Assembly (NCBI GenBank): GCA_951406725.2
Contig: OX597832.1
Location: forward strand, 60,512,001-60,576,000
Direction: 5' to 3'
DNA: 64,000 nt
From: Octopus vulgaris
Lineage: Eukaryota
Numbering within the stretch: position 1 is the stretch's first letter; each line of letters begins with the position of its first letter. The notes below the pieces were generated by a model that worked only from the letters and a program-made list of their open reading frames with translations, had not been told where the DNA came from and did not search any database. Shown in pieces: positions 1-64,000 of this stretch. A program made the position numbers and the translations under genes.

Positions 1-13250: not shown

Positions 13251-13699
13251 CATTCTTAAACTACAAGGTTCTCTTAGAATTTGAAGATTGTGTTGTGTGA
13301 TTTAAAAGGATTAAAAATAATTTGAAGTATGTATTTATGCTGTAATCCCAGTAAGTTAAAACAGAGCTCAGGGCTTAAGGAAACAGAAAGCAATGAAGCA
13401 TCAACAAACTGCAACAAAATACAGAGGTTGGTCAGTGGAAGATTGCATTGGATATATGTATATAAGGGGCAAAGCAGTCGCAGCCTGACTAGCAGCAACA
13501 CAAATGCCAGAGCAGGATTGGAATTTTGGGAAATAAGGATTAAAAAAAATCTATTAGCCAATGACTAAAGTAAGATCCTTTAGAGTGATGACATGATGGT
13601 GATGATAGTGGAAGAAGCAGGGATAATGGCTGCGCTAGATTCTGTTTTGATAATAATATCATCAGTAATGATGGTAGCTGTTAGCATAATTATGTTGAC

Positions 13700-13800
13700 A
13701 AAGGCAGTAAATTGCAGTATTTAATTAGTTATGGTCCTATATGTTCTGAGTTCAAACCCTGACAAAGTCGAATTTGCCTTTCATCTTTCAAGCATTACTA
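13700..13800 (+). mobile_element. Partial SINE, plus orientation
   Basis: GTTCTGAGTTCAAACCCTGACAAAGTCGAATTTGCCTTTCATC is the reverse complement of the cluster unit. Confidence 0.7.
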
Positions 13801-15694
13801 ATACCCAAATCAGTATTGTGCCTGTTTGCAAACCTAATGCATTCATTCACATAGCTGTCAATTAGTGCAACAGCGTAAGACAAATCAAGCAACAGCTTTT
13901 AGTAGAGGCAGCTGTGGACAATTAGAGTGTGTCTGAACATAGGATTGCATTGCAGATTTCAACTTTTTCTGAGGTTACCAACAAAGCAAAGTTTATTATA
14001 CCTCTTCTCAATCACTATATGAAAACCAAAAGAATTTAAACACAGTGCTTCCATCTTTCAGCTATTGTATTTAGTACTTATCCATTACTGAGAAAAACCG
14101 GCAGAAGCTTTACATGGGTACTTGAGCTACAAAATCCTCCTCAAACAATACCCTACCTTTTTGAAAAAGGTAAGGATATGTTAAATGATCTAATTCCTAA
14201 TCTAATTCGTAAAGAGTCATGATGGCCAAAGTTGGAATATCTTTGAACATAGGTTTGTTTGATCAATACGTTTACCTGGAGTCAAATCTCTTACTACCTC
14301 TTTCATCATATTATGATGCACTAGGAGTGAATTCTTCAAGCTATATGGTAGTCTCTGAAAAGATTTTCCGCAACAACTCCAAACTTTTTTTTAGTGTGCA
14401 ATGTAAGGTTCACTACCAACCAATACTATCCTTCACACATATCATAAATGACATAGCATAATGTAAAAAGAGAAAGAAAAAAAGATTGATAATGCTTACA
14501 GACATAGTGCTAACTATAAAATTGACTTTAAAATGATCACAAAGGTGACAATAATGATGGCTGATGAAGATGGAGATGACAGATGATAACAATGAGGAAA
14601 AGTAAAAACATTCTCTGTTCACATGAGAAGAAAGGGAGACATTAATTGTCCAAATACGACTTGCCAGTTACTGGTGTCACAAGAGAAAAGTAGAAACAGA
14701 CAACAACAGAGTATGATAACTTTGGAACTCTCATTTTCTAAAAGAAGAATAAGTAAACCTTCAAAAGTCTTGTCCAAAGAATACAATTTATGTGGTCTTG
14801 CATTTAGGTGAGAATTAAGATAGAATTGTGAAAAGTTACGTTTCACACCTGGTTTCCATTTCCAATTGTAACTATTAACATAACTTAAGCTAAAACCTGT
14901 ACTAGGAAAGGCATGAACATCATAAAATCATATTTGTCCATACAAGCATCTACACGATCATTTGGCCTGTTAAAAAAAGCAACCAAATGTCTCACAAATC
15001 ACATCCTACCATTTTGAAAGCAGAAGAATTCATTGGGTAGTGTTCAGGACAAAAAAATAAGACAGTTATCATCCAAACATCTGGGTCTGCTGTTTAACAA
15101 TGTCTGTGAAAAATATCAGATTATTTCACAGAAATACAAATATTACAACTTATCAGTGCAATCAGTCTAGTGTAAGTATTCCATCTATTATTATTATTGA
15201 ATGAGAGAGCAGTGCATGCAATCAAAGTGACACTGGGGTAAAATATACAAAGCCCACATAACACATCATGACTACCCGGTTGATAAGGGTACCCCAGGCA
15301 CATGCATCGCAATCATGTGTGTGTGACATGGTAATCTCATATCAAGATAAACAGCGCATGACCTTGCAGGTGGGGCCCAGTGAGAATATTCTTCAGGTTA
15401 AGTAGCCCATCCCATTCAAATGGTCCCTGAATAAGGGTTTTTTAAGGATGTTGAACGAAACACCAAAGGTAAATTATTCAAACCCCAACAAATGGCTATG
15501 ATGCACCCCCACTATTATTATTATTATTATCATCATCATCTTGACTTTTTGCTTTTTATCTATTTGAAACTGATAAAATAAATACCTGGCACCAAGTAAT
15601 AAAAAAGGATACCATCAAACTACACTCACGTCCAAATTTGTGACCTATTGTTGTATCTCCACTACTTATTATTATTATTATTAGTATTATATTT

Positions 15695-15905
15695 AGGCAG
15701 TGGGTTGACAGAAATGAAAAGGGCCAAGCAAAATGCTTTGCAGTTTTTAATTCTGTATGATTATGTTCTTATTTCAAATTTACTAATGTCAACTTGGTCT
15801 TTCATTCTTCCAGGACTGATGAAATAAAGTATCAGCCAAACACTGAGGTCAACATAATCAACTGGCCCTCAAGACCCTCAGGCCTTGTGTCTATGCTGGA
15901 AATTA
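15695..15905 (+). mobile_element. SINE, plus orientation
   Basis: TTCAAATT...GTCAACTTGGTCTTTCATTC...CACTGAGGTCAAC...GGCCTTGTGTCT. Confidence 0.7.
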
Positions 15906-17360
15906 CTATTTTGTATTTGGTGTTGAATTAACCTGGCATTCTCCTTTCCCCCTCCTCACCAAATGCATGGCCTTATTCCTATGTTATCTATTTATGGTAA
16001 CAATATAGTAACAATACTCCATTGATGATTGAGGACTTGAATTCTGTATCACAATTGTGGCAATGGTTCTACTCCTGTTTTAGGTTTCCAATAGTTTTAT
16101 ACAAAGAGGTCTTTTTAAGGAGAAAGTGGGAAGTATATGAGTTCTGGCAAGAAAAGGTAAATGACACTAGGAATGAGAGGAGTCAATTGTTCTGCTTAAA
16201 ACACCACAGTTCATAGAAATAATATATATATATATATAAAAAAGCAGATGAAACACAAAAGAGGATTTAAATAAAGGCCAAGCATAAAATTGAAGACATA
16301 TTCTACATAATAACAAAATATCTCATTAAAATGAAATAAAATAAATAAATATGAAAACAGTAATGTTACAAAGAATCAGAACTATTAAGAATAATTATAA
16401 GAATTTCTATATACAGAAGAAGTAGGAAAGGAGGGAGGGTGTATCTGTTAGAATAAACTGTGACACAACAACAATGATCATAATATTAACAACAGTTCCT
16501 TCATTCTGCTGAAGTGTCTGGTGTTGACAATCATCTTAAGACTTAAAAACTTTGCTAAGACTAACTGGCTTTGATATATATAATCCTTACAGACATGAAA
16601 TGAGCAGTTTAAAAGAATAAAATCAAGAATTTAAAGTGAAGTACCATTAAGATAGATGAAAGAAGATAATTGCTATAAGTCAGAAAGAGAGCGATGAATA
16701 TGATGAGGAGGAGGTATTGATAAAAATAACTGCAGTCTTAACTTCTAGTAATTAATCAACAGTTGCTTAATCATAAAGCTTTTATCATTACTATTTAGTT
16801 CTGGCAGACTGATACATGCACACAGTCACAAACACACACTCAGAAAGAGACTCACACATACACCTATGGGTAATGCATAATACTCAAGTTGCCAAAGACC
16901 CACACAGAGATATAGGTAATATTTCATGGGTGATGCGAGTGGTATTTTGATTATAATACAAGATGCCTTTTTTTCTCTTTTTGGGCAGATTATAAATTAC
17001 AACAGAGAGTGGTTTTCATATATTGGGATGAAAGTTCATCACTGAAAGACTCAGTTGACATAAAGAACATTTTGTGGGGGCAACTGGTATAAGGGCAGAC
17101 ATTCATTGTGAAGAAAACAAAATACCACATTCTTAGAGTACATTTTTGCAGGAAGATGACAGAAAGAAGAGCATTTATCTAGAAACAAATCTCTAGAAAG
17201 GAAAATATTTATGAAGAGTAGCAAAGGAAAAGCCCACTTTTTACAAAGACATCCAATAAGAAGGGTATTGTTTAGGGGTGTGATTGTGGAAACAGAAAGC
17301 TTTGGAAAGAACCAAATCCATAGTCTAGTACCAAGTTGATGGAAAGGAGAGGATTTTTAA

Positions 17361-17531
17361 CCCTTTAGTGTTCAGATTACTGTCAAATGTAATCCTTATT
17401 TATTCACACTGTTTTGAATTAATCACGCATTATCTCATAACTTTGAGATTTCAATGATGCGATTTTACGTTTAGATTGATATTATAGGGCAGGTGTGAGA
17501 GGCTGGATTTAGTCAATTTGAACACAAAACA
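17361..17531. mobile_element. Truncated piggyBac-type MITE
   Basis: TTAA-CCCTTTAGTGTTCAGATTAC...; homologous to 9810-9963. Confidence 0.6.
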
Positions 17532-18017
17532 AAAAGATAATGACAAGGTAGTGTAAATGAACTTGTTTTTGAAACCAAGCTGATAAGAAGAGGTTTTAAG
17601 CAAAAAATGGTGAAGGAAGATAGTGTGATGTGGAATTCTTTTTTTTTTTTATTAAACACAAAATGTAGAAGATTTTAAAGACAAACGATGGGAAGAAAAA
17701 ATGATTCACTCAGCAAAGATGGCAGAATGTTCTCACAAGAAATGTCATTTGACCAGTAAACAACCTATTCAAAGGACATTTGGGAAGAAACATGGTGGAA
17801 GGTACAATGTTTTATGTAGACAACCACAAAGATGCTAAATAGCAACTTTTCTTTTAATATTTGAAGAAAAGCTAATAGGAAATATAGAAAAGAACATCCT
17901 GTAGTAAGGCATAGATGGCCTTCATAAGAGGAATGGTGGAAATGAAAACTGTGCATGTGAGTGTGTGTGTGCGTGTATATGTATATATAGATATATATAT
18001 ATAGCTAGAGAGAGGGA

Positions 18018-18092
18018 GAAAAACAGGCATTGTGTAGAAGAGCAACCTGTAAAAACAGCAACCATGTATATGCGTATGTTTGTGTGTGTGTG

Positions 18093-18136
<44 letters not shown>

Positions 18137-18224
18137 GATAGATAGATATATAGATGGAGAGGGAGAGAGAGAGAGAAAAACAGGCATTGTGTAGAAGAGT
18201 AGCCTGTAAAAACAGCAACCATGT
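18018..18224. repeat. ~50-bp direct duplication flanking a microsatellite
   Basis: AAAAACAGGCATTGTGTAGAAGAGYARCCTGTAAAAACAGCAACCATGT at ~18019-18067 and ~18176-18224. Confidence 0.9.
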
Positions 18225-18804
18225 TCAGGAGCAGTTTACACTCTCTTTATACAATATTGTTCACAAACGGCAGCAAACAGAAAAGAAAGGGGAAGACAAG
18301 AATGAAATATAGAAGACAAAAAGTGAGCACACACACAAAAAAAAGTAATTATTCTATCCATTGGTTGTAGAATGAACTGTTCTTGGCTTCATCATTTTAC
18401 TCCAGAGTGGAATAGATGAGATCTTTAACCATAGGTGAATTGAAGAGAGTATCAGAAGAAATGAAGCGCAGAACTAATACAGATGCATTCATGCACACTC
18501 ACACTCGTCAACACCTGCATGCACACGCAAACACACAGATGTGTGTGAACACAAACACATTGATCCAAACACGCACACACAATAAGATATACATTACAAA
18601 CTCAGTGTTCAACAATCTGTATGGACATACATACACAGGAGAGGATATATACACCACACGCAGACAAACATATATGCACAATGCAGACACAGCCTACATT
18701 GCACAAATACATAGATACATACGCATAAAATCATTCATTACACACAGATGCACTCTTGACAATAGTATTCCAGTATAATGAACATAAACAAAAAAATTTT
18801 ACAC

Positions 18805-18861
<57 letters not shown>

Positions 18862-19228
18862 TACACACGCAACCATATACATACGTACACACACAATCAT
18901 ATACATATATGCCCTGTACCTTACACATACACCGAGTAAAACAACAGAAACAATAAAAATAAACCTAAAAAAACCTCTAAGAATGGAGCCGAAGAAATTA
19001 TCAGATGAAATGAGATATGAACAGGGAACTTTCTAGAAACAAAAAGAGTTTATAAATATAAAAAAAAATTAAGGAAAGAAAAATCTGGCATACTGTAATG
19101 ATTATTAAAACTTTGAAGGCGGAGTCTAGACTGAATAAGAAGATATTAAAAATGAGAAAAAAGTGTGAAAATATAAAAAAAAAAAGATAGCTATTATATC
19201 TGAACAAGATGGATAGCTGTGTGTGAAG

Positions 19229-19275
<47 letters not shown>

Positions 19276-19810
19276 CACACACACAAATAGATGTAAGCTT
19301 TTCTGGTTGTATCATTTGAATTTCTCATTAATGGAGAGCCAGTTACTAGCTCAGGAATAAGGATCTTTCATTGGAATTTAGACATCAGCCAGGTAGTGGT
19401 ATGTGCATGTACACATATAAGCATGCAAGCATATATGTATATACTGTGCAGGCACGAATTGGATTTCTTTGTATATATGGTTCTATATGTCTATATGTGT
19501 GCATATATGCACTTATTAGGTGCTAAACTTCTGGAATGTTACACATATTCTCAGAGCAATGTTAATGGCTCGTTATAGCTGTAATTTATTAATTAGACAA
19601 GCCATGTTCTTTACTGTTTTGTGAAGCCCAATTTCTCAAGATCAGTGTTGAGGTTGTGGGTGATGTATTAAAGTGCTCCAATGATTGTAAGTAATAGATT
19701 TAAATCGAGAGTATAGTTTTGGTGAAGGTTTATATGTATGTATGTCTTGTGTGTGCATGTATATACATGCATACATACATATATATATATATGGGTGTGT
19801 GTGTGTGTAA

Positions 19811-20126
19811 AGGTGCAAGGTTTAGTGGTTAGGGGCATTTGGCTCACAATCGTAAGGCTGTGAGTTTAATTCCCAGCACCACACTGTGTCCTTGAGCAAG
19901 ACACTTTATTTCACATTGTTCCAGTTCACTCAGTTGGTGAAAATGGTTTGCGCTTGTAATCCTCTAATTCAAAGGCCCAAACTTGTCACATTCTGTGCCA
20001 TGCTAAATCTCCCTCTGAATGACATCAGTGGAGTGCTCAGTCATTTGCAAGTTAATTTCACGAGCAGGCTTGTTCCACTGATCACATCAACTGGAACACA
20101 CATCATTATAATTGACAGAAAGCCAG
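19811..20126 (+). mobile_element. tRNA-derived SINE
   Basis: A-box-like TAGTGGTTAGG and B-box-like GAGTTTAATTCCC, followed by TGTGTCCTTGAGCAAGACACTTTA core. Confidence 0.75.
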
Positions 20127-20825
20127 TATATATATATATATATATATGTATGTATATATATATAATTATATGGGTGCGTAAGTATGTGCACATACACACA
20201 CATATATATATGGATATGTAAGTATGCATGCACATACACACATGTTAAGTGTACTGCATCACAGCAGTGAAACATTGGCACTAAATACAAAGAACATGTG
20301 GTGAAAATTGGAAAGAAATGAGGTGAATACTGGTGGATGTATAATGTATAATGTTACAGTGCATTAAGCAGAGAACCGAAACGAGCTAAGAAAACCTGGG
20401 TATAAGAGAAATCAGATGTGGCATATGAAGGTGCAGACTGCACTGATAAGGACATGCGATCTGTGTAGAGGATGTCATTTGGTTAAAAAAAAAAAAAGAA
20501 TCAGCCAAGTGATCCAAGCAGAAGGAAGCCACACAAGGGGCAAAGTCAAGAAGAGCATCGTAAGAAGTGAAAGTTGGATCTCAGTAGAGTGAACCAATGA
20601 ATGAGATAAGAAAGAACCATAACAGAGTGATATGTTGAAGAAAGTCCAGCTTAGCCATGCAAACATGGAGATGTAGACAAAGCAATAATGATAAAGATGA
20701 CATGTACAGTTTATGTATCAATAAACACACACACATACATGCACACACAACCCAAGGACTATGGCCATGTTAGAGCATGACTTATCTAGACATATTTGCA
20801 CATGTCTTTGTGTACTGTGTATGTT

Positions 20826-20862
<37 letters not shown>

Positions 20863-21784
20863 TGTGAAGCAAGAAGCCAGGATGCACAGTATATATAACT
20901 ATACAAAGAGAGGAAGAAGGAAGTTGGGAAGAGAGGAAATGATATGAAGAAACGAGTAGGAATGACAAGGGTGGTAACAGCAACAACAACAACCCAACAG
21001 AAGAAACAACTAAGATGAACAGAAAGAAATAAAATCATTTCTTCATTCTACTTGTCCATACTCATTTATTGTCATGTTACACCCAAGAGATGCATTGAGG
21101 TAGACACCATTTATTACAGCAATTCACACACACACGAAAACTGCGACACATGAACACCTCAATATGCAGACATCCTTTGCATGTTTTTGCCTGTGTGTGC
21201 GTGTACACATATAAACATAAGCATATACACAAATATGTATATGTATATATGTATGTGTGTACATATATATATATTTCACTTAGGCAGTGTGAAACTAATA
21301 ACCTCGTGTAGAACTCAATATACGCATACTTCAAAACGAAGCGTTAGTCGAGTACAATAAGATGACAAAAGAATAAGCGATCACTAACAGGATCTATCAG
21401 TAAAAATATGTATATGCTGACGTGTGTGTGTGTGTGTCTGTGGGTATATTCGCATGTGTAGGTATATGCATACATATATATTTTTACTGTGGAGCCTGGT
21501 GCAGCCTCCTGGCTTGGCAGTCCCCAGTCAAACAGTCCAAACCATGCCAGCATGGAAAATGGATATTAAACAATGATAATGATATCTAATTACTGCTTCT
21601 CTATATTTGAGTATACCTATCCTTATACACACTTCAGCATTAATCTTTTTCTATTTATGGGAGGGAGCTCCTGGGTTTTGTTTTCTCATATCCATGTTTG
21701 TTTTCTCATTGGTAATGCATTTCTGTGTGTATGCATAAATGTAAATGCTTTTTTCCAAATATATAATACTTCATACTTTGAGGT

Positions 21785-21856
21785 GTTCCGATGAAGCTAC
21801 AAGGTGCTACTCAGGTACTCAACTATGAGCATCTTATAGTAGAAGCAGTTGTAAGC
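21785..21856 (+). ncRNA. Degenerate type-I hammerhead motif (Penelope-like remnant)
   Basis: GUU-CCGAUGA-A-[GCUACAAGGUGCU/AGCAUCUUAUAGU stem]-A-GAAG-CAGUUG-UA-AGC; two core substitutions. Confidence 0.5.
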
Positions 21857-21908
21857 TACTGAAATTCATAAGATGATTGTTTTTTCTTTTGTCATTGCAT
21901 TTTCTTAT

Positions 21909-21940
<32 letters not shown>

Positions 21941-22409
21941 GTATATATATTTAGGTAAGTAGAGTTAGCAGTTGGAGTAACCATATACAGATATACATAT
22001 ACATACATATATATATATACACACACACACATATATGTAGAGGGTGTGTGGTTAAGTTCACATTGGAACTACATGGTTTAAGGTTTGTTCCTAGCATGTT
22101 GACCATTGGCAGGAATCAACTGTCCCATCAACAAGTTCAACAAAGTCTTGTGAGTAAAATTTGATAGATGGAAACTATGTTGAAGCCCGTCATGTGTGTA
22201 TGTGTATTTATGTATATGAATGTTGTGTGCATTTCCCACGTCTTAAACATGTGCACACTAATTGTAAACAAGATCTACTATCATACAAAAATAGTATTGG
22301 TTGTTAACAGCTCATTGCCCCAAACCATGTCTGCCAATTCAGCTGCTGTTCAAAGGACAAAGTTCAGCTTATTACCTCACTTGAAATGCATATAGTTGTG
22401 ACATACTGT

Positions 22410-22612
22410 AGCCCGGTTTTCTTGATCTGTCATGGTTGTCCACCAGAAGTTGGGTGTCCACTAATAATTTGCCTGTCCATTTCTTGACAAGGTCTGTCCA
22501 ACTTTTCCTTTGTCCACTTCTTAGTTTCCTTTCGACAGTTCTTTGAAGAATGGTTTTTGAAAAGTCATTATATCGTGTGACGCTGCCCAACTATTTTAGC
22601 TTTCTTTTCTTC
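22410..22612 (-). mobile_element. RTE-clade LINE C-terminal fragment
   Basis: GSVTRYNDFSKTILQRTVERKLRSGQRKSWTDLVKKW resembles the RTE motif GHV.R...KTILQG..EG.R.RGR.RK.W.D. Confidence 0.7.
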
Positions 22613-23209
22613 TCCAACACACACAGACACATCCTTTTATATATACACACACACACCGAATACTTGTTTCTAATAAAGGCACAAGGCCTGAAAAGGGGTG
22701 ATTACAGTGATCGCAGTGCTTGAATGGTACTTTAGTTTATCATCCCCACCACTCACCCAAAGTTAATAACAACTACAACAACAACAACAGAAGCAGCAAT
22801 AGCAGAGATCAACCCACAATGCACTCAGCCACCTTTTTTGTTTGTTAATTCCTGCTGCTGTCCTCACACTCTATAGTGCAAGCTACACCACCAAGATAGC
22901 CTACCAGCTACCCACCACCAATCCTTTCTAGGCCTTCTTAATACAATTCCCATTTCCACTCTGTCTATGTAACACCCAGCCAGTCCTGCCCACTACCCAC
23001 TGCCCCATGTAGAGATGAAGAAAAGACTGGCTGCAACTCTGTCTCCTTGAGAGTGCTGTACCCTTCTGCTTAAGTCTTTCACACCTTCCTGATTTCTTCA
23101 GCACCACCTCTGCCATCCATCTATACATCACTATTCTAGACACCATCACCCTACTTGAGACAGCTAGATTGCCCAAACCAACTTCAAGACAATATATTTT
23201 TGCAGTCTG

Positions 23210-23860
23210 TCTCCTTTAAGCCTCCACCTTCCCCATCCAGGTTACCACCACCACTACCACTACAACTGTCATCACCACAACACTAGCATAATTACCACCA
23301 CCATAAACACTGCTACAGTAAACAGCACCACCACTTACACCGACAGCAACTATAATCTTCACCATCATTATCAACATTATCACTAGCAACTCCATAAGCA
23401 TCACTACCCTCACTTAAAACAGCAGCAGCACCACCACCAATTAAAGCTACCAGTGCTATTATACCACTACACTGTTGGCACACTGTTTATACCATCGGTA
23501 CAAACACCACTGCTTCACAAATCCACATTACTACTTCTACTACCACCACCACTTACACTATGAACACTACCACCACTGCTTATAATATACAATCAGGACT
23601 GTCACCACTACAACACCAACACTACCAGCACAACTACAGCCTTCACCACTGCCAACACATCTGTAATACTACCACTATAACTACCACAGTCTTCACCATC
23701 AACACCTCCATCCCACCACCACCACTAACACCTATACACCACAATGAGATAAGCCAATCATGCAATTCAAATTTACTTCTTTGCTCCACCTTTATAAAGG
23801 ACCCTTCCTCTGCTGGTGCCTTCAATATCACCACCATCATTGAACCACTCCCTATACTGA

Positions 23861-23897
<37 letters not shown>

Positions 23898-24100
23898 TTA
23901 CATAGAGACACAAACATACACACTTCCTAAAGAGCTCCAATTCCTTCTGGGCACAATCTCCTACACACACACACTTCTGCCAACCTCATTAGACAACACC
24001 CACCAATAACACCACCCTCACAGCTACTGACATCACATACGCACATCCTTCTGCCCACCGTTACCATCACCAGCACCACCACCACCACACAAACAAACAA
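23210..24100. repeat. Degenerate (ACC/ACT)n low-complexity tract
   Basis: ACCACCACT-rich sequence. Confidence 0.8.
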
Positions 24101-24556
24101 ACCAATGTGCATGCAGCTCATTCTCAGAAAACGACCATATTAAACCCTCTGCCCACCACAAACCTCACATTCCCTTCCAGCACACTTTTGACTTCAGTCT
24201 CAACATCATTACATAAAACAGAAACAGGAAGTCTTCAGAGCAGTACAGAGCAAACCAGACAAGACAAAGTAGAACACCACCCCAGTCCAACTAAGCCAGA
24301 CCAAACAGGAAGTCCAGTGTCTGTAAGAGACATCTTACAAACTTTTAACTATTGATTTTTTTTACACATCCATGTGTATTCTCTATGTTTAATAGAACAG
24401 TGACTAGCATAGAGGGGTGGTAAATTGCTGGTTAGACAAGTTTGCAATGCAGTTTCTAATCCTGAATGAGCTGTTTTACTTGATCTCACATGAAATGTTT
24501 ATGGCAGAGTGATAGCTATATTGCAGTGCTAAATTATTAGTTAAACAAGTCTTTAA

Positions 24557-24767
24557 CCCTTTTGATACCAACCTGTCTGAAACCGCCACTGGTTCTGTCC
24601 TGTTTTCAAAAGTTCTGAATTAAAATCTTCCACGAAACCTTAGTCACAATTTATATTCCTAATCCTAGCTTAATGATAACTAAGTTAGTTTATTAAATTC
24701 TTTGTTATATTTAAAATTAACTGAAAGAACCACAGAGCATCTCAACAGAAATATGGTAATAAAAGGG
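24557..24767. mobile_element. piggyBac-type MITE with intact TTAA target duplication
   Basis: TTAA (24553-24556) CCCTTTTGATACCA ... TGGTAATAAAAGGG TTAA (24768-24771); 12/14 TIR match. Confidence 0.85.
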
Positions 24768-26080
24768 TTAAGGTAGATTCCATTCTTAAATGAGCTATGG
24801 TACTCCAACGACATTCTTGACACACTACATAGAAAAATGACGATGTCTATTTAAGACCACTATGGGTTATATCCAAATATTTCACACTGAATTTAAACTT
24901 TTATTAGATAGGTTTTCTTTAAAAGAGAAAATCTAAGTTCAAAACATCAGGATTCAATAACATACAAACTTAGAAAAAAATAAAATAATTAATAAGAAAC
25001 AAAAAAAAAAAAAGCAACAGAACTAATGTAGATATACTATAACCACAACTGTCACTCAGAATCAAGGATACCATGGTAGCATGCACCAAACTTTCTCTAA
25101 TTGTTTTATATGCGTAAGTACTTGGGAGTAGACAAATACACTCTCTTGACCCAACCCCACTCTTGATCCTGGATGAACACCCAGAATGTAAAAACTGGAT
25201 TATGAAAGGGTTGCACCAACAACTGGCTGGTTGTCACTGGAGCAATATGAAATAAAGTACTTTACTCAAAAGCACAATACACTGCCTACTTTAGCAATTG
25301 AACCCATGGCCTTATGATCACCAATTCAGTAGTGTAACTACTAGGCCAAATACTGTGTGTGCATGTGTATGAGTGCTCAGACACACTCATCTAAATAAAT
25401 ATACACACACTCATCATTTAATGAATATGTTTCCATGCTTGCATGAGATGAAGAGATCTTCTCCAGTACAGTCTCACCATTTGAGGTAGACCCTTTGTCA
25501 TCTTCACAAGGTTCAGCCTCCCAAAAATCAGTTTCCTCACAGCTTTCCATGTCTTTCTCTCCCATGAATATTTTGTCCCTTCCTTACTGCCCATCCGCCA
25601 CCCCATGCCTTACCTTATGGCCACACTAGCTTAGTCTTGTTTTGTGGACATGAAATCTGATTGCTCTTATACATAGATTATCTCTCAGCTCATTTGCGAT
25701 CTATTGTTCATGCACACTGACAAAACATTCTGACTTTGCATTCTTTTTTTATTTTATCACACATCCTCTACATTCAATGTCCGGGTTTCACTAGCATGTA
25801 ACATCAATTTGTACACAAGCATTATACAATCTCTCCATCATGATACTTAGAAAAAAAGTCTGTGATATGTGTGTGTAGCGATACACACACACACAATATG
25901 GCTTAGTGACAAAGAATTTATGGTATGTATCTTATGAATTAATGGAATAGACATTAATGTAAACAATATCAAACATTGTCACATCTGTAAATAACCATCT
26001 GAAATGAAAGGGTCTTTTGTTCATTTTCGATTTCAAATTAGTATTTACAGATGTATGTCTCTGAGCATGTGTATACACAT

Positions 26081-26135
<55 letters not shown>

Positions 26136-26318
26136 GACACACACACATATACATATGATATGTTTATTATTCTGTTTAGTCACCTATACAGAAACATTCA
26201 GGCACAAACAACACACTAAAGTTCTCTCTGTCTCTTTATATATATATATATATGTACATACATATCACACACACATACATATCTATGTATGTACATATAT
26301 ATACATATATACAAACAT

Positions 26319-26353
<35 letters not shown>

Positions 26354-26652
26354 CATATACAAACATACATATACATTCATATATATATATATATATATAT
26401 ATAAAATTTCAATATGTTATATGAGATCACTACACACAGAAACATCCTTGCATTAAAAAAAAAACATATATATATTATGATGATTATATATTTGTGGCCT
26501 GAAAGGCATACATGCGTATTATGGATTTTCTTATTCAGCATAAATACATGAATATACATACATGCAAGCATATATGTATATATGGATAATACATGTGTGT
26601 AAGTGTTTATACACATGCACATACACAAAGAAACCTAAAGAATTTGAATACA

Positions 26653-26705
<53 letters not shown>

Positions 26706-27149
26706 TATAAGTATACACGCACACACATGCACATTCACGCACACACACATAAACATAAAAACAACAAACAAAGCGGTATTGAAGTGATGTATCCCTCTTG
26801 GTGGAGAGAAATCAGTTCCCTTTTGGTTTCTTCCCCCAACATTTCTCTTCTTATTTGTTTTGGCATTCAACACTAACACTACACAGGGTTAAATAAGGAA
26901 ACTATAAAACAGTGCTTATAAGATAGATAGATGGATTAAATAGAGAGAAATACATATACATAGATAAGTATATACATATATATATTCCTGAGAGACAGAC
27001 AGAGAGGAAAGGCAGAGATGCTAATTAAAAAATGTGCTACACGCAAATAGGAGAATGGTTAATGGATTTTGAAGAAATATCATGTGAGAAAAGAAGATAG
27101 AAATAAAAGTAAACTTGGCAAATAATTCATATATAAAAAAAAATTAATA

Positions 27150-27187
27150 ATAGTAAAAATAATGGTGATAATTAAAATAATGTTGCT

Positions 27188-27229
<42 letters not shown>

Positions 27230-27427
27230 CATAAACGATTTCAATTAAAATGACAGGTGTGAAAAAAAGTTTTTTGTTTAAGGGAAAAAATCCAAAAGAA
27301 AAAAAATAATAAAATTTAACAATAACCACCAACAACAACAGCAACAACAAAACACACATACTAAGTTTTTAAGGCACTGCTTGTCATAGCACTTCTGGTT
27401 ACAGTAACAATAATAATAAGAATAGGC

Positions 27428-27466
<39 letters not shown>

Positions 27467-27600
27467 GACTACTTAATAATAGTGGTAGTAGTAATAATAA
27501 TAATGATAATAATAATAATGATAATAATCACAATAATAATAATAATCACAATAAACAAATAATAATAATAATAATAATAATATTGTAATCATAAATAAAA
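27150..27600. repeat. (AAT)n microsatellite tract
   Basis: Multiple long AAT runs. Confidence 0.9.
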
Positions 27601-28821
27601 ATACTATAATAACGAATAACAAAAAACCTTATAAAAATATAAAGTATAATAAAAAATCCTGGAAGTGGAGTTGTGTGTGTGTGTGTGCATACCCATCCAT
27701 GTATGTATGACTGTACGTGTCTCTATGTGTAAGTATGTGTCAGTTCGTTAGTGAGTGTGTGTTTTTGTATATGCCAGGAAATGTGTTTGTGCATTACAAA
27801 GGAAAACGAAATTAAACCTATCAGTTTTTGATAACCCTCCCATGACCCCTTAGTTCCTAACAAAATGAAGAAATAAATAATACCCAGTTCATATAATTTT
27901 CAAAGTAATGAAGAATTTGGAGGTATTTTAATAAAAACAACAAACTGACTATTATTTTATTATCAAGCCATTATTTGGAACATAATGCAAAATGTTGGTA
28001 AATTACAGTTACAACTGACGGCTTATAAATAAATACTTCTGTATAAGTATTTCTGTAGTACAGAATGAAAGGCAATGTTAGGCAGACTGAAGGATAACAA
28101 GACATTTGTATAAAAGTACAACACTAAGTTTTGTTTTTCTGGTGGCGGGAGGTGCTGGTTACTGAATAAGGAATAATTTATTGGAATGAAACATGTTCTT
28201 GGTACATCTTAAATATTGTTTCTATAACTTTCTCTATTCACCCTTCTTTGAAGATTTGAAAAATGTGGAAGTCGATGCCAGCAGGTTTCTGAGCTTGGAG
28301 CCAAGTATCACTAAATAAAATGTCCCTCAGTAATCTAACTTTCAACTGTCTTAGCCATTTGACAGTGACAAAAATTCTAACATATTTCCAGTGTGTGGCA
28401 TCTTGAGTTGGTATCTTCTTCTATAACCATGAATGAAACTTGATAGCAACCTTGTAGAAGCCAATAATAAACTCTACTTACAGTTCTTTCAACAGCAGAT
28501 ATATTGTACTGCATATTTATAAATATTATATTAACATAATTAATGTTGCAGTAATCAGAAGTAGTCAAGTGATTATTTTTCTAGGAGGAGGTGGGGACTG
28601 ATGCTATGCAGTTATCAGGGTCCAGGCTTGATTGGGCGAACATGTCAATGTGACAATTTGTTTAGTTACACTACACTTTCCGAATGTAGTTTCAACCCTG
28701 TGTTTCAACAGAATAAATGAGGCAGAGTAAAGGACAATATTCAGGTTTAAAACTGCCATAGGTGTTTGAGATACCTGAACAAACTTTGAAATAATAGTAG
28801 TAATAATAATTTTTTTTATTT

Positions 28822-28960
28822 TCTTTTTCTACTCTAGGCACAAAGCCTGAAATTTTGGAGGAGGTGGAGGGAGTCGATTTGATCAACGCCAGTATGCAAC
28901 TAGTACTTAATTTATTGACCCCCCCCCCATGCTAACGTTTCTGCCAGCTTGTCACCTTAG
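28822..28960 (-). mobile_element. Internally deleted SINE
   Basis: CTACTCTAGGCACAAAGCCTGAAATTTT...TAGTACTTAATTTATTGACCCC...CATGCTAACGTTTCTGCCAGCTTG. Confidence 0.75.
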
Positions 28961-29826
28961 TAGTAATAACAACAACAATAACAGTAATTAGTAACTACCA
29001 GAAGAGATAGACAAAAACAACTGTTATTCTGTTTACTTTTTCAGCCTGGCATCTCTCATATGTCGTATTTCATGTGAAATATTGATGTCTATTTTACTAT
29101 AATGGTCATATTATTATATCCCATATAGCTATCATTATCATGTGACATATTTTAATGTCAGCTTGACATCAATCACAACAATATTTAGTAATAAATTCAA
29201 TACAAAACTAACATACTAAAATATCGAACAAACTCAATATGATAACCTTTCCGACGTGTATATTATCTTGCACCATTCATGTCTATACTAACATTATTTG
29301 AAATCATTATTTACCGAGCTCTAAAAATACAATCTATATAATCACTATTATAATGGGCATCAGTAATTGAGGTAGTGCAATAGCAGTGTGATAGTGAAGA
29401 CATCCTTCACAAGAGAACTGCAGCATTATCTCATACCTATGCATTAAATTCATCTCAAAACAATAGACATGGAAGCAGCACTGTATTAAAAGTCGTACTG
29501 AAAACCAATGCACCTTGTAACTATTTCAATAACTACCTCCTTCATAGAGACAAATAAATGGCAGGTTTAAGTATGAGCTTAAGAATGCAGGTTATTCACC
29601 CTGCCAACCAACAGTTTACAACAGAGTAAACACATAGGTTATATAACAGACATGGTTGTATTAGACTTTAATATATTTTATTAAGAGTTTTTACATATTT
29701 CTACATAAGTCTTTGATATTTAATTCAGGAAAATAAGGTGTTCTGAAACCTATTAACATTTCCTCAATTTCTTGGCTTTATTGACAGCACAAAGTAGTGA
29801 GAGTGGCACGAGTGCTGTGTCATTAA

Positions 29827-29873
<47 letters not shown>

Positions 29874-29884
29874 TATATAGAAGG

Positions 29885-29935
29885 AGTTTCTACAGGACTA
29901 GAACTGTTTCATTCAAGAGAAATCATCAGGAAGCT
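29885..29935 (-). ncRNA. Mirror hammerhead motif, sense to the muscleblind pre-mRNA
   Basis: Same core on the minus strand; stem I has one C-A mismatch (AGCUUC/GAAACU); predicted cut after 29891. Confidence 0.6.
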
Positions 29936-29982
29936 TCCTGATGATTTCTCTTGAATGAAACAGTTCTAGTCCTGTAGAAGCT
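29932..29982 (+). ncRNA. Type-I hammerhead ribozyme motif
   Basis: AGCUUC-CUGAUGA-U[UUC UCUU GAA]U-GAAA-CAG uucuaguc CUG-UA^-GAAGCU; intact CUGAUGA/GAAA/UH core, 6-bp stem I, predicted cut after 29976. Confidence 0.7.
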
Positions 29983-30065
29983 CCTTCTATATAATAAATT
30001 AATTTTACTCTGCTATGTATTGAGTACCTTATTTACTGTGGTTAACCCCGAATCAACCCGGGACC

Positions 30066-30102
<37 letters not shown>

Positions 30103-30506
30103 TATGAATATATATATCTCTTGAATCTGAAATGGAAAACTTCACTCAGAAGTTTTTGTGCCAAGACCTCAACGACCGTTGCACTTCATCAGCTTATGAA
30201 AGCTTTATGCACAGAAACTCAAAGCCCTGAATGCTATGCATGCGCCATTTAATAAATTTAATTCCCTATTTCCAACAATATTGAGGTCAAATTCTTTTGT
30301 CATTATGCGTGGTTCAATGATATATGCAAAAATATATAATATAATACAATATAAAACTAAAAGTTTCGACAAGTACTGGGAACAATCTAAGTTATTTTAC
30401 TGCTTCACAATTACCGGTATAACTATTTATTGTTTCGGTCAAAAATTAGTGTTTTCATTCCTTCATGGATGAGTTCATGCATGTGTTTGTTTATTTATTT
30501 ACCTAC

Positions 30507-30546
<40 letters not shown>

Positions 30547-30859
30547 GATGTGAGTAGGATTCAATGATTGTAACTGTATAATTTTGTGTTCATGTCTGTG
30601 TGAGGGTGTCACAGTTCCTCTTCTTTCAAAGAGAGATCACAAGCTTTAGCATTTTACACTTGTAAATATATTGTCCAACATATGCAAGACTTACATGCAC
30701 TGCCTAATGATCAACCTTTGACAATGCATCTCGTAGTAATTGCATCATTTTGTTCTTGTTAAAAGTAAAATTATCTACAGAAGCTACACTTTTTAAAACT
30801 GATTTTTCAAAAAAAAATTTTTTTATTAAAATTCAGTCTAAGGATAAAAAATGAATAAT

Positions 30860-30892
30860 TAAATAATAATAATAATAATAATAAAAATAGTA

Positions 30893-30947
<55 letters not shown>
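30860..30947. repeat. (AAT)n microsatellite
   Basis: Long AAT run. Confidence 0.9.
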
Positions 30948-30948
<1 letters not shown>

Positions 30949-31791
30949 GACAACATCAATGGCAATCTGTGTTTTCAAAATTGGGAAAAGAAATTTGAAT
31001 GAAAAAAAGAACGAAAAGAAGAAAAACGTTTCATTTACTACTGAAAGAATTTAGACTAAAAACAAAGTTGAATTTTTACACCCTTTCCTTGTTCCTTCAA
31101 ACCATTTATATATATTTTTTCTTTACAAAACACCAATAACTCCTTAATGTTTGTGCTTTTGCACCCCTGTTCCCTATTTTTTCCTCCAGTTTTGTTTTTA
31201 AACTCATAGAATTTTCTTTTTTTTTTATATATATAAATTTCTATATATTTTTTCTACTTTTCTTTTTTTTTTGGCAAAAAATTCAAAAACAAAATTTGCA
31301 GAAACAATTTTGTTAAATAATGTGAGAAAAATATTAACCATTTCAAAAATTAAAAAAAAAACTGATAATGATGCTAATATGTGGGGTTTTTTTTTTTTTT
31401 TTTATAGTGGGGCTGCTGCTGCTGCTACAAAGTCCATAAGACTTGGTGCAGATATTTGACGAGTGTGACAACCCCCGCACACAACAGATACAGGCACAGT
31501 AGCGAAAGCTGTCAAATGATAAATAACATTATTTAAGGCGAATAATAACAATAAGTGAATTTTAAAAAAAAAAAAAAATTTTTATTTAAACGAAAAAAAT
31601 GTACACACCCACACATGTAAACTACTTTTTTTTTTTTCTTTTGTTAAACAGCGAAATTATCATAATTTAACTTTAACCATCCTGCTTGCCCCCAACAACT
31701 ACAAACACGACAAAAGAAAAAGAAAAAAATACAAAACACAGACAAAAAAGTAGTTAAAATTAATCTTTGGGTTTTCAAAGTGGATGCTCAC

Positions 31792-31983
31792 CTCTAATCT
31801 GTCAGCCCTCGTAACTTTCTGTTGTGCTGTTCCAGGAATTCCTGTAGGCAACACCCCTGGAACTTGAGTGGAGACAACTGTTGCTTCGCTTCCAGTGCCG
31901 GCCACTGGAACGGTTGGTATTGCTGCATTCAAGTAAGGGTTGAACACAGCAGATGTCGGGACTGTGCTTATGTATGGAGGGGC
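31792..31983 (-). CDS. mbl: Muscleblind linker exon (64 codons) ending in the conserved R.DRLE box
   Basis: Pyrimidine tract CCTCCTCCCAG|GCC...TTAGAG|GTGAGC; APPYISTVPTSAVFNPYLNAA...QQKVTRADRLE matches MBNL1 AFNPYL...QKLMRTDRLE; 192 nt, phase 0/0. Confidence 0.95.
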
Positions 31984-32169
31984 CTGGGAGGAGGTAGAGA
32001 GAGAGAGAGAGAGAGAAGGGGGAAAGAAGAAAAAGAAAATACAATGTATAGAATAAGAACTTTGAATTGGAGGTGTGAAAAATGGAAAAACAAAAACAAA
32101 AAACAATTGAGTAATTTACAATTTAAAATATAAATAATGCAATGGAAAAATATTTTAGAAAATCTATCA

Positions 32170-32224
<55 letters not shown>

Positions 32225-32232
32225 ATTATATA

Positions 32233-32263
<31 letters not shown>

Positions 32264-32408
32264 AAGAATAAGTCTCTATTCAGATGTTGCTCGTTTGCTT
32301 CTTTCCTTGTTTCTTATATTCAAAAAGAATGAAAACAGTAACAAACGAAAAGAAAAAGCAAAAAAGACCACCTTTACTAACTTTGAGAGAGTGAGAGAGA
32401 GAAAGAGT

Positions 32409-32442
<34 letters not shown>

Positions 32443-34318
32443 AAGAGAGAACAGTTGAGTTGGTGGTAACATGTCTGATGCAGCTTGGGATGTGTTTAAG
32501 TCTTATTCTAACTTCATCAGCAAGGCATACCTTGTACCATCCATGTTGAAGTCATGAGAGACATCACAAAGTATGATTGTGTACAGAAGGTCTAGAACTG
32601 TTTAGAGATTTAATCACATAAATAATTGTTAACTACATTTCTCTTAACTTTATAATAATACTATTATAGTATGGTAATAATGCATTTTATGTACATGCAC
32701 AGTGATTTAGCTCTGTATGTATGAATTTATATATTTATATATATATATATATATGTATAGTTAATGAAAAGACAAAGAAGGTCTTTATTTTCTGCTTTAA
32801 TTTATATTTTTTGGTTTCCTTTTAAAACATTCTTTAATTCCTTCCTAGGGTAAATCTTTGTTTTTGGATGAAATATTATTATTTAAGTTTATGGAGCAGG
32901 GGAATAAATGACCTTTCTGAGATGGTAGGTGATCAGTCCCTACACCTTAGGGTTGGTGGTAAGGTATCAACAGAATAAACATTTGAACATGTATAGCAAT
33001 TCAATCAATTATATAACATTGCTCTACAATTCTTGTCAAATGATCACTACTACTACTAGTAGTGGTAGTAGTAATAGTAGTAGTAGTCATATTTTTAACA
33101 GCAGGCTCATGTTAAACAGATCTACAATCAAAGATATTCCAATTATAACAATCCTTCGAGTTTTAAAAGACACTGTATAAAATAGTAACTTTGACTATTT
33201 GTTTATTTGCTTAGAGATGGTAGAGTTTGACTCCGTGAAAAGATTTAGCAGCTATTTTTAGTAAACTGAGCAACAGCAAAGTGATTATTTCATAAGCTTG
33301 GACTGTTTTCATGAGAAGTAGAATTAGAAGTATCTACCATGTGCAAGTGGCCAAGGTACTTAAGTCTTTCTAACACAGTCTAGTTGATTGTAAATAGGGA
33401 GCATAATGAAGTGCAGCTAACTGCAGTAAGCAGTGGAAGCATTGTATAATTAAAGAGAGTTTCAAGTAGATTGCATCATTGATTTCAAATCTTACTAACC
33501 ATTTATTGATGCATATATCTGATACAGAAATATCAATATTCAGTACTTTAAAATGTGACAAATATCGATTGATTGATCGACTGATGTCAGTCTGATATCA
33601 GAAGGGCTGAATTAGTTAAGGTTTGATGGTGGAATTGTAATGTTTGAGCTAATTTTTGTCACGAATATTGTTCAATGAAGTGACTATAAAATCCATACTG
33701 TGGAAGCAATTTGTTAACAATTTAACCAATATTTACCAAATATGGTTAAAAAACTTAGAATAACAATACAGTGGAGTCAGCCATGTGAATAGTTGATGCA
33801 TTCTCAGCCCACCCCAAGGACAAAAAAAAAAAAAAGAAAAATCTTTCAAGAAGACCATACTATTGGTAATATAAGAATGATATTAAAAAAACAAGAAGTT
33901 GCACAAGCTAATGGTTTCTTCTTCATGTTTTTTTCTTTCACTTATGTATTTGCATTTAATATGCTTTTTTTTTATATATTGTAGTAGCCTTTTGTTTCCA
34001 AGTTCAGCTGAATAAACAAATTTAGTGCAAACTAAAAGTGAAAGAAATAAATGAAGAAAGAAAATCAGATGTAACAATAAAAATAAACTAGAAAAAAAAA
34101 TGAAATGACAAAAAAAAAAAAAAAGTGTAAACAGAAGTGCAAGGCAATGGGATGGGAGGTATCTGTTTTACATAACCAATGAAGCATAAACGAAAACCAA
34201 CGATTGCTCAGTGGAAGGATAAGATTGGTGCAAAGCATACAATACAGGCATAATAAATATTTCTACAATGCTTAGAGGAGCAATGAAATCTCTGTATGTG
34301 TGTGTGTGTGTGTATGTG

Positions 34319-34362
<44 letters not shown>

Positions 34363-35557
34363 GATAGAGAGAGAGTGAGAGAGAGAGGAAGAGATCATAA
34401 TTGATGAAAGGCTTCTTTTTGCTCCTGAAACAGACAGACAGAGAAACATGAAACTAAACGGTCAAACATTTCCTCAACTGTACATTGGTGAAATGTCAAG
34501 ATGGAAATTGAACACACATACAGGTTGTCGTCGTACAAATATGTAAATTTTACTTGAGCTATACCAGCCATGCCAGCATCCTGTGTTCATAGGTAGGATC
34601 ATGTAGGGACAGATATGAAGAGAGCGTTTCACAAACATGTGGCTCTGGGAGATCAAACTCACTGGCATGGCACAATGGAAAAGTGCTTTCTACCCAAGGT
34701 TTATGAATGGGATCTTCTAAACAGGAACACAATAGAAGCCTGTCTGATCAATCATTCTTCCTGATGAGTCACATTTTCTTCACATCAGCTCCACCCTACA
34801 CCAGCTTTCAACAATTTCGAGAATCATGCAAGCATCATGGGTTTCTTTTATTCTTTTACATTTAACTCTCCTCACAAAAAGCTATTAAAATGACAATTAG
34901 AAGGTATATCATCAATGCAGGTATCGACACAGAGGCATACATCTACATTCAGGACTGAAACACTGTATAAAGGAGGAAAGAGGAAAAGGAGGATGACACA
35001 AAGAAGAAGAGAAGAAAACACATAGTAGGAGACTATGGCTCTACAAAATTTCCTTGGCTTTGAAACAAGGACAGGGGATTGACACACTATTTTGTAGAGA
35101 AGAAGTAATACTATTAAAATAGCAGAAATACATTATAATAATATGCAATTGGAAAAGATTTCTCTGTAGTATAACTGATAATGTGGTCATCTGTCAAACC
35201 ATTTTTTACCTGGCCTGAGCAGTACCCCCATTCCATCCCCATCTCATCCTGTAAGTAGGATGTGTAGCTTCCTTCATCAGTCTCAAATTAGTCAAAAATT
35301 ATAATGTCAATGGCTTGGTTTAATTAACCAACCTTGGGACCAACTCCATTGAATCTGCAATTGGTTGGCATGCTGAGGCCATCATCCATCATCCACAATT
35401 GAAAACAATCGAAGGAAACGACTCATATGAACAAGGCTACTGTTTCACTTGATCCTCAAAAGATTACAACAGTCTTCATTCCTTTCTCTCCATCAAAAAC
35501 ATACAAGCAGGGAGGGAAGCTTTGAACTCAATCAAAAAGAAACCAATAGTTGATACT

Positions 35558-35779
35558 AAGAAGGCGGCAAGCTGGCAGAAACATTAAGCATGCCGGGTGA
35601 AATGCTAAGCAGTACTTCATCTATCTTTACATTCTGAGTTCAAATTCAGCTGAGGTTGACTTTGCTATTCATCCTTTAGGGGTTGATAAATTAACTACCA
35701 GTTGTGTACTGGGATTGATCTAATTGGCTGGTCCCCTCCCCAAAAATTTCGAGCCTTGTGCCTAGAGTTGAAAAGAATA
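35558..35779 (+). mobile_element. Apparently full-length SINE, plus orientation
   Basis: AAGGCGGCAAGCTGGCAGAA...TTCTGAGTTCAAATTC...GAGCCTTGTGCCTAGAGT. Confidence 0.85.
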
Positions 35780-35835
35780 TTGGATACTAAGAAATTCTTT
35801 AGTTTTCAAAACTGAAATTGCATTATAATGTAGAC

Positions 35836-36061
35836 CAGTGGTTCTCAACCATTTTTGCCTATGGATCCCTTTGACTCCTATCTTATTCAATGGGGAAACC
35901 CCATAGCCATTCAATGTCTTAAAAGTCCTATTATAATTTTATAAAATCTTAGAAATTGCATTAGAAAATGTTTAAATATTTAGTGTATTGTAGAAGTATA
36001 ACTTGTTTATTGCACATAAATTTTAACAGCAAAGTCTTATGTGGACCCCAGTTGAGAACCA
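35836..36061. mobile_element. hAT (Charlie-like) MITE
   Basis: CAGTGGTTCTCAAC ... GTTGAGAACCA with 8-bp TSD ATGTAGAC at 35828-35835 and 36062-36069; right TIR lacks the terminal 3 nt. Confidence 0.8.
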
Positions 36062-36904
36062 ATGTAGACCTTACCCCACTGGTGGCTGAACCTTTACATA
36101 CTGCTTACTACCAAGGAGTACAAACCTTCCCAAACAATTTCCTGTTACTGCTCGTATAAAAGATTACACACACCTAGCCTTGTAACGAAATTTTGCGGTT
36201 AGTAACTATTTCTGTAATAGCTGCGTCTACATGAAAATATACTTAAACAATCGGACACTGACAACGCCAATAATAAGCGCTACTACAATGACAATGATGA
36301 CAGACACATCCAGCACCATTATTATCAATGTATTGTAATAAAAGGCTGCTGACCATTGCTACTACCTCTATATATCAAATAAGAATGGCCCCCACACATA
36401 CATTACATATAAACATAAATATATTTGTGTGCAATTAGGTAGGTATGTATAACTGTATGCTTATGTGTGTGGAGTTACACAAACACATACACAATCAACT
36501 GAGACACTACCATGACCACCACCACCACCACCACTACATATAACTAAATTGCTTTTCAATAAAAGACTAGTGTTGGTTTATGGAAGCTCCTTTGGGGTGT
36601 GAAGGTGGGTGGGTGGGGTTATTACTAATTTTTTTACTTGCAATTTTTTTTGTTAGTTTAATTACATTAATATACTTAATTAGTAAGCTAAGCAAAATTA
36701 GATTAAAATTTTGAGTGAGTCTTAATTATAAGTATGTAAAAATTGTATTTGAAGTAATATATTGTTTAATTTCCTGTTGAGCTCATAAATATTTCACTGT
36801 AATTATTGAATAATATTATATTAATTATTCCCGTTATTATAATAGCATTTGTAGTGGCTCTCAGGAGCTGAACTTAATTATTTATAATATTTAGTTTCAT
36901 TGCA

Positions 36905-37216
36905 TGGTATTCTGAGCTCAAATTCTACCTGGTTCTACTCTACCCTTTTGTCTCTAAAGTAGGTGAACAACCCAATCAAATATACCCCCTCATATAAAAA
37001 TGTCTGGCTTTGGGCCAATCTAGCAGAATTGGTAGAATATCAGCTGAAATGCCGGAGGTATTTTACTATGAACTTTTAAATACAGAATTTCAATTCACGA
37101 TCAAGGATAACCTGGTGTTTCATCTTTCCGGAGGTACCTGACAAGTACTGGGGGTTTAATTCAATCAAATTATACTCCCTGCCAAAATTTGTATGGTCAT
37201 GTGCCAAATTTAGAAA
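36905..37216 (+). mobile_element. Two degenerate SINE copies
   Basis: TTCTGAGCTCAAATTC...; AAGTACTGGGG...GTGCCAAATTTAGAAA. Confidence 0.6.
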
Positions 37217-37402
37217 TTACTATTACTATTGATTTTTCCATTTTTTTTTTTTTTCATTGCCACCAGGATAAAATATGAAAGAGATGTGTTTGGGGATAAA
37301 ATGGAATCATTCCCATTTTAAACCAATTCACTTCAGCTGCTAATTCTCTTGAGAAAGACATAATTGTCGCACAATCTCATTTCCATATGATATAAAATAT
37401 AC

Positions 37403-37436
<34 letters not shown>

Positions 37437-37528
37437 TTACATTTAGAATGCAAAGGAGAATAATTGATATATGCTGCAGAACTTATTCATACAAAGTATA
37501 TGATTCACTCCCTGATTACTCAGAGTTC

Positions 37529-37860
37529 TGCAGGAGTGGCTGTGTGCTAAGAAGCTAGCTTCCCATCCACATGGTTCCAAGTTCAGTCCCATTGCATGGC
37601 ACCTTGGGCAAGTATCTTATAATATAGCTTTGGGCTGACTAAAGCCTTGTGAGTGGATTTGGTAGATGGAAACTGAAAGTCCATCGTATATGTGTGTGTA
37701 TGCCTTACCTTTCCCTGCCACTTGACAACCAGTGTTGGTGTGTTTATGTCCCTGTAACTTAGAAGTTCAGCAAAACAGACTGATAGAATGACTAGAAATC
37801 CTTCGAAGCAGTGCCCCAGCATGGCCACAGTCTAATGACTGAAACAAAAGATATAAGATA
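37529..37860 (+). mobile_element. tRNA-derived SINE (second family)
   Basis: GGAGTGGCTGTGTG...GTTCAGTCCCATTGCATGGCACCTTGGGCAAG...GCATGGCCACAGTCTAATGACTGAAAC; inverse copy at 52933-53326. Confidence 0.75.
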
Positions 37861-40800
37861 TTTACTAATTTCTCTTATTGGACTGTGGCTGTCCTGGAGC
37901 ACCTCATTTAAATGTGTATGTCTGTGTATGCCCCTCCACTCACATACACACAAAGAGTTGGCACATTATAGCCAAATGATTAAACAAATTTGTTTCAGAA
38001 TTGTGAGGTTCCGGCTTTGATTCTGCAAAATGGCATCTTGTTCAAATGTCATTTTCTCCAGCCTCACTGTTGACCTGCATCTTGTGAGTGATACTGGGTA
38101 GATGGAGACTATGCAGAAGCCTGTCAGATGTATAGTACCTACAATTTAAAGGTCCAATCTTGTCAGTCTGCCTGAGAATTCCATTAAGGGTACACACTTC
38201 TGTGTACATGTGTTAGCCACCTACACACCAATTTAACAAACCTGGTATTCAGTTGACTGAACAGGTGAATATTTAGAGCCAGAAATTCTGACAGCTCATT
38301 AGTGTTTATTAAACAACTGAGTTGCACTCCCCCTTTTCTGCATATAGGTTTGCAGGGGATGGGCTCCACCAAAACTGCACGTGAAATCTCTGCTGGCATC
38401 CTTAAGTTTCCCCTTTCACAAAAGACAGAGACATAGGAATTTTGTTGGGGAGCAAAAAAAATTTTAAAAGAGCATGTCTGGACACTAACAGCCATGTAGT
38501 TTTATCTTGCTGTTATCTTGAAAAACAACAACAGATGCTATTTTGTAAATTAGATGCAATAGTTAGTGCAGCAATATCTAATACACGGCTGCAAAAAGGA
38601 TAAGTGCAGCAGCAGCAACAACAACAACGACGATAACAATCACAATATTGACTGAGTGAAGGGTATCAGCTACAAGTATTACAATAGTAGCAACAACAAT
38701 AAAAATAATGCAATAAATGATTGTAACAAGACAAGCTGCATAAGTAATAGTAGCGAAAATATCAGCAGTGATAATGAAAGGGAGTACTTTGCATAATCAA
38801 ATTATCGGATGGTGGGTCTGAGATCTACAGCTGAAGCTTGTAACAATGGTGATGTGTGGGTGGCTAATTGGTATACCAGCAGCATGAGTAACATATCATA
38901 TCAGACTGGCATATAAGGTCATAGAATTGAAGTCAGGAGAGATGAGGTACCAGAGAAGAAAACTTAATGTATGGGAACTAAAAAGTTATACAGAACAGTA
39001 AAGGTTTGTGATGGAAAGGAAAACCAGACATACAGCGTGGTATATCAGTGAAAGGATAAAGTTCAGAAGCTCAACTGGATATATACAAATTTGGCATAGT
39101 GAGGGCCAAAATATGTGTAGATCTCTCAAATTGGTAGCCAATATTCAGAAGTAATCCTCAAGATAAACATATTTGGCAGACACTACAGATACATGATTGC
39201 TTGATTGTGGAACCATATCCATCTCAATTAGAGACAGTCTTAGTTCAGTTAATCAGCCTACCAAAATTAGCATCTGAATTATCTCCAAATCACATTCTAC
39301 AATTATAGGATAAGAAAGAATATATTAGAAAATGCAGTCTAAGATACACTTCTCAAAAGACAAGACAGCCATGGAAGAAATTCCATTAATCATATCTGTT
39401 CAACAGGAGTTGACCTGGGGCTAAACAAGTTAACAACCAACAGTGTCTACTTAGTATTCAAAGTAGTCATAATTAGGATAAGATCAGTTCCTATTACACA
39501 CTTGGTGCAGAAAAAATAAATAATGCTCACACGCTTTGTGTGTATTAACCCTATCAAAGCTGAACCTCCATGTCTAACTTTACCCTCCACCTGGGCTCCT
39601 GAACAAAAAAATAAATACTTCCAAATACAACTCAAGAGTAATGATTACAGACAAACAAATAGACAATCACGGAAAAATTCAGGAGAATAACAATAACAAG
39701 CCTATCTTTCAACTACCATATTTTTTCACCTGAATCGCTACTTTCCTTATCAATTTCACCAGTTTGAATGTCCAAACCACTCTCATTGTCTTCACTCAAA
39801 GAATAAATATCATCAATAATTTCCTCAGCTGTAAAGAGTCTAGGCCTTGCTTGTTTACCAGGTGAAGTGCTGGGTTCATCACATGCTCATTTCACCACAA
39901 AAACCTGGGGCTTTTCCCCCCCATAAAATACAAAAGTAAACAAGAGCTAAAGGGGATACCATCAATAATGAGTTATAAACACACTTGACTACAATGCTGT
40001 GAGGTGATTGGTTGTCTATTTTTAGTATTTTATCTTCTGTTTGTTGTTTATTACTGCATTAATGGGAATCTGGTTGAGACTCCCATTAAAGGATGAGAGG
40101 ATTAACTATTGAGCTTTTGTACAAGCTGAAAATCTTGTGTGTCACCATCTTGGACTGAGACTAAAACTGATGACAGCAGTGTCTCTTCATGCAAAATATG
40201 TCACCACAATTTTGTCAGGTATTTCAAAAAACTGAATGAGGAGCTAATGGGTATAATAACAAGAAGACCATCAATTAAACTGCTGTTTAGTTGTTTGTCA
40301 TAGAACATGCATATGGATGATGTGGTTTGGTGACTGCAGTGCCATGGGTCATCATCACCTTATCAAATCATTCAGCTGTGTACATATGCATGTACCTGAG
40401 TATCTATGCGTTGTATGCCAGGCTGTTACAATTATTACTGTCAAGAAACTGTAGAATATTGAGAAAGTAAATTCCAGGCAATATTCAGATCCATCAGTCC
40501 ATTCATTGATTTACAATCTGACTTCAAACCCTTGCATGCCTAACATGACCACAGTCCAATGACTAAAATCAGTCAATGAGTAATGCCAAGCTGGAGATAT
40601 ACGCCTTTCATATTTTCAGGGATAAATATAGTAACCATAATATATGAAAGAAGTGTCAAGGGTCAGTTTAATAAGTTCTGTGTCTAGTTAACAACAAACA
40701 TACATGTATTTATATACATACACAGACAGCTCACTCTATCTATAGATATGAAAGGAAAGACATTCAATACACTGTTGTGTCTGACATATTACATAAGTGA

Positions 40801-41397
40801 GACCCTAACATGAATTGGAAAGCTGATAACGGAGATTATTCATGCAATCTGTAGACAAAAGCTTCCTCTAGGGGAATGTTTATATAATAGAAAAGGAAGG
40901 TGAAAAAAACAAAAACACGGAAGGTGGCTCTGATAAAATATCTCAGACTGCTACATTGTGAATTCAAACACTGACAAGGCTAATTTCACCCTTCAATTGC
41001 TCTACTGTTGATAAATTGCATGTATTAAAAACCAGTAATAAAGTGGGTCAAAATAATTAGCTAGATATCTCCCACCACAACTACACTTTTAGTTAAAAAA
41101 AAACAAAACAATGTGTCCTTGTACCTACTGAAAAACCATTATCTTTGCTCTTGTTGCTGTGATGTGTAGACTATCATACATACACAATACTAGATACACA
41201 AATATACACCTATCTACTTTTCACAGCAGAGCTTGTAATCTTAATTTCCCATTAAAAGCTCTGATGTTATCACCATGTGATGTGTATACACACACACAAA
41301 TACATGTGTATGTGTGTATATATATATATATACACACACACACACAAATACATATAGATATAGATATATACATACATATAAACGAATTATATATCTA

Positions 41398-41440
<43 letters not shown>

Positions 41441-43016
41441 CACACACACACATATACGAATATCTATGCATACACATATGTGAATGCATGCACAGAGATG
41501 TACACACACACACATATGTACTCATACACACAGATATACATATATGTGTGTGTGTACACACACCAATCCACATACATACATGTTTGTTTATTTATTGTGA
41601 AGAGACAAGATATGAAGTTTTACCTGAGCCAAGTCCCAGATAATTTCTATTCTATCTCATTTTCATTGCTTTTATCAAACTAAACATTTCTGCCTTCCTT
41701 TCATTCTTCCTTTTCGAAGATAAAATGAAAAATCTTAAATTAACAAATGCAAACTGACTGTGTGCAGTGCGTTAAGGTTACTATAGATGATCTAATGATA
41801 GTATTTGTATTCGTAAGAGTAACAGTAGTGTTGTTGACGCTGATGATTTTTTTGTTTCAACAAGAGACATATTGATTTAAAAAAGAGAAAAAAACCTTCC
41901 AGTTATGACCACCTCACCATATATTTCTCTTCCAGTCACACAAGAAGTAAACTACATTATCAGCTGTGTGCATGTGTGTGTGTATTAAGATAGTTGGTTG
42001 TGATCTTAGTAAAATTAGGCAGTTATTTCTAGCAAATGAAATGATTACTAGAGTCTGTAGCACGTTAACTCAATGTTGTTGTTGTTGCTTAGCTCCAGGT
42101 CAGACCTCACTGAACATTCTAACATTCCGGCCATAATCATCTTGTCTTTTTCACTTGAGCAAGGAACCCAGGACCGGATGATCTAATGTGTCCCCTTCAA
42201 GATGGTAATTTGTTATCTGTGGGAAATTTGGCTGCTATCTCTAACAAGTCAAGAAACCACATAAAGGCAGCCTCTTTGGCTGGTAATCATGATCGTTGTG
42301 GACTTGGAGTTTGTGGCATTTGCGATGTTAATAAAAGTAGAGGTGATGGTGGTTTTAAAGGTTAGTAATGATATCATTACAGGTGGGTGGGTGGCAATGG
42401 TAATAGTAGTAGTAGTTGTGATGGACTTGTGGCCAGATGGTGGTGTAACAGTTGCAGTGTTAGAGATTCAGGTTCAGTTCCGCTTTGCAGTACATTAGTT
42501 GAATGTTTTTTATCGAGGTCCTGAGCAGACCAATGCCTTATGAATAAATATCAGAGACAAAAACTGTAAGATGCCCACTATATATATAGTTAGATATTTA
42601 TCTGTTTATTCTGGATGTTCTTCTAGTACATTTAGAACAAAGATGGTAAATTTTCTTCACAATAATTCTATTTTTGCAGTCACATGATTTAATATAGTCT
42701 TAAATTTATGTTCAAATCTAATGATACACTGAGACAATAAGTGAGGTCAAAGTTGTATTGTGTACAAATAGCCTTTTAGAAATAGCCTTTGTGTGTTTAT
42801 TCTTGAGTAATACTTATACCAGAGTAGTTTGTTCAGTATGGCAGCACAGCATACACATGAATGAGAAAGAGAGAGAGATCACCAGCCATAAACATGCATC
42901 ATGAACTAATCAAACCGAATGGTAGCAAAACACATTGCATACATGCAAGCACACAAGAACACAATCAATGATAACCATGAAATATTATAATGTAAGCCTC
43001 AAATCTCCATAAATGT

Positions 43017-43068
<52 letters not shown>

Positions 43069-44019
43069 GTGAATATAAAAAGGAGATAAGAGCAAATTCT
43101 ATGATTGGTCTCAATGAGGAAGAGATTTTGCGAAATATTACAACAATTATATTACCAACAAATTATCATCATCATCATCCAGTGTTTTAAATCAGAGTTT
43201 TGTCCCTGTTAACAGGGGTGGTTGGATCTACCCCAATGCCATAGCAATTACCCTCACACCATCTCATCTTGCCCAGTTTTGGGCGCCCTCCTTTTTCAAA
43301 CCAACCCTCCCAATCTCCTCCACCTTTTCCTTGGTCTACCTCGCTTTTGCACTCCATTTACCTCAAATGCAATCACCCTCCTCTAAACATGTTCTTCATT
43401 CCTCCATACATCATATCTAAGGCTTGGCCTAAGAGCACATGTTTTTGAAGGACACAGCATATGTATAGTTTTAGCTGTCTATTATAATTCTATTGACATC
43501 AAGGATATTTATTAGACAAGTACTAAATCAACTGCAGTTGATTTGGTTCATCACAATGAAAGAATGGAAAACGAAGTGGATCTTGACAGTATTTCAAGTC
43601 AGAATGTAAAATTCTGGAACTAAATATTGCAGACAATCTGCCCTATACTGTAACAATGTAGTCAATTCCTCACCTAATGACTTAATCAACATCAGTATTT
43701 GAAATAAACCCTAGGGGTAGGATGTTGCCCCATCACCCAATTTCAGATTAATGAAAATTCAGTTAGGTCAGTTGTAAAAATGAGGCAGTGTGTGTATGTG
43801 TGTGTACGTGTACACACACTTTGGATGATTGATGTTGTTGTTTAGCCCCCAGGTCAACATTAATCAAAGAGATTTATGATTAAAGGCATTCCAGCCATGA
43901 CTAATCCATCTTTTTATGTATATCTAGATCGAAATTGTACAAAGTTATCGTTGCTGAGAGGTGGTCATAGTTGTTATCTTTTAGCCATGGATCAACCCTA
44001 TCAAAGCCATTCTAACCAT

Positions 44020-45120
44020 GACCATCAACAGCTACTGTAGCCGACTACCACCATAGCAAAAGCAATCACAATTACAACAAAAACTACTGTAACAACAAAA
44101 GCAACCCCTAGAGCTGTTGCTGTCAATATAACCACTGCCACAATAATCCTGCCACAACAATAAAAACAACAGCTACTCTGGCCACAATAACTGCAAAAAT
44201 ATCTACCACATACCCTGATAAACAAGCCAGCAATTACTATAGATACCCCACCAGTACCACCACACTGCCTAAACAATCACAGCTACTGCCACAATCATCT
44301 ACTACAAATATCACCACCACTACTATCACTACAGCCACAATCTACCATCGATAGAACCACCCAGTCATCATCACTATGAACATCACCACCAAAACAACTA
44401 CAGCTGCCATCACCATTACCACCACCACCACCATTACCACAAGCCATCATCACTATGAAAACCACCACTAAAACAACTAGAGCTACCACCACCACCAATG
44501 CAAACAACTACAGCTATTACCACCACAATCACAATTATCAACACCACCACCACTATCACCACTACAACCACCACTGGCAGCCATCAGAGCAGCAAAAACC
44601 AATTTCCTGAATAGTTATTATTGTCAATGTTAGGTGGACAGATTATGTAATTTGACTCATCTCATGTAATATATTGCTGCTGTGGTGGTGGTGGTGGTGC
44701 ATGGTGCAGTGGTGGATATAGCGTTGTAGTGGTGGATGCAATGATGTAGTGATGGTGGTATGATATAAAGTACGGTGTGTGGTGTAACATTGTATTGGTG
44801 GGGGTGTATGGCGTAGTAGTGACGGGAGTGTTATGGTGGTGCAGTGCATGGCTGTAGTAATGGTGTAGTTGAAGCAGTTGTGGTAGTAGTATTTGCTGTT
44901 GTGAATTGTACAGTGGTAGTAGCATAAAAAAAAGGGATGGGTTGTAGTGACGGAGGTGGTGTAGTAATCATCGGAGAGTAAAGGTGATGGTGCAGTGTAT
45001 AGTATGGAGTGATGGAGGAGTTATACCATGGTATGGTGATGTAGTGACTGTGGCCATGGTGGAGCAATGGCCCGGATAATGTGGTGATGAACTGATACTG
45101 GCTGTGAAGTGGCCATGGTA
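44020..45120. repeat. ACC-rich tract followed by GGT-rich tract
   Basis: 44020-44590 is (ACC/ACA)-rich; 44680-45120 is (GGT/TGG)-rich. Confidence 0.75.
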
Positions 45121-46269
45121 GTGTATAATGTGAGGAGGTGGGGAAAATCAGCTGCTACTAGCAAGACCAGTAACTGGTGAGAGGGTCCCACAATGGCCTA
45201 GATGGGACAAGTATGGCCCAGGATGAAAGAGTTGGGTCCAGATTAAAAAGAGCGAGTGGAGCAGGCCAATGTATGTCTGGAACCACAACTAATGAGAGTG
45301 TGGGAGGTGTAAAAGACATAATATATTAATAGCCATTGCCATGGATGGAAGGGCAAAAAAAGAAAAAAAACTGGGAAGAAGTAGTATAACAGACATTATT
45401 TAACTCTGGGTCAGCTTTGATTCATAATACCCTATGACCATATGAATATGTCAGCCACAAGCATGTTTTTTTTTTCTTTCTTTCACTAGTGACAATGATG
45501 ATGATGGTGGTGATGGTGATGAGTGATGACAATGGCAATATTGATGACTGAAGAGGAGAAACTGGTAGTGATGGTAGTGGTGGTGGAACTGTGGGAGAAG
45601 GATTGTAGTAGAAGTGGTTAGAAAAAGGAGGAGGAGCAATTCAAGGAAGTGAGTAGTGTTGATAGCCATGACAGTAGTAGTAGTAGCAATAGCATTACTA
45701 ATAGTGGTAGTAATAGTAGTGGTAATAGCAACGGCAGCAATGAGGATAGCAACAGTTACAAACATCCAGTATTCCTCTCTAGTCAAACAACCACCCATAT
45801 ATCCAAACCTTCCCTGTTCAAAAAACCTTTTGTCCAAGAGGTAACAATAAGGTGGGGCAAGGAGAGCTAAAAAAAGGAACTGGTACAGTATTTTTTTTTC
45901 TCTCTCTATGTTCCTGCAATCCCATCCATATCCTCACCCTAGGTACTTCCTAAGTAGATTTTGTTTTAGCCTATCTTCCATATATCCTATGCCTGTACTT
46001 CTTTTTTCCAATACTGGAACATTCACAGAACATTCCAAAGTAAAGAAGGTGATAGGGAAAGGGAGAATATAAACAGCAGAGCAAAGGGTGAGAGATGAAA
46101 AGTGAGAGGGGACCCCACCCCATGTCAAATTAAGAGGATACGTAAAGAAGAGAGAGAATAGAAGTTGTGAAAGAGAAAGTGAATTGGTAAAATTTTTACA
46201 TTAATTATAAGAATCCAACATCTGCAATGCAGGGAGAGTATATATGTATGTCTATATGTGTGTGAGTAG

Positions 46270-46320
<51 letters not shown>

Positions 46321-46569
46321 CACACTATTGAAAGATAAACAGGGTCTGTAGAGCAACACTACAAAACCAATGTTAAGTTCACCACATATTGCTTCATAAA
46401 TTACAAAAAATGATTACAACTGTATTGGAAATTAAACGTGTGTGTTAAAGTGGCTCCAGCATGAGTGTGTTCATGTGGCACTGCCATGGGTACTAAACAA
46501 GAACTTAGCTGACAGAGGAAGTGGAGGACTTGGCTGTAAAGGACATACATGCCTGTATGTATGAATGGA

Positions 46570-47255
46570 TGGCCACGATTTTATTTAGCTCAATGAGTCT
46601 TCTCAAGTACAGCAAGTCGCTAGAAATCTATGCCCCTTGTCATCTCTGTGAAGCCCAATGACTGAAGATCCTTTTTCACCACTTTATCCCATGTGTTAGT
46701 GTCTACCCCTTCCACAGATTCCCTCCACAATTAGAGATTGGTGCATATTTATGCAGCTGTCCTCATCCATACACATAGCACAGTCCTCTCTCTCACAAAT
46801 GATGCCTCTTATACCCAATTTTTCTCTTAAATCCATTACACTGTTGTACATGCACACTGACATCACCCCTCCAGCAGAGTATGCTGACTTCATTTCTTTA
46901 AAGCCTTTGCATACCCTCTGTAGTCATAGCCCCATGTTACATTGCTATGTGGCATAACTGTATGTACACAAGCATATCATACAATCTTTTTTCACTCTTA
47001 GGGTGAGAACCTTTGTTACCAGCAAAGGTAGTAGCTCTCTGAACTTTGTCAAGTCTGTTCTTACTCTAGTAACTATGGTTTCAGAATTTCCTCCTTCACT
47101 GCTAATTTGGCTGCCTAGGTAACAGAAGCTCTCTGGTACTTCTGAGGATTCTCCTGGACATCCGAGGAAGCTTATTCTTTGTACATCTGCTACACACAAA
47201 GACTACTTTCTCTGTAAACCTTCCCATGATACTGCTGCACTTCTTATGTGTCCTA
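46570..47255 (-). mobile_element. RTE-clade LINE RT/C-terminal fragment
   Basis: EVPESFCYLGSQISSEGG...FRELLPLL and DLREKLGIRGI motifs, with frameshifts. Confidence 0.8.
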
Positions 47256-48356
47256 AGCTCATTTTATCATATGCTTCAAGTAAAACATCTCTAAATCTCT
47301 GACTATTCAGAGGATCCTTAAGCTTCCAATTCACAGAATTGCAACGTTCTTGAAACTCTTTCCAAGCTTGTATTTTTACCTCTCAGATATATAATATCAG
47401 AAAATGGAAGTTTGAGCCAAACCTAAATTGAAATACAGTTTACTTGTCTGAGATACAGACATGGCACTGCCAATTCAGTCTAGAGTATAATAAAATCTAA
47501 ATGAAGGCAAAATACAATACGAAAATCACATAAAATAGCCAGAAATAAGATGTCCAAACCAATGATCTGAAATGAATTGCAACATGCTAGTGTTGATTGA
47601 CGACCAGTTCATTACTGAAGCATGAATACTGCTTCCAAATATTTAGGGCTTAAATCAAAACACCTCTGACCCACCCACTATTTTCAAATATAGCAGGGAG
47701 TTAGTTTAGTAAGGGAGATTTCACAAGTAAATTGAGCAGGTAGTTGAAGGGATAAAGCAGGTGGCAGAGCTCTTGTTTTACAATGAAAAGATATTCTATG
47801 TCAAAACAGGAGACTGACAAACATGGACATTAGATGGATAAACAATTTGATAGGCAGGTAGATAAATAGACAGATAGATACATACAGAGACACATACATA
47901 CATACAGTCAGACATAAATAGATAGATCAGTAGATATATTTGTAGATAGATGGATGTATAGAGAGGTAGACAAAGAGATGGAGAGATTAGAAGATAGACA
48001 GAGAAAGAGATCAAGTAGCAGGTAGATCGAACAATTGGTAGATACATAAGTAAAATAGACAGGCAGATTACACAAATTTGCCAGACAGACAAGGAACAAA
48101 AAAAAAACACAGAAAACAATTGTTGAGCAAGTCATCAGCCTTCCACCAAAAGCTTGAGAGAAATCCTTGTTTGATGTAGTGAATATAGCATGCATGCACA
48201 AGTAAAAAAAAAAAAAAAAGACAATTAAAAATCAGAAAAAATAACAGGCTTAGCATTAAAAAAAAAAACAAACAAAAAATATACAGACATAGCAAAGCAA
48301 CATTTGAGGATTAGAATATTAATAATGTACGCACATGTGTAAGTTTGTGTGTGTAT

Positions 48357-48401
<45 letters not shown>

Positions 48402-48722
48402 CATACATACATACATACACACACATACATACACACATAAACATTGTGTTAATATATATTGTGAATTTGTAAATCTATTTAGATATAAATATACATATCA
48501 TGCATGTGACATACACACATACATATACTAATTGTGCACTATGCTTGCCTGATATTGTGTGTGTATGTGTTGCGAATAGGTGCATGTGTGTATGAGTAAG
48601 GGTGTCTCTAGGGGTGTGCACGTGTTGTCTGTCTATGCTCTTATATATATATGTATATATAAATACATACACGTGCACACAAATATGCAAACATGCGAAT
48701 TTTTACATATGTGTGCATATAA

Positions 48723-48865
48723 TACATATACAAAAAGGTTCAACCTACACAGAATAGAAATGATATCAAGAATTAAAAGAGTGGAAAAAAAGTAACTTTC
48801 CTTCAAACCCTTTAATTCTTGATATCATTCCTATTGTGTAATTGGACCTGTTGTACATATATGTA
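48723..48865. repeat. Imperfect inverted repeat (~65-bp arms)
   Basis: AATGATATCAAGAATTAAA / TTTAATTCTTGATATCATT perfect 19-bp core with flanking pairing. Confidence 0.85.
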
Positions 48866-49191
48866 TGTATGTATATATAAAAGTGAACTTTAGGTTAGTT
48901 TCAAATATGTTTGTGACATATATAGACAGATACATACATACACATTTCGAGTGTGTGTGTGCATCTTGTGTGTTTTTGTGCATGTCAGAATATGTATTAT
49001 GTTTCTAAAATGAATATAAACTTCAGTTTTGTTACTTTAATGTGTTCTCTTTCACATTATTTGTTGTTGTTATTATTGTTGTTCTCCATTGTTGAAATAG
49101 TAGTAATATAGTAGTAGCTGTTTGTTGTTGGTCCTTATCATTTTCTTAGCAGAGATTGAAAGTAAGTAAAAGAATGTGGTTTAACACTAAC

Positions 49192-49248
49192 CAAAACAGG
49201 GAATTGTCCGGGGATTACGGTGGGGTACGCCACTGCCTTACCGCTGGC
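49192..49248 (-). CDS. mbl: Muscleblind short linker exon (ASGKAVAYPTVIPGQFPVL); acceptor position uncertain
   Basis: GC-rich island with donor TTG|GTTAGT, branch-like TACTAAT (49293-49287) and pyrimidine tract; phase 0 to the next exon. TVIPGQFPVL|APPY recalls Drosophila Mbl PVISGQVPAVATNPY (from memory). Confidence 0.7.
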
Positions 49249-49839
49249 CTCATACATCAAAATAAAAAGAAGAGACATGCAAACCAATTAGTACAAGGTG
49301 TTGGTGCTAGGAGAGCAGAGAAGAGGGGGTGGTAGGATGAGGGATATGTGGAAGAAACAAATAAGTGGACAAAGAGGAAAGCAGGAATTGGCCAGGAAGA
49401 CAGAGAGAGAGAGAGAGAGAGGAAGAGAGAATGCATACATGTGTATGTGTGTGTGAGAAAGAGCAAGGCAAAGTGAAATAATAAGTAGAAAGATGTGTGT
49501 ATGCATACATATATATATAGGTGTCAAAACCATAGTGATATTTGTGAGGCAGCTGATGATGGAGGTATGTTGGATTGTTGGTATGGCTCTTATTGTATAT
49601 GCGGAATAGTTTTATAACACATCCATTTGATATATATATATACATATATATGGAGTTTGGTGATACAAACAGAAAGAGTAGAACTCTAATCATGAGTGTA
49701 TTTCCTTATTAATAATCGGCAGACATTACAGAGTGACTCAAGGGTCGAGAGTTTTGTGCATTGCCCAATTATTAAATGTTTGTCAAGTGCCAATGTATGA
49801 AACTCTCGGCCCTAAAGTGAGTGTCTGACTTCTGCTGAT

Positions 49840-49885
<46 letters not shown>

Positions 49886-52800
49886 TAAACTTGCATCCAC
49901 TCTCAGATGGAGAATGAGGCAGAACATTTTAAATAGTATGTGTGCGAATGTAAAAGGAGAGAAGAGGACAAGGAAAAGGAGAGGGAGGGAGAGAGAGAGA
50001 GAGAAAGATGTTAGAAAAAAAAAGAGAAAAGAGCTGAGGCAGAAGTTAAAGGAGGCATGGTTGTGTAACAAACAAATTTTAAAAAATAAACAGGCCAAAA
50101 TGCTCCAGAAGGGCAGGAAATTTTTTTAAAAATCAAGTGCACATGGTTAGATAGCATTGAGTACATAACAAGTAGTATGGAAAAAAAGGTAAACAACAAA
50201 CATACAAACAAAAATGGTGATGAAAATATTTATACTAAATATATTAGCTAATTGTAAAAAAAAACATTGACATACATTATAAAGCTAAAGCCATTGGTAC
50301 ACTACATCTGCTATACACATTTCTCTATATACATACATTTACACATACACACACACACATGCTGATATATACACACACATATTGCATGGTGGTTTCACAT
50401 GGCGTGAATTGCAATGAAGCGATAAAAGTACTCAATACTGTTAGATGATGTGGAATAACATTATTCAAAGCTGAGTCTGCGTGAGTGACTTGGAGTATCT
50501 CATCCCCATCTTCAGGCAACATCTATTTGTATGCATGTATGTGTTTGATTATGTATGACCATGTGTGTGTGTTAAAGAAATTTTGTACGAATGCAAAGTT
50601 TTATTATATATGCTTATGCATGACAGTGTGGATGTCTCTGTTGTGTGTTGGCAAGGACTACCAATTTTAAAGTAAAAGGCTCATGTATTGTAACAAAACT
50701 CAATGATACCCTCCCAACTTTCCTCTGACACTAACAAAGATGTGTAGTAGTTGTTGTCGTAATTATCCAATTGAGCATTTGATGGGGTGTACAAGATATT
50801 TAGGTATGGCATTTTTCAATTCCTTGAAACCAAAAAGAAAAAAAAACATATATATACCCCTCTCCTCAACACACATTTTCATTACAAGCGCTACACAATA
50901 ACTACAAGTGTGATGTATGTAAAAACGGACTTTATACGAGAATAACAAAAATGGTAACATTAAAAAAGAAAACATCATGCATATATAGATTTGTATACAT
51001 TTCGATACCTTTTCATACATATACGTAGACACACACATATACATACATATATAAACAAATAAAATCATTACGTGAGGAATTAATAATTGGAAATAGAAAT
51101 GAAAACATATGAGTGTGAATTGGAAGAGAAAGTGAGAGTGAGAGAAATGTTGGTGACTCAGTGTAAAATGGCAAAAGAGAAGAAAAAAAATAGGGATATT
51201 TTTGAAAAAAAAAAAAAAAAAAAAGCAAACACATTAAATAAGAAAAATATTAAAAACAACACCAACAGTAAACTTCGAACAGAGTTGGGCATGAAATGCA
51301 AGTACGAATTCTTTAACAACAATTAAATAACAAAACAAAACGGGGGGGAGAAAAAAAAAACATTGGCATGTTTGTGTGGAGTAGAATTCAGAGTTCGGAA
51401 ACATTGATTAATATAACAGATGACAAAAGAAAGATTGGAGAGAAAAACAAAACGAAAAAAAAAAAAAGAAACAGAACCAGTTGGGGGGGGGTAGAGGGTT
51501 CAATTTGAGGAGAACAATCATTTCTAATTTAGAAAACCAGAGGGTAAATTTGGGGTTGTTGGGTCATATAGTTATTAGATAGACTGTTTGTCATTCACTC
51601 CACTTCTTGACTGGATAATGATAGGTAAAAATTAACCTGCATCATCCACTGACTGATTTGAACTTGCAACATATAAATGAAATATTACACACTAATTTTT
51701 TCTCTGCCCACCAACTTCCCCTATTTTATTTTGTACAATTTATTTTCTCATCACATGCAGAGAGGGTGGTTTGAACCAGCTAAATCATATAAATTATTGA
51801 ATAAGCTCTAAGTGTATGTGTGTGCGTATATATATATATATATATATATAGACAATTTTTTATTAACAAGTCGAGAATATATATTTAGAATTACTTAATC
51901 ATTATATACACCCACTGTAATAAGTCATACACTGATACACAATCATGTAATAAAAAACGTCTGATAAGGACATTAAATGGAACACAAACGGAAATAAAAA
52001 CATGTGTAAAGACACAAGCGCACACAAATATAAAATCTAAATACTTAATAAGGAGGAATATAATAATTTCAAAGAAATTAGCTAAACTTATATGGGTATT
52101 ATATATAACTGGCATAAGCATAGCTATGTAATGAATAATTTCAAGCTAGAACTATATGGTTGAAGATTCAGTGCCACTGTATGTAAGCTTGTGGCTGATA
52201 TCCTCTACGGTAATAGTCTGTTGAGCAATACCTTGTGAGAGAAGTCTGGTAGGCAGGAACTATGTGGGAACGTAGTGAATGTGTGTGTGTGTATGCATGT
52301 GTGTGAGATGGAGTGTGTCTTCCCCAGCTCTTGGCATGCAAACACTGACTGCAAAAAATTAGAAAATATTTTAAAAATCACCATTGATACAAATGGTGTC
52401 ATTTGTCTGCAATCCTTCATGACAGCATGTTGAGGCAGTCTGCCCTACAATGGGCACGTGGAAATATTATCTTGTCTAGATTCAGGTGAGGGTCATAGAA
52501 AAGTATGACCATGCAAACTTGGAGAAGTTCTCATTAGAACAATGCCCACTGCTGCTGATTATGATATAATGAGAACCATTAAAAAGAATAACGGATAAAA
52601 TTACCTTGTTTTTCTTTTTTTTTTGTGGAAGAGATGATGATAAATATGAAGTTAATAATGATTAATTCTTTTTGTCTGGCAGAATATTTATCCTTGCTAG
52701 AATGTAAGTATAATTTATGCATGAAAAAATTATTAAAATAAAAGGTTAGTGGCAAAATTGTTAGAGTGTTGTTAAAGTGCACAAAAATAATTTTTCCAGC

Positions 52801-52932
52801 TCTTCCAACTGAGCATTAACCCTACAAAAATCAACTTTGCCTTTTGTTCTTCCAAATCCAGTTTTGCTTTCCATGAATCTGAGGATCAATCTTAACAACA
52901 AATCCCCTCTTACTGAACTTTGAGCATCATAC

Positions 52933-53135
52933 CTTTTTCAGTCATTTGACTGTGGCCATGCTGGAGCACCACCTTTTATTCAAACAAATTGACCCCAGGA
53001 CTTATTCTTTGTAAGCCTAGTGGTTATTCAATTGGTCTCTTTCACCAAACCACTAAGTTACTGGGAGAAAAACATACCAACATTGGTTGTCAAGAGATGG
53101 TGGAGGTGGGGCAAACACAGACACAAATACATACA

Positions 53136-53166
<31 letters not shown>

Positions 53167-53326
53167 GACGAGCTTCTTTCCATTTTCGTCTACCATATCC
53201 ACTCACAAGGCTTTGATTGGCCCAACACAATAGTAGAAGACAATTGCCCAAGGTGCCACGCAATGGACTGAACCCAGAACCATATGGTTGGGAAGCAAGC
53301 TTCTTACCACAGAACCACCCCGGCAC
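52933..53326 (-). mobile_element. tRNA-derived SINE (second family)
   Basis: TTTCAGTCATTTGACTGTGGCCATGCTGG...TTGCCCAAGGTGCCACGCAATGGACTGAACCC; reverse complement of the 37529 family. Confidence 0.75.
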
Positions 53327-55510
53327 CTTTGTTAGGAATTATTTTATATCAGTGTCCTGAGGTCACTGAGTGCCCTCTTTGAAAAGCATTTAGTGTTATA
53401 GATGAAATAGTGAACTATTCAAAGGCAAAAATGACCTCCATGGAATTTGAACTCAGAATGTAAAGAGAATTTTGTCTAACGTTCTAACAAACTCTGCCAA
53501 TCCACTGCCTTTCAATGAAAATAATAATAATGTAAAGGCAACAAAACACTAATACCATATAAGGAGAAGGAGCATTTTGCAATCATTATGCTAATTATGT
53601 TAATTAGAAATCAAACAACAGCAACAACAACAGATAGAATCATAGTTGAAAACAGAACTTGGAACACTATTTTTTACTGGTAGAATTGATTATTTGTTAA
53701 TTATCGTCCAATTAATTCTTTGGCAAGAATTTGCCTTTGTGTCTGTGCATGTGTGTGTGCATGAAAGAGAGAGAGAGAGGGAGGGAGACAGGTGCAGTCA
53801 TTAAGAAGTTCGTTTTGCTACATTGTAGAAATGTGGCTAAATGTTTTCTACCATTCTACCACAGACTCGAACTGACTCAAGAACTTAGATATAAAATTGG
53901 GTTGATGGAAATTGTATGGGAAGGACATTCAAAAGCCTGTGACAGTGATACAAAAGGCCAACCCCAAAACTTGTTAATTCTCCAATATATGAGTATATCT
54001 CTATATTTCAATTTAATGGAAGCTTAGATTTCCAGAACCATTGATAATTTATTTAGTTGCCCAAGCTTACGAGACTTATGAGCAAAACTTTTGCAACCAT
54101 GACCATCCAACCTAAGACTATATGATTATTTCAAGGTGACAGGATATGACTTGAAAGGAATCTGACTACCAATCATAGCATCTCAAGAGACCATGAGAGG
54201 TTCACATGATGTGATTGGTAAGGGAAGTGAAGAGTTAGCCATGTAGCTCTCAGTCCTTCTTTCAGCTTGATATTTGTCAATCTCTATTTGCTGAATCACA
54301 AAGCTACAGGACATGAAGAGAGAACCATCATAAACAACAAAAATTGGCATGAACACACACACACACAGACAGCAATACAAACTGTTTAATTATAGAGAGG
54401 CTACATTGTGATACAACACTCTTTTGATCTGTAGCTTTCACATAGCTTCCATTGACCTAATTCCACTTGCATGGTACTGGTCAATTCGATGCCTCAGAAG
54501 AAGCACTTCTTCAAAGCGCCATGCAGTGGGTTCAAACCAGGAACCATGCAGTTAAGAAGTGAGCTTCTAAACCAAACAACCAAAACTATGCACACACACA
54601 CACACACACACAGACAAGTAAAAGTAGTGATGGAGAAGGAAGTGGAGTGCTGTATGCGATGGTGATGATGATGGCACTAGTGGTATGCATGTCTGCAAGC
54701 ATGCTTCCTGCAAGTCCATCAGGTGTTTTAATATAAGACATATTTAAATGGTGTGTTACATGTTTATGGCCCACTGTGTACTGACAAATATACACATTTA
54801 TAGATATATATGTACACACGAACATACATGTGTGTATATGTAGAGAGAGAGGGAGGGAGGGAGAGAGTGTAAATTAACTACAGCCCTACCCCCTTTCTAT
54901 ATCAAATACCAACATGTTAGGAATGTTATGTCTGGAGTAGGAAGAGATGGAAAAGAAATAAGGGGACACAAACACACCCAACTAGACATAACTTCACACA
55001 CACACACACATCTAAACTGACTCACAAACAGACAGGCAGTACAACTTTCTCCTATCTCAAAACTCCAAACGAATGGAAAAAAAGAGAGAGAGCTCAGAGA
55101 GAAAGGGTGTGGAGGAAGAGGGCAGTGAAAGGCGGGAGATGGGGTGCAAGAAAGGGAAGGTGGGGATTTTTTTTTTTTTTAAGGAAATTGTGAGCCATGT
55201 AGGTAATGAAGCATTACATCAACAGCAATAGCTGCTATCTCACTACCACCAGCACCACCACCATCAACAACAAAAACACAACAGCAAAGACAGTAAACTA
55301 TGTAGCATATTACCTATGGGCAATTTGGTTTGAAGTTAACATCCTCTATGTGTATTGTGTGTGTGTATATACATACCAATACACAGCATGTAAATATATA
55401 TGCTAATAAGTGTGTGTTTATATATATCCACATATGTATATATAAACACACATACACAAAGATGATGAGGTTATGTAATTTCAACCCAAATTGCCTATAG
55501 GTATTACACA

Positions 55511-55550
<40 letters not shown>

Positions 55551-57102
55551 CACACATTCTCACCCACACACCCTTAACAAGCCTGGAAATCTGGGACAGT
55601 TTATAAAGACAGTAGAAAAAGGGGAAGATTAAACAAATGCCCACCACCATCAGTGTGTTTATGTGAGTGTGAATTTGTGTGTGCCTGTGCACATGTGAAT
55701 GTGTGTATGTTGTCAACATCATCTACATTTTCATTTTAACATTTTTGGGGATGGGATCCAATGGGTTAAGATGGAGGAGAGAGAGAGAGAAGGGGGAAGG
55801 ACAGAAAGGGAGAAAGAGTGATAGAGAGAGAATGGTAGACAGGAGAGAAGAGGGAGATATTTATAGAGGGATGGAAGACATACACACAAACACAAGAGAT
55901 AAATAGAAGAAGTGCACAAGCACTCTCACAAGCCCATGTCTTGTAGGCAGACAAAGAAGAGAACGTTTTTATCTGCCATAACTTCAGTGAGATAACAGTT
56001 TCTGTGTTTCTATCATACTTGGTTTCCATAGAATATATCTCATAATAGGGGAACAATAGAAAGAATGAAAGAAAAGGTTCAGGGGGCCTAGAAAGGGGCT
56101 AAGTGGTAGTGGTGGTATAAACAACATGGTTATATCAGTACTGATAATGGTTGTTGTTGTTGTTATTTGATTAACACCCATTTAATGTATGTAGCCTATT
56201 TCTCATTTTTTAAATTTTAAATGATAATGTGTGATGTGAGTTGAGGGACATTTGGTTGCTATTTCTAACAAGTTACACAACAATGTATACCTCACCACCA
56301 ATCAATCATGGTACAGCAGATCTGTAACCAAACGCACTCCAATAATGACCATCTAGTCTTTTGCAAGAATTAAATTATACGTTGCGCCCTTTTCTGTATA
56401 GGTTTTTAAGACAAAGAGGCAGTAGAGTTTCCATGGAATTTGGTTGGTGGTATTTGTCATAAATCAAGCAACAGTGCTGTGACATAGCTTCTTGGTTTGG
56501 AATGAAAGTATTTAAGATGTTAGTAAATAACCCAAGAATCTGAACAAAAAACAGGATAAGTGGAAGAAATGAGGGTGATGGGAGGTCAAGTAAAACAGTG
56601 TGGAAACATGATATCAGTGTCATGAAAGAACTGTGAGGGAACAAACTACTACAAGACATTTAACCACATACTCCACACATACACCACCAGAATACTTAGT
56701 ACCAAACTTATCTTCAACAGATGAATGGATAGAAATGGAAGAAGTTATGTGGTATGTTACATTCTAGCTTAGTTGTTGTTATTTAGAGCCAAAGAGGCCT
56801 TCCAATGGTTTTTCTTTATTTTTCACCAGTGACATTGTCATCATCTTCATCGTAAGAACAATATCCAAAATGTCCACTAAAAGGACGAAAGGCAAATGTG
56901 ACTTTGGCTGGAGTTGAACACACAAAGTCAGAACAAATACTATGTAACATTTTGCCTGATGCTCTAACAGATCTGCTAATTCTCAACTACATTACACACA
57001 CACATGCTTATGAATATATACATGAATATATGCAAACACATATACGCACAAGCAAAGATGTCTGTACACACAAACATCCATTTGCTCTTTCTCTCTTTGT
57101 TA

Positions 57103-57134
<32 letters not shown>

Positions 57135-57714
57135 TACCATCTGCCCATTAATGACCAAGAGTTATACATAATTGATTATCCAATCAAGGTGTATTTTTCC
57201 AGCCAACCCTACCTTGTTTTTCCTTCATCATCATTATTATCATCATCAACATCATATCATCATCATCATTATGAAAGAGACAGTGTGGGGTATAATAAAA
57301 GTATGGAGGGAAAGGCAGAGACACACAGACAGAGACATGCAGAAAGTAAGAAAGTGAAGAGACCCAAGAAACTAATTTGAGGAAATGAAAGAAAAGATGA
57401 AGTAAAGGGAGCAATTATTATTACTGCTATTATTAATAATATTATTATTATTATTATTATATTATTATTATTATCATTATTCTTATTGATCAGATTTATA
57501 ATGAAAGTCTAGAAAAGATCAATTATCATGATCATCATCATCGTCATCAAAAATCGGTATTATTAACATTAATTTTAATATTATTATGTTATAAATCAAT
57601 ACTTTGATGAGAGAAAACAACATATTCACATCATCATCATCATTGCTGTTGTTCTTGTGTCAGTGGGGAGGTAGGAAATGTAAATCAGTGGCATGCATGA
57701 ACTTTCTTCCATCA

Positions 57715-58122
57715 TCATCCTTGTTTAACGTCCGTTTTCCATGCTGGCATGGGTTTGACGGTTTGACTAAGGACTGGTGAGCCAGAAGGTTGCACCAGGC
57801 TCAATCTGATCTGGCAAAGTTTCTACAGCTGGATGCCCTTCTTAATGCCAACCACTCCAAGAGTGTAGTGGGTACATTTATGTGCCACCAGCATGAAGGC
57901 CAGTCAGGTGGTTCTGGCAATGACCATGCTCAAAAGGTGGTTTTTATGTGCTACCTGCACGAGAGCCAGTCCAGGGGCACTGGCAACAACCACGCTTGAA
58001 TGTTGTTTTTCACGTGCCAGTAAGGCAACACTGGCAATGATCACGCTTGAATGGTGCTTTTTACATGCTACTGGCACAGGAGCCAATCCATGGCCCTGGC
58101 AACAATCACGCTTGGATGTGCT
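57715..58122. repeat. Interspersed repeat with ~65-bp internal tandem units (about 4 copies)
   Basis: TTTTA(C/T)GTGC...GCCAGT...CTGGCAA(T/C)(G/A)A(T/C)CA(C/T)GCT repeated; the flank TTTTCCATGCTGGCATGG is shared in reverse orientation with ~21490-21580 and ~60250-60385. Confidence 0.7.
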
Positions 58123-58359
58123 TTGAAAAAAAAAAAAAAAAAATCAAGAATGGTCATGGAAAAGGATCAATTGTAACTGATACCTGGCCTTCTCCTCCAA
58201 CTGAAATTAAGATCCTCATAAAATTAACACCTATGTAAAAAGTACTTGCAGTGGTGCCATGTGAAAAGCACTCAGTAAAGTGGTTGATGTTAAGAACAGC
58301 ATCCAGCTGTAGAAACCATGCCAAAACAGACCATAGGACCTGGTGCGGCTACTATATTG

Positions 58360-58540
58360 TTAGCAGGCTGGATAAAATGCTTTGCAACATTTATGTTCTG
58401 AGTTCAAATTCTACAAAGGTCAATTTAGCCTTTCGTGCTTTCTGGGATGATTAAATAAGTACTAGTTGAGCACTGGGGTTGATGTAATTGACTATCCCCA
58501 ACTCCCAAATTGTTGGTCTTGTGCCAAAATTTGAAACCAT
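58360..58540 (+). mobile_element. SINE, plus orientation
   Basis: GTTCTGAGTTCAAATTC...AATAAGTACTAG...CACTGGGGTTGATG...GTGCCAAAATTTGAAACC. Confidence 0.8.
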
Positions 58541-59279
58541 CATAGACCCATTTTAAGCCAAACAAGACAAATAGATGGAAACAAAATGAAAGAAAACTTA
58601 CATTTCAGCAGCAAAAAATGACCCTAATTTCTTTCAAGGATGGTAGGATCAAGCAGACCTATTGTGGGAGAGTGTCAGAGATGGTGAAGGATTTTTAATA
58701 TCACAACAACCACCATCATAGCCTAACAAACAAGCCCAGATTGTTTTTTGCTTGCATTTTTAATTTTTGTAAAAAGCAGTCTTTAAGATTGTGTGTCAAA
58801 GAAACAAGTTTTAAAAAGCCCCTCCCTTCTAAAAAAAAAAATTTTTTTTTACCAAACTTGGCCCATCTGTTTTTTGGTTCTGGGATAATGGGGTGGATAT
58901 TTTGTAGTGTTTACTTTTTTAATATTCTTATTCATTTTTATATCATCATCATCATCGTTGTCATCTTATTATGATTATTACTTCCCACACTAATAGCAAC
59001 ATTTGTTTTTAACTTAATTCTCCCTTCAGAAATTAGGTTAATTAACCACAAGCAACAATCCCTCACTGCCACCCCACCTCTTCTGCTTCAGTAAAAATGA
59101 AACCCCCACACCACCCTCACACACACATACCATAACAATTCTTTAAAGAAGTATATCTATTTTTAAAGTTCCAAAGTTTGGTTAGGTAAGGTTTGTGTGG
59201 TTTGCTAAGGATGGTCATACACTTCCCATTTACAATGCCATTTTGTCTCGCACTCTAAAAATTCCACAATATACCACAC

Positions 59280-59314
<35 letters not shown>

Positions 59315-59324
59315 TGATAATGAT

Positions 59325-59860
59325 TCCAAATTTTGGCACAAGGCCAGCAATTACATCAACCCTCAGTGCTCAACTGGTACTTATTTTATCAACCCCAAAA
59401 TGATGAATAGTAAAGTCATTTTCGGTGGCATTTGAATTCAGAATATGTAAAGGCAGACAGAATGTCGCTAAGCATCTTGCCCAGGGTGCTAACAATTCTG
59501 TCAGCTCACCACCTTAATAATCATGCCTTATGTTGGCAGACAGTCAGCAGCTTAGAGAGTAGGGAGTCTAGTCAGTCTAACTGACCTCAATATTAAACTA
59601 ATACTTTATGGACTTCAAAGCTGGCTTTCATGGGATTCGAACTCAGAATGTAAAGAGCTGAAAGAAATGCAGTAAGGAACTACCAAATTACCAGGCCATT
59701 TATAATGATTTCTAACAAAGGCATAAGTCTGGTGGAAATTGGTAAAAAAGGGAAAAGTCAATTAAATCAGCCCTAAGAGTTTACTTATTTTATCAAAACC
59801 TGAAGAATGGCAGCTAAGTTAATCCAAACAGAATTTGAACTTATAAAGTGCAGGGAACCA
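59325..59860 (-). mobile_element. Three tandem SINE copies
   Basis: TTTTGGCACAAGGCCAGC...TTTGAATTCAGAA unit plus two more degenerate copies, after (AAT)n. Confidence 0.75.
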
Positions 59861-61263
59861 AATGTGTCAGCTCTTGGTCACTGAGAACCCATGCTATTGC
59901 AATGTGTTTATAGTAGTTTGGAAAATAAAGGATCAATGCCATTTGTTTCTAAATTGATTATCTCCAGTGATCATAACAGTATCTTTAATAAATGAACCTG
60001 AAAGAGAAGGGAAACGTTATGGAGAAGTGGAACATGATGAAATGAGAAGAGAGTAGATTGATATGGTGTAAGTATATGATAGAGACGGCTAAAGGGACCA
60101 AACCAAGGGAAGGGCACCAAAGAAAAACATAAAATAGGATAAAAGGTTAAAAGATGGTCTCATATATGTATCTGCGTGTGTGTGTGTTTGTTATTTGGCA
60201 ACCTCACTAGAGCTGATGGCATGAAGAATACACTCCATATACACTATAAAGTTGTTGGCATTAGGATGGATATCCAACAGTAGAAACCATGCCAAATCTG
60301 ATACAGGAGCCTAGTGTAGCCACGTGGGTGGCCAAATACTGCCACATTGTCCAGACCATGCCAGCATGGAAAACAGACATTAAATGTTGATATATATTTA
60401 TATATATTCACAGGAAAAACAAGTATGGATTCTCCTTCCATATATATTTTTTGCTTGATTGTATATTTTCAGAGTGGGTTGAAGGGAAGGATAGGATATA
60501 AATAAAAAAGATAATCACAGAATACTTTCAATTACAAACATCTAATAATTTACTGACACTCACACATTTATACAAATATATGAAATACAAGAAAAAATAA
60601 TTTGAACAAAAAAGAGAAATTTACAAAAGTTTCCTGAACTCCAATTAATCCACACAAACATATAGATAACAACAAACAAACACTAATTACTTATTAATAT
60701 TAATTTTTTAAAATATATATATTACTTCTATTAGTTGGTTTGTTTTTAGCAAGAAGCATGCAAGTGAAAGCTGAACAAAAGTTATGAAATTGTGGGAGAA
60801 AGAGAGCAAGAGGGAAGAAGAGAGAGTGAGAGAAGGAAAGAGAGAGAGAGAGAGCACAGAAGACAGAGAGAGAGAGAGAGAGAGGAAGAGAGATAAAGGG
60901 AGTGAATTGTTAATAACTACAACCATTAATGAAAGGGGAGAGGAATATACACTACCTTTCCATAATTCAAACTTGCCTGGGTCATAACATGCAGTGGATG
61001 AAACAAAGGAATTTTGTTAAAATAGCAATTAGATAAACAAAACATACATATACTTACTTACATTCATACATATATGCATGCATACATACGTACTTATAAA
61101 TATATACCTTACAGATGTATGGGTGTTATATATGTATATGAATATATACATATAAATATATCTGTACATATGTGCATATATGTATTCATATATGCACGTA
61201 CACACACACAAATATATACGCATACAAGCACTGTCAACTGTACAAACATACACGCACACACAC

Positions 61264-61314
<51 letters not shown>

Positions 61315-62673
61315 AGCATGTATAGAGCCATAAAATGAAGAGAAGCAAATAAAATGGAGAGGCAGCAAGCTGCAAGTTTCATGAATGTATATATACATAT
61401 ATAGAAGTATATAGACATATGTGAGTAAATGTATTTACAATAATTTATTTGTACGTTTTCATGTTTAAACACTAATATAATTTCTGGTTTTCTCTATTGA
61501 CTTTTTATTATTTTTTTTTTATAAAATTTATTCTTGGGTTGAAGTTGTTCTACTTTTAAAAATATATTCTCAAGACATATTTGAAGATTTAGATTGGAAT
61601 ACAAATATGGAAAAAAACACACACACACGGAGTTGTACATACATAATGAATATGCAATAAATATTGCATATATATATATATATATATGTATGTAAGCCAA
61701 ACACAAAAATATATTTAGCTAAAATAAACACACACACACACACACAACTATGTGTGTGCATATGTGTATGTGTAAAAAATAAAATTTCATTATATATGTT
61801 AATACAACTTGACAGGATTAAGAATCTGTATGTAAAACAAAATAATATAAAGCAAAAACACATGAACAAAAATGTCCTATGGATTTTTTTAAAAGCCCTT
61901 TATAAAGATTTAACAGAAGACGAGGTGGCATTCATACTTCAAAAAAAAAAAAAAGTTAAATTAGTGCATACAAGAATCTCAAAATATTTCAGCAAACTGT
62001 TAAAGAAGAGAGACACAGCTGAAACACTGTGTTTGCTAAATGAGCCAGAATTGCTGAGTAGATCAAAGATCATGAGTCAACAAACAGGATGGAATTTTTA
62101 GCCAATGCTAAGCAGCAACAAAACATCAAAAATGCAAATGTCTGCAAAAGCAGACAGAAACTGCAGTGAAAAACACAAAAAATTTATATCCTTGTCAACA
62201 GGGCAAACTCTTGAAAGGTGAGCAAATAGATCCACAAATAATATCACATCAGCTTGTTAGGTGGGTTGTAATAGTAATCTAGAAAGTACAGCCTTATCAA
62301 AGCCAGTGTCACACCGAATCTACCTGGAAATTAATTATTTGTGCACGTTTCCAGACAACGCTTCATTACTTACATCCTAATCTAGGAGTATATAATTTGG
62401 TTGGTCAATCAATTGAATCAATTGCTGAATGGTGTGGACCCACCTAATGCATATAATATAAGAACTCCAGACTAACCAAAGAGCAAATTAAGGAAATAAA
62501 AATTATGCATGTGGTTATCACCACTAATGGCCATGTAAATCAGGTGTTGAGCATAAAAGAGAGAGAGAATGGAACAGTCTAAAAATAAATACTGGGGTTG
62601 ATTTGTTTGACTAGAATCTTTCAAGATTGAGTTTTAACACTGTCACAGTCAAATGCCAGAAACAAGTACATAA

Positions 62674-62744
<71 letters not shown>

Positions 62745-62747
<3 letters not shown>

Positions 62748-62892
62748 TCTCCTTGTTTTTTCTGTGTCCCTTTCTATAGAAGAGTGTAGGCTCGAAACGT
62801 AACAGACTTTCTATTCCTGAGCGTTATACTAATACATCTGTTTTTGTTTTGTACACCACCTGTCTTCGTCTTTTGTTTTTTTCGTAAACTCT

Positions 62893-62897
<5 letters not shown>
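62745..62897 (+). mobile_element. Short element between (TA)n arrays with a degenerate minimal hammerhead (62770-62808)
   Basis: CUAUAGA-A-GAGU GUAG GCUC-GAAA-CG-UA; stem II and GAAACGUA present, CUGANGA box altered. Confidence 0.5.
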
Positions 62898-62926
<29 letters not shown>

Positions 62927-63009
62927 GTTAGAAAAGATTTGCTCAAGATGCTGTATACAGGAACTTGAGCAAAAACTTATGTAGCTTTGAAGTGCCTTAT
63001 ATCTACATA

Positions 63010-63060
<51 letters not shown>

Positions 63061-64000
63061 ATTATACACGTGTGTGTGTGTGAATGACGAAATGATACAT
63101 ATATCTGATTTAATGCAGACTTTTGAATCAAATTACACACAAGTGAGAAAAACACTCTTGATCATATAATTAACACGACAGACACTTCTATGCCTACTCA
63201 TAGTTCATGAGTTCATACTCAGAGGTCTTGAGCTATGCAACAGAGCACACATAACCTCACTGGTCACCTCCACACACACTTCAATAACACTAGCTTTTGG
63301 CTTTTCTTTCTTCACTACTTCCTCTCTCCCTCTATGGCTATATCCTTGTTTGTTGTACCGTCTCCCCACATGTGTGTGTGTGTTATTTTTTTTTCTCTCT
63401 CTCACTTTATGTTTGTCACTATCACTCCTTAATTCTAATTTAAGAAGCTAATTAGACGAACATATACAAGTGTATAGGATGCACTGTTATAGAATAACCA
63501 AGATAGTTTCTCGAGACACTTGAAAGAACCAACAGGCCAAACAAATCAACAACTGACAACTAAGAGTGTATACAGAAGTCAGAAAAAAAAAAAAACATGG
63601 AAGAAAGAAGGGGAGAAAAAAAAAAAGGAAGAATGCTGAAAAGAAAGAAATTACTCAAAATGAAGACGAGAAAGGAAAGGAATTTACATGAATGAGTAAA
63701 TAAAGTGAAGTAATGCAAGTAAATGAAGTGAACATACGATGATTATTGCCATCATCGTTATCGTCATTGACAACAACATCAAAATGAAGAAAGAAAAATA
63801 GATCAATGTCAAAAACGAAACTAATAAGCATACAAAACAAGAACCTTTATTACTACAACTAATATTACATAGTAGAGACCAAAATAGTAGCAGTATTATT
63901 GCTGGTTAAAAGTGCATGGTACCAAACTTAATCTCAGAGCAGATGGTTAGCGAGGAAACCTTAGGTGAAGAGGTGAACAACATGAATGACAGTGAACACT

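What the first reader, a model, noticed from the sequence alone, without database searches (positions are those of the whole stretch)
29871..29996. Palindromic two-strand hammerhead ribozyme inside a muscleblind intron, masked by its own antisense arm
Seen: a 126-bp palindrome (one mismatch). Each strand spells stem I-CUGAUGA-stem II-GAAA-CAG/CUG stem III-GUA, with a near-palindromic stem III (CAG..CUAG..CUG). Stem II is atypical, with U-U at its base. Known: Penelope-like retroelements carry minimal type-I hammerheads in pseudo-LTRs that can be inverted and can act as dimers, and coleoids have extensive ADAR editing. Inference: in the pre-mRNA the antisense arm is made first and would zip the ribozyme into a 63-bp duplex whose only mismatch is A(29887)-C(29980), a favoured ADAR context. 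Editing or unwinding could release cleavage between the DRLE exon and ZnF3/4, favouring two-finger isoforms. It may instead be a neutral insertion tolerated because it is self-silenced.
Basis: partly seen in the sequence, partly recalled or inferred. Interest (0 to 1): 0.85.

Follow-up and report, generated by a model that had tools for sequence, protein, structure and literature searches.

The report
Head-to-head ribozyme footprint of a retrotransposon
The palindrome is one of well over a thousand near-identical 200-base insertions of a Penelope-like jumping gene, each likely made by joining two DNA copies of the ribozyme-bearing start of the element's RNA, so it likely shows how these elements insert rather than regulating the muscleblind gene.

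Summary
The palindrome, both hammerhead cores and the A·C mismatch are real. The regulatory story is not supported. The feature is a 199-bp insertion (29871-30069) in a (TA)n tract: two head-to-head hammerhead arms plus a 73-bp tail on one side. It is the shortest product of a young Hydra-clade Penelope-like retroelement; intact 713-aa RT/GIY-YIG copies with this ribozyme in their pseudo-LTRs lie in the same genome. A junction pattern gives 1,937 hits genome-wide; 15 of 15 other top copies are perfect palindromes, so the mismatch is private, and editing it would tighten the duplex. The U·U stem II base is common among Hydra-clade ribozymes. What is new: in 39 sampled palindromes no arm runs past the first base of ribozyme stem I, an extra G often precedes it, and TATAAA sits 29 bases upstream in the parent. 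Both arms share subfamily variants. Best reading: two reverse transcriptases prime on opposite target strands, run off a capped RNA that begins at the ribozyme, and their cDNA ends join. RNA start, cap and cleavage are inferred, not measured.

The parts
29831..29868 (.). (TA)n target tract, left side
   Evidence: every family copy examined sits in (TA)n
29871..29935 (-). Short arm without tail: copy of the hammerhead and ~14 nt 3' of it; inferred second cDNA, primed at the TA-rich site where the tail begins
29885..29935 (-). Type I hammerhead in the sense of the muscleblind pre-mRNA; predicted cut 29891|29890; stem I broken by the private change at 29887
29887..29887 (-). Private G-to-A change (A·C mismatch with 29980) at stem I position 1.4, the most often altered position among sampled arms
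29932..29935 (.). AGCT junction shared by both arms; first four bases of stem I and inferred 5' end of the element RNA
29932..29982 (+). Family-type hammerhead: stem I 29932-37/29977-82, core 29938-44, stem II 29945-56, GAA 29957-59, stem III 29960-75, predicted cut 29976|29977
   Evidence: Hydra-clade layout
29997..30069 (+). 73-bp tail present on one side only; in full elements it is followed by the ORF leader
30070..30097 (.). (TA)n target tract, right side
31792..31983 (-). Muscleblind-like exon ending RADRLE; its donor site lies 1.7 kb from the insertion
12044..12286 (-). Muscleblind-like tandem CCCH zinc-finger exon; acceptor 17.6 kb from the insertion

Best explanation
This is a recent 199-bp insertion of a Hydra-clade Penelope-like retroelement, likely formed when two cDNAs copied from the ribozyme-bearing 5' leader of the element's RNA were joined end to end, and it is likely neutral for muscleblind because its ribozyme is predicted to stay zipped in a hairpin. 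Shown: parent element, copy number, (TA)n target, one-sided tail, sharp stop of both arms at the first base of stem I, excess G before that base, TATAAA 29 bases upstream, shared variants in both arms. Inferred: a TATA promoter in the pseudo-LTR starts a capped RNA at the A of AGCUUC; the RT/endonuclease nicks both strands of (TA)n and primes at the two ends of the tail; both cDNAs (about 138 and 65 nt) run off the uncut RNA's cap, often gaining a C, and anneal through AGCT or 1-2 base matches. Long copies arise when priming is at a downstream pseudo-LTR or on a tandem or circular RNA.
For: Parent: 5.1-kb unit with this ribozyme and tail at both ends, ORF starting ~45 nt after the tail; intact 713-aa ORFs in 2 of 16 loci with the Hydra-clade motifs of PMC8557442 section 11. 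Copy number: 354 exact junctions, 1,937 hits of a looser junction pattern against 41 at stem III and 29 near the cleavage site, and 2,144 arms that read through. Sharp stop: 0 of 78 arms in 39 loci match the native sequence beyond AGCTTC, 36 reach it exactly. Extra G: 14 of 16 such arms in non-exact junctions; 44 of 78 listed arms joined close to (TA)n, 31 of them as a single G between target and arm, where the parent has T (hand count). TATAAA-to-A distance 29. Same template: arms agree at N7 in 39 of 39, loop II 38 of 39, loop III 30 of 32, post-stem 33 of 33, against 0.38-0.62 expected. Independent births: 16 junction classes in 39 loci. Two cDNAs: the extra base lies on either strand and long insertions have unequal arms not joined at a mirror point (L049). 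9 of 29 copies carrying the tail-to-ORF junction also stop inside AGCTTC. PMC11167929 shows in vitro priming on both strands, two internal start sites that bound the tail, and uncut RNA as template.
Against: No RNA data: start site, cap, cleavage and expression are unmeasured (no RNA holder listed). In palindromic junctions the G can come from the partner arm, and beside (TA)n it can come from the target; an untemplated C needs no cap. Every arm listed from the top RT-containing loci reads through AGCTTC, as do 12 of 29 tail-to-ORF copies, so a second template type must be invoked. One of three loci skipped by the script (L136) matches one native base further. Short palindromes alone cannot separate two cDNAs from one cDNA folding back. 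Neutrality for muscleblind is inferred from youth, copy number and folding only; occupancy of this site in other species or animals was not resolved.
Confidence: 0.72

Rival explanations
1. Same element and same RNA 5' end, but one cDNA snaps back on itself at its 3' end and copies itself to make the second arm.
For: Arm concordance fits equally. The two commonest junctions (10 and 9 of 39) can be drawn as tiny hairpins at the cDNA end.
Against: The extra base occurs on the tailed and on the untailed strand alike; some junctions keep both ends whole with a G between (L061; C1:48434469); long insertions are not mirror-joined.
Confidence: 0.15
2. The short palindrome is itself a mobile non-autonomous unit (MITE- or SINE-like) copied from a few palindromic masters.
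For: Hundreds of copies share one exact junction; 40 scored copies are 97-100% identical.
Against: 16 junction classes spread over several subfamily haplotypes, and the untailed end varies copy by copy; the tail lies outside the inverted repeat; the copy lacks the upstream TATA and the ORF leader.
Confidence: 0.06
3. One reading: the insertion has been co-opted; ADAR editing or unwinding frees the ribozyme, which cuts the muscleblind intron and favours two-finger isoforms.
For: It lies in the intron just before the tandem zinc-finger exon, the antisense arm is transcribed first, and the mismatch is A·C.
Against: Mismatch private and at the family's most error-prone base; editing it tightens the hairpin; with 30% of A edited the core survives in 36 of 200 trials while the hairpin keeps about -96 kcal/mol (G used for I, which understates destabilisation); 0-1 differences from the parent; the anole PLE ribozyme cut only with its protein (PMC11167929).
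Confidence: 0.03
4. Assembly fold-back artefact at this locus.
For: No read or contig laid here spans the element and its unique flanks.
Against: About 1,800 such loci with unique flanks, varied junctions and a one-sided tail; raw reads of run X21 show a head-to-head junction (3 reads) and X9 contigs cross the centre, at family level.
Confidence: 0.02

Closest known systems
Hydra clade of Penelope-like elements (Craig et al. 2021, PMC8557442; includes Hydra-1_Obim from Octopus bimaculoides)
   Same: Single ORF, RT then GIY-YIG; RW(K/R), DKT, CxCX5C, CxxC and CxH, no CCHH; (TA)n target; hammerhead near the 3' end, often with U before and after stem II; 5' inverted truncated copy and one-sided tail.
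   Different: A different family from Hydra-1_Obim (other ribozyme sequence). Unit is 5.1 kb, not under 3 kb, through a simple-repeat-rich 3' region; tail is 73 bp, not 30-40; the passages and supplement parts I read do not describe a dominant class of ~200-bp palindromes ending at the ribozyme's first base.
Poseidon element of Anolis carolinensis, in vitro (Frangieh et al. 2024, PMC11167929)
   Same: Two internal RT start sites bound the tail; both target strands are cut and extended; AT-rich target; uncut RNA is the template; predicted protein dimer.
   Different: Other clade; there the ORF starts inside the ribozyme. The parts I read do not map the RNA 5' end or show how the two cDNAs are joined; this genome records both.
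Hammerheads in PLE pseudo-LTRs (Cervera and De la Pena 2014, PMC4209133)
   Same: Type I motif in pseudo-LTRs; opposite-strand pairs 100-700 bp apart were noted in Schistosoma; palindromic loop III suggests dimers.
   Different: Here stem III has 4 bp and an 8-nt loop, and the opposite-strand pairs abut with shared AGCT.
Non-LTR retrozymes (bioRxiv 10.64898/2026.07.22.740005)
   Same: Non-autonomous, hammerhead-bearing PLE derivatives; this family has made 271-, 277- and 333-bp tandem arrays of that kind.
   Different: The window copy is head-to-head, not tandem, and lacks the promoter part, so it is likely a dead end.
Conserved intronic ribozymes of animals (CPEB3 HDV-like, amniote HH9/HH10; recalled, not looked up beyond a search listing)
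   Same: A self-cleaving motif inside an intron of an RNA-regulatory gene.
   Different: Those are single-copy and conserved; this is young, multi-copy and masked.

Membership tests
Hydra-clade PLE (parent element) | Single ORF with RT and C-terminal GIY-YIG endonuclease | tested here: met
   713-aa ORF with YRDDG and LVYKC...SYIG; homologues carry PF01541. Pfam scan of the protein itself gave no curated hit and only a weak RVT_1 hit for the RT part.
Hydra-clade PLE (parent element) | RWK and DKT motifs | tested here: met
   RWR and DKT; RWR also in Hydra-1_Crog
Hydra-clade PLE (parent element) | CxCX5C linker; CxxC and CxH around the E and N; no CCHH | tested here: met
   CNCHDKTTC, CDLC, CMH read by eye
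Hydra-clade PLE (parent element) | Insertion into (TA)n | tested here: met
Hydra-clade PLE (parent element) | Hammerhead in pseudo-LTR; partial tandems; inverted 5' copy; one-sided tail | tested here: met
Hydra-clade PLE (parent element) | Generally shorter than 3 kb (descriptive, not diagnostic) | tested here: not met
   unit about 5.1 kb
Hydra-clade PLE (parent element) | Placement in the Hydra clade on an RT tree | not tested
   no named reference proteins were held as tool records
Type I hammerhead ribozyme | CUGANGA and GAAA core, NUH site, three stems | tested here: met
   in 295 ungapped arms the common substitutions are at N7, two loop II and one loop III position; two stem I positions also pass 5%, mostly through 1-nt deletions. 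Rfam models did not hit.
Type I hammerhead ribozyme | Self-cleavage (monomer, dimer or protein-assisted) | not testable with these tools
   isolated family arm is predicted to reach the fold weakly (-7.3 kcal/mol, 3.6% of ensemble)
MITE / DNA transposon | Inverted repeats at both ends and a transposase partner | tested here: not met
   73-bp tail outside the repeat; partner encodes RT and GIY-YIG
Non-LTR retrozyme | Head-to-tail tandem units each with a hammerhead | tested here: not met
   window copy is head-to-head; met by the arrays on C2, C5, C8
Conserved regulatory intronic ribozyme | Conserved at the orthologous site | tested here: inconclusive
   contigs of organisms B, C, D break at the (TA)n tract
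Conserved regulatory intronic ribozyme | Single-copy, able to fold in the host transcript | tested here: not met

The most novel reading that the evidence does not exclude
Penelope-like elements insert by making two first strands at once: a dimer primes on both target strands, both copies run to the cap of an RNA that begins exactly at the hammerhead, and the two cDNAs prime each other. The linear mRNA then yields mostly ~200-bp ribozyme palindromes, full copies need a tandem or circular RNA, and the palindromes, once transcribed in introns, form hairpins against the parent's own leader, a built-in brake.
Probability: 0.45. Interest if true: 0.72.

Novelty: new variant of a known kind. Interest (0 to 1): 0.5.

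Why it matters
How Penelope-like elements form their inverted 5' copies, and what their hammerhead does, are stated as open in PMC8557442 and PMC11167929. About 1,800 junctions in one genome point to a base-exact RNA start at the ribozyme, a cap-like extra base and paired cDNA synthesis, each testable by 5' mapping and an existing in vitro assay. The family looks recently active, with intact ORFs and fresh retrozyme-like arrays. It also warns that such palindromes can be mistaken for MITEs, microRNA hairpins or editing sites: the family base at 29887 equals the edited base, so reads from other copies would mimic editing.

Tried and rejected
Rfam at E up to 10 over 28000-32000: no hammerhead; only sub-threshold microRNA hits to hairpins. 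DNA search with the tail alone found nothing, which the tool ascribes to common words; not evidence. Genomic trace of cleavage: junctions near the cut site number 29 (15 exact), like the 41 at stem III (5 exact at CTAG), so no excess. A 3' splice site at TAG|CTTC as the RNA boundary, as in D. virilis Penelope: rejected because arms keep the A and G and carry no constant upstream exon. Introns in the parent ORF: rejected; the short 501-aa frames come from a 1-bp frameshift at the RT/endonuclease border. No RNA holder listed. Laying X21, X6, X9, X10: family present in organisms B, C, D; X21 had no reads on the unique flanks; site occupancy and the 29887 allele unresolved. No earlier scan findings. 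Literature searches listed no paper describing this palindrome class, an octopus hammerhead palindrome, or a PLE start site at the ribozyme; the library lacks most subscription papers and Repbase/Dfam, and bioRxiv supplements were closed. Intronic orientation bias could not be tested (no annotation) and has little meaning for a symmetric element.

Full report
Observation. The 126-bp palindrome at 29871-29996 is real, with no spacer and one mismatch, T29887 against G29980; it folds 23 SD below shuffles. Each strand carries a type I hammerhead layout with a 6-bp stem I (AGCUUC/GAAGCU), 3-bp stem II on a U·U, and 4-bp stem III with an 8-nt loop. Rfam did not detect it and a loose core pattern is not above chance in the window. 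It lies in a 19.5-kb intron (31791-12287, minus strand) of a muscleblind-like gene, 1.7 kb from the donor; the next exon matches MBNL zinc fingers. That these are fingers 3/4 follows from the better-scoring PDB entries as I recall them; fingers 1/2 were not found in the window. I did not test the host's taxon.

It is a repeat. A DNA search scored 40 of 1,359 candidates, all 97-100% identical. All 15 other loci fetched are perfect palindromes with C at the position of 29887. In 14 of those 15, as in the window, a tail follows one arm, and (TA)n flanks both ends. The element is therefore 29871-30069.

The parent. Exact hammerhead matches often come as opposite-strand pairs from 34 bp to 5 kb apart. 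One long pair held an RT. Searching with it gave 119 scored of 16,920 candidates, the best 97-99% identical. Sixteen loci of 9.9 kb show a unit of about 5.1 kb with hammerhead and tail at both ends and an ORF starting about 45 nt after the upstream tail; 2 of 16 have an intact 713-aa RT plus GIY-YIG ORF, and most others a frameshift at the domain border. The protein has RWR, DKT, CxCX5C, CxxC and CxH and lacks CCHH, matching the Hydra clade in PMC8557442 (section 11 read whole; other passages; supplement searches and part 2 of 59). 1,081 homologues at E up to 1e-20 were found among 8,000 scored, nearly all unnamed. The window's tailed arm differs from parent pseudo-LTRs by 0-3 bases in 136.

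The junction hot spot. In the parent the bases before the core read ...TTAA(C/A)TAGCTTC, so the palindrome centre is the AGCT that opens stem I. Exact junctions number 354; a pattern allowing either N7 and up to 30 bases between cores gives 1,937 hits. Of the 50 listed hits, 2 were nested duplicates and 2 were unrelated palindromes, so I estimate about 1,800 loci. Comparable patterns give 41 junctions at stem III and 29 near the cleavage site; 2,144 arms read through into native upstream sequence. I fetched 44 of the 48 distinct listed places, dropped the 2 unrelated ones, and the script skipped 3 complex junctions. In the remaining 39 loci none of 78 arms matches native sequence beyond AGCTTC and 36 reach it exactly; one skipped locus, L136, matches one base further.

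Why there. In the commonest parent type TATAAA begins 29 bases before that A. Where an arm reaches the A in a non-exact junction, the base before it is G in 14 of 16; the parent has T. Because the partner arm can supply that G, I searched arms joined directly to (TA)n: among 78 distinct places in the 100 listed rows (18 rows not listed), the base is G in 44, C 13, T 12, A 9, with 31 single-G joints (counted by hand). A G there means a C at the cDNA 3' end, as copying a cap gives (established knowledge, recalled); terminal addition or a target G remain possible. Nine of 29 dispersed copies with the tail-to-ORF junction also stop inside AGCTTC, 12 read through and 8 are cut shorter; I did not check that the nine are full length. 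All arms listed from the top RT loci read through, which a single linear template does not explain; tandem or circular RNA is needed for these.

One template, two cDNAs. The arms agree at four subfamily sites far above independent pairing (39/39, 38/39, 30/32, 33/33 against 0.52, 0.38, 0.62, 0.58), yet show 16 junction classes and variable untailed ends, so the palindromes formed many times. The extra base lies on either strand, and in L049 a 1.4-kb inverted arm joins a 3.1-kb direct arm away from any mirror point. PMC11167929 (parts 1-2 of 4 read) reports for an anole PLE that both target strands are cut and extended, that RT starts at two internal sites bounding the tail, that uncut RNA is the main template and that the ribozyme needs the protein. 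Applied here: priming at the two ends of the tail on a capped leader gives cDNAs of about 138 and 65 nt that meet at the RNA 5' end. Fold-back of one cDNA is the main rival. The lack of excess junctions at the cut site fits uncut templates.

Is the ribozyme real? In 295 ungapped arms the common substitutions sit at N7, two loop II and one loop III position; core and stems II and III are near invariant; two stem I positions pass 5% mainly through deletions that shift the ungapped match. The family is too young for covariation. Activity is untested; PMC4209133 (parts 1-2 of 4) found metazoan PLE ribozymes weak in vitro.

Muscleblind regulation. On the minus strand the hairpin is -99.8 kcal/mol and the ribozyme fold of the sense arm -0.6, against -7.3 for the family arm. 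Editing A29887 gives -106.5. Random A-to-G at 30% of A leaves -95.9 with the core intact in 36 of 200 trials; at 50%, 8 of 200 (G overstates I·U pairing). The mutated G is the most often altered arm position (8 of 51 events, duplicates not fully removed; 24 of 181 palindrome arms against 5 of 110 read-through arms deviate in that segment). No RNA run was available, and laid contigs and reads did not resolve the site in other animals or species, though the family occurs in organisms B, C and D. A modest effect of a 63-bp intronic hairpin cannot be excluded; Penelope inverted repeats yield siRNA in Drosophila (PMC3681739, passages).

Novelty. The clade, target, tail, inverted copy and opposite-strand ribozyme pairs are known. 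Searches listed nothing on a dominant minimal palindrome class or on an RNA start at the ribozyme; an octopus repeat annotation mentions neither palindromes nor hammerheads in its main text (PMC13282606, passages); the retrozyme preprint (part 1 of 5 and passages; supplements closed) treats tandem forms. Verdict: a new variant of a known kind; the host-regulation claim falls, the retrotransposition record is the point of interest. Interest 0.5.

Noticed in passing
G000:C2:64628578-64632019, C5:37481669-37488945, C8:91475364-91483207 (L177-L189, L199-L206): Tandem arrays of 277, 333 and 271 bp, each unit holding TATA, hammerhead, tail and about 100 nt of leader and ORF start; each array is split into a minus-strand and a plus-strand block. 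Retrozyme-like deletion derivatives of the same element.
   Followed up: partly
L097-L112, RT/endonuclease border: 11 of 16 long copies share a frameshift that ends the ORF just after the RT, giving a 501-aa RT-only protein in many; a frameshifted lineage seems to have spread.
   Followed up: no
stem I 3' strand, window 29977-29982 and mirror: Recurrent one-arm deletions of G at stem I positions 1.1 and 1.4, next to the cleavage site; may be RT errors, deamination or hairpin sequencing errors.
   Followed up: partly
L207 (G000:C7:106788300-106789600), L208: Short direct repeats of 154 and 125 bp in which the ORF leader jumps back to the start of stem I or to just before the cut site, like template jumps between RNA ends.
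   Followed up: no
L149 (C1:21588448) and L165 (C1:38426543): Unrelated long imperfect palindromes caught by the junction pattern; probably MITEs.
   Followed up: no
L048:992-4111 minus strand: A different retroelement with endonuclease and RT frames lies between the two arms of one insertion.
   Followed up: no
L104:5700-8350: The parent's 2.7-kb 3' region is mostly (TA)/(TG)/(CA) simple repeat and is carried from copy to copy, so the element may seed microsatellites.
   Followed up: no
window 11600-12044 minus strand: The reading frame of the zinc-finger exon stays open for about 145 codons past the likely donor at 12043, allowing an alternative C-terminus if the intron is retained.
   Followed up: no
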